A stretch of DNA of 64,000 nucleotides. Origin: Corallochytrium limacisporum Hawaii (lineage: Eukaryota; Protista; Pluriformea). The position numbers were made by a program, and so were the translations under genes. Shown here in pieces: positions 1-64,000 of this stretch. The stretch spans positions 62,001 to 126,000 of the forward strand of contig PDIP01000031.1 of assembly GCA_002811645.1 (NCBI GenBank). Reading direction: 5' to 3'. Below the pieces are notes generated by a model, which was given only the letters and a program-made list of their open reading frames with translations, was not told the origin of the DNA and made no database searches. The stretch's first letter is position 1. Every line of letters starts with the position of its first letter.

Positions 1-1368
1 GCAGAGACCCGCGGGCAACAAGACGTCGTTCTTCTTGAAATCACTGCCCACCAAACGCACGTTTTTGCCCTCCTTCGCAAATTTGGCAGCTCCTTTGAGC
101 TTAATTGTAACCTCTTCGTTGTCTTTGTCCTCAACCAAATCTGTGTCCTCAACAGGGATCACCGCATCGCAGTCCTGGGGCAGATGCGCTCCGGTGCTGA
201 TGCGAACCACCGAGAAAGATTTAACATCTCCAGAATTCTGTGCCGTGTACGTCGGGAAAATCTTGAGGCCCGAACCTGCGGTTGTCACGCCCTTAACCAT
301 GACGTCAATGTCCTCGGGACTGCCTGCCGCTTCCAGAGCCTCTGTCAAGAGGGCAGCATTGAACGCATATCCGTCCATGATCGACGTCGGTAGAGATGGC
401 ATGTCAATAGGCGAGAGCACAGGCTCCGCGACGAGGGGTGCGTGCAAGCGTTCCCGACGATTAACGTGTCGACCCAGAGGCACCTGGTACTCAAGGTTCT
501 GCACCATGTGCAAGTACCCATCGATTTTGGTGGCCTCCATGACCTTGCCAAATGCGTCTTCGTATGGAATCATCGGGTACGCCGATTCACGCGCCCGTCG
601 GTGCGGGAAAGGTACTGGCGGCTCGTCGCGTTTCCTTTCGGACTTGCGGCGGCGCTTGGGAGGTGGACCCAGAGGAAAGTCTGAACCGTTTGGCCTGGTG
701 CCCGCGGCTGGTACCTCTTTACCGAACAGCATGTAACCCTCCTTTACCAAAGTATGAAACGTCGCATGACTAGCAGCAATCGCGGCCGTCTTGCCACTGA
801 TCTGGTCAAATGCGTGGAAATACACCGGCTTCATGGCCTCGAAGCATTCCTTAGTGGCCTTCTTGCTGCCCGGAAGGCACACGACGAAGATTCGTTGATC
901 TCCGTTGCGACCCGCAGTCATGACGCCAACCAAGGTTCTACCTAGAGCTGCGAGGGGAGTCTTGTTCAAACTTTCCCGGGTGATTAATTGTGCAAACCCA
1001 GGCACTTCGTAGTCTAGCCATTTCCTGACTGCCTGTGGAGTGCGATCATCCCAGGTTAGTCCTGTGCCACCCAGTGTGATCAGAGACTGTGGTGCTCCAA
1101 TATGCATAATTTCGTCAAGTGTGTCTTCAACCTCCAGATCCTTGCACAAAAATCTTGTCACGGCCATTGAAGCCTTCTGGTGATCTCGCAGCAGGCTAGG
1201 GAAGAGCTCCAGGGCTATCTCACCCGCACTATCTTCCTCATAAGTCCTTGAACTTGACACTGTCAGAATCAGAACATATTTGCCCTCAATGTCATCGGTC
1301 TGCAGGACATTCCTTATGTCCTGTGCCATGGACGCGACATCAGCCGCTTTGCTATCAATGACTTGCAT
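1..1368 (-). CDS. GPHN: Gephyrin-like molybdenum cofactor biosynthesis protein (MogA/G domain + MoeA/E domain), 3'-truncated by window edge
   Basis: Absent from the ORF track; I translated it by hand from ATG 1368 and it stays open to base 1. G-domain motifs ILTVSSS, TLGGTGLTWDDRTPQA, LPGSKKATKEC. Linker/E-domain motifs RRARESAYPMIPYEDA, TSIMDGYA, RISTGAHLPQDCDAVIPVEDT, NVRLVGSDF. The G-then-E order is as in animals and fungi. Confidence 0.93.
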   Translation of the reverse strand, partial: MQVIDSKAADVASMAQDIRNVLQTDDIEGKYVLILTVSSSRTYEEDSAGEIALELFPSLLRDHQKASMAVTRFLCKDLEVEDTLDEIMHIGAPQSLITLGGTGLTWDDRTPQAVRKWLDYEVPGFAQLITRESLNKTPLAALGRTLVGVMTAGRNGDQRIFVVCLPGSKKATKECFEAMKPVYFHAFDQISGKTAAIAASHATFHTLVKEGYMLFGKEVPAAGTRPNGSDFPLGPPPKRRRKSERKRDEPPVPFPHRRARESAYPMIPYEDAFGKVMEATKIDGYLHMVQNLEYQVPLGRHVNRRERLHAPLVAEPVLSPIDMPSLPTSIMDGYAFNAALLTEALEAAGSPEDIDVMVKGVTTAGSGLKIFPTYTAQNSGDVKSFSVVRISTGAHLPQDCDAVIPVEDTDLVEDKDNEEVTIKLKGAAKFAKEGKNVRLVGSDFKKNDVLLPAGLC

Positions 1369-2118
1369 CCTGATAATTGGACTGGTTTCCACCCAAACTA
1401 CACAGGAGCCCAACACCTGAGCTGAATTTGTTACCGAATGTGGAGTCCTGTCCCGTGTACCTGTACAGGTTCGTTTTTATACTTACGTTCCATAGATCCT
1501 GCAGTCGGTGAGAAAAAAGGGAAAACTGTAAGACCGCAGAGATAGGAACAACAAACGCCGGACCAGGGCTGACAGATATCGGTGTGTTGGCCGTACTCCA
1601 ACTTCATGGATTTCAACCGCCAGCTCCGCCTTCACCAACCAAAAAAGTACCGATCTCCGGAGGGCCAGACGTCCACTGTGTGTGTGCCTGTGCCATTAAA
1701 TCCGACGTGTCATCGCTGTCCCATCGATGGGACGAAAAAGCACTTTCGGCTTCACAGACTCTCACCCAATGCCACCCCACGTAAAAAACAACACCGATGC
1801 CATCGAAATCACTATTAATGCAGGCAGTGTTGGCGAAAGACCACCAAAGGTCGCCACCAACAATAATGTAGCACACGCGCACACGTACACACACATACAC
1901 ACAGGCTCACTGAAAGATCGCATCAAAGTATGGTTAGTTTACGAAAACATTGCGCGCATTCCTGGTCGCACAAGAAAGGAAAGAAACGAGAGGTTTCAAA
2001 CGGGCTGAAGAAAAAAATATCCATGGGTGCGGGTTGATATAACCACAGCAATCGTAACGCACTGCCTTTTCGGCACAATCGCCAGGCCGGGCCCGCTCAC
2101 CCTTCCCATCCGCAGTTA

Positions 2119-2219
2119 CCCCCCCCCCCCCGNNNNNNNNNNNNNNNNNNNNNNNNNNNNNNNNNNNNNNNNNNNNNNNNNNNNNNNNNNNNNNNNNNNN
2201 NCCCCCCCCCCCCCCGGGG
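2119..2219. repeat. poly(C) tracts flanking assembly gap (N 2133-2201)
   Basis: C13 before the 69-N gap and C14-G4 after it. Confidence 0.9.
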
Positions 2220-2687
2220 CCTCTCTTCACCACCGCCCTTCGTTTTGCTTGTCGATCCTTGCATTTTGAATTGCCGCCCCGCTCCCTCCGGGGCCCCTTT
2301 TGGGACCACCTTCTTTGTTCTCTGATCGGGGGCCTATTTTAAACGTAGCGTTTTGGCTCCCTGTCGGGCCACTCACGGCTCGAGTGCATTCGCGACGGCC
2401 GCGCCGGTGGTGCGTTCTGCTCCGGTTGCGCCAGATACTAAGGAGAGGGGAGGGGGGGGGGCTGGTGGGCAAAACTCTGTGCGGGAAACTTATAGGTGCG
2501 ACCGCTTCTTGCGTTCCCCCCGGGGCCCGGGGGGTGGGGGGTGAGTGAGTGTCAGATCGCGCCGGTGGTGGTTCGAACTGGGGAGACCGTAGCAGGGAAA
2601 CGAAGAGCCGGGAGAAGGGTCAGAGCAAATTGCGGGCCTCTGGCAGGCGCGGGGAAACCCTCCTCTGCTCAACCGCCCTTCTCTCTT

Positions 2688-2884
2688 CCCCCCNNNNNNN
2701 NNNNNNNNNNNNNNNNNNNNNNNNNNNNNNNNNNNNNNNNNNNNNNNNNNNNNNNNNNNNNNNNNNNNNNNNNNNNNNNNNNNNNNNNNNNNNNNNNNNN
2801 NNNNNNNNNNNNNNNNNNNNNNNNNNNNNNNNNNNNNNNNNNNNNNNNNNNNNNNNNNNNNNNNNNNNNNNNNNNNNGGGGGGG
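2688..2884. other. Assembly gap (N 2694-2877) between a C-run and a G-run
   Basis: 184 N flanked by C6 on the left and G7 on the right. Confidence 0.95.
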
Positions 2885-3198
2885 AGGGCGGCGGGGAGAC
2901 CCGACGAAGTTGCAGACTCGGACGCGCCCGGTTACGATCAGCCACCGGCTGGTAGCGGGCCGTCTGGGAGAGATGCGGGCTAACAGCAAAGATGGCATTG
3001 CTCGTGCTTGGCTTGCGAACTTATGAGCGACTTCTACAAGTAATGTGAACATGGATATGTATTTATTAGGATCATCATTCAGAAGGCGGCCTTAGACAGC
3101 GTTGGACAAGCGCCCGGCGGCAAATGAACAAGACTGAGCAATGGTAGTCGGGACCTCACTTTAAGGTTAGTAACGGATAGAACAACTTACTGGCCAGG

Positions 3199-4323
3199 AT
3201 GACAGGGCCACTTCAGTTTGAGGAGCTACCCAGTGAGATCATATGCCTGGTTTCCAGACACTTGGATCTGCATGAACGCCTCGAATTGTCGACATGTTCG
3301 AAGAGAACTCGAGCAGTCATGTGTGGACCCAACAGCCAGGCACGGTTGTGGGGCGATGTAAAGCGGACTCTGTATAGAGATGTTGAAGGGGAACAGATGT
3401 ACCTTAAGCCCTTTTTCCCACGAGAACCAAACTGGAACGAAATGGAGCGCACCCTGCGTTGTGGTGTCCACATGCGATCAGTGTTTCCCGGCTCCATCAT
3501 CATTGTGCGCATGCACTGCTACACATTCAAGCAACCGCAACACTTCGCCATGCTCGGAGTGGCAGATATCCTTGATTTGAGAGACTGTCAGCACATAACC
3601 AGTACTGCATGGTTTGGTAGTGTTTCGGAACTATGTTTATTGGGATCGTGGCACATTTCAGATGTCAGCACTTTGGGTCGCCTAGTTACACTTGATCTGA
3701 GCTTCTGTGAACGTCTGACAGATGTAAGCGCTCTGAAGCACATCCCTGACCTCAGTCTCAAGGGCTGTCGCCGCCTGGCTGACATTTCCGGCCTGGCCCA
3801 TGGTGGCGTCCGCCGCCTGAATCTTGCTTACTGCAATCTCGTCACGGACGTGTCCCCGGTGAGCTATGTGCACTCCTTAGACCTACAGGACTGCACAGGC
3901 ATCCGAGACATTTCATGCCTCACCGGGGTGCATTCGCTCAACGTTGCGGGAATGGCTGACTTCAACGGTCTGGACCGGCTCCGTCAAAACTTGCATGTTC
4001 TGCGGGTCAGTGCGCAAAACAAATCGCACGTACAGATTGCCAAGAACATGCTGAACGAGGCTGATGATGGCGGAAATGCCAGTCTGCGCTACTTGGAGGC
4101 TGTGCGGGTGCACTGGACGCCATTCCTGCGAGCGCATTTCAGCATGCAGTGCGAATGTGCTCATGGCCACCCGCTCAACAATCGCGTCTCTTTCGATTTC
4201 CAGTCCACCCGGCCGGATGCAAAGTCCGACAATCCCACGGAAGTGCAGCGCCAGCACCCTATGAATGGAATATATGGCGTCGAAGACACGCGGTTTCTCA
4301 CCAGCGCTATCCACTGCCTTTAA
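3199..4323 (+). CDS. F-box/leucine-rich-repeat protein
   Basis: N-terminal F-box FEELPSEIICLVSRHLDLHERLELSTCSKR, then about 7 Cys-containing LRRs (LDLSFCERLTDVSAL, LSLKGCRRLADISGL, LNLAYCNLVTDVSPV, LDLQDCTGIRDISCL). Confidence 0.88.
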   Translation: MTGPLQFEELPSEIICLVSRHLDLHERLELSTCSKRTRAVMCGPNSQARLWGDVKRTLYRDVEGEQMYLKPFFPREPNWNEMERTLRCGVHMRSVFPGSIIIVRMHCYTFKQPQHFAMLGVADILDLRDCQHITSTAWFGSVSELCLLGSWHISDVSTLGRLVTLDLSFCERLTDVSALKHIPDLSLKGCRRLADISGLAHGGVRRLNLAYCNLVTDVSPVSYVHSLDLQDCTGIRDISCLTGVHSLNVAGMADFNGLDRLRQNLHVLRVSAQNKSHVQIAKNMLNEADDGGNASLRYLEAVRVHWTPFLRAHFSMQCECAHGHPLNNRVSFDFQSTRPDAKSDNPTEVQRQHPMNGIYGVEDTRFLTSAIHCL

Positions 4324-4458
4324 GGCATGCATACCGTTTAGTATACATTAAGTATTTTAGGAATTTCTCTATTGTTGATTCTTTAACAAGTTGTCTGCGA
4401 TACTGTGGTGGTCATATTCTGCAGGCGATGCTTTACTTGGAATGCACATGTCGTGCAC

Positions 4459-5001
4459 CTATGTCAGCGTGTCTTCCGCCCGGATATACTCACCGACATC
4501 AGCCTGATGGAAAGCTACCACAGCTGTAGGGTCCACTTTGCGCATGTCCTGGGTGTTCTTGGCTGTGACTCCGAACCCAAGAGGAATATCGCTCATGCTA
4601 AAGATCACTACCCCTTGGTACTGCGGCGTGTTCTCTGTAATGCGGCCGAGGTGGGCCTTCAGTACATTGTTTCCGTACAGAAAACTCTGTTCACCATTAG
4701 GCTTGAGCCACACCTTATGTTTGCAGTACTGTGCAATGTAGTCAAGACAAGTAATATGCAGGCGGACCTTGCCAGTCTTAGTGAATTTTCCAAAGCAAGT
4801 CCCCAGTGAAACTAAGTGATCCCGAGAAATGTTCGTGGCCCGACGAAGGATCTCGTCATTGGTGTAGTAGATACGCTGTTCATGAAGACGGAACACCCAG
4901 TCACCGTCTGAACGCTGTACTAAGTGCTTAATGTTCTCACCAATGAATTGTGCCAGCTTCTCAAAGAAGCGACGAGTCTCGTCCTCTGTCAATGGCCGCA
5001 T
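4459..5001 (-). CDS. NIP7: 60S ribosome biogenesis protein NIP7 (PUA domain)
   Basis: [74 protein letters not shown]. Start reassigned to ATG 5001, giving a 180 aa protein that begins at the conserved NIP7 N-terminus. Confidence 0.97.
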
Positions 5002-5896
5002 GGTTTCAAGATCGGTCAACAATGATGTAAAATTGTTGGTCATCTCCATACTATAGCTCAAGTGTACAAATTCCGCGAGACCAGATTTTCTTATACCAAC
5101 CGGAAACACATTCAATAATAATGAACCATCTATGGAACCACGTTCTCTGCAAGTAGACCACGGAAAGTGTTGCACCGTGCGTAAGTCTGGAGACTCCGCG
5201 CGACCCGCATGACCCACCAGAAATCTCCCTTGCAAACACCCACCACCCGCCCGTGTGGTCGAGCCGACAGGTATATAATTAGGCCCCTAAACAATCAAAT
5301 TGAAATCCAACCTGAAGATGAATCAAATACTTACGTTCACAGTTATTCGAGAAGAGCGGAAGAAACTATTTTCAATAGTGAATGTACGGAACCTGGCGCC
5401 CCAAAAATCGGAAGCGGGAACTATGGGCGCGACCAATGGCGTACATCTCGGTCGGTATAGGCACTGAAATAGCCGCCTTTCCCAGAGACCCGCCCGCTCG
5501 ACGCAACGGTCATCGAGGGAATATATAGAAATCGATGAGAGTTTCTACATACTCTTAGTACCATGGGTACTGGGTTACGTGTCAGAATCCGCAGCGGCTT
5601 CGCTAAACCCGCCCGGGGCCCCAAACAAGGCCAACAATTTCCTTCTGCTGCCCTGCAGCCCCATCTGCCTCCGTGGCCTTTTCGCAATGCAGCAATCACG
5701 TCGATCACCAGCACGATCTGCAGCTTTTCGAGTGCCTTGTAGCAACATAGTATTGGACTTGTCAGTGTAAACTACTTGAAGGCGTTAGTCGAAATGTGTA
5801 TGACTTATGTCAGTGCGCTGTAGACTAACTTTTTCAAGTGGAAAGTGAACATATTGTTGAGCAACCCGCAGTTTTGATCACCGAGGAGAGTCATCC

Positions 5897-6784
5897 ATGA
5901 GCTGGTATCAGTCGCTCAGTGATATGTCGGCTGCGGCCGTGCATTCTGTTAAAGGCTACTTCGGTGGTAACCAAGAAGAGCCCGATGCTCATACTGATGA
6001 AGAACAAGAGCGCATCATTAGCGAAATAGAGTTCCTAACCGATCGGGACCGCGAAGAACAGAGCCGCAAGTCGCTAGTAGTGGCAGTATGTGGTATTGTG
6101 TCCGCTGGCAAGACCTCCCTGCTGAAGGCACTCTTAAACATCCCGCCGCAGAACCGCACTATGGAGGTGAGTGCCTTGAGCGGAACAACGAAGGAACCGC
6201 GGGCGGTACTGCTGAGGTCGAGCGAGGAAGGCCATAGCAACATTATTCTGCTCGATCTGCCGGGCCTGCACGAAGTTTATCATAATGATGACCTGGACGG
6301 GAACACCCGATACCAGAGGTTCCTGAAGAGCATGTTTCGGAGGGGTGTCATTGACTGTGGAATCATGGTTGTGACGGGAGCGGCGGACTCCAACCAGCGA
6401 AAGGATTACCAGGAACTCAAGCGCATTAGTCAGAGAGTATTTGTCGTACGTTCGAAGTGGGATGACACCGAACATCTGTCAGAGCAGGGACGTGCACGGA
6501 TATTGAAACAGTGGCGCAAGGCTTTAAGTATGGAACCAGAAGAACCGATTTTCACCACCACTGTTCGCGGCTACGACCCTGAAGTCGAAGATTACGGTAA
6601 CGTGCGCACAGAAGGACTGGAAGCCCTGCGCAAAGAGATTCTCAAGCTGATGAAGACCCTAGGTAAGCAAAACGCACTCTACGTGTGGGTCAATGAGGTC
6701 TTCAACGATGAACGGCTCATTATGGGTGCTGCCGTCGCAACGGTCGTACTCAGCATAGGTCGTATGGCTATTCTGGCTTTGTAG
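5897..6784 (+). CDS. Era/MMR_HSR1-like P-loop GTPase with C-terminal hydrophobic tail
   Basis: G1 GIVSAGKTS, G2 SGTT, G3 DLPG, G4-like SKWD; hydrophobic C-terminus LIMGAAVATVVLSIGRMAILAL. Confidence 0.82.
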   Translation: MSWYQSLSDMSAAAVHSVKGYFGGNQEEPDAHTDEEQERIISEIEFLTDRDREEQSRKSLVVAVCGIVSAGKTSLLKALLNIPPQNRTMEVSALSGTTKEPRAVLLRSSEEGHSNIILLDLPGLHEVYHNDDLDGNTRYQRFLKSMFRRGVIDCGIMVVTGAADSNQRKDYQELKRISQRVFVVRSKWDDTEHLSEQGRARILKQWRKALSMEPEEPIFTTTVRGYDPEVEDYGNVRTEGLEALRKEILKLMKTLGKQNALYVWVNEVFNDERLIMGAAVATVVLSIGRMAILAL

Positions 6785-7292
6785 CGGAGAGGTCCGCTAC
6801 TCCATCACTCATGCACAAGTTACTTTATACATCACTCTCATGTTAGCATACTCGTTTACACCACACACCGAGTAATCGATTGGTCACAACCCGGCCACTG
6901 TCACTCTAGTGCACGGTGCCAGATCCCGCTCCTCATCTAGATGCAGCAGTCGCAGTCAGGCACTCCCAGCACAGCCCACCTCTTTCAGCGCAGGGGGGGG
7001 GCACTTTTTCTAAACAAAGGAGACCGGCGGCGTACGAGGCCAACCATTGGACTCTGGACGTGCGGAGACCACATCGCCAGCCGCTCATGCGTGCTTTCCA
7101 GTATTCAGTTTCTACACAAGGTACATAAAGAAGATGGCATGTTAGGATGCGTTCAAAACGAAGTATCTAGAGTCATATGCTCTCAGAGAAGGTGCTCAGT
7201 AGTATGCTTTAAGGTCATGGATTAGAGACATGGCCGTCGTTGAAATCTACTTCAACCCCGGCGAAGAGTCTCATTGTTTGCGCTAGCTCAGT

Positions 7293-7616
7293 ATGACTAT
7301 GAGCACTTCAAAAGAAAAGGGCAAGGGTAAGGCCCCTGAGACATCAGTGGTCGTGAAGGAAACAGAGATGGGCGAAGAATATGACGAAAAGGACTTTGAA
7401 GTAGAAGACGATCCCACGGAACAGTTGGCGGAACTGGCCGTAAAGGACGAGGACGAGGCTGTAGAGGAGTACATCAAGAATTATGTTGAAGCGGAAAAGG
7501 GCGGTAAAGGAAGTAGCATGTTTAGCAAGATGAAATTCTTTGGAAAGGGCAAAAAGAACAAGGCAGACACCGACTATGGATCTCTTGTGAAAGACAATCT
7601 GTTCGATCCCACATAG
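7293..7616 (+). CDS. Small acidic hypothetical protein (107 aa)
   Basis: ATG-initiated, purine-rich, coding-like composition. E/D-rich core with Lys-rich ends, an upstream G-tract and an AT-rich 3' flank. No recognised domain. Confidence 0.6.
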   Translation: MTMSTSKEKGKGKAPETSVVVKETEMGEEYDEKDFEVEDDPTEQLAELAVKDEDEAVEEYIKNYVEAEKGGKGSSMFSKMKFFGKGKKNKADTDYGSLVKDNLFDPT

Positions 7617-7730
7617 TCGTCGTACATGCTCGGCATTGAATCCAAACGTAGTCCCTTCAAGCCACAAGAAGCACAGTTATATCCTTCGTTTATCATCGAA
7701 ACCAGTAAGGGTTCCATCATCTGCAGTGTC

Positions 7731-7754
7731 ATCATCATCATCATCATCATCATC
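7731..7754. repeat. (ATC)8 microsatellite
   Basis: Eight perfect ATC units. Confidence 0.95.
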
Positions 7755-8745
7755 GTCAAGACCATACTGTATGCCGAGACACTCCCACATCCCGTTCCCA
7801 GTGCGGTACATTTATTATAGACAACATGCAACTGCGCATAAGTTGGACGAAGGATATAACGTATGACATGAAACTGATACCTTCGTTATAAACTTCTAAA
7901 AGGGAGTCCATTTATATGGGCGGGATATCCCAGGCGCACAAATGCCAACGTTTTGAATTTTTGTTTACATTTCTACATATGTCATGTTTGCACATGAATT
8001 CATAAACACTCTATGAGTTGTGTATAATATACTACCATGTTTTAAAAATATATAGGTATTGCTTATAATCTTCATATTGCGCACGTTCTGGTCGCGGGAG
8101 ACCCGCTCCCGCACAAGTTCTGCCTCGCTGTGGTCCGGACGGGCAAAAATGCCGGCCCCCGGTTTGGAGTTGTTAAATGAAAACAGCTGCACGATCTCCC
8201 AATTCAGGAGTCCAAAAAAAAGAGCAACAAAATAAAGACAAAGGTAGATTAAGGGAAAGGGACAAGGAGATAAAGGAAAAAAGGCAAAAAAGAAAGGGGG
8301 AAAATCGAAATCCCCGCCCGCCCGTGTGTGTTTCTTTTTTTTTTGGGTCCATCCCGCAGTTTAGCGGCAGCTGCGGGAGACTCCTCCTCCTAATTGAGAG
8401 ATGGCGGGGATGGGAGACGTCGGGGGCTGTGGCGCACGGTGGGGAGATAACCTCAACGGGAACACATAGACTTTGGGGGAAGTGGACGGAGGGAAATTAC
8501 ATGTTGATAACGAACGTAAAACGGTGAGGTTTCGGCTGCAGCTTCGCTTTGTGTGTCCGTGGTGTTTGTAGTACAGACGACGATGCCCGTCAAAAGTCTC
8601 ATGATGTGTGAAGGTGTGGTATCAGTGAAGGATTGCATGATGGTATTCCAAACCAACAGAGCTAGAGTTGGATGATGATCACGATTGTGTGAAGCGATCG
8701 GATATCGTTCGGTAGAGAATTCGGCAAGATCTGAATTCTGCAAAG

Positions 8746-11196
8746 ATGGTTCCAGCAGCGGGCAAGGAGCCTGTGGTCAAGGTCTCTGGCCTGGATGAGT
8801 CTGTGACTGAGCAGGAATTAAAGGACTTCTTTTCTGACTTTGGTACCGTCGCGAAAGTAAGAGTAAGGAAGGATTTCACCACCGGTGATGTTATGGGAGA
8901 AGCCTTCATCACCTACACAGAGTGTGATGTGGACGATGTAGTCAAGTATACGAACGGAGCGATCGTGAACGGTCGACTACTGACCGTCGCGCAAGCTGAG
9001 GGCAAGAGGAACACGGTGGCTATCATTGGTGGTACTCTTGCCGGCTACTCCGCTGCCGTCGAGGCCCTAAAGGGTGGTTCCTCTGTTATCTTGTTCGATC
9101 ACCTCGCCGGTGGTGAGGTTCAGAATTCAATTTTCACAGACGTTAGTGCCTGTGGCACGAAGCAACAAGCTGCAGCTGGTGTAAGGGACGATGTGACCAC
9201 CTTCAAAGAGGACATCATCAACAATGCGGGGAAGCAACAGGACAAGACTCTTGCAGACAAGAACCTCGCCTCCCTGGTGGCTGAACGCAGCTGTGAAACA
9301 GTGGAATTTTTGGAAGAGATTCTTGGAGAGCAGCTCGGACACTTACACCACGTGGGCGGACATAGTGTACCGCGTACATTGAACTTCCAGGATCCTAATC
9401 TACCGCTCGGCGTGCGCTGTCTGCGAGCAATGCACAAGAAGATTTCTGAATATCCCCAGTTCCGAATGATGAAGACTGCAACGGTGAGCAAAATCGTCCT
9501 GGATGAGAACGGACTGCGTGTTACTGGCATTGAATACCACCACAACAACATAAGGGCTCAATTGCAGGTAGATACAGTGATCATGGCAACGGGAGGCTTT
9601 GCACACAATCAAGAGCGCCTAGCAGCTCATTGCCCCCAGTACAAGGACATGCCCATTGTTGAGGGCGTACGTGGTTCTGGCCGTGGCTACGATCTACTGG
9701 ACGACTGCGGCGCCCTACTGACCCATATGGATAAGGTTCTTCTGGATCCGTTCTCTGCTTTCAATCTGAAGGAGACGCTGGGAAACAGTAATGTGACGAA
9801 ACCGTCGCACTTGAGGTCCCTTACACCGATGACTAGCTCTGGTGCAATTCTTGTAAATTCTCGAGGTCAGCGCTTTACCAATGAGATGACCAGCTTCTCA
9901 AGTATTTCGCGTGCTCTGCTTACACTCCATCCGGGCAAGGACAGTGTGGACTCAAAACTGCCCTTCGAAATCAGCTGTGCAGCTCTGATAATTCCCACCT
10001 CTCAGGGTGGTGACCATGGTCGTGTACTTGATGTCTATGCCAAGGCGGGGCCTCTGGTGTGCGGCACCGTAGAAGAAGTGTGTGAGAAACTAGGCATCGA
10101 TGCCGACGGTCTGACTGACACCCTTCAACAATGCTCCGATGAGACCGTGGACGATGCCTTTGACCGAAAGTGGTCGATCAGGCCACATGCAATAAGTCAG
10201 AGCGGCGAAATTTGTGCGGCTCTAGTCACCCCTGCAATCCTGTACACCATCGGCGGCGCTGGTACCAATTTACACGCTCAGGTCTTGCAAGCGACAACCA
10301 TGCAGTTCATCGCTGGCTTGTACGCGGCTGGTGAGTGCAGTTCGGGTCCTGGGGGTGAGACCGCGTTGGTTGGCACCCCGATTCTCACTAGTGTAGTAAT
10401 GGGTCGCATTGCTGGAAAGTCAGCAAGTCATGCGGAGTTGGCTGTGCCAGCTTTGCGTCCAAATGCATGGGTACCTCTGGCCATGGACCGGGTCATCAAA
10501 ATGTCCCCGACCACGTCGCTTTTCCGCTTTTCTTTGCCATCCAAATACCACCAAACCGGTCTTGGAATCGGTCAGTACATTTGCGTGAAGGCTAATATTG
10601 AAGGTGAGGATGTAGTGCGCTATTATTCACCAATCTCTCGTCCGGAAACCTTGGGCCAGATTGATCTGCTTATCAAGATCAACGTCGGTGGTAAGTTCAC
10701 CGAATATCTAGATCAGATGAAACCTGGTGACTTCCTAGACTGGAAGGGTCCCGTGGCCGGCCTGGATCTTGAAGTTGGTCGGAAACGCCGCATTGGCATG
10801 CTCGCGGGTGGCACAGGCATTGCGCCCATGATACAGCTCATCCGTTCCCATATGCTGTACCAATCTAAGGTCGGTAATGACAATTTGTTTGATCTTCGTC
10901 TGATCTTTGGCGTCAAGGACGAGAGTGAGCTGCTGTTGAGGGACCAACTGGAGGGGCACGCGCAGCATCATCCCGGTGTCCTTGACATCTACTATGTGCT
11001 GCAGAACCCGCCTGCAGGATGGACGATGGGTACTGGCTTCATTACCAAAGAGATGATTCAAGAACGGTGCGCACCTCCGAGCGATGAAGATGCCCTCATT
11101 GTAATCTGTGGCCCCCCTGTCTTCTGCAATGCTATGAAGGACGCGCTGAATAGCTTAGGCTACCAGCAGGGCAAGAACTACTACAGTTACCTCTAA
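8746..11196 (+). CDS. RRM + flavocytochrome c/fumarate-reductase-like FAD domain (catalytically degenerate) + NADH:cytochrome b5 reductase-like domain fusion
   Basis: RRM at aa ~10-85 (VKVSGL...MGEAFITY). FAD-binding/FRD fold (IIGGTLAGYSAAVEA, GGHSVPRT, VIMATGGF, GAILVNSRGQRFTNE, GLYAAGE). b5-reductase motifs (RYYSPIS, GKFT, GMLAGGTGIAPM, ICGPP). One uninterrupted ORF. Confidence 0.9.
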   Translation: MVPAAGKEPVVKVSGLDESVTEQELKDFFSDFGTVAKVRVRKDFTTGDVMGEAFITYTECDVDDVVKYTNGAIVNGRLLTVAQAEGKRNTVAIIGGTLAGYSAAVEALKGGSSVILFDHLAGGEVQNSIFTDVSACGTKQQAAAGVRDDVTTFKEDIINNAGKQQDKTLADKNLASLVAERSCETVEFLEEILGEQLGHLHHVGGHSVPRTLNFQDPNLPLGVRCLRAMHKKISEYPQFRMMKTATVSKIVLDENGLRVTGIEYHHNNIRAQLQVDTVIMATGGFAHNQERLAAHCPQYKDMPIVEGVRGSGRGYDLLDDCGALLTHMDKVLLDPFSAFNLKETLGNSNVTKPSHLRSLTPMTSSGAILVNSRGQRFTNEMTSFSSISRALLTLHPGKDSVDSKLPFEISCAALIIPTSQGGDHGRVLDVYAKAGPLVCGTVEEVCEKLGIDADGLTDTLQQCSDETVDDAFDRKWSIRPHAISQSGEICAALVTPAILYTIGGAGTNLHAQVLQATTMQFIAGLYAAGECSSGPGGETALVGTPILTSVVMGRIAGKSASHAELAVPALRPNAWVPLAMDRVIKMSPTTSLFRFSLPSKYHQTGLGIGQYICVKANIEGEDVVRYYSPISRPETLGQIDLLIKINVGGKFTEYLDQMKPGDFLDWKGPVAGLDLEVGRKRRIGMLAGGTGIAPMIQLIRSHMLYQSKVGNDNLFDLRLIFGVKDESELLLRDQLEGHAQHHPGVLDIYYVLQNPPAGWTMGTGFITKEMIQERCAPPSDEDALIVICGPPVFCNAMKDALNSLGYQQGKNYYSYL

Positions 11197-11449
11197 CGCA
11201 TCCCTATCTTTTATTCATTCTAGGACAAGACACTCTTACATGACCACACTAAGCCTTACTCACAATACAGAAGACAACAACATTGGTTTCTGAAGGACAG
11301 CCAAAGTCTAGTTTACCTACTGGTATCCCCAAAATCGGCCATTCACCAAGACCAACAATGGGGTTCCCGATGGCCACCCAGAGAGGGGTTCCATTTAACT
11401 TTCGAAATTCTCCCGCTCCGCTCTTGTCGGAGGGTCAAGCCCATGTCAT

Positions 11450-12553
11450 TCACTCTTGCTCATCTTCCCGACCCATGACCGGCATGGTGCAACCGGGTTT
11501 CCGTACCGTGAGGAATGTGTACTTTTCTGCGTCCTGCAGACTCCAGTCCCGAGTGTTGTAGTTGCCGCACAGACGTTCCGGGGCGTAAAGCCGTTGCACC
11601 TCGAAGCCGCGCCTCTCGCACTCGGCAATGAACTCAACAACGCCGTCGCGGTCCTCGCTGAGCACTTCATAGAATACACCGCCGGGCTTCAGCACACGAT
11701 CAATTACCACTGGCAAGGTCTTCACGCTCAATAAATTGTACGTTAATTCCGCACCGATTGCAATGTCACACGGCTCGTCAATTTCCATGTTCTTAAGCAT
11801 ATCTTCGTCCAGCAGACAGGCCAGTTCACTGTTCCCACTGTCGTCTTGGCGGTCTGGGCTCGCACAGTCGCAACGGAAGCGACTGGGATCTTCAATTGGT
11901 CCTATTTCGTGGCCCATGTGGCATTGCTCAGCGCAGTCAACGCAAATGCCGCATGCATCATCGTCTGGGAAGCAGGTCAAGCATCGCCGCCAGGGCTGTA
12001 CAGCAAAGGACTTCTTCCCGTAGACATAGCGCGTGCACTTCAAGTGTTTGTCCCGGTCCCCTGAATCTTCACTTCCGTTTAGCTGCTCCACCTCTGTGGC
12101 AAAGGTATCCCAGTCCAACCGACCACAGATGCACTTTGCAGCGATTTCAGGACGGTCGTCTCCGCTCTCTTCCGGGTCGCGACTGTTGATCTTGACATTG
12201 TATTCCAAGTTCTCCACAACCGTGGGCAGATAGTCAGTGAGAATCACGCGAGACGCCTTCTCAGCGGCCACAATGCCCGCGAGTCCGACGCCTGCGCCGA
12301 GCTCGATGACAGACTTGCCCGCGAATATGGTGTCTAAGTTCTCGTGGACCCACCTGGCCAGTACGACACCACCGTCCCACAACGCACAGCCTAGGCCCCC
12401 AGAAACAATCGACAGTTCCCGCAGATGATATTTCTGTTTTCGCTTCGTACCCTGACTCAGATTTATGGTCTTGCGCTGGTATTTTCTTGCAGATAGGGCA
12501 AGAGTGCGCCAGTCAATGTTGATCTCACCATTCTTCGGTCGGTTGTTCAACAT
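11450..12553 (-). CDS. METTL21/Methyltransf_16-family protein methyltransferase with inserted UBR-type zinc finger
   Basis: GCALWDGGVVLARW, motif I VIELGAGVGLAG, post-I ILTDY, LDW, motif II-like DIAIGAELTY. Insert CLTC...ICVDCAEQCHMGH...FRCDC. Confidence 0.88.
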   Translation of the reverse strand: MLNNRPKNGEINIDWRTLALSARKYQRKTINLSQGTKRKQKYHLRELSIVSGGLGCALWDGGVVLARWVHENLDTIFAGKSVIELGAGVGLAGIVAAEKASRVILTDYLPTVVENLEYNVKINSRDPEESGDDRPEIAAKCICGRLDWDTFATEVEQLNGSEDSGDRDKHLKCTRYVYGKKSFAVQPWRRCLTCFPDDDACGICVDCAEQCHMGHEIGPIEDPSRFRCDCASPDRQDDSGNSELACLLDEDMLKNMEIDEPCDIAIGAELTYNLLSVKTLPVVIDRVLKPGGVFYEVLSEDRDGVVEFIAECERRGFEVQRLYAPERLCGNYNTRDWSLQDAEKYTFLTVRKPGCTMPVMGREDEQE

Positions 12554-13170
12554 GACCGCTGATGAATATATCTAGTACTGCCTTCTTCTCTTGTACACTC
12601 ATCCAGCCCCAGAAACCATATTCATGTCAACGTACATACCATCTATTCATGGGCACCACTAGTTTATGTTTGGCTTTACTCTATAGATCAAGGACACCTC
12701 AAATGTTGTGACCACGCAAATGGTTCTGAGAAGTACCCAGCGAAATGAGAGAGCGTGTGGGACCTGGGACCCGCCCTCCCAAGACCTCGCGGTCGGCACA
12801 GGCGGGTGGGAGTCTAATTTTCTCTCTGCGCCTGTCATTGTGTATGGCGCGCGTGTGATTCGAAGGAGAGGGTTGTCGGTGGGATGGCGGGTCTCAAGCA
12901 GCTTGGGACGTATTACGGAACTGAGCGCGTATTGTCTTCTCTTCCTCCGCATGCTTCCAACTTAGCCAAGTTCTGTGGATCTGTAGGTATTTGATTCTTG
13001 GCACTGTTATTAGAATCAGTGCTGGCGTGTTCGGCTACGTCCATTTAAGCGAACATAAGAAATACACATAGAAGGCAGGGGACTAGATGCACACAAGGGA
13101 CATGTAAGGGAAGCATGTGACAGATCAACAGCGGATATAATCCTATAGAGAAGACTCATTCGAAATTATC

Positions 13171-15654
13171 ATGAGCTTCAGCCAGTCACAACAGAGGCAG
13201 TTGATTCCTCGCATTCTCAGTGCCTATGAGAATATTCCGGGCGGACCGCCCCGTGACCCGGACATGGCTCTCGCTCTGACTGCGCAGGTAGTAGACCATT
13301 TGCGGAAGAGCTTCCCAGAATATGGGCGAAGGCCTCGTAAGCCCTTTGAGAACATGGTCAGCAGTACCATTGACCGTATGATTGGCATGAATGCCCTGGA
13401 TGAACTGTTTGCAAATCTAAACGAGGGCATTGACGAAAACAACGATCCTGGGAGTGCCAGTGAAGACGACGAAACCGAAATCCGCGCCATGGAGGCTGCC
13501 ACACCGAAGCACAATACTTTGAATCAGAGTCTGGCTAAGGCCTATGCGGCACAGAATGAACAGACACAGCGGCGACGGAAGCGACAACAGAAAGGTACAA
13601 ACGCATTGCCGTCAAAGCGGTCCAGAAATGACCCGGATACCGCATCGTCAGGAGGACACGAGTATAACGCTTCGATACCGAAGGTAAGGCTTGGAGACCT
13701 GGGTGGCGTGGACGACTGCATTCAAGATATCCGGGAACTCATTGAGTATCCTATGAGCCATCCGGAAATTTATGCACACTTGGGTGTGAGCCCACCACGG
13801 GGTGTACTGTTGCACGGACCACCGGGTTGTGGCAAAACCATGCTGGCACATGCAATAGCAGGGGAGTTGCAGGTGCCGCTGCTAAAGATTAGCGCTCCAG
13901 AGATTGTCAGCGGGATGTCTGGCGAGAGCGAGGCCAAGATTCGGTCGCTCTTCCAGCAGGCCCAGGAGGTGGCCCCATGCATCCTGTTCATTGACGAGAT
14001 TGATGCTATAACCCCAAAGCGTGAAACCGCCGCTCGCGAAATGGAAAGGCGCATCGTTGCGCAGCTTTTGACTTGCATGGACACCCTCGGAGGCAACGAC
14101 AACAACAAGAACGATGAAGATAGGGACCAGGACGGTAACCTGAGCATTGCCGAAACCACCTTGAAGCCGGTGATCTGCATTGGTGCAACCAACAGACCTG
14201 ATTCCCTTGACCCAGCGCTCCGACGTGCGGGTCGGTTTGACCGCGAAATTTCTCTCGGCATTCCGGATGAGAAGGCACGAGCGCGGATTTTGCAGGTCAT
14301 CACCAAAGGCTTACGCCTCGATGGCGACTTCGACTACCTTTCTTTAGCTCGAAAGACGCCGGGCTTTGTTGGTGCGGATTTGAATGCGCTAGCCAAGGAG
14401 GCAGCTGTGCTGGCCATTAATCGCATTTTCGGTGACATCCTCAAGCGGGAAGACGAGGTTCCCAACAATGTTGACGATACGATGGCCGACAGCAATCAAA
14501 TGAATGGCACCATGGACGTAGATGGGGCAGCCCAAGGTGTATCCCATGTCGGAGAATCGAACGCCGTGGGAGAGAGTGTGAGCAACACCAGTCGAGACAG
14601 CAATACGCGCAATGCGGCATCCGTACACCTACGTATGAATAAGGACCCATTGCCCCCAGAGGTCTTGGCAAACCTGAGCATTACTATGCAGGACTTTGAA
14701 GCTGCGATCGACAAGGTACAGCCGAGCGCCCAGCGCGAAGGTTTTGCTACGGCACCAAACGTCACATGGGAAGACGTTGGTGCCCTGGATCATGTGCGGG
14801 ATGAGCTACGTTTTGCTGTGCTGGAACCAGTACGTCACCCCGAAAAATTTGAAGAAGCCGGCATCAGTGTACCACCTGGCATTCTACTCTACGGTCCACC
14901 CGGGTGTGGCAAAACTTTGCTCGCCAAAGCGGTCGCAGGGGAGACTGGCATGAACTTTATCTCCATCAAGGGTCCCGAGCTGCTGAACAAATATGTGGGT
15001 GAAAGTGAGCGGGCTATCCGTCTAGTCTTCCAGCGTGCCCGTACCAGTGCGCCCTGCGTCATATTTTTCGACGAACTAGACAGTGTTTGTCCAAAGCGTG
15101 GCAGTAGCCAAGATTCCAACGTCACGGAACGGGTGGTCAACACTTTGCTCACTGAACTGGACGGTCTGGAGAGCCGCAAAGGTATTTTTGTCATTGCCGC
15201 CACGAATCGTCCGGACATCATCGATCCCGCTATGTTACGACCGGGTCGTCTAGATAAGCTCCTCTATGTGGCGCTGCCGACCAAGCAGGAGAGACTACAC
15301 ATATTTAAGACCCTCACCCGCAAGATTCCACTGGACCCAACTTGCAACATGCAGGAGATTGCAGAAATGCCGGGGCTCACAGGCTACTCGGGCGCCGACT
15401 GCGCAGCTCTCGTCCGCGAGGCCGCCACCTTGGCCTTACGCGAATGTATCGACCATGGTCTGCCCTCAGTGCTGGTACAGAAGAAGCACTTTCTGGCCGC
15501 AGTGCCAAAGGTCTTACCGTCCATCTCCGATCGCGACGAACGCATGTACATGCGCATGAGTCAGCGTCTGCGACGCGCCCGTGGCCATCTCGAACCCGAA
15601 GACGGCAGTGGAAGTGGCAAGGCTACCAATAATCCCGCACCTACCAATACGTAA
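13171..15654 (+). CDS. NVL: Nuclear valosin-containing protein-like AAA+ ATPase (NVL2/Rix7)
   Basis: Two AAA modules (GPPGCGKT twice; FIDEID and FFDELD). EIVSGMSGESEAKIR, AREMERRIVAQLLTCMD, ELLNKYVGESER. N-terminal EYGRRPRKPF segment and a basic NLS. Confidence 0.95.
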   Translation: MSFSQSQQRQLIPRILSAYENIPGGPPRDPDMALALTAQVVDHLRKSFPEYGRRPRKPFENMVSSTIDRMIGMNALDELFANLNEGIDENNDPGSASEDDETEIRAMEAATPKHNTLNQSLAKAYAAQNEQTQRRRKRQQKGTNALPSKRSRNDPDTASSGGHEYNASIPKVRLGDLGGVDDCIQDIRELIEYPMSHPEIYAHLGVSPPRGVLLHGPPGCGKTMLAHAIAGELQVPLLKISAPEIVSGMSGESEAKIRSLFQQAQEVAPCILFIDEIDAITPKRETAAREMERRIVAQLLTCMDTLGGNDNNKNDEDRDQDGNLSIAETTLKPVICIGATNRPDSLDPALRRAGRFDREISLGIPDEKARARILQVITKGLRLDGDFDYLSLARKTPGFVGADLNALAKEAAVLAINRIFGDILKREDEVPNNVDDTMADSNQMNGTMDVDGAAQGVSHVGESNAVGESVSNTSRDSNTRNAASVHLRMNKDPLPPEVLANLSITMQDFEAAIDKVQPSAQREGFATAPNVTWEDVGALDHVRDELRFAVLEPVRHPEKFEEAGISVPPGILLYGPPGCGKTLLAKAVAGETGMNFISIKGPELLNKYVGESERAIRLVFQRARTSAPCVIFFDELDSVCPKRGSSQDSNVTERVVNTLLTELDGLESRKGIFVIAATNRPDIIDPAMLRPGRLDKLLYVALPTKQERLHIFKTLTRKIPLDPTCNMQEIAEMPGLTGYSGADCAALVREAATLALRECIDHGLPSVLVQKKHFLAAVPKVLPSISDRDERMYMRMSQRLRRARGHLEPEDGSGSGKATNNPAPTNT

Positions 15655-16308
15655 ACCGATAGTATGTGTCCATTATGCTTCAGTGGACGAATCACTGATA
15701 GGAATATGGGCATGCAAACTACGCGCACGAAAGTGCCCTTGTGTTTGGCGTACTTGTCGTATCTGCATGCCTTTTGAGGCATCCTTATACAGGAGGAAGC
15801 GAAGCCGATGATGACCATGCTGTGCGAATGCGTCCTGAAGTGCGCAATACGATCCAAATCTGCGATGGAGGCGCAAAGCTCGAAAGCGTCAGACGACGGA
15901 CCTAGGATCTCCAGCACCGACTTGACTCCGGGGCAGTGTGTACGTCCGAACTTCCCCACACTCCACCTGTCCCATCCTCGTCCCCTTGCCCACGCCCCCA
16001 ATCCAACCTCCACTGTCGAAGTCCCTGTACGCCCCTCTCCGACCAAGCCAGCAGAAGCAGGAGGTGGCATGATCGCACACTCAGTGCTATCTTTCCCACT
16101 GGCGAGAGAAAATATAATACACTCACTATATAAAATGCCTGCTCTGGCTGCTTTCTTCCCAATGCAAGCAGGGGCCGCTGCTGCTTGTTTCCGGGTCCTT
16201 TCCTTTCGCGATTCATCATCCCGCTCTTTATTTGGCCATTCGCACCCACCGCGTACGCCCTTCGCTGTAGGCTCTGTGCGAGTTTTGCGTGCAAAATCGT
16301 TACATTCT

Positions 16309-16335
16309 CCCCCCCCCCCCCCCCCCCCGGGGGGG
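16309..16335. repeat. C20-G7 homopolymer junction
   Basis: Read directly from the sequence. Confidence 0.9.
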
Positions 16336-17996
16336 CCTGTGTTTTTTTCTAAGTATTCGCCTTGCTACCGTACAGCCAGCCCGTCTATTTCCCCACCTAT
16401 CGCTTGGAGTGGCAGACATACAGTACGGTGGTACCACACACGCCGGAGAGGTATCCGCGTTTGCCGCCGCTTCCAACATAGGCCAGGCTTTCAATATGAC
16501 GGCAAGCGCCTCACGCACTGGGGCACACGCAGGAGACAGAGGCGATAGAAGGGGAACGGAGCGGCCAAAGGGACGGAAGGCAAAAGGAGGGCCAAGTCAA
16601 ACGCAATCGGGTCCTGATGCGACTGTGCAGAAGAAACGGCGATGGTACCGGTACCAGCAGAGAAATAGCGCTGCCAAAAAACCCTTTTGCACACTCCCCT
16701 CCTCCCTTCCCCCGTGGCCCCTCTGCTTTTGGGCTCGCTGGTTTCTCCCTCTCTGGCCGTGTCCATCTCACTCTCTCGTGACCTTCATCGCAGGCGAAAA
16801 CTCCGGTATTGCTGACTGACCCGGCTCCTCTTTGGACGCCCCTTCCTTCACAACCAACCCCTCCCCTTCCGACCCTGGGCCCTGCTTCAAACTTCCGCGT
16901 AGCGAAAGGCCCAAAGGTGGAAGCCCTGCGTAGTGAAAGAATTGCGCAATGGTCTCTCCCTGGGGGGGGGGGTGTGGGAGAGCCAGGCCACAGAAAGTGC
17001 CAGACGCAAAAAGCGACACGGGAAAAACCTACCCAAAAAAAAAAGAAGGAAGACCCGAGGGCGCCTTCCCAGAGCAAAAGGGGGAGAATCAAAAATTTTG
17101 GTGAGAAAGCTCTGGGCTCCCCGCTGTCGCGTAGAATTCCATACTCAGAGTAATGGAGACGTCGGTTCAGCTGACCCCCCCCCCCGGTGGAACGTTTGGG
17201 AGGTGGGTGCCTAGGCCAGTGGAGGCCTTGATTGATTTTCCTTGGCTTTTTTCATTTCTTTCACCTAAAACTTCCCCTGAAGCCCAGCTCCCCGCCCCGG
17301 GGGGAACCCCCCCTTCCCACCGCTGCCCCGGTGAGGGGGGACCCCTTCCGTGCCATACAGCAAAGGAAGGGAGCACGTCAGAGACACTGTGCAGTTCTGG
17401 CGCGGCACAATCGAAGGTCACAGTCCCACTAACAGGCCTTCACTTCCCTGATGGCAGCCCTTTTTCACTGCATGATTCTACGGGCCATGAAATTCAATGG
17501 GGACAGAACCGACCAAAGCCAGAACACCAAACGGGGACGGACGCACTGAAACGGAGCCTCATAACGGTCAGGGGGGGTCCCGCGGAGGTGTCCAGAATGA
17601 CTGTGTTCCTTGTTGGCTATGTGAAGAACGGGTCTAGAAGTGGGCAATTAGAGTCTGATATCACTATTCACGTTCTTCGGGATCAGAATTCTTCCAGCGA
17701 GGTTCCTTTCGATCCATATAGCAACTCGACCAAAGGGGATTCTACGGCACGGGAACGGTGATCCTGACCCCCAGGAGTCGATAGAATAGATCAAGGAAAC
17801 CGGGTTAAGTACTTCAATATTGTTTTTTTCTGGCATAGTTGTTTACCATACTTCTGGAATTTTTGCTTTCAGACATTTCTAATCCGGCGGTGAAGGCTGT
17901 TATTCATTTTCCCTTCATCAGCGGGCAAATGGATTGATATCAAAAGAAGTAACGTAGAATATTTATTTTCAAGGCGGAAGATCCGATACAAGGAAC

Positions 17997-20318
17997 ATGT
18001 CACCGGGTCGAACCCGCCGTGGCGAAGATGGTGACTTCTTTGATGACGATCCTGGCCCACTACTAAATGAAACTGTGCGCCGACCCTACCATGACAACTT
18101 CGAGGATGAGGGATTCGACGGGGATGACCAAAATGGTATTCATCTGCAAACTTTTTCCAATGGTTCACCGCGAGGCTCTGGGACTCTCCGCGGGTACCAA
18201 GGAGGATCGGGTACATCGCCGGTGACCACCGCAGCGGAGCACCCGGCCGCAGCTCTGCTATTCGACGATGAGACCCCTGGGTCATGGGTTGCAAAGAGAT
18301 GGAAAGCTGTGGGTGTAGCAATCACAATTTCATTTCTGTTGGCAGCGCTGGCCACCGTCACAGCCCTTTTACTAGTATCCGAAAATCAGAGCAAGAACCG
18401 ATACAACAACGGCATGGGCCCTCGCCCGTCCGCTGTTCAGAACGGCGACGATGAGTCGTCGGATTTCCGTGACGCCCCGCGCCAAGGTTTCATCACACAG
18501 AAGTCCTATGGACAGAGTGCAGCGGCCACAGACGTACCGCAATGTAGTGAAATGGCTGCGAATATCATGCGCTGGTCCCACGGCAATGCGATCGATGCGG
18601 CGGTGACCGCGGCACTTTGTGTTGGTGGCATTAATGCCATGAGCAGTGGGATTGGGGGTGGTGGCTTCATGGTCGTGCGGACGGCCAAAGGTGAAGTGAA
18701 AGCAATTGATTTCCGCGAAACGGCTCCAGGAGCAGCCACTCAAGACATGTACGAGGGCAAACCCGAGGAAAGCAGAATAGGGGCCCGTGCCATGGGCGTC
18801 CCAGGTGAACTGGCTGGACTGCAAAAGGCGCATGACCACTACGGCCGTCTGAAATGGAAGGATGTCGTCATGCCGGTCGCGGATATGCTCGCCTCAGGAT
18901 TTGTCATCGGAGAACGCCTGGGTACGGATTTGCTAAAGCATGAGGAGCGTATTGTCAAATCGGAAACACTGGCCGCCGTCTACGCCGTAAATTTGACCGC
19001 TGGTGACGAAGCATTCTCCGGCGACCAAGATTACGACGACAATAACGTCGACAAGAACCCTACAAGCGGTTCCACCGGTGGAGCGGGGGGAGGTTATTCA
19101 CAGGGCTGTGGCGAGACGGGTTGCATCGGCTGGGATGGAAAGACGCGCATGCGAACCTACCGCAAGGGAGAGGTTATTCGCTTGCCAACGTTGGCCAAGA
19201 CCATGAAGATTATTGCGGAGAAGGGTGCCGATGCTTTCTACAAGGGTGAACTCACTGACATTTTTGTGGAAGATGTGCAGAGGCTGGGTGGCATCATCAC
19301 AAAACAGGATATGGCAGAATACAAGGCTCTGGTGAAGACGCCTTTGGAGAGCGAGTTCATGGGCTACCGCATCTGGACGTCACCACCTCCAGCAAGTGGT
19401 CCTGTTCTGCTTCACGCTCTTTCTATACTTGAGCAGTATGAAGAACTCCACCCGGAGACTCTAGACGACGAGAACAGTGCCGCCTTTTTACATCCGGCGG
19501 TGGAAGCCCTAAAATTTTCCTACGCTCTGCGCACCAAGATTGCCGATCCGGACTTTGCAGACATAAAGGAAGTTATGCTCGAGGCGTCCAGTGCAGGCAG
19601 CGCAGTTGCCAAAGCTCGCAAGATTGAACCTAATCTCACCCACGAGCCGGAGTATTATGGCCCCCACTTTGACATGGAGGAGACCCCGGGTACGACGCAC
19701 ATGAGTATCGTTGGCCCAGATGGTGATGCCGTCAGTTTGACATCGACGGTCAATCTTATCTTTGGTGCTGGGGTCATGTCCCCAGGCCTCGGGGTGGTAC
19801 TCAACAATGAAATGGATGACTTCAGCTCCCCCAACATTACCAACTACTTTGGTCTGCCGCCGTCGCCAGCAAATCACATCGCCCCTGGTAAGCGTCCGCT
19901 TTCGAGCAGCACTCCGGTTATCATTGAGGACAGCTCCAAAGAAGTCGTGCTCGTCCTCGGGGCCGCTGGCGGCACCAAGATCACCACTGGCGTCTACCAG
20001 GTGATTCTCCGTTGCCTAAAGTTCAAGCACAGCATCTTCAGCGCCATCGAAATGCCTCGCTTTCACCATCAGTTGGTACCGAACACAGTGACGGTGGAGT
20101 ACGGTATGTTCCACGGCTTTGACGACCCTGACGATCCGGATCTCAACCTAAACGTTGACACCATTGATACACTGAGTGTGTTGCAGTCATACAACCACAC
20201 TGTTGAGGTCCTGAAACCTGCGGGCTTCTTGTCTGTGATCCAAGGCGTGCAGCGACATAACGGCCGATGGTACGCGCACTCGGATGTTCGCAAGCACGGT
20301 CAAGCCGATGGATGGTGA
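17997..20318 (+). CDS. GGT: Gamma-glutamyltransferase (type II membrane protein)
   Basis: Cytosolic N-tail and a TM helix. GNAIDAAV, SGIGGGGF, IDFRETAP, GVPGELAG, catalytic Thr in GTTHMSIV, LNNEMDDFS, PGKRPLSS, GAAGGTKI, PRFHHQL. Confidence 0.95.
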   Translation: MSPGRTRRGEDGDFFDDDPGPLLNETVRRPYHDNFEDEGFDGDDQNGIHLQTFSNGSPRGSGTLRGYQGGSGTSPVTTAAEHPAAALLFDDETPGSWVAKRWKAVGVAITISFLLAALATVTALLLVSENQSKNRYNNGMGPRPSAVQNGDDESSDFRDAPRQGFITQKSYGQSAAATDVPQCSEMAANIMRWSHGNAIDAAVTAALCVGGINAMSSGIGGGGFMVVRTAKGEVKAIDFRETAPGAATQDMYEGKPEESRIGARAMGVPGELAGLQKAHDHYGRLKWKDVVMPVADMLASGFVIGERLGTDLLKHEERIVKSETLAAVYAVNLTAGDEAFSGDQDYDDNNVDKNPTSGSTGGAGGGYSQGCGETGCIGWDGKTRMRTYRKGEVIRLPTLAKTMKIIAEKGADAFYKGELTDIFVEDVQRLGGIITKQDMAEYKALVKTPLESEFMGYRIWTSPPPASGPVLLHALSILEQYEELHPETLDDENSAAFLHPAVEALKFSYALRTKIADPDFADIKEVMLEASSAGSAVAKARKIEPNLTHEPEYYGPHFDMEETPGTTHMSIVGPDGDAVSLTSTVNLIFGAGVMSPGLGVVLNNEMDDFSSPNITNYFGLPPSPANHIAPGKRPLSSSTPVIIEDSSKEVVLVLGAAGGTKITTGVYQVILRCLKFKHSIFSAIEMPRFHHQLVPNTVTVEYGMFHGFDDPDDPDLNLNVDTIDTLSVLQSYNHTVEVLKPAGFLSVIQGVQRHNGRWYAHSDVRKHGQADGW

Positions 20319-20448
20319 AGCAATAATTTCTTGTTTATTTCTCGTTTTGCGCTCGTCACAAAGACAAGCGAGAGCCTATCTCTATCTCCTTCTGAATAAA
20401 GAACAATTACATTTCAAAAGTTGCCGTGTGAACCTGAAAGCCACATGT

Positions 20449-23400
20449 TCACAGAGTCTTAGTCTTTCGTTTGTACTTTTTTTGGAAGTCATCCCAGCCC
20501 CGCTGGCTATACAGCGGACTCTCAAACGTCGGGTCGACCGCAGCCACCGATGTGGACCGCATCAAACTCTCAAAGGTAGGTGTGGCGAAGAGACTTGGTC
20601 TAGTACGCAGTGACAGGTTGGTCGTACCACTCAAAAGGACAGCCATCATCCGGTGCATATTCTGGCTGTCCCTCGGCGGCAGGATCATGATACTCCAATT
20701 CATGGCCATCAAATGCTTTACCTTGAGCAAGAAACGCAGATCGGGGCGGCCATGGTAGACAAGTATGGCCAGCTTCGACTCCTTCAATGCAGCGTCAACG
20801 ATGTAGTAACCGGTGCTTCTGTCCTGCAGACGAAGGGCAAACTTCGCGTCCTCTGCGAAAAGATCCTCGAGCATACGTCCCATGTCATCTATGATCTCTT
20901 TGTGACGAGTGAGAGACAGGCTATTGGCTGATCCATGCGACATGGCGGATGCTGCTACGGGGCTGATGCGTGTTTCCTTCCCTGGCCGGTAGGCCATAGC
21001 ACCCAGCTGCTCAGCATATGCCTCATACTGCTCTGGTACCCACAGATCACGAGCTTGCTGGGATCCTAAAGTAATGAACTTGGTTGCATTAACAATGTTC
21101 TGGTCGAAGAGGCGGGCAATTTCGGCATTGCCAAAGAGGTTCACATGGATGTGAAGTTGGTGTAGGTCTTGATTGGTGAAGGCTGGAGTCATGTGGTCAC
21201 AAATGACGTAGGGGCGGTGTTTTGCTACCCTGCTGGTGACAGCTCGCAGAGTCTCTGTGATACCGTTGACAGCCTGCATGCGTGCTGCTTCCTCGTTGCC
21301 CCGCAACACGGCACCAGCTCGCACAACACTTAGCAGTGCAGCAGTGCCGCGCGCCAGAGCTGCGGAGTGGGTCATGCTCGAATTGGCCAGTGCCAGCTTG
21401 ACTGCGGTGGCTTCCGTGTTAGAGATTTCAGGGTGTTGTCCTCCTTCGGCCACGAAGAGTCTCTCCGAGAAGTGTAAAGCGGATGCCAGCACCGGATCTC
21501 GACGTGGGTACTCAAAGACCTGCGTTTCGAGATACTTCTTCAGTACGCCCCATTCCCTTGGGTAAAGTTCTTGCAGTCGTGGAGCCATATCACCCAAGGC
21601 ACTAATATCACGAGACACCAACTTTGATAGAGTTGTCTTATTCACGACCAAGCGTCCGTGGCGGTCCTCATCCACAAGCTGCATCATAGCTTCCTGAGCC
21701 AAAGCCTGTGTTTTGCGTCCCGGCAGATCGATGGTCGCGCTTAGCAGTTCCAGTGCGTTGGAGGCAATATCCACATGACCATTTAGCCAGCGGTCAGCGA
21801 GGGCGTCAGCAACCTTTGTGACGCCCTGGGCATTGTCCAGGACGTGACCACACGCGACAAAGAGCGAGAGAGATGCGTCAGCATACACAGTTTGCGGCAA
21901 ACGTGCACTGACATGCCTCAGAGTTTCGTACGTCTTGGAGAGCAAACGGTACTGCTGGACTTGAACAGCCTTTTGCATACTGAGAAATGCCGTTAGATGG
22001 CACATTTGGGCTATGGACATTTGAGTCCACCATTGAAATCCGGCCTTATCACTATTGGCGATCATGTCCCAAATGCTCGTGCTCACAGCTTGATGATCCA
22101 TGATCCTCAAAAATGTGTCATGGCGATCCGGATACCGACATGCATGCATGAATGAGCTCACCAACGCTCCGACCAGTGCAAAATCATTGTGTCTGGGCAA
22201 ACGATTTAGAATCTCCGTCGCATACCAAAGCGTTGATCGTGCGGACACGTTGTCCTCAATGCAGAGGCCCACGATACCCAATTGGTACGCGCTCAAGAAG
22301 AAAATTTTCTGGTGGACTTCTTGAAGACAGGTAGATCGGAAAATGTCCGCGTCAGTCATGCCTGAAACCACTGAAAATCGAAAGGCAAGCACTATACTGT
22401 CCGCGTCCAGCTCGTGCAAATGAGGTCCCAATAACACTTTGAGATGATCCCGAAGTTCCATCCAGTAGCTCTCACGTTTGTACCAACTGTCATGTGAGAC
22501 AGCCTGTTGGTTATAAAATCGTTGCATTAATTTTCGAGCGAACATGAGGGATGTGTCATGGTCCAGGAGACCTGCTTTCTTCAGGTCGGCTCCTGACTTT
22601 ACTACGGCGCTGTAAGATCCATAGTCCAAAACGTCCTTGGACTGGCACAGCTCCCGGACCCAACCACGAGTCTCTCTCAGAGGATCTTCAAGGCTTTTAA
22701 CTTTCTCAACGTCCAAAATGCGACCTACTTTGCTGTTTGCGCGCCGCGGGGTCTGGTACGGCAAATCAAAGATAGGATTCTCTTCTGCCGTCTGTCGGAG
22801 AACATTAATCATATCTTCAACGCAGTCTACCGTCATGGGTACTTTGATAGTTGATCCATAAGTCGTTTCAGGTACCTCGCGGCTTGTTTTATCTATCACA
22901 CTTTCCAATTGGTCCTCATCGCTATTGCTCCGGTCGCGGGAGCACTCCAGGGCTTCCTCATTTCTCTGTGCCTGCATAGTTTCGGACGCCCTCATTGCCG
23001 CTGCAGTGGACTTGATGTTCTTGAGCTGAAATGTAGATAATTTGTCCTCTTTCCATTGTGGATATATACGTTGGGGTGTTTTCCCGGGATCCCTGTACAC
23101 AACTTGACCGATGGCCGCAAAAACAGCCTTCGCAGGCCTGTTCGGTGTCCTTTGGGAGGTCAGATCTGTAAGCCACTGAGGTCGAGCTGCCACTGTCTCT
23201 TCAATTGCCCGCACTTCGAATCTAGTGTGTTGCATGTCTCTAACTCGATGCCGTCTGGTGGGTCTCCGTTTCCACCGTGGCTTGAACGTTTGGCTAGGTA
23301 CCGGTGCATCAATGGTTTCCGACAAGTTTGGTCTCCCAGCCAATCCCGGGAGTTCCGGCAGTGGCTGTGATTGTGACTTTCCCTCTAAATCTCTGATCTT

Positions 23401-23490
23401 GGGTGAGGAAGCAATCCCATACCTAGTCAATCTCAAGGGATTTGAAGCGGCCGATCTCTGGCCTGCTCGCAACAGTCGTAACGACAGCAT
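20449..23490 (-). CDS. Putative mitochondrial helical-repeat protein with C-terminal RAP-like domain (FASTK-like)
   Basis: Presequence-like N-terminus (MLSLRLLRAGQRSAASNPLRLTRY) and a helical body. C-terminal YIVDAALKESKLAILVYHG...LKVKHLMAMNWSIMILP resembles a RAP domain. Confidence 0.62.
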   Translation of the reverse strand: MLSLRLLRAGQRSAASNPLRLTRYGIASSPKIRDLEGKSQSQPLPELPGLAGRPNLSETIDAPVPSQTFKPRWKRRPTRRHRVRDMQHTRFEVRAIEETVAARPQWLTDLTSQRTPNRPAKAVFAAIGQVVYRDPGKTPQRIYPQWKEDKLSTFQLKNIKSTAAAMRASETMQAQRNEEALECSRDRSNSDEDQLESVIDKTSREVPETTYGSTIKVPMTVDCVEDMINVLRQTAEENPIFDLPYQTPRRANSKVGRILDVEKVKSLEDPLRETRGWVRELCQSKDVLDYGSYSAVVKSGADLKKAGLLDHDTSLMFARKLMQRFYNQQAVSHDSWYKRESYWMELRDHLKVLLGPHLHELDADSIVLAFRFSVVSGMTDADIFRSTCLQEVHQKIFFLSAYQLGIVGLCIEDNVSARSTLWYATEILNRLPRHNDFALVGALVSSFMHACRYPDRHDTFLRIMDHQAVSTSIWDMIANSDKAGFQWWTQMSIAQMCHLTAFLSMQKAVQVQQYRLLSKTYETLRHVSARLPQTVYADASLSLFVACGHVLDNAQGVTKVADALADRWLNGHVDIASNALELLSATIDLPGRKTQALAQEAMMQLVDEDRHGRLVVNKTTLSKLVSRDISALGDMAPRLQELYPREWGVLKKYLETQVFEYPRRDPVLASALHFSERLFVAEGGQHPEISNTEATAVKLALANSSMTHSAALARGTAALLSVVRAGAVLRGNEEAARMQAVNGITETLRAVTSRVAKHRPYVICDHMTPAFTNQDLHQLHIHVNLFGNAEIARLFDQNIVNATKFITLGSQQARDLWVPEQYEAYAEQLGAMAYRPGKETRISPVAASAMSHGSANSLSLTRHKEIIDDMGRMLEDLFAEDAKFALRLQDRSTGYYIVDAALKESKLAILVYHGRPDLRFLLKVKHLMAMNWSIMILPPRDSQNMHRMMAVLLSGTTNLSLRTRPSLFATPTFESLMRSTSVAAVDPTFESPLYSQRGWDDFQKKYKRKTKTL

Positions 23491-23749
23491 CTGTGATAGC
23501 TTTAACCTGACCTGTGCATTTCACAACAGGCTCATGTCACCTTATGTGGACTCACTTTCATATTGGCTATGGTTTTTATTTCGACTTAACAGCCTATCAA
23601 ATGGGATCCGTCCATCACATACAGTACTCCTGCAGCACATGAGTTTGGCCCATGGATCCCTGTGCGGACGAAGCTCCACGCGACTGAAGTAGCCACCCAC
23701 CCCCACCCACCTGCACTGAGGCCCCTCCCCTATGCCTCTCCCCCCCTGG

Positions 23750-23773
23750 CCCCCCCCCCGGGGGGGGGGGGGG
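23750..23773. repeat. C10-G14 homopolymer junction
   Basis: Read directly; about 260 bp upstream of the RAP-protein start. Confidence 0.9.
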
Positions 23774-23985
23774 TGGGAGAGAAGGGTTTGGAGGAAATAG
23801 GTGGGGCAGGTGGGTTTCAGCGCATTGGAGCAAAGGAAGCGAAAACGGTCCTCAGGCTCTTGCTGCCGCTCAAATCGACAGGTATTCCGGTGGAGTCTGT
23901 TGTACACGGTCAGTGACGTCCGATACGGGAGATTCTCTTGTCTCTGTGTCATTTTATTGTAATACTTTCTAGTTGGGTTCCTCAT

Positions 23986-26850
23986 TTATTGCAGCTTCTG
24001 GTTCAGATTGATCTTGTCGCCTAGGCTGAGGGCAATTCCCTGTGTCTTAGCGCGGATGCGGACAAAGCCAACAACCTTGCCGTCAGGGCCACGCTCAATG
24101 CTTAGGTTGGCGAGCGCGTCCTCACCGAACGCGCTCTTGGCGTACAGATTGGCAGCCAGAAACTCGCATTCTTCGTCATCACCGGCCTGATCCGGTGTCA
24201 GGGAGGCCATGTTGGTGACCTTCAGCAGGTGGTCACGGTATTGGCGGAGATCGGTAATGTTGGTATTCACAGCGACCTTGTTCTCCCACTCAAACTCAGC
24301 CCACATGGAGCGGAATTTCTCGTCGGTGCATTCAGCACCGTGAATGTAGTCGCAGACATCGATATGTATGTCATTGAGGACCACGACATTGCGATCGGAA
24401 GTGCTACCTGTAACATCGTACACAATGTTGCCGAAGATGATACCAGTGTCCGTTGAGGACACCTTGATGTTGGACTTGATGGTGATGAAATCGTATGGTC
24501 CAACCGTGTACACGCTGGGCTTTTCGACAAGCTTCATGTCCCCTAGAGTAGCCAGTTCAAGACTCAGGTTCTGCAAGGTATCCTGGGTCTGGTTGACAAG
24601 CAACACGTCAAGGGCAATGTCGTACTCGTTGACATTCACATATGCCTCAGCGTAGACAGGGTCACTGAAACCTGTAAGCTGGTGCACCTTGTTCAGGCGG
24701 CTGGTGTCTACGTCTGCGTTCTTAGCAGATCCTACAGCAGCACTTAGTGAGAGCTCAAAAATGTCAGCTTCCTCCCCACCGGCATCCTTTAGCTTCAGCT
24801 GAGGGAAGCGTACACCTTCATCAATTCCAACCTCTTTGATCTCTTGAACATCGTTGATATGCGCACCAATGCCAGTCTTATCGAGATACTCCCGAAAGAC
24901 ATTGCGGGTTTGATGAGTCAGGACATCTGTGGTCCGAGCGTCGGGCTTTGCAAGAGCCTTGATGCACGCAATTATGCGATCCTTCGAATCGTTATCAATG
25001 GGATGGCTGGGAAATCCGCTACTGCCGAGGTGCAAGATGCTGCTCATGATAAGCATGCAGTGGGCCGCAAAGCGATTGGCCTCAATCTGATCTCCAACAG
25101 ATTGAGCATAGCGCATAGCCAGCTTGGTAAGAGTACTACTCACCACGGCAGCTGTGAAAAAGTCACCATGCAAGAAGCATGTTCGCAGTCCTTTCACGTC
25201 TGATTCTTCGGCAGCGGCCATATACTTAGGCACAGCAATAGTTTCGGTGACATAAACACCTTCCTCTGTAACACGGGTGATGGTCTTGTACTGTGCTGAG
25301 TCCTTACCAGGGGCATCGGGCTGAGTCTCATCGATCTGCTCAGCACTCTTTAGCAAAGTGTCCACGATGGGCAACTCACCAATTGCTGCCGTAACAGCAT
25401 CATGCACTGCTTTGATTTCTTCCACGCCGGTGGCGTACTCGCCCAGGACCCAGAGAGCCATCCTGAATACTGGACCGTCGCGAATCATATCGAATCCGCT
25501 CAAAAGTTTTTCTAAAATTGGTTTTCGGAACGCCTCGAAACGCTCAACAGCCTCCTTGACAAATTGAATGACATCCTCGGAGGCAGAGGAACCGGAATCT
25601 GCCAGGAAGTCCATAAGGAGGGGCACAATATGAGCGGTAATTTTCGGGAACTGGACACCGCAGCGGTGTAGAGCACGAATCAACAAATGACGGTACTCCG
25701 ATGCCATTTCGTACTCTTCCGTGTTTGTTGTGCTCATCATTTCCTTCCGCAGGACCTTCACTGCACTTTCTACATTCTTAGGAGTCAGCAGGTCCAGAGC
25801 GATATTGAGAACCTTCTCACGCACCTGCAAAGACGGGGCTGACAGGATTTTCATCAGATCCATAACTAGCTCCTGAACAATAGTGGGATGGTCTGCTTTG
25901 AACTCAGCAAGCTTATCCATGACAATCAGCTTAACGTTGTTGTCACTCTCCTTCATGACAAGGTCAATGCAGCAGGTGGCCGCTGCCTTGATGGCAGTGG
26001 GAGCAGAGCTCAGAGTTGCCAGGGTTGTGGCTGCCTGGTACCGCACAGCTCCCGACGGCGCATCCAACAAATCATACACGCAGCGAATGAAACGAGCCCT
26101 CTGCGTTGGATCCTGGCGACAAACCTTGTAAATGAGCTCCACCATGATCAGCTGCAAGATGTCCCCAAACTGAGGGACCTGGTCCAATACGCTGAACATG
26201 TACTCTACAGCACGGTCCTGATCAGCGTACACCAGCATCATGAAAGCATTGCGCTTAGAAGGTAAATCATTCTCCTGTTGCAGGAATTCGTAGATCAAAT
26301 CAGGTGCGTCCGGGATGAGAAAGTCAAAACTCTGGTAGATGGTGAAAATGGCCAACACAGCATTACGGCGCACGTAGGCAGTGCGATGTTCCAGACATGC
26401 ACGAATGGCTGGCATAAGAGGCTCCAAAAGTTCACTCTCCTTCAGTTTGCAGAGGAAGCGAAGTGTACTGCCCCGAATGAACTCGTTGGGATGTTGCAAG
26501 TCTTTCCGGTACGCGTCACAGACGAGAATCATTTCCTGCTTAAGCTTCCCGTCTGAATTGTACTTGGGCACGATTTCCCAGAAGATAAGCAACAGCTTCT
26601 TAATTGTATGATCCTTGCTTGGCAGAACGTAGCGGATAACCAGCATAAGCATATTGGGGCTGAAATGTTCTCCATTTAGCATCATCGTGATTGCCATGTT
26701 TAGCATGTAAATCTTTTCTCGGTCATTCCCTTTTTCAAAAACTTTTTTGATATCTGCTTCGGAAGGAAAACCTTCCTCAGTTAGAGGATAGATTAAGGTG
26801 TAGCATGGGGGCTCTGACAGCCCAGTGGCCGCTCCACCAGCGCCCGGCAT
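23986..26850 (-). CDS. COPB1: Coatomer subunit beta (beta-COP)
   Basis: EMILVCDAYRKDLQHPNEFIRGSTLRFLCKLKE, QLTGFSDPVYAEAYV, FRSMWAEFEWENKV, RIRAKTQGIALSLGDKI; 954 aa. Confidence 0.98.
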   Translation of the reverse strand: MPGAGGAATGLSEPPCYTLIYPLTEEGFPSEADIKKVFEKGNDREKIYMLNMAITMMLNGEHFSPNMLMLVIRYVLPSKDHTIKKLLLIFWEIVPKYNSDGKLKQEMILVCDAYRKDLQHPNEFIRGSTLRFLCKLKESELLEPLMPAIRACLEHRTAYVRRNAVLAIFTIYQSFDFLIPDAPDLIYEFLQQENDLPSKRNAFMMLVYADQDRAVEYMFSVLDQVPQFGDILQLIMVELIYKVCRQDPTQRARFIRCVYDLLDAPSGAVRYQAATTLATLSSAPTAIKAAATCCIDLVMKESDNNVKLIVMDKLAEFKADHPTIVQELVMDLMKILSAPSLQVREKVLNIALDLLTPKNVESAVKVLRKEMMSTTNTEEYEMASEYRHLLIRALHRCGVQFPKITAHIVPLLMDFLADSGSSASEDVIQFVKEAVERFEAFRKPILEKLLSGFDMIRDGPVFRMALWVLGEYATGVEEIKAVHDAVTAAIGELPIVDTLLKSAEQIDETQPDAPGKDSAQYKTITRVTEEGVYVTETIAVPKYMAAAEESDVKGLRTCFLHGDFFTAAVVSSTLTKLAMRYAQSVGDQIEANRFAAHCMLIMSSILHLGSSGFPSHPIDNDSKDRIIACIKALAKPDARTTDVLTHQTRNVFREYLDKTGIGAHINDVQEIKEVGIDEGVRFPQLKLKDAGGEEADIFELSLSAAVGSAKNADVDTSRLNKVHQLTGFSDPVYAEAYVNVNEYDIALDVLLVNQTQDTLQNLSLELATLGDMKLVEKPSVYTVGPYDFITIKSNIKVSSTDTGIIFGNIVYDVTGSTSDRNVVVLNDIHIDVCDYIHGAECTDEKFRSMWAEFEWENKVAVNTNITDLRQYRDHLLKVTNMASLTPDQAGDDEECEFLAANLYAKSAFGEDALANLSIERGPDGKVVGFVRIRAKTQGIALSLGDKINLNQKLQ

Positions 26851-27664
26851 TGTGATTCGTTGAGTTTATCGTTGCAATCCCGATCACAGCAACCGTTCTG
26901 AGCATGAAGGAGTGCATTCCATCGGATTCTGGCGGTTTGCGTAGTTTAAATAACCTTGGGGACATATCCAGATATTCTTTGCTTCAATCGTTTTCAATCG
27001 ACTGCCCTCGGACCCGGAACAACGACCATAAATGTTGACAATCGATACGACAGCGGCCGATTGCGCCGCCACCTGCGCGGTTTGCGCCACACGACATCTT
27101 CATCTCTGTCCCTGTCGTCGGACCTCCAGTGTTTTCCCGGTACATTTCCTACGACTCAGAACACACACTGAAGCCCCCGCGCCTTTCGTATTCGGACTCT
27201 GCCTCGCAGTCCCCTACTTTCGCGACTAACCCCGCACCGAAGCAACCAAAGGGAAAACAAAAACAAAAAACACACAAGTCCCTGGTCTGGCCCCCCGCTG
27301 GTCCCTTGTAACCCGGTGAACTGCTGCCCCCTCCTGTACACCCGTCTAACCTTTGCTTGTGTGGCTGTTTTTGTGACCGGTAGAAAGGGCCGATTGGGAA
27401 AGCCAGCGAGGAGTCAAGGAGGCGGGTGTGTACATTTCTATAGCAAGTGTTGGTGCATTTTGAACACAGCTTGAGGGCTTCCCAGAAATTGAACCCCTAA
27501 CTTTATTTAATGATATTCTAAGTCTTTCTTGATCGTTGGCCGGGCTCTGGGGGGTCGCCGGGAACTGGTACTATGAACTTTGGTTTAATGCTTGGTCATT
27601 TAGAGTTATTGGTAGGACTATTCGAAACAAAGCAATGGGTTGGAACAAGTGATTATCGCACACT

Positions 27665-29017
27665 TTAGTTCTTCCCGTTCATTTGGATGGGAGTGTGCAA
27701 GAATTTCTTGGTGGCATCAGCGCCCGAGTACTCGCCGGCGGTCTGGCCGTGGCCGTACAGCTTGTACTTGTAGATTATCAGTCCCTCCAGTCCCACTGGA
27801 CCACGGGCATGTGTCTTGTTGGTGCCTACACCAATCTCAGCACCGAAACCATAGCGGAAACCGTCAGCGAAGCGAGTGGAGGCGTTGTGGTAGACACCAG
27901 CGGAGTCAACAGCATGCATGAACTTCTCTGCATTGGCCTTGTTCTCGGTCACAATCAGGTCCGTATGGTGACTTCCAGTTGCATTGATGTAGTCGATGGC
28001 TTCATCCAAGTCATCCACAACCTTAGCACCCAAAGTAAACTCAAGAAATTCGGTCATAAAGTCCTCTTCGGTGGCATCCTTGACCTTCTCAGCGGCACCC
28101 TCGATGCTCATAATGGCCTCCTTGGTGTCCTTGTCAGCGCGGATCTCGACGCCAGCCTTGATCAAAGCCTCAGCGACCACAGGCCAGACGTCATTAAGTT
28201 TAGATCGGTGCACCAAAACGCGTTCCAGAGCGTTGCAGGCTGCGCAGTACTGGGTCTTGGAGTCGACCAGGACCTTGGCCGCCGTCTCTGATACTGCAGA
28301 CTCGTCAATGTAAGCACCACAAATACCGTCGGCGTGACCCAGAACGGGCATGCGAGCTTTAGATTGTACGTGCTTGATAAGTGATTTGCCGCCGCGGGGA
28401 ATGACGAGATCGATATACTCGTCCATCTCTAACAGAGCACCGATTTCGTCCCGAGTTGTGACCAGCTGCACGCACTCTTTCGGGATCTCTGGGACCTTGG
28501 AGAAAGCGGATTGCACAATATCGACCAGCACAGCGTTGGAGTGAGCCGCTTCCTTGCCTCCCTTCAAAATGACAGCATTGCCCGATTTCATGGTGAGGCT
28601 GGAGATCTGAATGTTGACTTCAGGTCGGGCCTCAAAGATAATGCAAATGACACCCACGGGGCAGGTGACCCGGTACAAGTCCAGACCCTCGTCCAAGTGT
28701 GTGGCCAGGGTTACCTTGCCACAGGGATCGTCCAGCTTTTTGACATCACCGACACCTTCAAGCAGAGCTTTGAACTTAGAACCACCCGGACCCTCGATGT
28801 CGAGGCGCTTGAACAGAGAGGCGGAAATGGCCCCTTCCTTCACAGCTGTCTCAGCGGCCTCCTTGTCCTTCTTGTTGGCCTCAATGATCTCGTCCTTGCG
28901 AGCTTCCAGTTCTTCACGCAGATAGTCCAGAGCTAAATTTTTCTTCTCAATGGGTACTGCCGCCAGTTTCTGGGCCGCCAGGCGGGCGTTACGTGCCAAA
29001 GTCTGGATATCGCTCAT
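27665..29017 (-). CDS. PRO2: Gamma-glutamyl phosphate reductase (stand-alone, PRO2/ProA type)
   Basis: IIFEARPE, KSGNAVILKGGKEA, LVIPRGG, VLGHADGIC, catalytic ACNALE, NASTRFADGFRYGFGAEIG, HARGPVGLEGL. Start set at ATG 29017. Confidence 0.96.
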   Translation of the reverse strand: MSDIQTLARNARLAAQKLAAVPIEKKNLALDYLREELEARKDEIIEANKKDKEAAETAVKEGAISASLFKRLDIEGPGGSKFKALLEGVGDVKKLDDPCGKVTLATHLDEGLDLYRVTCPVGVICIIFEARPEVNIQISSLTMKSGNAVILKGGKEAAHSNAVLVDIVQSAFSKVPEIPKECVQLVTTRDEIGALLEMDEYIDLVIPRGGKSLIKHVQSKARMPVLGHADGICGAYIDESAVSETAAKVLVDSKTQYCAACNALERVLVHRSKLNDVWPVVAEALIKAGVEIRADKDTKEAIMSIEGAAEKVKDATEEDFMTEFLEFTLGAKVVDDLDEAIDYINATGSHHTDLIVTENKANAEKFMHAVDSAGVYHNASTRFADGFRYGFGAEIGVGTNKTHARGPVGLEGLIIYKYKLYGHGQTAGEYSGADATKKFLHTPIQMNGKN

Positions 29018-29600
29018 GCTTGCATCTATTAGTGTACACAATTACTCATTTATCCTATACTACATAAGGCAATGGAATTTCTGTGCGCTAGGGCCCTGCA
29101 GGGTTCTACGTACCTTGAACAGATCATTGCAAATGCAGCAGAATAATATAAACTATGGCAGTCGCACTCGCCTCGTACTTCGGGAGGCTCATGTGCTTAG
29201 ATGGGGTACGCACCTACCCATCCACTCATCATCCGCCAATGGCTGGTCCCATCGGAACAACTACACGCCTCAACCCCCGTGTCTTCAACTCCGTGACGAA
29301 GCCACACCTCTCTCTGTTCTCCATCCAGTGATTTCAGTTGTTTTTGCATGTAAAGCGGTGAGGTCGACGGTGCATATTGGCTCTGGTGCAGACGAGGGTA
29401 TTTCTTGTTCGTTTGTAGAAGGGGGTGCCTGCGGTTCGTTCCGCCTCACAAGGAAAACTCCATGCGACAATGGCCCCAGTTCGGGGTAGCCAGTTTCGAA
29501 CATATTCAACGCATCAGTATATACAATTTTAAATATTAAACTCGTATATGGGGTGGTATTAAACAAATCGGTATATAAATAAGTTCGTTGATGAAGATCA

Positions 29601-29638
29601 GAGTTCGTTTCCTTCCTGAGAGTTCGTTTCCTTCCTGA
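29601..29638. repeat. Perfect 19-bp tandem duplication (GAGTTCGTTTCCTTCCTGA x2)
   Basis: Read directly; in the spacer upstream of PRO2, next to a C-run. Confidence 0.92.
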
Positions 29639-29803
29639 ACCCCCCCCAGGGTGCCTTTGCGCGGTAGGGCCGCCCGTACGGGAAGCGTTGGGGCTACTTG
29701 GCATACAGGTCGCTTCTGTGGTCGGTGTGTGCCATAGGAATATCTTGATTCCTTAACGCTGGTAATGGTTGGATTTTGCGTCTGCTGATTTGGTGACGTT
29801 TAT

Positions 29804-32155
29804 TCAATGCGGGTGAAAACAGTTAGCACAGCGGTTCTTGAAAGGGTCCTTGTTGTAGTCCTCGCAACCGCAGTCTCTACAGGGGGGTGTAGCAGGTTGC
29901 TGATGTTGCGTGTGGTCCTCAGCATGGTGACGCGGTGGTCGACTGTGTGTATTGCGATGCGGACGAGGTGCAACATCGTTCGGAGTGATACCTGGCATCA
30001 CCTGGACTCCAATTTTGTTTGAGCCCATGCGATTGAGGGTTGAATTCCCGTCGTAGGACTGGGATAAGGGTACCCCTCCATTGTCGTAGCTCTGTTCGTA
30101 TCCTGGTTGTTGTTGCTGCTGATAATAGCCCTGATCATAGCTCTGTTGCTGATAGCCTTGGTCGTTTCCTTGTTGTTGTGGCTGCTGTGAGTACTGATCC
30201 TGTTGGTAATATTCCGTGGGGGTGGTGCGCTGCGGACTCCGTGCCAGGGGTCGAGGGGCCACAGGTGGCGGTGCAGCAGCTTTGGTGCGTTTCGGTACGG
30301 CATACGGTTGCTGGACTGCCGACGGACTGTCGAGCGAACTTCGAGGACTGTACGCATCAATGGGCTGGGTAGGATCCATGGGCGCTGGTACGGTTGTGGG
30401 GACCTTTGGCGGCACAGGTGGTCCCGCACGACTGTCTGTGCGCCGGTGGCCAGGTGCTTTGGGGGCTGGCGGCGGTGGCGCCTTCACTTTCTTTACGCTT
30501 CCCGGTCTACTTCCGCCGGGTTCTGCGCTTGCTTGACGTGAATGGCCCCTTGAGCACGAAGTCGTCGACATCTGTCCCACATATGTGTCTGACTCGCTCG
30601 TACTCCGCATCTGCCGCGCCTGTGACTGTGTGGGTGGGAAGCTGTGTGTGCTGGCATGACTGTCTGCACGGCTATGACCTGAGCCAACTCTTGGGAGCAT
30701 ACCTGCGTTTGGATCAGGAAGTTGCTGGTCATTCTGCTTTGGTACAATGGATGTCTTCAGATCAGGCGATGGGACCCTGTGCGCCACTGCACCCTCATGG
30801 CTATAAATGTCTGTCATCACATTCTCAGGGAAGAACCAGTCAGCATAGGTCACTAGTGTGGTCATGATCTTGTTGCACGTACCAGAGTCACGAAGAGCCC
30901 GCTGATCGTCCGGAGAACGCAGTAAGGTTGGCCCAAAAACAATACCCATGTTACTCGCTTGCATCTTGTTTTGCTCAGAGTGGGCCACCACTCTCTGGAG
31001 GAAAGTGCACATGACGGCCAGAGTATCCCTGTGTTCTAAGGGCATGCCATCCACACATTGGCTCAGTGCGACAAGCTGCTGATCATGGTCTTCCACCTTA
31101 CCTGCCTGAATGAACTGCTCATAGCTAGAGAAAGGAACGCAAGGATCGGGTAGTTCTCTGAAGTACAGCTTCAGGGCACCAGCAATGGCGTGAATGTCAC
31201 CACTGAATTCTTCGCTTTGTAGGTTGGGCGGCGTTGCACCCTCACGGTCAAACAAAGCCTTAATCTTCTTGATTGCTGTGGCACTTCCTGACAACCTAAA
31301 GATGCCTTCCTCTTGCAGGGCGTTGGCCTCAATAGCACCTGTGCAGTGTTCTACAATTACTGGATAGCGTCGACCGGAGGCTGCCAAGTGTTGCTTCAAC
31401 GGTTGTCCGAAGACCCTGGCCCTACTCAAATCCTTGTTTGCCTGCTTAAGAGAATTGATGTTAACTTCCAGTAGTTGACTACACTTCCTGTGGTAATCTA
31501 GTTGGGCTTCCAGGAGGTGGTAGAACTTTGCAACGTGCTCATCTTGATTGGTCAAGAACTCGAATAGTTTAGTTTGTAGGTCGTCCTTGATTGCCTCAAA
31601 CTTGTATTTCTCGTCCTCAAAGACTGCCAGTGCCTGGTCTTGTTTGACATTGTCTGTCTGTGTTGCCCAGCGCTGTTTTGCTGCATCGGCCGTCAAGCGC
31701 TGATTTCCGAGTTTCTTACGCAAGGAAATTATATGCTTCAATTGATCATCAATAATGTGATGCATTGGGTCAATAAAGCCAGAGTGAATGTCATCAGACA
31801 GATGAGCCTGCTCCTCTGCCAACCCACTCTCCATAGTTCTCACTGATTTCACCGTATTTCCAAGTAATGCTCGTTCACCGCCAAGTCCACTCACTGCATC
31901 ATCCAACGGACCCAACATCTTGTGGGCAGGAAGCTTCTTCACTGCCCTCGCCAAGCCATTCTCCTCATCCTTAATACGCACAGGAGCCAAGACATCACCT
32001 GTCTTGGATGCAATAGCCTTGTAATACTTCGCTGTTGACTGTACAAGATTGAACAGTTCCTCAGTGTCCTGGTCGAGTTCTTCTGTCTTTTCAAATGCCG
32101 TCTTACCGGTCTTCTCCAGATACCTCTGCTGGAGATTCCCAAGAAACTTCGACAT
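29804..32155 (-). CDS. BAR-domain RhoGAP (ARHGAP17/ARHGAP44/SH3BP1, RICH/Nadrin-type) with Pro-rich and Q/Y-rich tail
   Basis: N-BAR (LRKKLGNQRLTADAAK, LLEAQLDYHRK). RhoGAP (VFGQPL, EEGIFRLSGS arginine finger, AGALKLYFRELPDP, NKMQASNMGIVFGPTLL). PxxP motifs in the tail. Confidence 0.92.
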   Translation of the reverse strand: MSKFLGNLQQRYLEKTGKTAFEKTEELDQDTEELFNLVQSTAKYYKAIASKTGDVLAPVRIKDEENGLARAVKKLPAHKMLGPLDDAVSGLGGERALLGNTVKSVRTMESGLAEEQAHLSDDIHSGFIDPMHHIIDDQLKHIISLRKKLGNQRLTADAAKQRWATQTDNVKQDQALAVFEDEKYKFEAIKDDLQTKLFEFLTNQDEHVAKFYHLLEAQLDYHRKCSQLLEVNINSLKQANKDLSRARVFGQPLKQHLAASGRRYPVIVEHCTGAIEANALQEEGIFRLSGSATAIKKIKALFDREGATPPNLQSEEFSGDIHAIAGALKLYFRELPDPCVPFSSYEQFIQAGKVEDHDQQLVALSQCVDGMPLEHRDTLAVMCTFLQRVVAHSEQNKMQASNMGIVFGPTLLRSPDDQRALRDSGTCNKIMTTLVTYADWFFPENVMTDIYSHEGAVAHRVPSPDLKTSIVPKQNDQQLPDPNAGMLPRVGSGHSRADSHASTHSFPPTQSQARQMRSTSESDTYVGQMSTTSCSRGHSRQASAEPGGSRPGSVKKVKAPPPPAPKAPGHRRTDSRAGPPVPPKVPTTVPAPMDPTQPIDAYSPRSSLDSPSAVQQPYAVPKRTKAAAPPPVAPRPLARSPQRTTPTEYYQQDQYSQQPQQQGNDQGYQQQSYDQGYYQQQQQPGYEQSYDNGGVPLSQSYDGNSTLNRMGSNKIGVQVMPGITPNDVAPRPHRNTHSRPPRHHAEDHTQHQQPATPPCRDCGCEDYNKDPFKNRCANCFHPH

Positions 32156-33440
32156 AGTTTCAGTGGTGTCAAATACCTTCCTTCTATTTTTGATATAGAA
32201 TTCTTACATCATGCTGTATTATCGTGACATGATTGCCAAGGATTCAATCCCACCCTCAAAAAATTCCTCTCTGTGTATCATTCAGACCCGTACCCAGTCA
32301 AGCTCTGCTCCGATGCGCACTCTCTCTCTCTCTCTCGTACCAGTACAAGACCACTGGCATTCATTTACCAGTCCATATCCTGAAGACACAGCTCTCAGCA
32401 TGACACGCCCAACCTCACACGTCTCCTGACAACACAAAAGTTTATTTATTTGGTCACCGTGACCATACCAGCGACGGGGAGGTAACTCAGGGAAAGTGTA
32501 AACAGAGCGCGCGGGATCCCTCTCAGACTTTTTTCCAATTTCTACGAAAAGCCACCGCGACGACCCGCCTTCAGTGTCCCCACAGCGTCACTACCGAAAA
32601 CAAGCGAAATAAATTGGGTTACCCCTGCCACCAACAATGGAAACGAGACCAAGTAACAAGGGGGGGGGGTCGGGGAAGGGACGAAGGGCAAAATTGGGAG
32701 CGGAAAGAAACCGCGGGACCGACCTTTAGAATCTAGGCTACGAGAGCGTTGATTGGTTTCTTTCTTTGTCTGCGAGGAACGAAGTTGATAATATTACAAT
32801 GACTGGGAGAAGCTGTAGAGACACATCAATTAAAGAGACGGAGCGAGGGAATGGGAAACTAGGGGAACAGAAAACGGAAGAAGACTTGACCCAGGGCAAC
32901 AGCGGAAGAGGGAAACTGGGGCCTGGACCGGGGTGGAGCAGTTCCTGAGCAAGTGATGAATTCATTTTGGGTTCTCATTTATTTTTAGGTGCTGCGCACT
33001 ATGACTATGCGTGACGCGATCCATACCAAAAGTACCACAACCGACCCGCCCCGCTACATTTTCTACTGGCCCCCCTCCCCGGGCCTGCGGTGCGGTGGTG
33101 GGTGATTTCCCACCGACCGTCTCCGCGCCAAGAGTTTCAGAAATTGTCGGCAGAGATTCCAGAGCTTCCTCTTGTGCGCGGGCGGGGCTGGCTGGTGGTG
33201 CTGGCGGTCTCGCCATCGCGGTGCTCGGCGGTCGTCCGGGTCACACACTGATGGCACCTGATGACTTGTTTTGCGTTCAAGTCTGTGTCCGATGTAATTG
33301 ATCAGGATTTGATATTTGAGGACAGGCTTAGACTCACTGAATTTTGGGCAACGTCATACCTAGAACAGTGCAGATGTTTTCAGAGAAATGATATACATAT
33401 AATGTAGTAAACTATGTCATGACCCAAGTCGTATTCATAA

Positions 33441-36242
33441 ATGTTTCGACTTTTCGTGACACGAACCCGGCCGCTGGCCCATCGTTCCGTGGTATGGACT
33501 GCCAGCCGGAACCTACTTGTGCCAGCTTCTGGAGGGGCACAGCTGCCCGTCCGACGGGGAGTAAACTCTCTGCGTCCGACCGGGTTCCAGCAGCGAAATC
33601 TTGCAAGTGCGGCAGGTAAGGCCGCAGGAAGGGCTGGTGCTGTTGTCGTCGGCAGTACAGCTGTAGGAATGGGTGCTCTTGATATGCTTAAGCAGAAAGT
33701 TGATGAATATAATGACTATCTGGGGGGATTTGGTGATGCTATTTCAGCCGGGCTGGGCCGGCTACAGCAGATGGTTCCTGACAGGAAGGAGACCTCGAGC
33801 GGATCACCAGTACCACCAGAGGTCCCTTCACCTAGCACACCTGTTCATGCACACTCCAGTCTTGCAGACGATTCAAACGATAATGACAAGCCGGCTAAGG
33901 AGAAGACGTATAGTGAGCAGGAAATGCACGACATTGTAGAGCGGATTGAACGAGACAGTGTTACGCTGCAACAGGAATTGCAAAAGGAAATCGACCGTCT
34001 CAAAGACGAGTTGGAGAACCTGCGTGTTGCGTACTTGACGATCAAAGCGAGAATGAAAGGAAAGAACACGGATGGTGTGCAGTACCGCTACGCACCGACA
34101 TTGGTTGAATTGTATTCCGACGTTTTGGAGACTTTGGAACAAGTTAAGGGCGACTTCAAGGCCCACGATAATCTGCCCCGCATTGTGGTAGTTGGTGACC
34201 AGAGTGCTGGCAAGACCAGTGTACTGGAAAACATTCTGGGATGTCGCATTCTGCCCCGCGGGGCCGGTGAGATGGCCACCCGAACACCAGTGCAGGTGAC
34301 CTTGAGTGAAGGTCCGTATCGCACTGCACAATTCCGAGAGCAAGGGAATGATCGCATCTACGACCTACGTGACGTCAGCGACATCCGAAGCCTCCGTTTG
34401 GAGATAGACCGGCGAATGAAAGATGCAGTTGAAAAATTGAGTCGTACCGGAGAAAGGCAAACGGTCTCTGCTTCCTCCATCAATCTTTCTCTGAGAGGCC
34501 CCGGCCTTCCTCGGATGGTATTGGTCGACCTGCCAGGTGTGATCGGCCACGCAACTCATGGGATGGCAAAGTCGACGAAGGAGGATATCACATCAATGTG
34601 TTTGGATTACATTAGGAATCCTTACAGTATCATTGTATGTATTGTCGACGGTAGTGTGGATGCGGAGCGCTCAAACATTGCCGACTTAGTGACAGAGGCG
34701 GATCCAGACGGTAAGCGGACAATTGCGGTAGTGACCAAGATCGACGTAGCTGAAATGAATGGCATTTCGGAGCAGCGCCTCGAGAAACTGGTCACAGGAA
34801 AATTGTTCAATATGAATGCCCTCATGTATTTCGCGGTCATTGCAGGATCTGGGCGATCCGATGACAGTATTGATGACATTAAGGAGTACGAAAACAGCTT
34901 CTTCCGCAACTCTCGGCTAGTCAGCTCTGGTACGTTGAAGAGCCATCAGATCGGAACTGCAAACATGAGCAGAGCAGTCAGCAAAGAGTTCTGGCGCAAA
35001 GTGCGGGCCAGTGTTGAGGACCAGCTGAAGAGCATCCACGAAGATCTCAGAGCAAAAGAAGTGGAGTGGAACTCTAAGTACAAGGGCCGCATGATTACTG
35101 GATCGGATGCCTTCCATGTAGCACGCCATGAAATTATGACCAATTCAGCTCTGTTTTCAGAGATCACATCCGGCACTTGGGAAGAGATCTTCGCCAAGAA
35201 GCTGTGGTCCAAAGTTGGGCCATCGTTTACGGAGGGTACATATGTTGATGCTCTGACAACTCCTGGAGATGCTGCCGAAGCAAAAGCTGCGTTGGATGTG
35301 CGCGTGTCGGATCTCTTGCGCAATAAATTGCCTGAGATGAGCGCCGTAATCGGCTACGAAGGATTCCTGGAGACATTTCAGAAGCAAATGCGCCATCGTG
35401 TTCTCGAAGACCGCAATATCAACACGGAGGAGTGGGCCAAAATGGTTGAGCCGCTCACTGACTTATTGCTTCAGCGATGTGGGCAGGGACGGCCATGGAC
35501 TTCAAATGAATTCACAAATCGATTGAGCGTGATCCAGTCCCATGCTCTGGAAGATGCTCATATTGAGGACCAACGTAGCTGGCAGGAAGCCTGCCTCGTC
35601 ATGGAGTCTGAGATGAGGAAGCTGCTCAATGACGTTGTTGACGCCAAGGACTATGCCCTATTTGGTCCGAGGTACTGGGAGCGCTGGTATTCGTGGAAGA
35701 GTAAGAGTTTGGAGAATAATCGTCATCTGTTAATTAAGAATGAACTCTTAAACATGATGGGTGCGGAAACTTCAAAAACGTTTGTGCTGCGTCTCGGTGA
35801 CGAGGAGAAGAAAGTGCTGCGAGGCCGTCTTGAATCTGGAGGTCTCTTTGACGCCACGGACAAGGAAATTGAAGATGTGCATCGGCACTTGGTCGTCAAG
35901 CGCTTTGCCACTCTCGGGATCACTACCGCAACTGAGTGTCGAGCTCACTATGGGAAGAGTAATCCAAAGGTCAGTAATGGCATGGGATGCCATGAAGTTC
36001 AAACCTTTTGGCAACTTCACAACGTTGTAAAGCTCAGTGCCAAGTCACTGCGCCAGCAAGCCATTGCTCGGAAGGGTGCGCTGGAACAGGAGGTACGGGA
36101 CTTTATCAACCAAATGGGCCAGGACCAAGATAAGATTCGAGAGATTATGCGCAATCCTCGTATTGACCTCGCGGAACAGATCGAACTGCGGCGGATTCTC
36201 ATCCGCCAGCTCGAGAGCTTCATTGAGGCACTCGAGAAGTAA
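33441..36242 (+). CDS. OPA1: Mitochondrial dynamin-like GTPase, OPA1 type
   Basis: Presequence, hydrophobic segment and coiled coil. LPRIVVVGDQSAGKTSVLE, GEMATRTPVQVTLSEGP, GPGLPRMVLVDLPGVI, DGSVDAERS, TKID. Confidence 0.93.
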   Translation: MFRLFVTRTRPLAHRSVVWTASRNLLVPASGGAQLPVRRGVNSLRPTGFQQRNLASAAGKAAGRAGAVVVGSTAVGMGALDMLKQKVDEYNDYLGGFGDAISAGLGRLQQMVPDRKETSSGSPVPPEVPSPSTPVHAHSSLADDSNDNDKPAKEKTYSEQEMHDIVERIERDSVTLQQELQKEIDRLKDELENLRVAYLTIKARMKGKNTDGVQYRYAPTLVELYSDVLETLEQVKGDFKAHDNLPRIVVVGDQSAGKTSVLENILGCRILPRGAGEMATRTPVQVTLSEGPYRTAQFREQGNDRIYDLRDVSDIRSLRLEIDRRMKDAVEKLSRTGERQTVSASSINLSLRGPGLPRMVLVDLPGVIGHATHGMAKSTKEDITSMCLDYIRNPYSIIVCIVDGSVDAERSNIADLVTEADPDGKRTIAVVTKIDVAEMNGISEQRLEKLVTGKLFNMNALMYFAVIAGSGRSDDSIDDIKEYENSFFRNSRLVSSGTLKSHQIGTANMSRAVSKEFWRKVRASVEDQLKSIHEDLRAKEVEWNSKYKGRMITGSDAFHVARHEIMTNSALFSEITSGTWEEIFAKKLWSKVGPSFTEGTYVDALTTPGDAAEAKAALDVRVSDLLRNKLPEMSAVIGYEGFLETFQKQMRHRVLEDRNINTEEWAKMVEPLTDLLLQRCGQGRPWTSNEFTNRLSVIQSHALEDAHIEDQRSWQEACLVMESEMRKLLNDVVDAKDYALFGPRYWERWYSWKSKSLENNRHLLIKNELLNMMGAETSKTFVLRLGDEEKKVLRGRLESGGLFDATDKEIEDVHRHLVVKRFATLGITTATECRAHYGKSNPKVSNGMGCHEVQTFWQLHNVVKLSAKSLRQQAIARKGALEQEVRDFINQMGQDQDKIREIMRNPRIDLAEQIELRRILIRQLESFIEALEK

Positions 36243-36307
36243 TCGTACTATGCGCATGTACACTAGTCTAAATCGTTTTAATGTAACTTTAGTAATGCTG
36301 CACCTGC

Positions 36308-37057
36308 CTAGGCAGGAGATGCAAGAATGACAACAATGGGATAGCCATGGAAGGGGTGCTCAGGCTTCTCAACCATCTCCATCTTGAGACCCGTGTTGAG
36401 TTCAATCTTCGAAAATCCCAGTTTCTCCAATGCTTCCTGCAACTTGGTCGGGTTGAAGCCATCGGTGAAAATGCCAAACTTATCCTTGTCAGCCTCTGAC
36501 AACTTGCTCGCGCCTTCCCCATGGGAGTGCCCATGACCATGGTGGTCGTCGTGGCCATGACCATGGCCATGACTGTGGCCATGACCGTCACCCTCCTTCT
36601 CTCCGAACTCCACTATAACCAGCGTACCGCTGGGTTTGACCAACTGCTTGAATAATTCCAACTTGGCCATCGGATCAGGCAGATGGTGCAAAACCATGCC
36701 AACCAGCAGCCAGTCATACTGGTCCGGGAACCCAATCTCAGGCAATTGCTTCTGTTCATTAAGCTCCAATTGTTTTACCGTGACGTTCTTGATACCCTTC
36801 TCCTCAATCTTTACCTTGGCCTTCTCCAGCATGTTCTTGCTGATGTCAACACCATAGATATGACCCAACTGCTCTGATAACTTCAAGCACAGGTTGCCTG
36901 TTCCGCACCCAAACTCTAAGAGAGTCTGATCCTTGGTAGCGCCCCTGTTGGTGATCAAATCAGCTACGTCCTGATTCAGTTTCAGGTGCGCTGCTTCCTC
37001 ATCGTATTCATCGGCAAAATCATCAAAGTTGCCATCTCTTTTCGGTTCCTCAGACAT
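36308..37057 (-). CDS. Class I SAM-dependent methyltransferase with His/Gly-rich insert
   Basis: LLEFGCGTG, GVDISKNML, MVLHHLPDP, VKPSGTLVIVEF, followed by GHGHSHGHGHGHDDHHGHGHSHG. Start set at ATG 37057. Confidence 0.9.
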   Translation of the reverse strand: MSEEPKRDGNFDDFADEYDEEAAHLKLNQDVADLITNRGATKDQTLLEFGCGTGNLCLKLSEQLGHIYGVDISKNMLEKAKVKIEEKGIKNVTVKQLELNEQKQLPEIGFPDQYDWLLVGMVLHHLPDPMAKLELFKQLVKPSGTLVIVEFGEKEGDGHGHSHGHGHGHDDHHGHGHSHGEGASKLSEADKDKFGIFTDGFNPTKLQEALEKLGFSKIELNTGLKMEMVEKPEHPFHGYPIVVILASPA

Positions 37058-37543
37058 GGTTGCGTACAAACAAAATGACCGCCATATACTCTACTCTGAT
37101 CACTTATCGGTCAGTGTACAGGAGCAAGGTGCCGTTTAAGTACCCGACGTGTATTCCGTACCAACGACAATCATGCATGCGTAAAACGCAGTCCCCCTCG
37201 AATGGACACGCATATTACGTTGGTATGGCTGACGGGTCAGCACCGCAGTGTTCCAATGGCACCCCATACAACAAGGGAATTTCAAAATTCTTCCCCGCCC
37301 CTCATCATCTGATGCGCAGTTTCAAGGGGTCAGACCCCCTCAAAACATGTGTTGCGGAGGTCACGTCAAAGCCGGTTGGGACGGAGTTGGGACAAATTGC
37401 GATTGAGTATATATTTGACAGAACACTTGTGCATGAACCGTTCATCTGTAGTAATAACAAAGCTATGTATTAGCGGCCGCCTGGCCTTCTCGTAAGAACT
37501 GACCTAAGCTCTGGGAACTGCTTCGACTAGCGACTAGGAAGCC

Positions 37544-38278
37544 ATGGGTCTGTTCAAGAAAGGCGATGGCCAGAAGGTCTTCATGGACATTGACGTTGGC
37601 GATGGGTACGTAGAAGCAGAACGAGAGCGTCAGTATGAGCGCGCTAAGGCGTATCTGGAGAAGATACGGGATCAACTTGGATTTCCTGCAAAGAAAGAAG
37701 CTCCGGAGCCCAAAGATCTGGATGAGGAGCAACAGGATTTGCTAGTTCAGCAATATCTGTCGGTGCCATCCAATGTTGAAGCAGGTAAAATACAGTGCTG
37801 GAAACCCAAGGGTCTACGTGCTGGCCGTCTGGTCATCGAGCTATTCACGGATGTACCTAAGGCAACTGAGAACTTTTCAGCCTTGATCACGGGTGAAAAG
37901 GGAATATCCAAAGACTCGGGCAAGCCCATGCACTACAAGGGAATCCGCTTCCACCGACGTCTGACTGGTAAGCTGATCCAAGCAGGTGATTTTGTCTTCC
38001 AGGACGGTCGTGGTGGTGAGAGTATCTACGGCAAAAAGTTCAAGGACGAAAAACCTGGGCTGAAGCGAAAGTTCGACTGCGCGGGACGGGTGGCCTATGC
38101 CAACAGTGGCAAGGATAGCAACACTTCTCAATTCTTCATCACCTTCATTCCAACCCCGAATCTAGATGGTAAGCATGTTATATTTGGCCAGGTCGTCGAA
38201 GGTTTGGATGTGCTTGAGAAGCTAAACCAGACCAGTGCAGAGGACGAGATTGTCATTGCAGACTGTGGACTTCTCTAG
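37544..38278 (+). CDS. Cyclophilin-type peptidyl-prolyl isomerase with N-terminal helical insertion
   Basis: KVFMDIDVG...AGRLVIELF, VPKATENF, HYKGIRFHR, IQAGDF, GGESIYG, ANSGKDSNTSQFFIT, LDGKHVIFGQV. Confidence 0.93.
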   Translation: MGLFKKGDGQKVFMDIDVGDGYVEAERERQYERAKAYLEKIRDQLGFPAKKEAPEPKDLDEEQQDLLVQQYLSVPSNVEAGKIQCWKPKGLRAGRLVIELFTDVPKATENFSALITGEKGISKDSGKPMHYKGIRFHRRLTGKLIQAGDFVFQDGRGGESIYGKKFKDEKPGLKRKFDCAGRVAYANSGKDSNTSQFFITFIPTPNLDGKHVIFGQVVEGLDVLEKLNQTSAEDEIVIADCGLL

Positions 38279-38467
38279 CTAATTTGGTGGAATGTCCATT
38301 ATCACCAAATCCTATTCACATCCCGCTACTATAGATCTCATAAAGCACACTCTGTTAACAGCCTATTTTGGAGCCTTTCATCGGTGTGTATCGCTGCCGT
38401 TTACCACATCCTCATGGAGCACCCCGTCAGCCTTGCTATCCACCTGCGGGTGACGACGACAAAACGG

Positions 38468-38803
38468 GCGCGAAAATAGGCCCCCATGATACCAACGACA
38501 ACAGTTAAATAATGCCTGTGATGGGTGGGATTACTGGGAAAAAAGCCATTGTTTACCCAGGCGGGAGGTTCGTACATTTTCCACCGAAAGCTGTAGTTCA
38601 CATCCGTTGGGTGTCTTGCTCCTGTGGCGATTTCGCGTCTGGGGTTCGGACGGGTAGGGATGAGGTGTAGGGGCGCTGTTGAGAAGAGGCCGTGCTTCAG
38701 TAGTAAGTGTACTAAGACTCGACAATTATTTCGGCGGGAAAAGTTCGTCAAGTGCCCTGAGGCTTCGTTTAACGGAGGAGATTGGCGAACGCTACCTTTT
38801 GAA
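38468..38803. promoter_or_regulatory. Candidate E2F sites (GCGCGAAA 38468-38475, GCGGGAAA 38734-38741) and CHR-like TTTGAA (38798-38803)
   Basis: Matches to the TTTSSCGC and TTTGAA consensus upstream of the giant coiled-coil gene; function is inferred only. Confidence 0.3.
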
Positions 38804-38995
38804 GGTGTTACTGGGGACATCAGGAATGGTATTTGTTGGAGCGGTCTTCCACAGCCACATGATTTCAACAGTTCTTTATTTATCGAATGATATGTTGTAT
38901 CAGTGAAACCCTGAACCGGGGGCACCTTGGTCAGCAAGCAAGTATGTAGACAAGTCAAGGAAAGTCAACAGGTAGTTAGAATAGTCAGTTGCGCC

Positions 38996-41900
38996 ATGCC
39001 GATACCTCTGGCGACCGTGAAGCGAATCTATGAGTTCGCAGAGGCGCGTGAAGGTAAACACCACGTATCAGGCGTGCTCGTGGCGAATCTCTTAGATAGC
39101 GTTGTCAGCTTTGCACGGGACTTGAAGAAGGAAGATCAGTCCTACATCAACGTTTCTGTGGTTCCCCGTCTTATGAAAGCGGGACATCAAAGCAGACTCG
39201 CCTATCAAGAATTTCTGGATCTCTTTGCGGGAAATGCACGCTCTAGGAGTCCATCACCAACGTCGCATCAAGTGTTCTTGACAAGTCCTCTCACGTCACC
39301 GCGAAAGCCATCGCGGGCGAGATCAAGATCGCCACCAGCATCTATACAGAAGAACTCACCAGGGCGAATTCCGAGTAATGCATCAATGCAATCAGCAGAG
39401 CTCAACCAGTCTTTCCGTTCCGAACTAGCTGATTTGGAGGATCGTGCGGTGCGAGCAGAAGAGGAGGTGCAAGCCCTAAACTCAGCCTTGAGTTACAAGG
39501 TGAGTGATCTGCGGGCTGCAGAGCAGTACATGCAGATCATTGCAAATGTTTGTCGAATGGATTTTGTGGTACACTCAAGAGGAATTCAAGAGAGCACAAA
39601 ATTGATAGTGCGCCGCATCTACAAGCTTACTAGTGAGCGTAGAAGTGCGTTTGAGAAAGCAACACATTACGGTAAGCAGCTCGACTCTGTAAAGAAGGAG
39701 GTTCGGGAGCTCTCCCGGATGCTTGCGGATAGCGACCGCAAGCTCGCAATTGCGCAGCAGGATAGTGCTCGTGCTCGTGAAGAGCTTCAGAAGGCGCGGA
39801 CCGATGCTGAGCGGGCGAGGAAGGAAATGGTTATCACGACAGTACGTCAGCAAAGCCGGAGTACTAGCCCATCTCAAGTGCCGTCGCCTCCAAAAGCTGA
39901 GTCTCCCGTCCGAGCCGGTGCCCGAAGTCCAGCGCGCCAAGGGCAGATTAAAAGCTCAGGGTTGACCGAAAATGACCTAGAAGGATCACTCAGTAACATC
40001 TTAATGCAGTCCAAAAAATTTGGGGCAACTGCAAATATCCTCAAGAGCTATATGCGGAGAGAAGCAGAAATGACCGATGAATTGCAATTGTTTAGAACTC
40101 GGTGTACTGCACTTGATGAGGACCTCAAACTGTCCCAGAAACAGAGAGATTTTCTGAAGAAGAGAGAGCAAGAGACAGAGCGGTTGATTGCTGAACTTCG
40201 CGGCGAGCTTGATTCTGTGAGAGAAGAATTGGACCATCTGCGAAAGCAGAGTGTACGCATTGAGCCCAGCCCTTTGGATGTCTCCTTGGAATCAACGAAT
40301 CGTTTAACAGAGGTCGAAACCATGGCGCGCAGACTCAAGAATGAGCTATCTATCGTCAATCAGGAGAAACACGACTTGACTGCCCAACGAGATGTCCTCC
40401 AGGACAAGGTCACTGAGATGCACTCGCAATTGGCCGCTGCGCGGGAAACCATTGCAGGCCAAGAGACCCAGATTACTGACCTCATGCAGGAGATCGCCAG
40501 TGTTGATGACTCGAAGCTGCATTTGGAGGCGAAGCTTCAGAAGGAAAACCAGAAGCTCGCGAAAGACATCAACGAACTGTCGTCGAAGGTGGCTTCAGGT
40601 CAGAACATCCACAGAGAGCTTGGTGAGAAGGTACGAGAGGTCAGGAAGCTTGAGACTCATCTCAGCGATTCGAAAGCCCTTGTCGAAGAGCTGCGAAATG
40701 AAGTTGAGACTCTTGAGAAGAAAGTTAAACTTGGTGAGGAACAACGCGTGCAACTCCAAGTGTCTGCGCGGCAAGCCCAGTCAGAGTTGCAGGCGACTAA
40801 GGACGCGCTTGTGAATATGCGTGATAATCAAGCGAGTCTTGAGACACGTGCTGAAACCCTGCAGTCTCAGCATGGTCTTCTAAAGGCCAAAACTATCGAC
40901 CAGCAGAGTCGCCTCGCTGAGCTTTTGGACAAGACCAAGGAGCAGCAAGTGCTAATCAACTCTTTAACGGATCGAAGCAGTTCCTTAGAGGCACGCACCC
41001 GTACAGCTGAGAAGGCAAGGCGTACGGCAGAGGATCGTATTACTGAATTGGAGGGCCAGCTTGAGACCTCTGACCGCGATCTGGACCGAGTACGAAGCGA
41101 TCTTCTCATGGCCCAGCGCGGTGCGGATGCAGCCGAACAGAGGGAACGCGATATGGAGTCTATGACAAAACAACAGTTGACGGAAAGAGATGAAATGATT
41201 GCACATCTTCGTGCCGATCTGGAAGGAGTCCTGGGTGATCGGGACATGTTAGAAAAGCGTCTACATGATACCAATCGTGCTCTCGATGCGACCAATCGTG
41301 ATCTGAAAAAGTCAAACGATCGTGCTACGTACGTTGAAGACAAGATGAAGGCCTTGAGTACAGAACATCAGACGAACCAGCGCAATTTACATGCGAGCGA
41401 GCGGAATGTCAACAGTCTGAAAAGCGACGTGAGTCGTTTGGAAGGAGAAGTCAAGGATTTTAAACGAGAGAATGACAAGTTGGTTGCGGAGCTTGATCAA
41501 AAGACTTTGGCTCTGGCCAAGCAGAACGAAAATTTCAAGATTCTGGAGCGCGAGAAAGAGGCGGACTCTAGGCAACTGAAACTTACAGAAGAAGAACTTC
41601 GTGCAATGCAAAACGCCATGCGGGATATGGAGCAAATGATGAAGACCTATCAAACAGATCTCGATACCACTCGTATGGATATGCGTCGCTTCGACGGAAA
41701 TGAGCGAGTTCACAAGGAGGAGCTCGATCGCATGAACGAGCGACTATCTAATCTTGTTGAAGCCAAGCGCACGCTGGAACATGCCTTGACTCAAAAGGAA
41801 CAGCAGTTCGGAATGGATTTTGATCAGATTAGCGTACGTCTCCATGAGGTGGAAAGAAACTTGGAGGCAACTCAGCATGCGCTTGAGATGAAGGATCGAC

Positions 41901-44900
41901 TTCTGCAAAACAGTCTGAAGGAGCAAGAGAAGCTGGAAGACCAGGCCTTCGATCTCAAAAGGCGGCTCGATGAAGCCAACAGTGCTGTGGAGAGAAGTAT
42001 TGAGGAAGGTCGTCGCCTAGAGGCGGAGCTAATGCACAGCAAGAACCAGATTACATCCTTGAGCGGTGAGCGCGATCGGTTGGTCAATGCAGAGTCCCAA
42101 CTGAGAGACCAGCTTCGCAGCGCTGAGAAATCATTGCAAGATGCAAAGGATCGTCTCCATGCAAATCAGAATGAGCAGTCATCTCTGAACACGGAGAGAA
42201 TGAACATCATGCGCGAAATGGATCAGCTCCATGTAACCATCAGACAACTGGAGGAACGTCATCAGTTGGATACTACAGCAATTGAACGTATCACTGCGGA
42301 AGCAACCGAGCTCCGTGGTCAACATGAGCGTACCATATTTGAGCTCCGGAACTTTGACGGCGAAAAGTCAAGACTGCTGGGTGAGCGTGATCGCTTCGCT
42401 AGTGACATGAATGCCCTTAAGAAAGAACTTGCGCAGGCCAATGGTCTTATCAAGGAAAAGGAGGATCAGATTACTGTACTGAAAAATCAGCAGCGTGATC
42501 TGCTCTTGGAACAGTCAAGAATGAAGGAGCAGACGAATGATCAGCGACACAAGATTGAAATTCTTACTCGTGATCACCTGAATACCTCTCACAACGCGGA
42601 GGCAACTCAAAAAGATTTACTACGGGTCCAAGCTCAATTGAATGATGCCAAGCGCGCTGCAGAGGACATCACTCATGCAAGGGAAGCCGCAGTCCGCGAA
42701 GCCGAAACCCAACGACGTCGTGCAGAAGAACTAAAGCAACATTACGATGACGTGCTCCGGAAGCTAGATGGGACTCGCGATGACATTGAACGCATGAAGC
42801 AGCAGGTTGTATCCGCGGAGAGGGAGCGCGATGCCAGCAAGCAGGAATTAATGATGTTGCATCGGAACAACCAAGAACTCAGCCTGCGAGGCAACAATCT
42901 TGCAAGCCGTTGCACTGCTGCGGAGACACAGATTCGTGACCTTGGACAACGACTGTCTGAAGCCACATCGGATATCACTTTAAAGAATCGTGAACTGAGT
43001 GATCTACGCCGTGCTCGCGATGAGGATGATGTCGCTGGTCTCCGGTTGGAAAAAACTCGTCTGGAGTCCATGTTGAATGAGCATCAGAATGAGAATCGCT
43101 CTCTGATCAGCCAACTGGATCGCATGGATCGTACTATAGAAGACTACAAGGAGCGTCTATCACAGGTTGAGACGGAGCGTAATGCGGCTAGCAGTTCCCG
43201 GGAGTCGCTGACAGCTGAGCTTGCTCGCGAGTCAGCGGCTCTAGAGGGCGCCAAGGATACCCTGGACCGTCTTGAAAAGGAGGTCAGTCGTCTGCAGAGT
43301 GAGCTTTCGTCTGAACGTTCTAAGGTAGAGCGCAACCGTGATGCTTTGAGTGAATCGGAAAGGGAAGTAAATAATCTGAAGCACAAGAATGAGACGCTGA
43401 CTTTCAAGATTGAGGAGCTGCGACAGACGCTGCAGAGCCATAAGGATGCGGAAACTGTGTTACAGCAAACTGTAAGCTCATATGAAACCCACGTTGTCAG
43501 GGACCTAACCACAGATCTGGATGAGACGCGTACTGGTATAGCGTCTCTGAGGTCGGAATTAAGCGCAGCTCGAGAAAATCTTCGCACATCGGCCAAGGAG
43601 AGAGGGGAGGCGCTCTCGGCCAAACTGGAGGCTCAGCGGGCCTTGGAGCGGTGCGAGGCCCGTCTAAACGAAGTCAGAGCGGAATTAACTAAGGAGCGTG
43701 CGGAGAAACAGAGACTTAGCGGGGAGAAGGTCTCCCTGCAAGCCACGATTGATCGTCTAGGACGCGAGCTTGAGAAATTGAGCAAGGAGCAGGACCAGAG
43801 CATACGCAACAAACATGATGCGGACGGTAACTTCGCCTCTCTGAGGGAGAAGTTTGAGAGTACAGAGGATCTGCTTTCTTTCACGCAGGCATCCCTTGAG
43901 GCCCGCGAGCGTGATTTGCATGAGGCTGAAGAGCTCCACAGTCGCGTGGTGACTGAACTGAAGAGCTATTGCAGTGAGCTCGAACGGAAGGTCGAATCCA
44001 TGACATCTCAAGTACGGCAGGAACGGCGCAGCTCGCGGGAGCTCACTGAAGAACTTCAGGCTTCTAGACGTGCCTCTCGCGATGCACAAAATACCGTAAG
44101 TAAATTGACCAGCGCACTTGAACAGTACGAGACGGATATAGCTTTGTTAAACGAACGAAACGCGGTGCTGCAGAGGCAGCTCGATGAGACCGGCCAGGCT
44201 ATAGCCGAGGCCAAGGATGGCAAATCCGAGATGGAGCGCACGATGCAGAAAGTCGAGAGTGATCTGAATGCATCGGTCAGCAATGCACGCGAGCTTCAGT
44301 CGCAAGTAGAGACCCTTCAAGAGGACTACAGCAGCATGGTCGAAGGCCTTGGGCGCCAGAAGACCGTTACCAACGAGCTCCATACCGAGTTGGCAAAATG
44401 GAAGAAGACCGCCGCCGACAAGACCTACGAGAATGATCTGCTACGTCAAGACGTCGAGCGCCACCGTCAGAACCTGACTAAGGCCTACGAAAGCCATCAG
44501 AAACAGCGTAACGATCTGGGTAAGGAGATCCTGGACCTCCATGAGGAACTGGCAACCGTGCGCAGAGAGCGCGAGGCAGTGCAGAGTGACTTTGAGGACG
44601 CTTCTGGACAGATTGAATCCCTCGAAACGCAACTTACGGCACAAAAGGAAGCGGTCAGTGCAGATAGGCAGAGATATCGTGAGCAAGCCCGTAAGGTTGA
44701 AGAGTTGAGTTCGGAACTGCTGGTAAAGACCCGCGACTTGGAAGCTTTGCACAGCATGCTTCAGAAGACGCTTAACGACCATCAGGCACATGTAGCGGAA
44801 CTGAATTCACAGATGGGTCGTTCGGTAGAGGACAACTCTGGGCTGCAGGAACAGATTTCTAAACTGAAGCACGTAGACCGTGAACTACGTGATGAGCTTG

Positions 44901-47900
44901 AGGGTCTACGTAGCCGCTGCCAGATGCTGGAGAGCGACCTGGAAATCAGCCGGCAGGAAATTGCTGCGGAACGATCGCGTCTGCTGGAAGTTTCGCGGGA
45001 GATTGAGACAGAGCGGCATGTACGGTCTTCCACTCCGACGTTCCCGTCCGAGATGCCATGCACGCAGGAACACTTGGATCCGAAGGTGAAACAGGCCATA
45101 CGCAATTTGAGCGTACAAGTAGCTCGCGCAAATACAACGGCAGATGCTCTCACCAGTCAAATGCACGCAGCGAACGACCTCACTCTGCAGCGTATGCGAA
45201 GCCTAGAGATCGACCCAGACGAAACATTGTTCGAGGACGCCGATGAGATCTTCAGTCCATTGCCCAGCGAAACCGGCCCACTGATGCACACGTTCACTGG
45301 TGAGTCCGGTCTCACTGCCACTGTGGCAAAGTGCACCAGCTCGATGAGTGTCGTCAACACAAATCTCCACCGCATCCATGCAATTGCCATTCAGCAGCAG
45401 CGGATTTACCGAAGCAGCCTGCGCAAGTCCGACGCATCCCAACCTGCGTCAACGAGGGCCAGTTTACGTGACCCTGCAGTACGTCAGTCGGTGGACATGC
45501 AACCCCAGCCGCAGGAGGTTCTTTCACGGGAAGCCCGCAACGCCCAAACGCTGGTTGAAACGCAGGCGAAGCTCGCTGCCTTGCAACGTCAGTTGCACGA
45601 GGAGCATGACCGTCATAGCGCAACGCAGAACAAGCTCACTGAGACAAACAGGGAGCGAGCGCAAATTGAGCGTGACCTGGAACTGGCCAAAGCCGCACAG
45701 GTAAACAGTGCTAAGACCATTGATCAGTTGCGTGCCGCCATTAACACCAAGGACCAAGCCGCCGTAAAGACCCAGAAGGAGTTTGAGGGCCTGCTAGTCA
45801 GTGCTAAAAACGATCATGCCGCCGTCCTGGAAGAATTGCGCGTAGATCTAGAGGCTGCCCTCGCTAGTGCGCGCGAGGACCATGAACTTGAACTGACATC
45901 TCTGCAAAGCCAGCTGCAGGATGTACAGTCCAAGCTTCGTCTTGCGCAAGACGAAGGCATACGCCTACAGCGTACGGTGAACCAATTGCAACTGGACACC
46001 ACTACACAGTCAAAGAAGGCTCGGCAAGCAGAATCTTTGAAGACAGATCTTGAAAACTCATTCCGTGGTGCTCAGATGGCTCAGGAGGAGTTGGAGGCCA
46101 AGGTTCATGAATACCAGGATTTGCTGAAGAGTGTGCTTGAACTGTGTCAACTGAGCGTGCCCAGCATCTCAGACGTGCACGGTTTGCGGTCAGTCTTGGT
46201 GCAGAGTGTGAATGATATACTGAATGAACGAAACGATCTGAGGACCTTGGCCAAGGAGACATCTCAGCGTGCGGACCACATGCGTCAAGAAGTGGACAAG
46301 TGCCGTGATGACCTCACCGAAATGACGACCGCGCGAGATGCCCTGCAGACTGACCTCCAGCAAGCGAATCTAGAGATCAGTGCGGTCAAGGATCTGGACC
46401 AACAGCACCAGTTGGAATTACGAAACATCCGAGAGTCTCTGCAAGCAGCAGACGGGCGAGCCAAGGCTGCGCATAAGGCACGCGAGCAGGCAGAAGAAGG
46501 AGTTAAGGGTGCGTTGGAGCAAAAGAGCATTGTCGAACGCGAACTGGCTACCACCAAGCACCAGGTTGAGAGCCTGCGGCTTCAGTATGAAAGCATTGAA
46601 CAGGAACGGGATGGCGAGAGCAAGAGAATAACTGAGCTCACGAACGCCCGAGCCATGCTGGAGCAGAAGATTGGAGCCATGCAGCGGGAACTGGACTACT
46701 CGCAGAAGAGGGAAAAGGAGCAACAGGACCAACTCAATGATCTGCGATCCTCACTGGCGACCTCTCAGCAGAAAATTCGAGACGAAGCATTTGAGGCCAA
46801 GCAACAAGCCGACGTTGAACTAGCCAATGTCCGGCGTGACCTTCGGCAAGTCAAATCTGCTCTTGACCTCATGCAGCAAGACCGGGATACTCAGAAAACC
46901 CGTGCAGAGGACGCCTTACGAACAGCGTCAGATGCTCAGAACCGAAGCACTAGGTTACAGTTCGATCTGGACACGTCTCAGGAACGTGAACGCCAGCTGC
47001 AACTGGACATACGCAATGCCGAAGACCGTGCGACAAAGGCGGAGACGACTCTACGTAACGCACAAAGCACTCACAAACAGGAGCAGGACATGTTCAAGGA
47101 GCAGATCCGCCGCCTGCGCAAGGACCTTGATGAGGCACGGGATATGGGTAACGGCCTGCGAACCCAACTCGAGACCACCGTAGAGGCGGCGGAGCAATCC
47201 AAGAATATATTGCAGGCAGATCTAGACGCCGCCCTGTCGCGTGAACAAGATCTACGAAGCAAGTACCAGGGCGTGGCAGAGGAGATGGAAGCCATGAAGG
47301 CTTCTGCTATCCGGTCCCTGCAGCGCGAGGTCGAAGACCTGAAATTGACCACCGTGGATCAGCAGGAGGCTATGAACAGACTGCAAGAGTCCAACCGCCA
47401 ATTCCAGGCCGAGCTGGAGGCCGCCAATGATGCCAAGAAAAGAGCCCTTCAAGACCTTGCCACTGCACGTGAGGCAAAGCGCCGGCTTGAAAGTGCAGTA
47501 CAGATGTCCAGTATGGAGACACAGAATACCCAAGCAGAGCTGAACACTAGTCGCGCAAACCATGACGACGAGCTTAAACGTCTGTATCATGAGATCAGCT
47601 CTCTGAAACAGGAATTGACGGACAAAGAGGACTGGAGTGCGGAGGCACAGCGCAAGATCTTGTCCCTTGAGGCCTCCAACAAGTCGCTGCGCAATGCCCA
47701 GGCTCCGCGCAAGGATGAGGAAACACTCCGATCGACTCTAAATCAATCCACTTCTTCAGTACAAAGCACGATGGAGCCGGACCCATCCCTTGCCATAGAG
47801 AACAAGACCCTCCAGGCCGAGGTGCAAGACTTACAGATCAAGGTCTCCGCTTTCAAGAAAGTCGAACACCAGTTGCGTCGCGATCTGGAGCGGAAGACCA

Positions 47901-48721
47901 CGGCGGAGCGCAACTCAGATCAGAAGCGAGTCGCTGTGCAGGACGACTTTGAAATGCTAAAGAATGAGAACGAGGACCTCAGCAAGCAAGTTCAGGGGCT
48001 GATGTCTGAATTGGCTGAAGCCCGCAATGCGGAGCGCAGCAGTGACACGCAGATCAAGACGAAAGACAACGAAATCTTGCGTATGAAGGCCAAGATCGAA
48101 GAGCTACAGAAGGAGTCTAATACTCTCCGCGAGCAGATCCGAGGTATTCGTGAGAAATTGTCTCATGATGATGTTCTAAATTCGGACTGGCAAGAGGCGG
48201 GAATGGCCCTGCTCTCCGAACTCGCCCACGAGATCAAAGGGGAGGAGGCCGACGTAACCACGGCTGCCCTGAACCCCTCAACGTTGGTGGAGAAGGCCTC
48301 TCGCATGTTGCGTCAGCTGAACGGGGACATTGCGAACATGCAGCAGGATGGGCGTCTGACTACAAATGCTTTCAACACCCTGGTCAAGCTCATCTGCATG
48401 AAGCTTGACCCACAAGCCCCCGTCATTGCAACCGACAACACAACACCAATGGATGCGCTCGAGTCCTGCCGGAGCATCATCAACCACGTCCATGCCAGCA
48501 TGCAAGACTTTGTCAAAGTTCAGGATGACGCGGAGTACAATTACCGTGTTGCTGAGGAAGCAGCAAGTCAGGTCCAACGGCTGAACCAGGAGAATAGCGA
48601 TCTTCAACGCCAGCTGAACTCAACTAAACGGAACCTGAGTCATCTGCTTTCAAGCTATAACGTTCTTGAGGAACGCCTGCTCCTGCCGGGATCCTCGCGG
48701 AACCAAATCAACGAGCCCTAA
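38996..48721 (+). CDS. Giant coiled-coil protein (~3241 aa), family unassigned
   Basis: Single ORF from the first ATG at 38996. E/R/L/Q/K-rich heptads over about 2800 aa and an SP-rich N-terminal head. Confidence 0.88.
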   Translation: MPIPLATVKRIYEFAEAREGKHHVSGVLVANLLDSVVSFARDLKKEDQSYINVSVVPRLMKAGHQSRLAYQEFLDLFAGNARSRSPSPTSHQVFLTSPLTSPRKPSRARSRSPPASIQKNSPGRIPSNASMQSAELNQSFRSELADLEDRAVRAEEEVQALNSALSYKVSDLRAAEQYMQIIANVCRMDFVVHSRGIQESTKLIVRRIYKLTSERRSAFEKATHYGKQLDSVKKEVRELSRMLADSDRKLAIAQQDSARAREELQKARTDAERARKEMVITTVRQQSRSTSPSQVPSPPKAESPVRAGARSPARQGQIKSSGLTENDLEGSLSNILMQSKKFGATANILKSYMRREAEMTDELQLFRTRCTALDEDLKLSQKQRDFLKKREQETERLIAELRGELDSVREELDHLRKQSVRIEPSPLDVSLESTNRLTEVETMARRLKNELSIVNQEKHDLTAQRDVLQDKVTEMHSQLAAARETIAGQETQITDLMQEIASVDDSKLHLEAKLQKENQKLAKDINELSSKVASGQNIHRELGEKVREVRKLETHLSDSKALVEELRNEVETLEKKVKLGEEQRVQLQVSARQAQSELQATKDALVNMRDNQASLETRAETLQSQHGLLKAKTIDQQSRLAELLDKTKEQQVLINSLTDRSSSLEARTRTAEKARRTAEDRITELEGQLETSDRDLDRVRSDLLMAQRGADAAEQRERDMESMTKQQLTERDEMIAHLRADLEGVLGDRDMLEKRLHDTNRALDATNRDLKKSNDRATYVEDKMKALSTEHQTNQRNLHASERNVNSLKSDVSRLEGEVKDFKRENDKLVAELDQKTLALAKQNENFKILEREKEADSRQLKLTEEELRAMQNAMRDMEQMMKTYQTDLDTTRMDMRRFDGNERVHKEELDRMNERLSNLVEAKRTLEHALTQKEQQFGMDFDQISVRLHEVERNLEATQHALEMKDRLLQNSLKEQEKLEDQAFDLKRRLDEANSAVERSIEEGRRLEAELMHSKNQITSLSGERDRLVNAESQLRDQLRSAEKSLQDAKDRLHANQNEQSSLNTERMNIMREMDQLHVTIRQLEERHQLDTTAIERITAEATELRGQHERTIFELRNFDGEKSRLLGERDRFASDMNALKKELAQANGLIKEKEDQITVLKNQQRDLLLEQSRMKEQTNDQRHKIEILTRDHLNTSHNAEATQKDLLRVQAQLNDAKRAAEDITHAREAAVREAETQRRRAEELKQHYDDVLRKLDGTRDDIERMKQQVVSAERERDASKQELMMLHRNNQELSLRGNNLASRCTAAETQIRDLGQRLSEATSDITLKNRELSDLRRARDEDDVAGLRLEKTRLESMLNEHQNENRSLISQLDRMDRTIEDYKERLSQVETERNAASSSRESLTAELARESAALEGAKDTLDRLEKEVSRLQSELSSERSKVERNRDALSESEREVNNLKHKNETLTFKIEELRQTLQSHKDAETVLQQTVSSYETHVVRDLTTDLDETRTGIASLRSELSAARENLRTSAKERGEALSAKLEAQRALERCEARLNEVRAELTKERAEKQRLSGEKVSLQATIDRLGRELEKLSKEQDQSIRNKHDADGNFASLREKFESTEDLLSFTQASLEARERDLHEAEELHSRVVTELKSYCSELERKVESMTSQVRQERRSSRELTEELQASRRASRDAQNTVSKLTSALEQYETDIALLNERNAVLQRQLDETGQAIAEAKDGKSEMERTMQKVESDLNASVSNARELQSQVETLQEDYSSMVEGLGRQKTVTNELHTELAKWKKTAADKTYENDLLRQDVERHRQNLTKAYESHQKQRNDLGKEILDLHEELATVRREREAVQSDFEDASGQIESLETQLTAQKEAVSADRQRYREQARKVEELSSELLVKTRDLEALHSMLQKTLNDHQAHVAELNSQMGRSVEDNSGLQEQISKLKHVDRELRDELEGLRSRCQMLESDLEISRQEIAAERSRLLEVSREIETERHVRSSTPTFPSEMPCTQEHLDPKVKQAIRNLSVQVARANTTADALTSQMHAANDLTLQRMRSLEIDPDETLFEDADEIFSPLPSETGPLMHTFTGESGLTATVAKCTSSMSVVNTNLHRIHAIAIQQQRIYRSSLRKSDASQPASTRASLRDPAVRQSVDMQPQPQEVLSREARNAQTLVETQAKLAALQRQLHEEHDRHSATQNKLTETNRERAQIERDLELAKAAQVNSAKTIDQLRAAINTKDQAAVKTQKEFEGLLVSAKNDHAAVLEELRVDLEAALASAREDHELELTSLQSQLQDVQSKLRLAQDEGIRLQRTVNQLQLDTTTQSKKARQAESLKTDLENSFRGAQMAQEELEAKVHEYQDLLKSVLELCQLSVPSISDVHGLRSVLVQSVNDILNERNDLRTLAKETSQRADHMRQEVDKCRDDLTEMTTARDALQTDLQQANLEISAVKDLDQQHQLELRNIRESLQAADGRAKAAHKAREQAEEGVKGALEQKSIVERELATTKHQVESLRLQYESIEQERDGESKRITELTNARAMLEQKIGAMQRELDYSQKREKEQQDQLNDLRSSLATSQQKIRDEAFEAKQQADVELANVRRDLRQVKSALDLMQQDRDTQKTRAEDALRTASDAQNRSTRLQFDLDTSQERERQLQLDIRNAEDRATKAETTLRNAQSTHKQEQDMFKEQIRRLRKDLDEARDMGNGLRTQLETTVEAAEQSKNILQADLDAALSREQDLRSKYQGVAEEMEAMKASAIRSLQREVEDLKLTTVDQQEAMNRLQESNRQFQAELEAANDAKKRALQDLATAREAKRRLESAVQMSSMETQNTQAELNTSRANHDDELKRLYHEISSLKQELTDKEDWSAEAQRKILSLEASNKSLRNAQAPRKDEETLRSTLNQSTSSVQSTMEPDPSLAIENKTLQAEVQDLQIKVSAFKKVEHQLRRDLERKTTAERNSDQKRVAVQDDFEMLKNENEDLSKQVQGLMSELAEARNAERSSDTQIKTKDNEILRMKAKIEELQKESNTLREQIRGIREKLSHDDVLNSDWQEAGMALLSELAHEIKGEEADVTTAALNPSTLVEKASRMLRQLNGDIANMQQDGRLTTNAFNTLVKLICMKLDPQAPVIATDNTTPMDALESCRSIINHVHASMQDFVKVQDDAEYNYRVAEEAASQVQRLNQENSDLQRQLNSTKRNLSHLLSSYNVLEERLLLPGSSRNQINEP

Positions 48722-50545
48722 AAGTGACTCGAATGCTTTGTAACATAGTCCCACAACTTAAAGAAAAGACAGATTTTGTTCAATTCTTGCTAATGTGTTC
48801 TGATGTCGCAAATCACACGCAGGCGCTCACATATCATCTCTCCCTCCTGCACGACGACCATCCTCCGCACCGCCACCGCCTCAGTCACTACGGAGTAGAC
48901 CTGGGTGGCTCTGGATACACTCCATCATAGCGGGACCCCCGCAGTCAGCCATTCACTACTGGCAACGAACCGCTTCCTATTCATCTCTGATACATGTCTG
49001 CCCCTCACATGAAAACCGACGAATCCTAGTACATTGAGTATGGGAAATGAATACGTTCTTCCCCCCTCCCCCTCCCCCCTCCTTTCTTTGCTGCGTTCTC
49101 TCGTCTCCCGTAGAGAGTCTTGCGTCGGCGCAATCGATTCCTTGCTTCCTTCCCTGCCTTTCCTTCACGGCCGTGAACCTGCCTTGCTCCGCCCTGGCGA
49201 CCGGAGGACCCAATCCAAATTTTTTAACCCGTTCCAGGTCCGAAGCAAAGTGTGGTAACGCGGAAAGTTTTTAACTATCCCGGATTCGCGGGCATGCCGA
49301 AAACCCTTCGAACATTCATAAGCAAATACGGAAGACTCAGTAGGAGCGGTGAGTTACGGACCCTGGTATCACCCGTATTAAGTGTAGGATGTAAGGCGGA
49401 AAAGACGGGGGCGAATGTAAAAAAAATAAGGTTTGGAAAATAAAATCACCGGGAGGCATAGGAAATGACTGGGAACCGCCTCGCCCAACCAACCAAGCGA
49501 TAAAAAAAATAAACCAACACCCCTCCGGTGCCCGATAGAGCACAGGAGGCTATCAGTCCACCTCCTCGCAGTTGGGGTAGCACCACCCACCACCACCACT
49601 CTCTCTCGCTTCCCGCCGCCGTGTTCAGCGAATGGCTGCTGTCCGATAGCGCGCCGCTTGTGCGATTGCGCCAGAGTAGGTTCAGTAAAATAGAGGGAGG
49701 GGGGGGGGAAGGCAAAAACTATCAGCAAACAGCCCCTACGCCCTTAAGCGGGGAGGGGGGGGGGGTTGTCCGCTTAACGCAAAGAATCTCCTGCGATCAT
49801 CAAACCCCCTTCCTCCCGCACTGCTCGTTTTGTACCCAATGTCCTGCGTGGGCCCTGCATTTCCCGTTCAATGTGGCTCACTTCCCCAAGGGGAAGAGAA
49901 GGAAACGTGGGTATAGTGAGGGTGTGGGCCCAAGAATGGGAAAGTGTAAGACCCGGAAGGGTTTAGGGGGAGGTGAGGGGGTGTGTATGTTTGGTTGGGA
50001 GCAAAACGAGAAAGGAAGATCTTTTTATGGAGAAAACTTGGGCACCTAAGTACCGCCGGAGGTAAAGGAACCATAAAGAAAAGAGAGAAGGGGGAGGGAG
50101 GGAGAAAAGGAAAATAAAAAAGAGAGAAGGAAACGGGAGACCGAGTTGGACCTAGCCTCCAACTCAGATGAAATTGGGAGAGGAAGGAAGAAACGACGGT
50201 TGCTTAGGTATTCACCGACCCCGCTCCAAGCCCCTACCCCACCAACAGCCAACGAACACACGAGCGAGGAAGGCGCCGAGTTGGGGGATGCGAATAGGGA
50301 AGCGAGGTAAGGAGGGGGAGGGGCTTACCAAAGTGGGCCTGAATGTACCAGACTCTGCGGCGACTGTGCCGATGGTCTTGAGGTGGGCCAGGAGTGAAAG
50401 ATGACGCCTTCTGTAAATGATCCTCCTTGTTACGCTGCTGCTGCCTTTGGTGATCCGCTTGGGCGTGCCTGGTATGTGTGTTAACTGATGTGCTGCGTGG
50501 ACAGGACTTCGTCAAGAGCTACCAGTTATAAATATATTTTTTTTT

Positions 50546-50587
50546 GGTTTATTGCCGAGTAGTGTAGGTTTATTGTTGAGTAGTGTG
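50546..50587. repeat. Imperfect 21-bp tandem duplication (GGTTTATTGyyGAGTAGTGTr x2)
   Basis: Read directly; about 230 bp upstream of the membrane-protein gene. Confidence 0.8.
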
Positions 50588-50813
50588 GTTCTGGTAGTAA
50601 CTCAATCGGACTGTAGTCATATTTCAACTGTGTAGCCTGGAATTGGGAGCCAATGTATGGGAGTGCACATATGTGAAGTACGAGAACTGTGGAGTTAAAG
50701 AAGACCGGTTCTTCATATTATTTTGATCATTTGGGAACTATGTAAGCAATTATAAGACACCTTTGTCTTCAGGGACAAAAATGTAAATATTAATTGTTCA
50801 TCGGGTTACTTTC

Positions 50814-53800
50814 ATGCCTGAACAAGAAACAGAAGAAATGACAGGTCCTGGCCAACAATTCCCAGGGTCACGAGCTGTCCGGAACAGCCACTGGTGGTCA
50901 ATCAAATGGTTGTTGATACTCCTGTCATGGTTTCAGCTGGTCTGTGGACAGGAAGTGACCCAGGTGGGAAGTGGAAATTTAACATATGTAGATCTAGGAT
51001 TCCCGATCGAGGATGAGCTGGTCTCTACCATTGGAATTCGGTTCGCATTAGACGTTCCAGTAGAATTGGGAACTGTTGCCATTGAGGCAATTATGGCGTT
51101 TGCGGGTGAGGCTCCTTATATTAATTTAATACCCTTCGAGGATCCGTTGTTTACAGAGATACTGCCGCTTTCGAAATGGCAGTACCTGTACAGTGTGAAT
51201 CGTGGAGACATTTCTGTGGAAGCTCCAGCCGAAGGAGATCTGTATTTCTTGGTACTTCCTTCAAATGCGCCCATTACATTCGATCTGAACGGACAGCCAA
51301 TTTTGACCGCTAGCAACCTCCTAATATTTGGCAAGAACGCACCGAACGGCCAAACTGACTATAATGAGCTTGAGGACTTAATTAGTTACGTTAGTGGAAA
51401 CCCGGATCGCTATCCCATGCTGTGGAATTTCATGGAGGAATACCTTCAAGAAGGAGAGTATAGTGTGCTCAGTAACGTCATAACTTGTTCCAGGTTTGCC
51501 TTCAGAGTACCGAATGAAATTCAATGTCAAATCTGCCCCGATGACAGGGTCAATGTGGACGGCACCCCAACAGGGTGTGTGTGCAGCGTAAACACGTACA
51601 CAACACCAGCAAATACTTGTGAACCCTGCATTCAGGGTGAGCTATGTCTGAGTGCTAACTTAACTGCACCATTGATTGCACCCGGATACTGGGGTGAGGT
51701 CACGAATGAAAGCTACGGTGACCTTTTTGAGAATAGCACACAACAGCTGTTCCAGTGCCGCAATCAAAGATTTTGCCAAGGTGGCAACGCACTGGGCGAA
51801 TCGAACAATTGCATCGATGGTCACACTGGCTTCCTGTGCGAAGAATGTGAAACAGAATACCATCGAGTGCGTAACAGTTGTCAGAAGTGCTCACTTCAAA
51901 CCCTTAGAGTGGTCGGTGGGATTGTTGTTTGTTTACTGGCAGCATTTGCCTTGTATGCCTTGCCATGGCTCTATAATACCAGTCCCTCGTTCATTCTGCT
52001 GATGCAATTTCTTCAGTTCAATGCTCTGCTGTACCAGCTCCGCATCGATCTTTTCAATGACGCATCCCTAGATGCCATTGGTTCGGTAGTCCTCTTCAAT
52101 CCACAGTTGTCACTGATTGGCTGCCACTTTGGAGACGGTGTCGAAGTCTTTGTCCTGGCCCAGTTGGTGATCTTCGCCCTCATTATTATGATTCAGGTGA
52201 CCATTTTGCTGTGCGCAAATACAATGAATCGCCTGCTTGACTTTTGGGTTGCGAAAGTGCACAACCGGAAAGACCGTGCAGCGGAGGCAAGAGCTGCGTG
52301 CAGCCCAGGCGGGGACCCTGACTGCCTTGAAGCCATCCCCGATACGGAGGATGGCGGTAGTTCATCGTCACCTGTGGAACAGATACACCGGACAACAAAC
52401 GGCACTGAGGTTAAATTTGCAAGGGATACGAAGGATGACCGGTCGATGTCAACAAGTAGTACCTCCGACACATCTTCTAAGATAGAAAAGCCGAATAGTG
52501 TGAGAGAACGTCGAAGAGTTCCTCCCATTGCGAACATGCCGCGCAGGCGCCAGTCTAATAGTGACAGCAGCAACGGAATCCCTGCGGCCGGAACTGCCAG
52601 GCAAGCTGCGAGCCAAACTGGGGATCGCCCACCGGAACCTGAACGGCGACACTCTCCTGATATTATCTTGCTCAGCTACCAGACCATTTTTGTGACTCTG
52701 GAACTCATGTACTATCCATTAGTTGCGGCTGCCTATCTGAGTTTTGCTTGTCGGAGCGTAATCTCTGTTCCGGATGGCGTAGACGTTCGTTTCATCAACA
52801 CTGACGTGACTCAAGCGTGCGAAAACGCATCTAGTGGCGCCATGCTGGCTGTGTCTCTGCTGACCCTGCTATTGTATGGTGGTGGGTGGCCCCTGCTCGA
52901 GTACGTTTGCTACGTCTGGGCCAAGCACGCTGGCGAGAAGACATTGAAGGAGGCCTTTAAGTCCTGGTGGAGGAGGGTCTTGCCGAAGAGGCAAAAGAAG
53001 GACAGCGATGATAGGGATGATGCTGATGGTAATCATGATGGCGATCAGGGACATGATCAGAGCGTCGAATCGGACTTGCCGTTGCCAATGCCCGAGTTGA
53101 CCGACAGTATTCGAGTAACCCAGCCCCCGCAGTCTGCGAGCGCTGGCATCCGTCTCGATGGGCCTGCTATGAACGGACCCGTTGCTGGCAGGCGTGAGCT
53201 GATCAACCGTACGGCGCCATGGACACGTGAGGGCGGTAGCACTGGAGAGCATGTTCTACACCGTAGCGGTTCCCGTAGTTCTGGCACTCCCAATGGAAGC
53301 GTATCTGGCGCCCTGGCGGCAACAGGCAGTTCTGTGATGCCAAGTACTACACTGCCCGTTGAAACTTCCGTGACAGCACCCAATACTGGCGTGCGCCGCG
53401 ACTGGGATAATCCGCCAGACGGTTGGAGCACGGCGGTGTTGAAGCCGGCCATGAGCCGCTTCCGTGAGGGACAGGAGTACAAATTGTTCTTTTTCTACCT
53501 GCGCGCCTGTGCGGTGAGCACATGCCTGGCCCTAATCCGCGAAGAAGGTTATTCCGCTATTATCACAGCTGGTGCACTGTTGCTGATTTCCGCCGTAGAA
53601 CTTGTGGACAAGCCCTACCGGAGCCAATTGCACCACATTCTTGCTCTCATCATGACCTACAGCAGTTCCTTCATTCTCATTATTGGCATTGCCATCCTAT
53701 CCCGCGACAATGCGGCGCCAAAGTTTGGGGATGTGAACTATGGCATTCTGCTGGCTGTCGTGGCCACCCTTCTGCTTGGTGTGATAGCGGATTTCGTCTA

Positions 53801-54203
53801 CTGGTTCAATCCAAAGTGGGACTTCTACGGCCTCATGCAGCCACCACCGGTCCGCAGAGCCCGTGTACCCGGGGAATACCCGGCCGAAGCGGACCGCGCC
53901 AGCGTCGAGGGTCTGCCCGTGCCGTATTCTGTTGGGGCCGACTTGTCCTTACACAACCCTCCGCAGTCTGCGCTAACTGTCCATAGCGCAAACTCTCCAC
54001 CACCTATTGCGAATCTCGATCGTCATCAAGCGGTGCGGACTGAAGTGGACTGTCAGACCCTGCAGCGACTGAAGCGCAAAGGGATTGACCTCTGGGAGCC
54101 GGTGGACGTTGATCATGTCTACCCGTACTTTTCAGTCATGGATACAACAAGCAGCAGTCTGAGCCAGAGCTCCTCCGGCAGTTCTGGGCACGGTAGATGC
54201 TGA
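50814..54203 (+). CDS. Multi-pass membrane protein with signal peptide, Cys-rich ectodomain and ~8-9 TM region
   Basis: Signal-like WLLILLSWFQLVCG. Cys repeats (CQICP, CEPCIQG, PGYWG, CIDGHTGFLCEEC). TM helices with MQFLQ, FACR and KPY motifs, separated by two long disordered loops. Confidence 0.8.
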   Translation: MPEQETEEMTGPGQQFPGSRAVRNSHWWSIKWLLILLSWFQLVCGQEVTQVGSGNLTYVDLGFPIEDELVSTIGIRFALDVPVELGTVAIEAIMAFAGEAPYINLIPFEDPLFTEILPLSKWQYLYSVNRGDISVEAPAEGDLYFLVLPSNAPITFDLNGQPILTASNLLIFGKNAPNGQTDYNELEDLISYVSGNPDRYPMLWNFMEEYLQEGEYSVLSNVITCSRFAFRVPNEIQCQICPDDRVNVDGTPTGCVCSVNTYTTPANTCEPCIQGELCLSANLTAPLIAPGYWGEVTNESYGDLFENSTQQLFQCRNQRFCQGGNALGESNNCIDGHTGFLCEECETEYHRVRNSCQKCSLQTLRVVGGIVVCLLAAFALYALPWLYNTSPSFILLMQFLQFNALLYQLRIDLFNDASLDAIGSVVLFNPQLSLIGCHFGDGVEVFVLAQLVIFALIIMIQVTILLCANTMNRLLDFWVAKVHNRKDRAAEARAACSPGGDPDCLEAIPDTEDGGSSSSPVEQIHRTTNGTEVKFARDTKDDRSMSTSSTSDTSSKIEKPNSVRERRRVPPIANMPRRRQSNSDSSNGIPAAGTARQAASQTGDRPPEPERRHSPDIILLSYQTIFVTLELMYYPLVAAAYLSFACRSVISVPDGVDVRFINTDVTQACENASSGAMLAVSLLTLLLYGGGWPLLEYVCYVWAKHAGEKTLKEAFKSWWRRVLPKRQKKDSDDRDDADGNHDGDQGHDQSVESDLPLPMPELTDSIRVTQPPQSASAGIRLDGPAMNGPVAGRRELINRTAPWTREGGSTGEHVLHRSGSRSSGTPNGSVSGALAATGSSVMPSTTLPVETSVTAPNTGVRRDWDNPPDGWSTAVLKPAMSRFREGQEYKLFFFYLRACAVSTCLALIREEGYSAIITAGALLLISAVELVDKPYRSQLHHILALIMTYSSSFILIIGIAILSRDNAAPKFGDVNYGILLAVVATLLLGVIADFVYWFNPKWDFYGLMQPPPVRRARVPGEYPAEADRASVEGLPVPYSVGADLSLHNPPQSALTVHSANSPPPIANLDRHQAVRTEVDCQTLQRLKRKGIDLWEPVDVDHVYPYFSVMDTTSSSLSQSSSGSSGHGRC

Positions 54204-54403
54204 GCTAGGATGTCATTGATCTCGAAAGAGATTTAAGACTGAGTTCAATGTCACACTAAATTTCTTCGAAATGTGCTTTATAGATTGTTATTGGATTTGA
54301 TTTTCTGCTATTTGTGGGCCTACTATGATGTAACGGAAAGGCAGCTAATGTCTTTGTTGAAGGTGAGCCAAACCCTAATCTTTTGAAGCAATTGAAGCCG
54401 AGA

Positions 54404-55582
54404 TCAAATCTTCTGGTAGTCCAATTTGGTCTCCAGCTTCTTCAGCTCAGCCAGCTTGCGAACAGCCTTCATGAAATCCTCATCAATGACGTAGTCACGC
54501 TCTGCGCGAATGGCAAACATGCCGGCCTCGGTGCACACGTTGCGCAAGTCAGCACCGTTGAAGCCATCGCTTAGCTTCACCACACTCTCGAAGTCAATAT
54601 CTCCCTTCTTGTTCATCTTGCTGCTGTGGATCTTCAGAATGTCTAGTCGGGCCTGGGCGTTGGGGAGGGGAATCTCAATCTTTCGGTCAAGACGACCCGG
54701 GCGCAGCAGGGCAGGGTCGAGAGTGTCAGGACGATTGGTAGCCATGATTAGCTTCACCTTGCCTAGTGCGTCAAAACCGTCCATTTGGTTAAGCAATTCC
54801 ATAAGAGTGCGCTGGATCTCACGATCAGCACTTGTACCTTCGCTGAATCGGCGGCCACCGATGGCATCAATTTCATCCATGAAGATAATGCAGGGTTCGT
54901 GCCCCTTAGCGTAGCCGAACATTTCACGAATAAGACGCGCGGATTCACCAATGTACTTGTCGACAATGGCACTGGACACCACCTTTAGGAAGTTTGCTTC
55001 GATATTGGAGGCAACTGCACGGGCCAGCAAGGTCTTTCCTGTACCCGGGGGACCGTAGAGTAGAACACCCTGCGGAGCCTTGATCCCGACACGTACGAAC
55101 AGTTCCGGATTCAGAAGGGGCAACTCGATCACCTCACGCAGCTCACGGACCTGATCACCCAATCCGCCCACTTCGTTGAATTGAATGCCGCCAGGATCTT
55201 CGTGGCTCATATTATACACTAGAGGATCTACCTCCCGAGGCAAGCTACGCATGATTGTGAGGGTGGTCATATCCAAGGCGACGCGGGTGCCGTTCTTCAG
55301 TTTGGACTTGTCTAGCTGACGGCGGCACCCCACGACGTAGCGGGGACCACTGCTTGCCTTGACAATAAAGCGCTCCTCGTCTAGCTGACGGAGAACTTCA
55401 CCAATGATCTGTCCCACGCTTTGTAATGCCTTGAGATCATCCTCTGTCTTATCGTAGTCCTTCTGCAGGCCGCGCAATTCCATCCGCTTGGCCTTTACTT
55501 TCGCCTCCCATTCACGATGCTCCAGCACGCGCTTCTGGTAATCCCGGAGGACTTTTTGCCGACGCTCATTTTCGTCAGCCAT
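54404..55582 (-). CDS. PSMC6: 26S proteasome regulatory ATPase RPT4 (subunit 10B)
   Basis: [80 protein letters not shown]. Confidence 0.98.
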
Positions 55583-56571
55583 CGTGGTATTGTGTTTTGG
55601 ATTCGGTCCGTGGAGTGCAGTCCAACACCTACTGCTGAGAGTTACGTACGGGGATTCCTGTTTCTTTCTTTAACCTTGCGGCACAAAACAAAGCCTTATT
55701 CCAGTCACAGGAGCATATGTATTGCACACAAAGCTACTGTAATTCTTATATTTAAATCTAGTAGTCGTCAGACCTGCCCTTTAGTAGCCCATAGCGTTCC
55801 AGGTGTTTTACTGTAGTTACCACAAAGCCTCCTTTCACGCCTTTATCCCCCCACTGATTCCGGTTTGTATTGACTCTGGTTTGAGCGCCACCCACGGACA
55901 ATGGGGGGGGGGGAGGAGCAGAGCGCAAAGCGTCCTCGGGCGAGTTGACTTCCAGACGTCTCCCGCCTTTTGCTCTCTCTAACCCCCCCCCCCCTTCCCT
56001 TCTGGTGCGCTTCCTAAGTTGCGCCCTACCAATCTCTCTATCGCCTGGGCCGGCACAGAGCCTGCTCCTTGCGTACCAGAAAAGAAACGAGGAAAAACCC
56101 GGAGTCAAAACATCGCGAAGGAACACTTTTTCAGCCAAAAAGGCATAGCATCTCAGAGTCGGTCCATTCACCTCCCGGACCCAGACCACCCAATTTCAGC
56201 TCATCCGGACGTGGGGGAAATTCATGTTTCAGTTCAGTAGCTCAGGTGCTCCAAGACACCCGGTCCCGTGCGGATACTATAACTGAAAACCTAATTTCAT
56301 AATTTAGTTTCACTTTCGCAGAGTTAGTTGGCGCAAGGCGAACTGGGGAAAGGACGGCGGGCGAATGCGGGGCAGATTGCAGGGGCGGGTGTGATCCGAA
56401 CGCGTTTCAACTTGAGTTCGGAGTGAAGCCGTCAGCGGGGTAGCATCAATCTAGTCCATCACACCAGATGAACGAATCTGTTAAAGCCAGCAAAGAGGTC
56501 AAGTTCAGAATAAACGCGATCTTATATGTACGGAATATGTGTATTGCTACTCTGACGTTTTGAATGAGCAC

Positions 56572-57441
56572 TTAATAATAATCTTGTTCATCGAGCGCTG
56601 GACGCTCGGGACGTTCCTCCTTCTCCATCTGCTGTCCTGCAACATAGGCATTGACGAGCTTGGGGCCGGCCCAGAATGGTAGCATGCACATGGCCATCGC
56701 AACGTACGCGCACTTTTCAACAGTCTGTGCGCCCATGCAAAGGCTCTTTGAAACGTAGCTCGGAAGACGGAAACGCAACTGGCCATCTTGTTGCTCTAGT
56801 AGTTGAGGTGCACCCAGCAAACGGCCAGTTCTCACAATTACCATGTAAACCATCCATAAAGGAACGTACATTGTAGCGAAAAAGCTCCAGATCGTGCATG
56901 TACAGGCCACCTCCACAGTGACCAGTGCCGTGTTCCATTTGGAGGGCTTGGGTGGTGCCGTTACCTCAGGCCGTAGAGGATAATAATTGAAGTTAATGTG
57001 ATTCATGGTCTTGCTAGCCATAGAATATTTTTTGTAGATGTGCTTCGCCCGTTCAACGGGCATGTTCAACCGTGAGGACCGGTTCGCTGCTGCAAACCCT
57101 GCTTGCACGTACGGTCGAAACTCTTTTCCGTAGATCAGCTCCACCCAGTCTGGGGCGTACTTTTCAAACGTGTACGAAGTCGAACCGTAGAAGCGGCGCC
57201 ATTCCATTGGAAAATCTCTCTGTAACAAACTGAAAAAAACCGTGCCACTGTTTAAATACTTCGCCAACAGCGATTTTGAACATTTGCCTAATTCGCAGAC
57301 ATCAATCGCGTCCAGATGCTTTGCAATCTCCGGTGCAATTTCTGGCGGAAGATTTTCTAGGAGAGAGCGTTCTGTTCTCTTACTGCATTGGCTTATGGAG
57401 CCTTCGGACACCCATTGGTGCCGTAGTGCTATCGTCATCAT
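56572..57441 (-). CDS. F-box-like protein with C-terminal hydrophobic/TM segments
   Basis: LLENLPPEIAPEIAKHLDAIDVCELGKCSKSL is F-box-like; hydrophobic IWSFFATMYVPLWMVYMVIV and YVAMAMCMLPFW. First ATG is at 57441. Confidence 0.7.
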   Translation of the reverse strand: MMTIALRHQWVSEGSISQCSKRTERSLLENLPPEIAPEIAKHLDAIDVCELGKCSKSLLAKYLNSGTVFFSLLQRDFPMEWRRFYGSTSYTFEKYAPDWVELIYGKEFRPYVQAGFAAANRSSRLNMPVERAKHIYKKYSMASKTMNHINFNYYPLRPEVTAPPKPSKWNTALVTVEVACTCTIWSFFATMYVPLWMVYMVIVRTGRLLGAPQLLEQQDGQLRFRLPSYVSKSLCMGAQTVEKCAYVAMAMCMLPFWAGPKLVNAYVAGQQMEKEERPERPALDEQDYY

Positions 57442-59445
57442 CTCTACCGCGGCACACAAATTTCTAAACACGAAAATCCAGCGTTTCCTGGTCGATGAAG
57501 CCTGCTTCCGTTCCTTAAGTACGACTCACAGTCGTGTGTTCTGAAATCCTGTCCTTCACAAGCTGGAACCCGAATAATACTTCAAACTCGCCTTCCGATA
57601 CACTGTAAATTGTCCTACCCACACTGAGACGACGCAGAACATCACATTCCACGACAAAGATGTACGCAAAGCCTGGTAGGGACAGGGCACTGGGAGGAAT
57701 GGCTGTTTGTGTCCCTTACCATAGTAGGAGGGGGATCGGTTCTTGCAATGGTCCCGATGGGCCTTCGTTTTATCCACCCTCACATCTATGGCACAGTTCT
57801 AATCTCGATGATAACCCGTTCATTGCTAGGTGCGCTTTACCCCACAGAAAGGAGATCTCGGGCGCCCAATTTACGCAACTGATCTGGGCTTTCGCTTCTC
57901 AGATAGGCGAAGCTGGTATGGTGGCGTTGGAATTTGGAACGTTCGACCCGCAAGCAAAACCCACAGTCCCTCACTTTTCCGGCGGGCAGTCCTCCAGCGG
58001 TGAATCTGACTAATACAGGCCATAATATAGTTAATGTACCAAAATTCTGAGCCGGTCGACTGTACTTGCGCAATAATTGATGACCCCTCTCTGACCGTCT
58101 CCGACCCCTCCTCTGTTTTCCCTACCGTGCCCTTGTTAATTGTTCCTTGTTTCATTATCGGGACAGTCGACGAGGTGATGCCATCGCTTTGCTCGATTCC
58201 GTTTTCCTCTTCAGCGATCCGCCCCGCCGCCGAATCCCTCTGTTCCCCTCGCGGGCCCTTTCCTTTTCTGTACTGTCAAATAAATAGGCCCCCAATTATG
58301 GTGGCTGTTGTTTCCCCAGGGGGCCCGTCCTTTGGCTTAATAAAGGCCACTCCAGGAGGCGTAACAAACTTGCTGCGCCTTATCAACAGTTATCCAACCA
58401 TGTGCAGTACTCAATCAATGCACAACGTACTTCCTAGCAGAAGGGGGGGGGGGGGGCACTGCAACCCCTTGTGCATATTTTGTTTCCCTCGAGCGCGCAT
58501 TTCTCAAACCTCGCCGCAGCCCCTTTCCCTTTTTTTTCTTCCCTTAATTTTCCTCCTTGGGTTGCGAAATACGGCCGGCCTGCACCGCATGTGCGAGGAG
58601 TAGCATCCGCGACAGCCACCGATGACCGCCATACCCCTCCCTCTCTCACTTCCGGGACCCTCCCACCCTGTCCTCCTCCTTTTGTCCTTGGCTGCAATTT
58701 TGTTTGTGCCAGTTCGGTCGCGGCCTAAGTTTATCGTTACACCTGTAGCCCCAGGCCCCTGTCCCAGGTGCACCGTTCCCGCACTCGACTCGTCAGACTG
58801 GTGGTTTTGGCCTTACGAGTTTCCAAACCCGGGTTCGCGAAGCCGGGCCCTCCCCCTTCACCCACAATAGTGAAGGTACTGAGCCCTTTTTTTAACCATG
58901 GCGGGCTCCCCGCTGCAGAATAAGGCAAGGGGGGAGCGGGTACCCCTATCGGTGCAGCGTACTGCGGTATACACACACACCGACCTGTCATACTCGTCCA
59001 CACAGTCACTGCTTGGGAGAGGTGTGCCTCTGGGCTACCCGGGGGACCCGGTTACGCAGTGGCTGCGGGGCGGCCAAATGATACGGGAAGGCTCGTGGTC
59101 TTGCATCAACCGCTGAGTTGACGTTGAGTAGTGGGGTTCTGTTGTCTTGATTTGGTAGCGGTGGCAGACGGAGACTGGTGATAGAAGTGTGCAATGACGC
59201 GACGGGTGGGATGAGAGTGTGTCCGGATTAAAACACACTACTGGTAGGAATTGATGACGTATTTGATGGACACCTTGTTAGAGCAAATTGAACATGGTGT
59301 CTTACGAGTATAACACAATTAAATCTTGAATGTGTCAGGGTTGGTTGCGATACTATGCAACCTTGCTTAGTAATACAATCACAATGACTGGATTATATGG
59401 ATAAATGCAACACGTAACAGAGCGAGACTCACCAGAACATACACA

Positions 59446-62400
59446 ATGGATCACTATTCGATAGTTCACCGACTTCCGGACCCGGAAGAAGGCGAAGTGG
59501 CGATCCAAAAGGCACAGGCTCTCCTCGAAGAAATTTTGCCCGATGTCTCTGTTGTTCCCGAAGATGTAGAGCTTTTGCAGGCTTGCACATGGGTAATGTA
59601 CGGAGGGGACCCAGACCACGTTCTTGCAAAGATTGCTACTGCAGGAAATTCCAGCGACTCCGGTGTTTGCGGCCATGTCTTCAAGAATGGTGAACCGGGA
59701 TACATGTGCAAGACATGCGGATACGACGACACGTGCATCGTCTGTGTGCGTTGCTTCCGCAAGAGCAACCACGAAGGACACAACACATTCATGGTTCAGA
59801 CAGTTGGTGGTGGCTGCTGCGACTGCGGTGATCCCGAAGCATGGGCTGAAGAAGGCTGTTGCTCGGACCACTTGGGACCGCATCAGAAACTTAAGGATAA
59901 GGAAGCAAGGGTGTCGGAAAGCATTGAAATCCAGTCGGGAAGCTCATTCCTGGGGTCGGGTGCCCCAACAAATGCTGATCTGGATGCCTTGAAGGCCAAG
60001 AAATCCATCCTACAGCAAGCCAAGGAAGCCGGAATTAGTGAGAATCTGTACAACTACATGACGTCCACACTATCACGACTAATGCACTATGTCACCACAG
60101 TGCTATGTAATTGCGAACAATTGATCCCCAAGAACCAGGAACAGGAATGGGGAGTGGTCATGATTAACGATGAAGCACACACTTTTGACGATGTAATTAC
60201 CGCCTTGACCAGCCTGTTGGAAGTATCCGCAGACAAGGCAGGGCAATTGGCTCAGGAAATCGATAGCGTGGGCAAAACAATGGTATTCTCATCTACCAAT
60301 CGTGCTGACTGTGTAGAAGTGCGACAGCGCCTTTACACGTTCAGGAGCCAATCGGATGGAGACATCATGGAAGACAAACCACTGACGCTCCTTATCCAGT
60401 GTGGTGCAACTCTGGTGCACGAGAAGAGAGCACTACTAATTCTTGAATTTTTGAATACTATCGGTCAGGAATCGCAAATCATGCGTCGCATGATTTGTGA
60501 GCAGTTTTGCGCTCCGGTTGATCCAGATGACGAGACAAAGTATTTTGAGTACCGACCAGAAACCATGAAGAGGGTAATGGGTACTGGGAATGTGCTCCTC
60601 CGGATTGATCGCTTGCTTCTGAGGGACGGAAAACTCTGGAAAGAGGCCAGAAAGGTTCTGCGCAAGAATTACATCCAGATTTTGATCGTGGATCCAATTT
60701 ATAAGCGTATCCTGGGTTTGCGATATGCGTACCACTATAAGACCTTGATGGATTTGTTCCTGGAGTCACGGGCTAACCTCGACGACACTGTCCTGGCGCT
60801 TAGCGTGCAGATTTTTAGCTCGCCGTCATTAGCACTCGAGCTAATCGAAAGCCTGAATTTCACAGATCAGGCATTTGATGTTGTCTTCGGCGTACTCGCT
60901 CCGACACTGCATACCAACGCATCCGGTATCGCCGGTGGCATTGACCTAGAGCACACTATCATTGAGAAGAATCGGTATCCTCCCGTGTTCCACAATCTGC
61001 GGTACATCCTGAGTCACAAGAATGTACAGCAGCGGATCAGTACACAATCCCTGGAGAAGGCACAAGTTTTGCCTATGCGGACTCTGCAACTCCTGGAAGT
61101 ATTTCAGGGCATGGACCAAAATGAGCGGGCAACTACGGTGCATGTGATGTATGAATCAGAGCTGTGGATCAGTGCTTTTGCCATTACTCTGGAACTGAAG
61201 TCTTTGATGCCCTTCATTGTGGACAGCATCTTGGGAGGCAGCCCTGAATTCAGTCAGGTGTCCCTGAAGATGACCAAGGAAAGGATTCTAAGCTGGCTAG
61301 CAAAGGACAACATTGCTATCACGGAGATCACCAATGACTATGGAACGTTCCAAGTCGTGCACGGCACGGGACCGGAACATAAAGTCAGTGTCCACATTCC
61401 ACTACATCGTTTCATGTGCGAACTGTTGGTGAATGATAGGTACCAAGGTGATTTAGCCAGTGTCTTTGAGCAAGAGAAGAATGTGAAGGACCTGGGACCT
61501 GTGAATATGGTGCAGCTTATGGAGCATCCGATACGGATCATGGCCCTGCTGGCGCAGGTGAGGTCAAACATGTGGGTCCGCAACGGCTTCAGCATTAAGA
61601 ATCAGGTCTACAATTACAGTGGATCATACTTCCGGGAAAGCATGTACGATCTAGACATTGCATATCTGCAGACTATGCTCGCTACCATGAATGGCAACGA
61701 GTTCTTGGTCAGCGCACTTCACACATACGAGCTTCATGAGTATTTTGGTTTGAGCAGTCATGATGTACGCTCCCTACTCCCGTTCGGACCTGACTTTGGC
61801 CACAAGTTACTTATGTGTGAAGACTTCATGCACTTGCTGATTGTCTTGCTAACAGAGCGCGCACATGTTGGAAACATGACGACGGAGGACATTATTCGGC
61901 GTGAAATCGTGCAGCGTCTGTTCTTGGGTCCACTTTCCTACAGTGAATTGACCAAATCGATAGCCAGCAATCTGACTGAACTCGAAGAATTTGATACGCA
62001 GTTGAGAGGTCTCGCCAAGTTGACGATGCCGGAGGATACCATGGACCACGGCGTTTACGAACTCAAGGAAAAGCATCACAAGAGTTTCAACATGTACTTT
62101 TACCACTACTCTCGGGCTGACCATGAGAAAGCCATGCAGAAAGTAACCGCTATTCACGCGGAACCTACGGGCCAGAATCTGCAAGAAAACCCTCCGATAC
62201 CTGAACTGCACGACCTAAAGCCAATCTTCAAGCCACTCCTGAATCTGCTAAACTCGCGGGTGCTGCACGAAATGATTTACAGTATTCTACAGTTCTGCTG
62301 TGTTCACGCGGGAGACCATCCGGACGCCACGGACTCCACAATCGACAATGTGCTCTCGGAAGCACTGTACCTTCTAGTCGTAGCAATTGATCAGGGAATC

Positions 62401-64000
62401 CTAGACAAGCCCGTGCCTAGTGATGACACACACATTGGGGCCTACCAGGTGGACTCGCTTAATCAGAATGTCTGCCAACTGCGGCTAAGCAACCAGTCCA
62501 TGTTGAATCATCTCAAGGACCTGCGGAGACGCAGCCACAAGTTGCCTTTAGAGCAGCGTCGTATGATCATGTATATTTCTATCCACCTGAGCAATTCCGG
62601 CGTCATCAACTTGACGCCAGAAGAAGAAGCTGCCAACATGGGCCAGCAAGAGGATGAAAAGGCCCGCCGCAAGCGAGAAGCTCAGGCCCGGCGAGAGCGT
62701 ATTCTAGCCAATTTCAAGCTCCGTCAGCAGCAATTTATTGATAACCATTTGCAATTGGCTGCTGAGGCGCAAGAAACAAACGGTGGCAGCGATCGAAGGG
62801 GCAAGTCTCCCGTGACATTGGGTGTTCCGTCCGGCGCCGACGATCCCATGGATGTCAGCGGTGGGGACGTCTGCGGTACTCGGATGTCGATTCTAAGCAG
62901 CCTTGGCGACTACGCCGGAGAGTATGACAATGACACGGCGTTTGCGACTACGGATCACGACCTGACTTGCATCCTCTGCCAAGAGCAAGGAACAACCACT
63001 ACTCTAGCCTATGTCTCTGCCATGTCCAAGTCGACCGTGTTAGCAAACATGGGGCGAGATACCAAGTCACTTGACTTCTTAGGAACCGATGAGACTGATC
63101 CTACAAGCTCTGGCGCCTCTGCGGCTTTTGGGCACATGCATATCAGTGGGTCAATCTCTTCATCGATAGCCAGCACTAGCAATAGGCGTCCCTCCCAGAG
63201 GGGCACACCGTCAACCACCACACGTGCCAGTTCGACCACGAATCGTGGCACCCCGGGCACCAATTCGGCTCCAAGTCAGCGAGAAACGCCTGTCGGCAAC
63301 GGAAACGGTAACGGAGTCAGCGACAACGAAATAGTCACCCGTTTGACCCCACGCACATTCGACTCCTTTGTCAATTCAGTTCGCCGTCCGGGAGACAGCG
63401 AAGCGGCCGGAGTGAACGGGCCGCGGTCCTTTTTGGACTGGGAGGAGATGGAGGATGCTTACAATTTTAATCCGGACCTGTACTGTGCGTCGTGCGGCCA
63501 TGTAGTACACTTTAAGTGTTGGGATCGGTATGTCTCGAGCATCCGCGAGCAGCGTGGAAGGGACCTGCGGCTGGAGATGGGTCGTCTGTCCTCCGTGGAG
63601 CTAAACTGTCCCCTGTGCAAAAGCGTTTGCAACATTCTCATTCCAATCTGCAACCGCAAGATCAGTCGCATTGTCAAACATGAGATTATGGATGGTGTGG
63701 ATGCCGTCGAATTCCAGCGGTGGACCACGGAACGGTTGCCGTACCTGCTCATCAACCCTGATCGTACCCCTCCCTTTGGTGCAGGGAAGGAGGCGTTACG
63801 TCCCGACGCGCTCGCTCGCCTGGAGGCCTTTGCGCATAATTCCATAGAATTCCTCAGTAAGGCCTCAAGTAATGCGGCAATGAACATTGCGGATCCGCTA
63901 ACTGCAATGTCAAGCAGTGAATCGGTCTCTGGTGAACCCATTCCGTCCGGTACTGGTGGAGCGGGAGGCTCAGGTAACGGTGCCGTTGACAACGGCGCGC
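59446..64000 (+). CDS. UBR1: N-recognin E3 ubiquitin ligase UBR1/UBR2, 3'-truncated by window edge
   Basis: Absent from the ORF track; motif segments translated by hand in the frame of ATG 59446. UBR box CGHVFKNGEPGYMCKTC...CCDCGDPEAW, ClpS-like INDEAHTFDDVI, MWVRNG, RING TCILCQE...SCGHVVHFKCW...CPLCKSVCN. Confidence 0.95.
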   Translation, partial: MDHYSIVHRLPDPEEGEVAIQKAQALLEEILPDVSVVPEDVELLQACTWVMYGGDPDHVLAKIATAGNSSDSGVCGHVFKNGEPGYMCKTCGYDDTCIVCVRCFRKSNHEGHNTFMVQTVGGGCCDCGDPEAWAEEGCCSDHLGPHQKLKDKEARVSESIEIQSGSSFLGSGAPTNADLDALKAKKSILQQAKEAGISENLYNYMTSTLSRLMHYVTTVLCNCEQLIPKNQEQEWGVVMINDEAHTFDDVITALTSLLEVSADKAGQLAQEIDSVGKTMVFSSTNRADCVEVRQRLYTFRSQSDGDIMEDKPLTLLIQCGATLVHEKRALLILEFLNTIGQESQIMRRMICEQFCAPVDPDDETKYFEYRPETMKRVMGTGNVLLRIDRLLLRDGKLWKEARKVLRKNYIQILIVDPIYKRILGLRYAYHYKTLMDLFLESRANLDDTVLALSVQIFSSPSLALELIESLNFTDQAFDVVFGVLAPTLHTNASGIAGGIDLEHTIIEKNRYPPVFHNLRYILSHKNVQQRISTQSLEKAQVLPMRTLQLLEVFQGMDQNERATTVHVMYESELWISAFAITLELKSLMPFIVDSILGGSPEFSQVSLKMTKERILSWLAKDNIAITEITNDYGTFQVVHGTGPEHKVSVHIPLHRFMCELLVNDRYQGDLASVFEQEKNVKDLGPVNMVQLMEHPIRIMALLAQVRSNMWVRNGFSIKNQVYNYSGSYFRESMYDLDIAYLQTMLATMNGNEFLVSALHTYELHEYFGLSSHDVRSLLPFGPDFGHKLLMCEDFMHLLIVLLTERAHVGNMTTEDIIRREIVQRLFLGPLSYSELTKSIASNLTELEEFDTQLRGLAKLTMPEDTMDHGVYELKEKHHKSFNMYFYHYSRADHEKAMQKVTAIHAEPTGQNLQENPPIPELHDLKPIFKPLLNLLNSRVLHEMIYSILQFCCVHAGDHPDATDSTIDNVLSEALYLLVVAIDQGILDKPVPSDDTHIGAYQVDSLNQNVCQLRLSNQSMLNHLKDLRRRSHKLPLEQRRMIMYISIHLSNSGVINLTPEEEAANMGQQEDEKARRKREAQARRERILANFKLRQQQFIDNHLQLAAEAQETNGGSDRRGKSPVTLGVPSGADDPMDVSGGDVCGTRMSILSSLGDYAGEYDNDTAFATTDHDLTCILCQEQGTTTTLAYVSAMSKSTVLANMGRDTKSLDFLGTDETDPTSSGASAAFGHMHISGSISSSIASTSNRRPSQRGTPSTTTRASSTTNRGTPGTNSAPSQRETPVGNGNGNGVSDNEIVTRLTPRTFDSFVNSVRRPGDSEAAGVNGPRSFLDWEEMEDAYNFNPDLYCASCGHVVHFKCWDRYVSSIREQRGRDLRLEMGRLSSVELNCPLCKSVCNILIPICNRKISRIVKHEIMDGVDAVEFQRWTTERLPYLLINPDRTPPFGAGKEALRPDALARLEAFAHNSIEFLSKASSNAAMNIADPLTAMSSSESVSGEPIPSGTGGAGGSGNGAVDNGA

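Follow-up and report, generated by a model that had tools for sequence, protein, structure and literature searches.

A degenerate fumarate reductase domain between an RRM and a cytochrome b5 reductase in Corallochytrium limacisporum: one member of a rare protist fusion family

Results and Discussion

The gene at 8746..11196 (plus strand) of the window, that is, of the whole stretch of 64,000 nucleotides of Corallochytrium limacisporum DNA analysed here, encodes an 816-aa protein in which an RRM is followed by a fumarate reductase (FRD) domain and a NADH-cytochrome b5 reductase (b5R) module. Judging by the residues that have been lost, the FRD domain of this copy is very probably a pseudoenzyme. 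The protein belongs to a rare and old protist family, and in agreement with the initial annotation no description of such a protein was found in the largely open-access literature searched.

Gene structure and expression

The open reading frame is intronless and has no internal stop. The Pfam matches, all above the curated cut-offs, are RRM_1 (aa 12–79, E 9e-12), FAD_binding_2 (91–541, 5e-37), FAD_binding_6 (580–671, 6e-26) and NAD_binding_1 (685–798, 1e-20). AlphaFold and Foldseek assign an RRM fold to the first 90 residues, and the remainder matches the Fcc3/Osm1 and b5R folds. The reading of one uninterrupted frame joining three modules, proposed in the initial annotation, is thus borne out by both domain and fold matches, and the nucleotide positions given there for the motif segments are correct. 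The full-length AF2 model (pLDDT 63, from a five-sequence alignment) has low confidence at the active-site loops and yields no readable contacts; the residue equivalences to Fcc3 used below come from sequence alignments, not from structural superposition. A hydropathy analysis of the 816-aa protein revealed neither an N-terminal hydrophobic anchor nor a signal peptide, and a literature search with C-terminal tripeptides as PTS1 signals gave no match.

The whole frame is spanned by one DNA contig and by single contigs from two 2015 runs, which are probable RNA by the guess of the tool and are available as assembled contigs rather than raw reads. The RRM/FRD junction near nt 9000, where RNA support had been suggested as a check, is crossed without joints in the DNA contig and in both probable-RNA contigs. 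The latter begin at 8673 and, in the second strain, at 8402, leaving 8000–8380 uncovered, a pattern expected of transcripts. These starts delimit a probable 5' leader at 8402..8745 (plus strand), the true transcript starts and the strand not being readable from contigs. The gene is real and apparently expressed. The chance that an assembly or gene-prediction artefact has joined two separate genes, in favour of which one can cite only the rarity of the architecture, is negligible, as the frame is continuous in the DNA and in two probable RNA assemblies and the identical fusion occurs in five other eukaryotes. The assembly comprises 24,109,830 bases in 286 contigs, and the genes that we read are intronless, in line with the published 24.1 Mb and 0.0 introns per CDS kbp (PMC5560861).

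The second strain differs from this gene by seven synonymous and four nonsynonymous changes (dN/dS about 0.18, p=0.006), so purifying selection acts on the gene between the two strains. All four amino-acid changes fall in the FRD domain, too few for significant clustering.

The RRM-FRD-b5R family

A word-based homolog search missed every RRM-bearing relative, and these were recovered by a HMMER search of cluster representatives, which placed four proteins far above all others: those of Mantamonas plastica (CRuMs), Amoebidium parasiticum, the metagenomic eukaryote P0062 and Thecamonas trahens (XP_013755517). NCBI lists the Thecamonas protein simply as a fumarate reductase. Further members are P0221, a marine protein that is apusomonad-like, and two fragments, L008 and L091. 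The initial annotation had suggested a search for the architecture across eukaryotes; besides two metagenomic eukaryotes, Mantamonas, Amoebidium and Thecamonas carry the same fusion. This makes six distinct full-length members, and the range of the family is a lower bound, as homologs clustered with a representative at 50% identity do not appear among the matches. All of them have an N-terminal RRM-like domain; in Thecamonas it is below Pfam detection, yet it aligns. The Corallochytrium gene has the three-domain architecture, the F44 loop motif and the b5R signature residues described below, and falls in the same single clade.

In the tree built from the FRD and b5R domains with the RRM left out, the six members form one clade (100/100) among 39 FRD-b5R fusions, and the tree of b5R alone retains this clade with SH-aLRT 99. 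In the FRD-only tree the family is not one clade (8% of bootstrap trees), because the Corallochytrium and Amoebidium genes sit on long branches. The closest homolog of our gene is that of the ichthyosporean Amoebidium; the two are sisters in the FRD and b5R tree (100/98), and this is backed by a shared G>T change and by the most similar RRM (36%), although the relation could partly be due to long-branch attraction.

These trees show, at the level of sequence, that the family spans the CRuMs, apusomonads and Teretosporea, which rules out a recent lineage-specific fusion. If inherited vertically, the architecture probably predates the CRuMs/apusomonad/opisthokont split. It was not found in animals or fungi in the searches made; a metagenome scan returned only more copies from the P0062 organism, and ESM Atlas feature searches only generic FRD clusters, below 0.8. 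There is no conserved gene neighbourhood around the family members: the neighbours differ, with an MT-A70 gene beside P0062 and a Costars-LIM gene beside P0221.

The FRD domain

The flavocytochrome-c/Osm1-type domain (aa 89–562; 9010..10431, plus strand) retains the FRD fold, with a FAD_binding_2 match at E 5e-37 and Foldseek matches to Fcc3/Osm1 at E 1e-27 to 1e-25. However, the alignment to the solved Ifc3 and Osm1 and to 56 intact FRDs confirms the suspicion that H365, R402, H504 and R544 are all replaced. In motif I (R402, H504, R544) this copy has F384, L499 and A540; in motif II (H365) it has D334; and in motif III, the proton path (E378, R381, R402), it has S354 and F384, with R357 alone kept. 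The initial annotation considered the whole E378/R381 relay lost. This holds for E378, whereas R381 is probably retained as R357, which in the alignment lies 23 residues past the H365 position, as in intact homologs, and is followed by an insertion of 5–6 residues; the pairwise alignment to Ifc3, taken alone, supports the earlier reading.

The flavin-binding elements have changed as well. The ATGG and GE motifs remain, as noted earlier, but the rest of the FAD scaffold is less well kept than had been thought: Thr97 stands in for the second glycine of GxGxxG, another sequence has taken the place of the GGNS..SG flavin loop, and the helix that should start with G-N-S starts with G-T-P. Among 76 near-invariant FRD columns, 44 are kept here, against 71–72 in intact members, and those retained are largely glycines and core positions. 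Judging from these motifs, the affinity of the domain for FAD is probably low or nil.

R402, H504 and R544 are conserved even in relatives that have switched to acrylate, methacrylate or urocanate (10.1101/2022.01.20.477176; PMC7921117). Since all three have been lost together with the flavin contacts, the changes point to a pseudoenzyme rather than to a new specificity, and the catalytically dead appearance ascribed to the domain from its sequence is thus upheld. The other option raised earlier, a new FRD substrate, is unlikely, because the flavin loops have degenerated together with the catalytic residues, and none of the substituted residues recurs in Amoebidium.

A broader version of that option would make the FRD-like domain an electron relay that has kept its FAD, or an enzyme with a newly acquired non-carboxylate substrate. 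Indels are few and no part of the domain is missing; the ribose-binding D118, ATGG, GE, Y500 and many structural glycines remain; and distant members of the fold, such as ketosteroid and cyclohexanone dehydrogenases, do use non-carboxylate substrates. Still, this reading is quite improbable given the state of GxGxxG and of the flavin loop, the Pro545 at the flavin-facing helix start, and the replacement residues, which are mostly apolar and unlike those of Amoebidium. A KstD-like substrate in particular finds no support: the pairwise alignment to a KstD-annotated protein covers the C-terminal part only, at 27% identity, and does not surpass the alignments to FRDs.

The loss is graded across the family. 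All six Fcc3 catalytic residues are kept in Mantamonas, Thecamonas, P0062 and P0221, with 93–95% of the conserved columns. Amoebidium keeps five of the six (H365, E378, R381, H504 and R544) and has R402K, its flavin loop is lost, and 66% of the columns remain. In the Corallochytrium gene only R381 is left of the six, with 58% of the columns. The end branches of the FRD tree are 3.97 and 2.79 for this gene and Amoebidium, respectively, compared to 0.4–1.2 in intact members, whereas the corresponding values in the b5R tree are 0.31 and 0.39, compared to 0.2–0.33 in the others; the two trees were built under different models, so that branches are comparable only within each tree. The same follows from identities. 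Between this gene and the others they are 28–32% for the FRD, 47–59% for the b5R and 24–36% for the RRM, while the respective values among distant intact members are 44–48%, 49–58% and 20–33%. These comparisons show that the FRD domain evolves several-fold faster here, whereas the RRM and b5R evolve at ordinary rates. The fusion with the RRM long predates the catalytic loss, and the majority of the family have the appearance of intact fumarate reductases.

The same genome encodes, at another locus, an intact Osm1-like FRD; as it has a hydrophobic anchor at its N-terminus, it may be no substitute for an enzyme of the cytosol. A stronger FAD_binding_2 match, the third in the genome, is probably SdhA.

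The b5R module

The b5R module consists of the FAD-binding beta-barrel (aa 568–671; 10447..10758, plus strand), with the RxYS flavin motif at R625, and the NADH-binding domain (aa 682–816; 10789..11193, plus strand), with the GGTG and CGPP motifs. RxY(S/T), GxxS/T, GGTG, CGPP and the near-terminal aromatic are all in place. The best match is the Physarum NADH-b5R (E 1e-52), whose specificity loop is similar and whose structure, 2eix, gives a TM of 0.87 by target length. The module was initially described as intact and, with all flavin and pyridine-nucleotide motifs present, it indeed looks so; by its motifs, it very probably still accepts hydride from NADH.

Eight positions, L704, E/Q706, K708, G710, K724, H738, E/N754 and M761, show almost no variation among the eight family sequences and seldom occur in 133 other b5Rs. 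L704, K708, K724 and H738 are invariant in all eight, with a frequency of at most 3% in other b5Rs; for L704–G710 the contrast is partly due to a gap in the other b5Rs, as the family has an insertion there. By analogy with the general FNR fold, L704–G710 and H738 would be placed on adjacent helices at a distance from the catalytic cleft, forming a candidate docking surface. We infer a possible contact between the RRM and b5R from the co-occurrence of this patch with the RRM.

The RRM

The RRM (aa 9–85; 8770..9000, plus strand) has a true RRM fold (AF2 pLDDT 78, Foldseek TMq 0.71–0.80), its closest structures are RNA-binding RRMs, and its score (E 5e-12) is on par with those of many other RRMs of the genome. 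Its RNA-binding face is atypical. This copy has K12 at RNP2-2, E52 at RNP1-3 and F54 at RNP1-5, that is, one of the three canonical aromatics. In the six full-length members, the residues are K, H, E, V, V, T at RNP2-2, E, D, S, S, E, E at RNP1-3 and F, Y, Y, V, V, E at RNP1-5, so that aromatics are found in 0/6, 0/6 and 3/6 cases, respectively. In the other RRMs of this genome the corresponding counts are 22/29, 21/29 and 27/29. All six family RRMs carry a net charge of −3 to −6. The sole invariant non-core residue is F44 (nt 8875–8877) in the beta2-beta3 loop, present in 6/6 family members and in 2/29 other RRMs. The alleles of the P0062 organism have too few changes in the RRM to gauge constraint.

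The protein was initially proposed to be a redox-coupled RNA-binding protein. The RNA-binding part of this claim finds no support, because the RNP2-2 and RNP1-3 aromatics are absent in all six members and all six RRMs are net acidic. On the other hand, RRMs of the PTB/hnRNP L type bind RNA without these two aromatics, and the retained F54 and the basic sheet residues K12, K37, R39 and R41 of this copy are compatible with RNA binding, although the basic residues in beta2 are not conserved across the family. We lean slightly towards a docking module that would use the loop Phe44 on a protein surface, rather than a canonical single-stranded-RNA reader; the chance that the RRM binds RNA is, from its sequence, a little short of even.

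One further idea, an RRM serving as an FMN-carrying shuttle in place of the ApbE/flavinylation segment, was rejected: the loop is an ordinary RRM beta2-beta3 loop that does not fit the flavinylation consensus, ApbE has no match in the genome, and RRM-less fusions exist.

Possible function

As the gene is under selection while its FRD domain has decayed, it is selected for something other than fumarate reduction. The explanation to which we give about even chances is that a pseudo-FRD scaffold holds together a docking RRM and an NADH diaphorase. The ancestor would have been a one-chain NADH:fumarate reductase, in which NADH was oxidised at the b5R flavin and fumarate reduced at that of the FRD; the RRM would have been an accessory module that served targeting or regulation, as many FRD-b5R fusions do without it and electron transfer thus does not require it. 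In the Corallochytrium lineage the FRD domain would have turned inert and persisted as a folded spacer or scaffold, the b5R would pass NADH electrons to an outside acceptor, for instance cytochrome b5 or a Dph3-like iron protein, and the RRM would dock via F44 on the family-specific patch of its own b5R or on a shared partner. The protein would then be a locally targeted NADH-dependent electron donor. Yeast Cbr1, which feeds Dph3 and Elongator, is a precedent for the use of b5R electrons in translation-related chemistry (PMC8153317), and a precedent only, as nothing ties the RRM-FRD-b5R protein to that system directly.

There is some chance, though a clearly minor one, that the protein is instead tethered to RNA by a non-canonical RRM surface formed by the F44 loop, F54 and the basic beta2 residues, and brings NADH reducing power to the ribosome, a tRNA-modifying complex or mRNA, or that NADH occupancy switches the binding. 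The true fold with RNA-binding RRMs as its nearest structures, the retention of the RRM across CRuMs, apusomonads and holozoans with no acceleration here, and the invariance of F44 are all consistent with this, as is the flow of b5R electrons into tRNA modification in the yeast system (PMC8153317). However, the aromatic tally, the acidic charge and the variable beta2 residues speak against it, and the sequence bears no sign of allosteric coupling. We consider rather unlikely the extended version, in which the family are ancient RNA-tethered NADH oxidoreductases, with F44 binding RNA or RNPs and b5R electrons or NADH exerting control, and the Teretosporea shed the fumarate role and kept the RNA-linked one.

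The RRM and FRD could also be slowly decaying passengers of what is in effect a third cytosolic b5R. The strong acceleration of the FRD, the position of all four strain changes in it and the low RRM identities agree with that. Nevertheless, such a history is very unlikely: the RRM has diverged here no more than among intact members and scores well, the 470-aa FRD has been neither interrupted nor truncated in Amoebidium or in this lineage, and the family-specific b5R residues are retained.

Under the preferred reading of a targeted electron donor, Mantamonas and Thecamonas with an intact enzyme, Amoebidium with a partly decayed one and the putative pseudoenzyme described here make up a natural series, which would isolate a second function residing in the RRM and b5R. 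If the RRM binds protein, the family is a clear example of a metabolic enzyme regulated by an RRM. If it binds RNA, the protein would be dedicated to connecting the NADH pool with RNA biology, and, were the ancient RNA-tethered version true, a direct link from metabolism to RNA in close relatives of animals. The question is testable, since stable transfection exists for Corallochytrium (10.1101/2020.11.12.379420).

Comparison with known systems

ALKBH8 and Cyp33/PPIE also have an RRM attached to a catalytic module, but these enzymes are unrelated to the one considered here, and we know of no flavoreductase partner among RRM-enzyme fusions.

The kinetoplastid NADH-dependent fumarate reductases FRDg and FRDm have the architecture ApbE-FRD-b5R (10.1101/2020.12.30.424822). 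They resemble our protein in that a single chain carries an FRD and, C-terminal to it, a b5R-like domain with related b5R motifs, and our protein probably operates as their b5R half does. However, the Corallochytrium protein has an RRM in place of the N-terminal flavinylation motif and ApbE, and its FRD site appears dead; a search for ApbE in the protein and the genome gave no match, and the Dxx(s/t)(s/g)AS motif was not seen in the protein. The best sequence and fold matches of the middle domain are yeast Osm1/Frd1 and Shewanella Fcc3/Ifc3, from which it differs in the replacement of five of the six catalytic residues and several FAD contacts, in the absence of a haem domain, and in the fusion to the RRM and b5R. 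Hence, by its sequence, the protein is a member neither of the kinetoplastid NADH-FRD family nor of the active soluble FRDs.

The nearest outgroup in the trees is formed by RRM-less FRD-b5R fusions (Allomyces P0002, Fabomonas P0064, the Nk52-labelled P0218 and environmental ones). They share the same two catalytic modules and the S-[YF]-[LM] C-terminus, but have neither the RRM nor the b5R residues specific to the family. Those that we read (P0002, P0005, P0064, P0218) have intact fumarate motifs; no characterisation of such fusions was found.

Finally, the NADH-cytochrome b5 reductases (Physarum 2eix, yeast Cbr1, human CYB5R3) match the C-terminal module with E 1e-52 to 1e-39, and its FAD and NADH motifs are intact as in these enzymes. 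Of these, Cbr1 donates electrons to Dph3 for the modification of tRNA and EF2 (PMC8153317). Compared to them, the Corallochytrium protein has no membrane anchor, and it carries a 560-aa N-terminal extension and an extra helix extension at aa 704–712.

Genomic context

As read from the window sequence, the RRM-FRD-b5R gene is preceded by what look like a NIP7-like gene (window 4459–5235, minus strand) and a small GTPase gene (5897–6784, plus strand), and followed by apparent genes for a methyltransferase with a Cys-rich insert (11450–12553, minus strand) and an NVL/Rix7-type AAA ATPase (13171–15654, plus strand). No synteny was observed between these neighbours (4459–15654) and other loci of the family. 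A strongly purine-rich A/G tract (8200–8300) is situated upstream of the probable transcript start.

Family members and the separate fumarate reductase

The R544 motif is retained in both family fragments, L091 and L008. In L091, the reading frame changes between the two b5R subdomains (~484–491), likely due to an A-run error; L008 appears to contain an intron (~240–450). The metagenomic protein P0062 (loci L007, L011, L012) has a long His-rich insertion (~aa 140–200), possibly a metal-binding loop, in the otherwise intact FRD domain. Past ~aa 800 the Amoebidium sequence (P0061) is divergent, with no CGPP motif; a frameshift in the transcript assembly is the probable cause. The Mantamonas protein (P0060) has an N-terminal extension (aa 1–85) with a hydrophobic stretch (hydropathy 2.7), absent from other family members; this is a genuine anchor or else 5' leader sequence included in the translation.

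The separate Osm1-like fumarate reductase of the same genome (L002 1330–2934, G000:C22) is intact, with every catalytic motif present. It has an N-terminal hydrophobic anchor (hydropathy 2.9) and is probably targeted to the secretory pathway.

C-terminal tripeptide

The RRM-FRD-b5R protein ends with S-Y-L (window 11185–11193, plus strand). S-[YF]-[LMIC] C-termini were found in 24 of 50 FRD-b5R fusions, four others ending with A-K-L, whereas the same tally yielded 5/78 for other b5Rs. The tripeptide may be a non-canonical peroxisomal PTS1, or just the structural terminal aromatic residue of the FNR fold. If the location were peroxisomal, RNA binding by this protein would be disfavoured. The PTS1 reading of the FRD-b5R C-termini has a parallel in the glycosomal FRDg.
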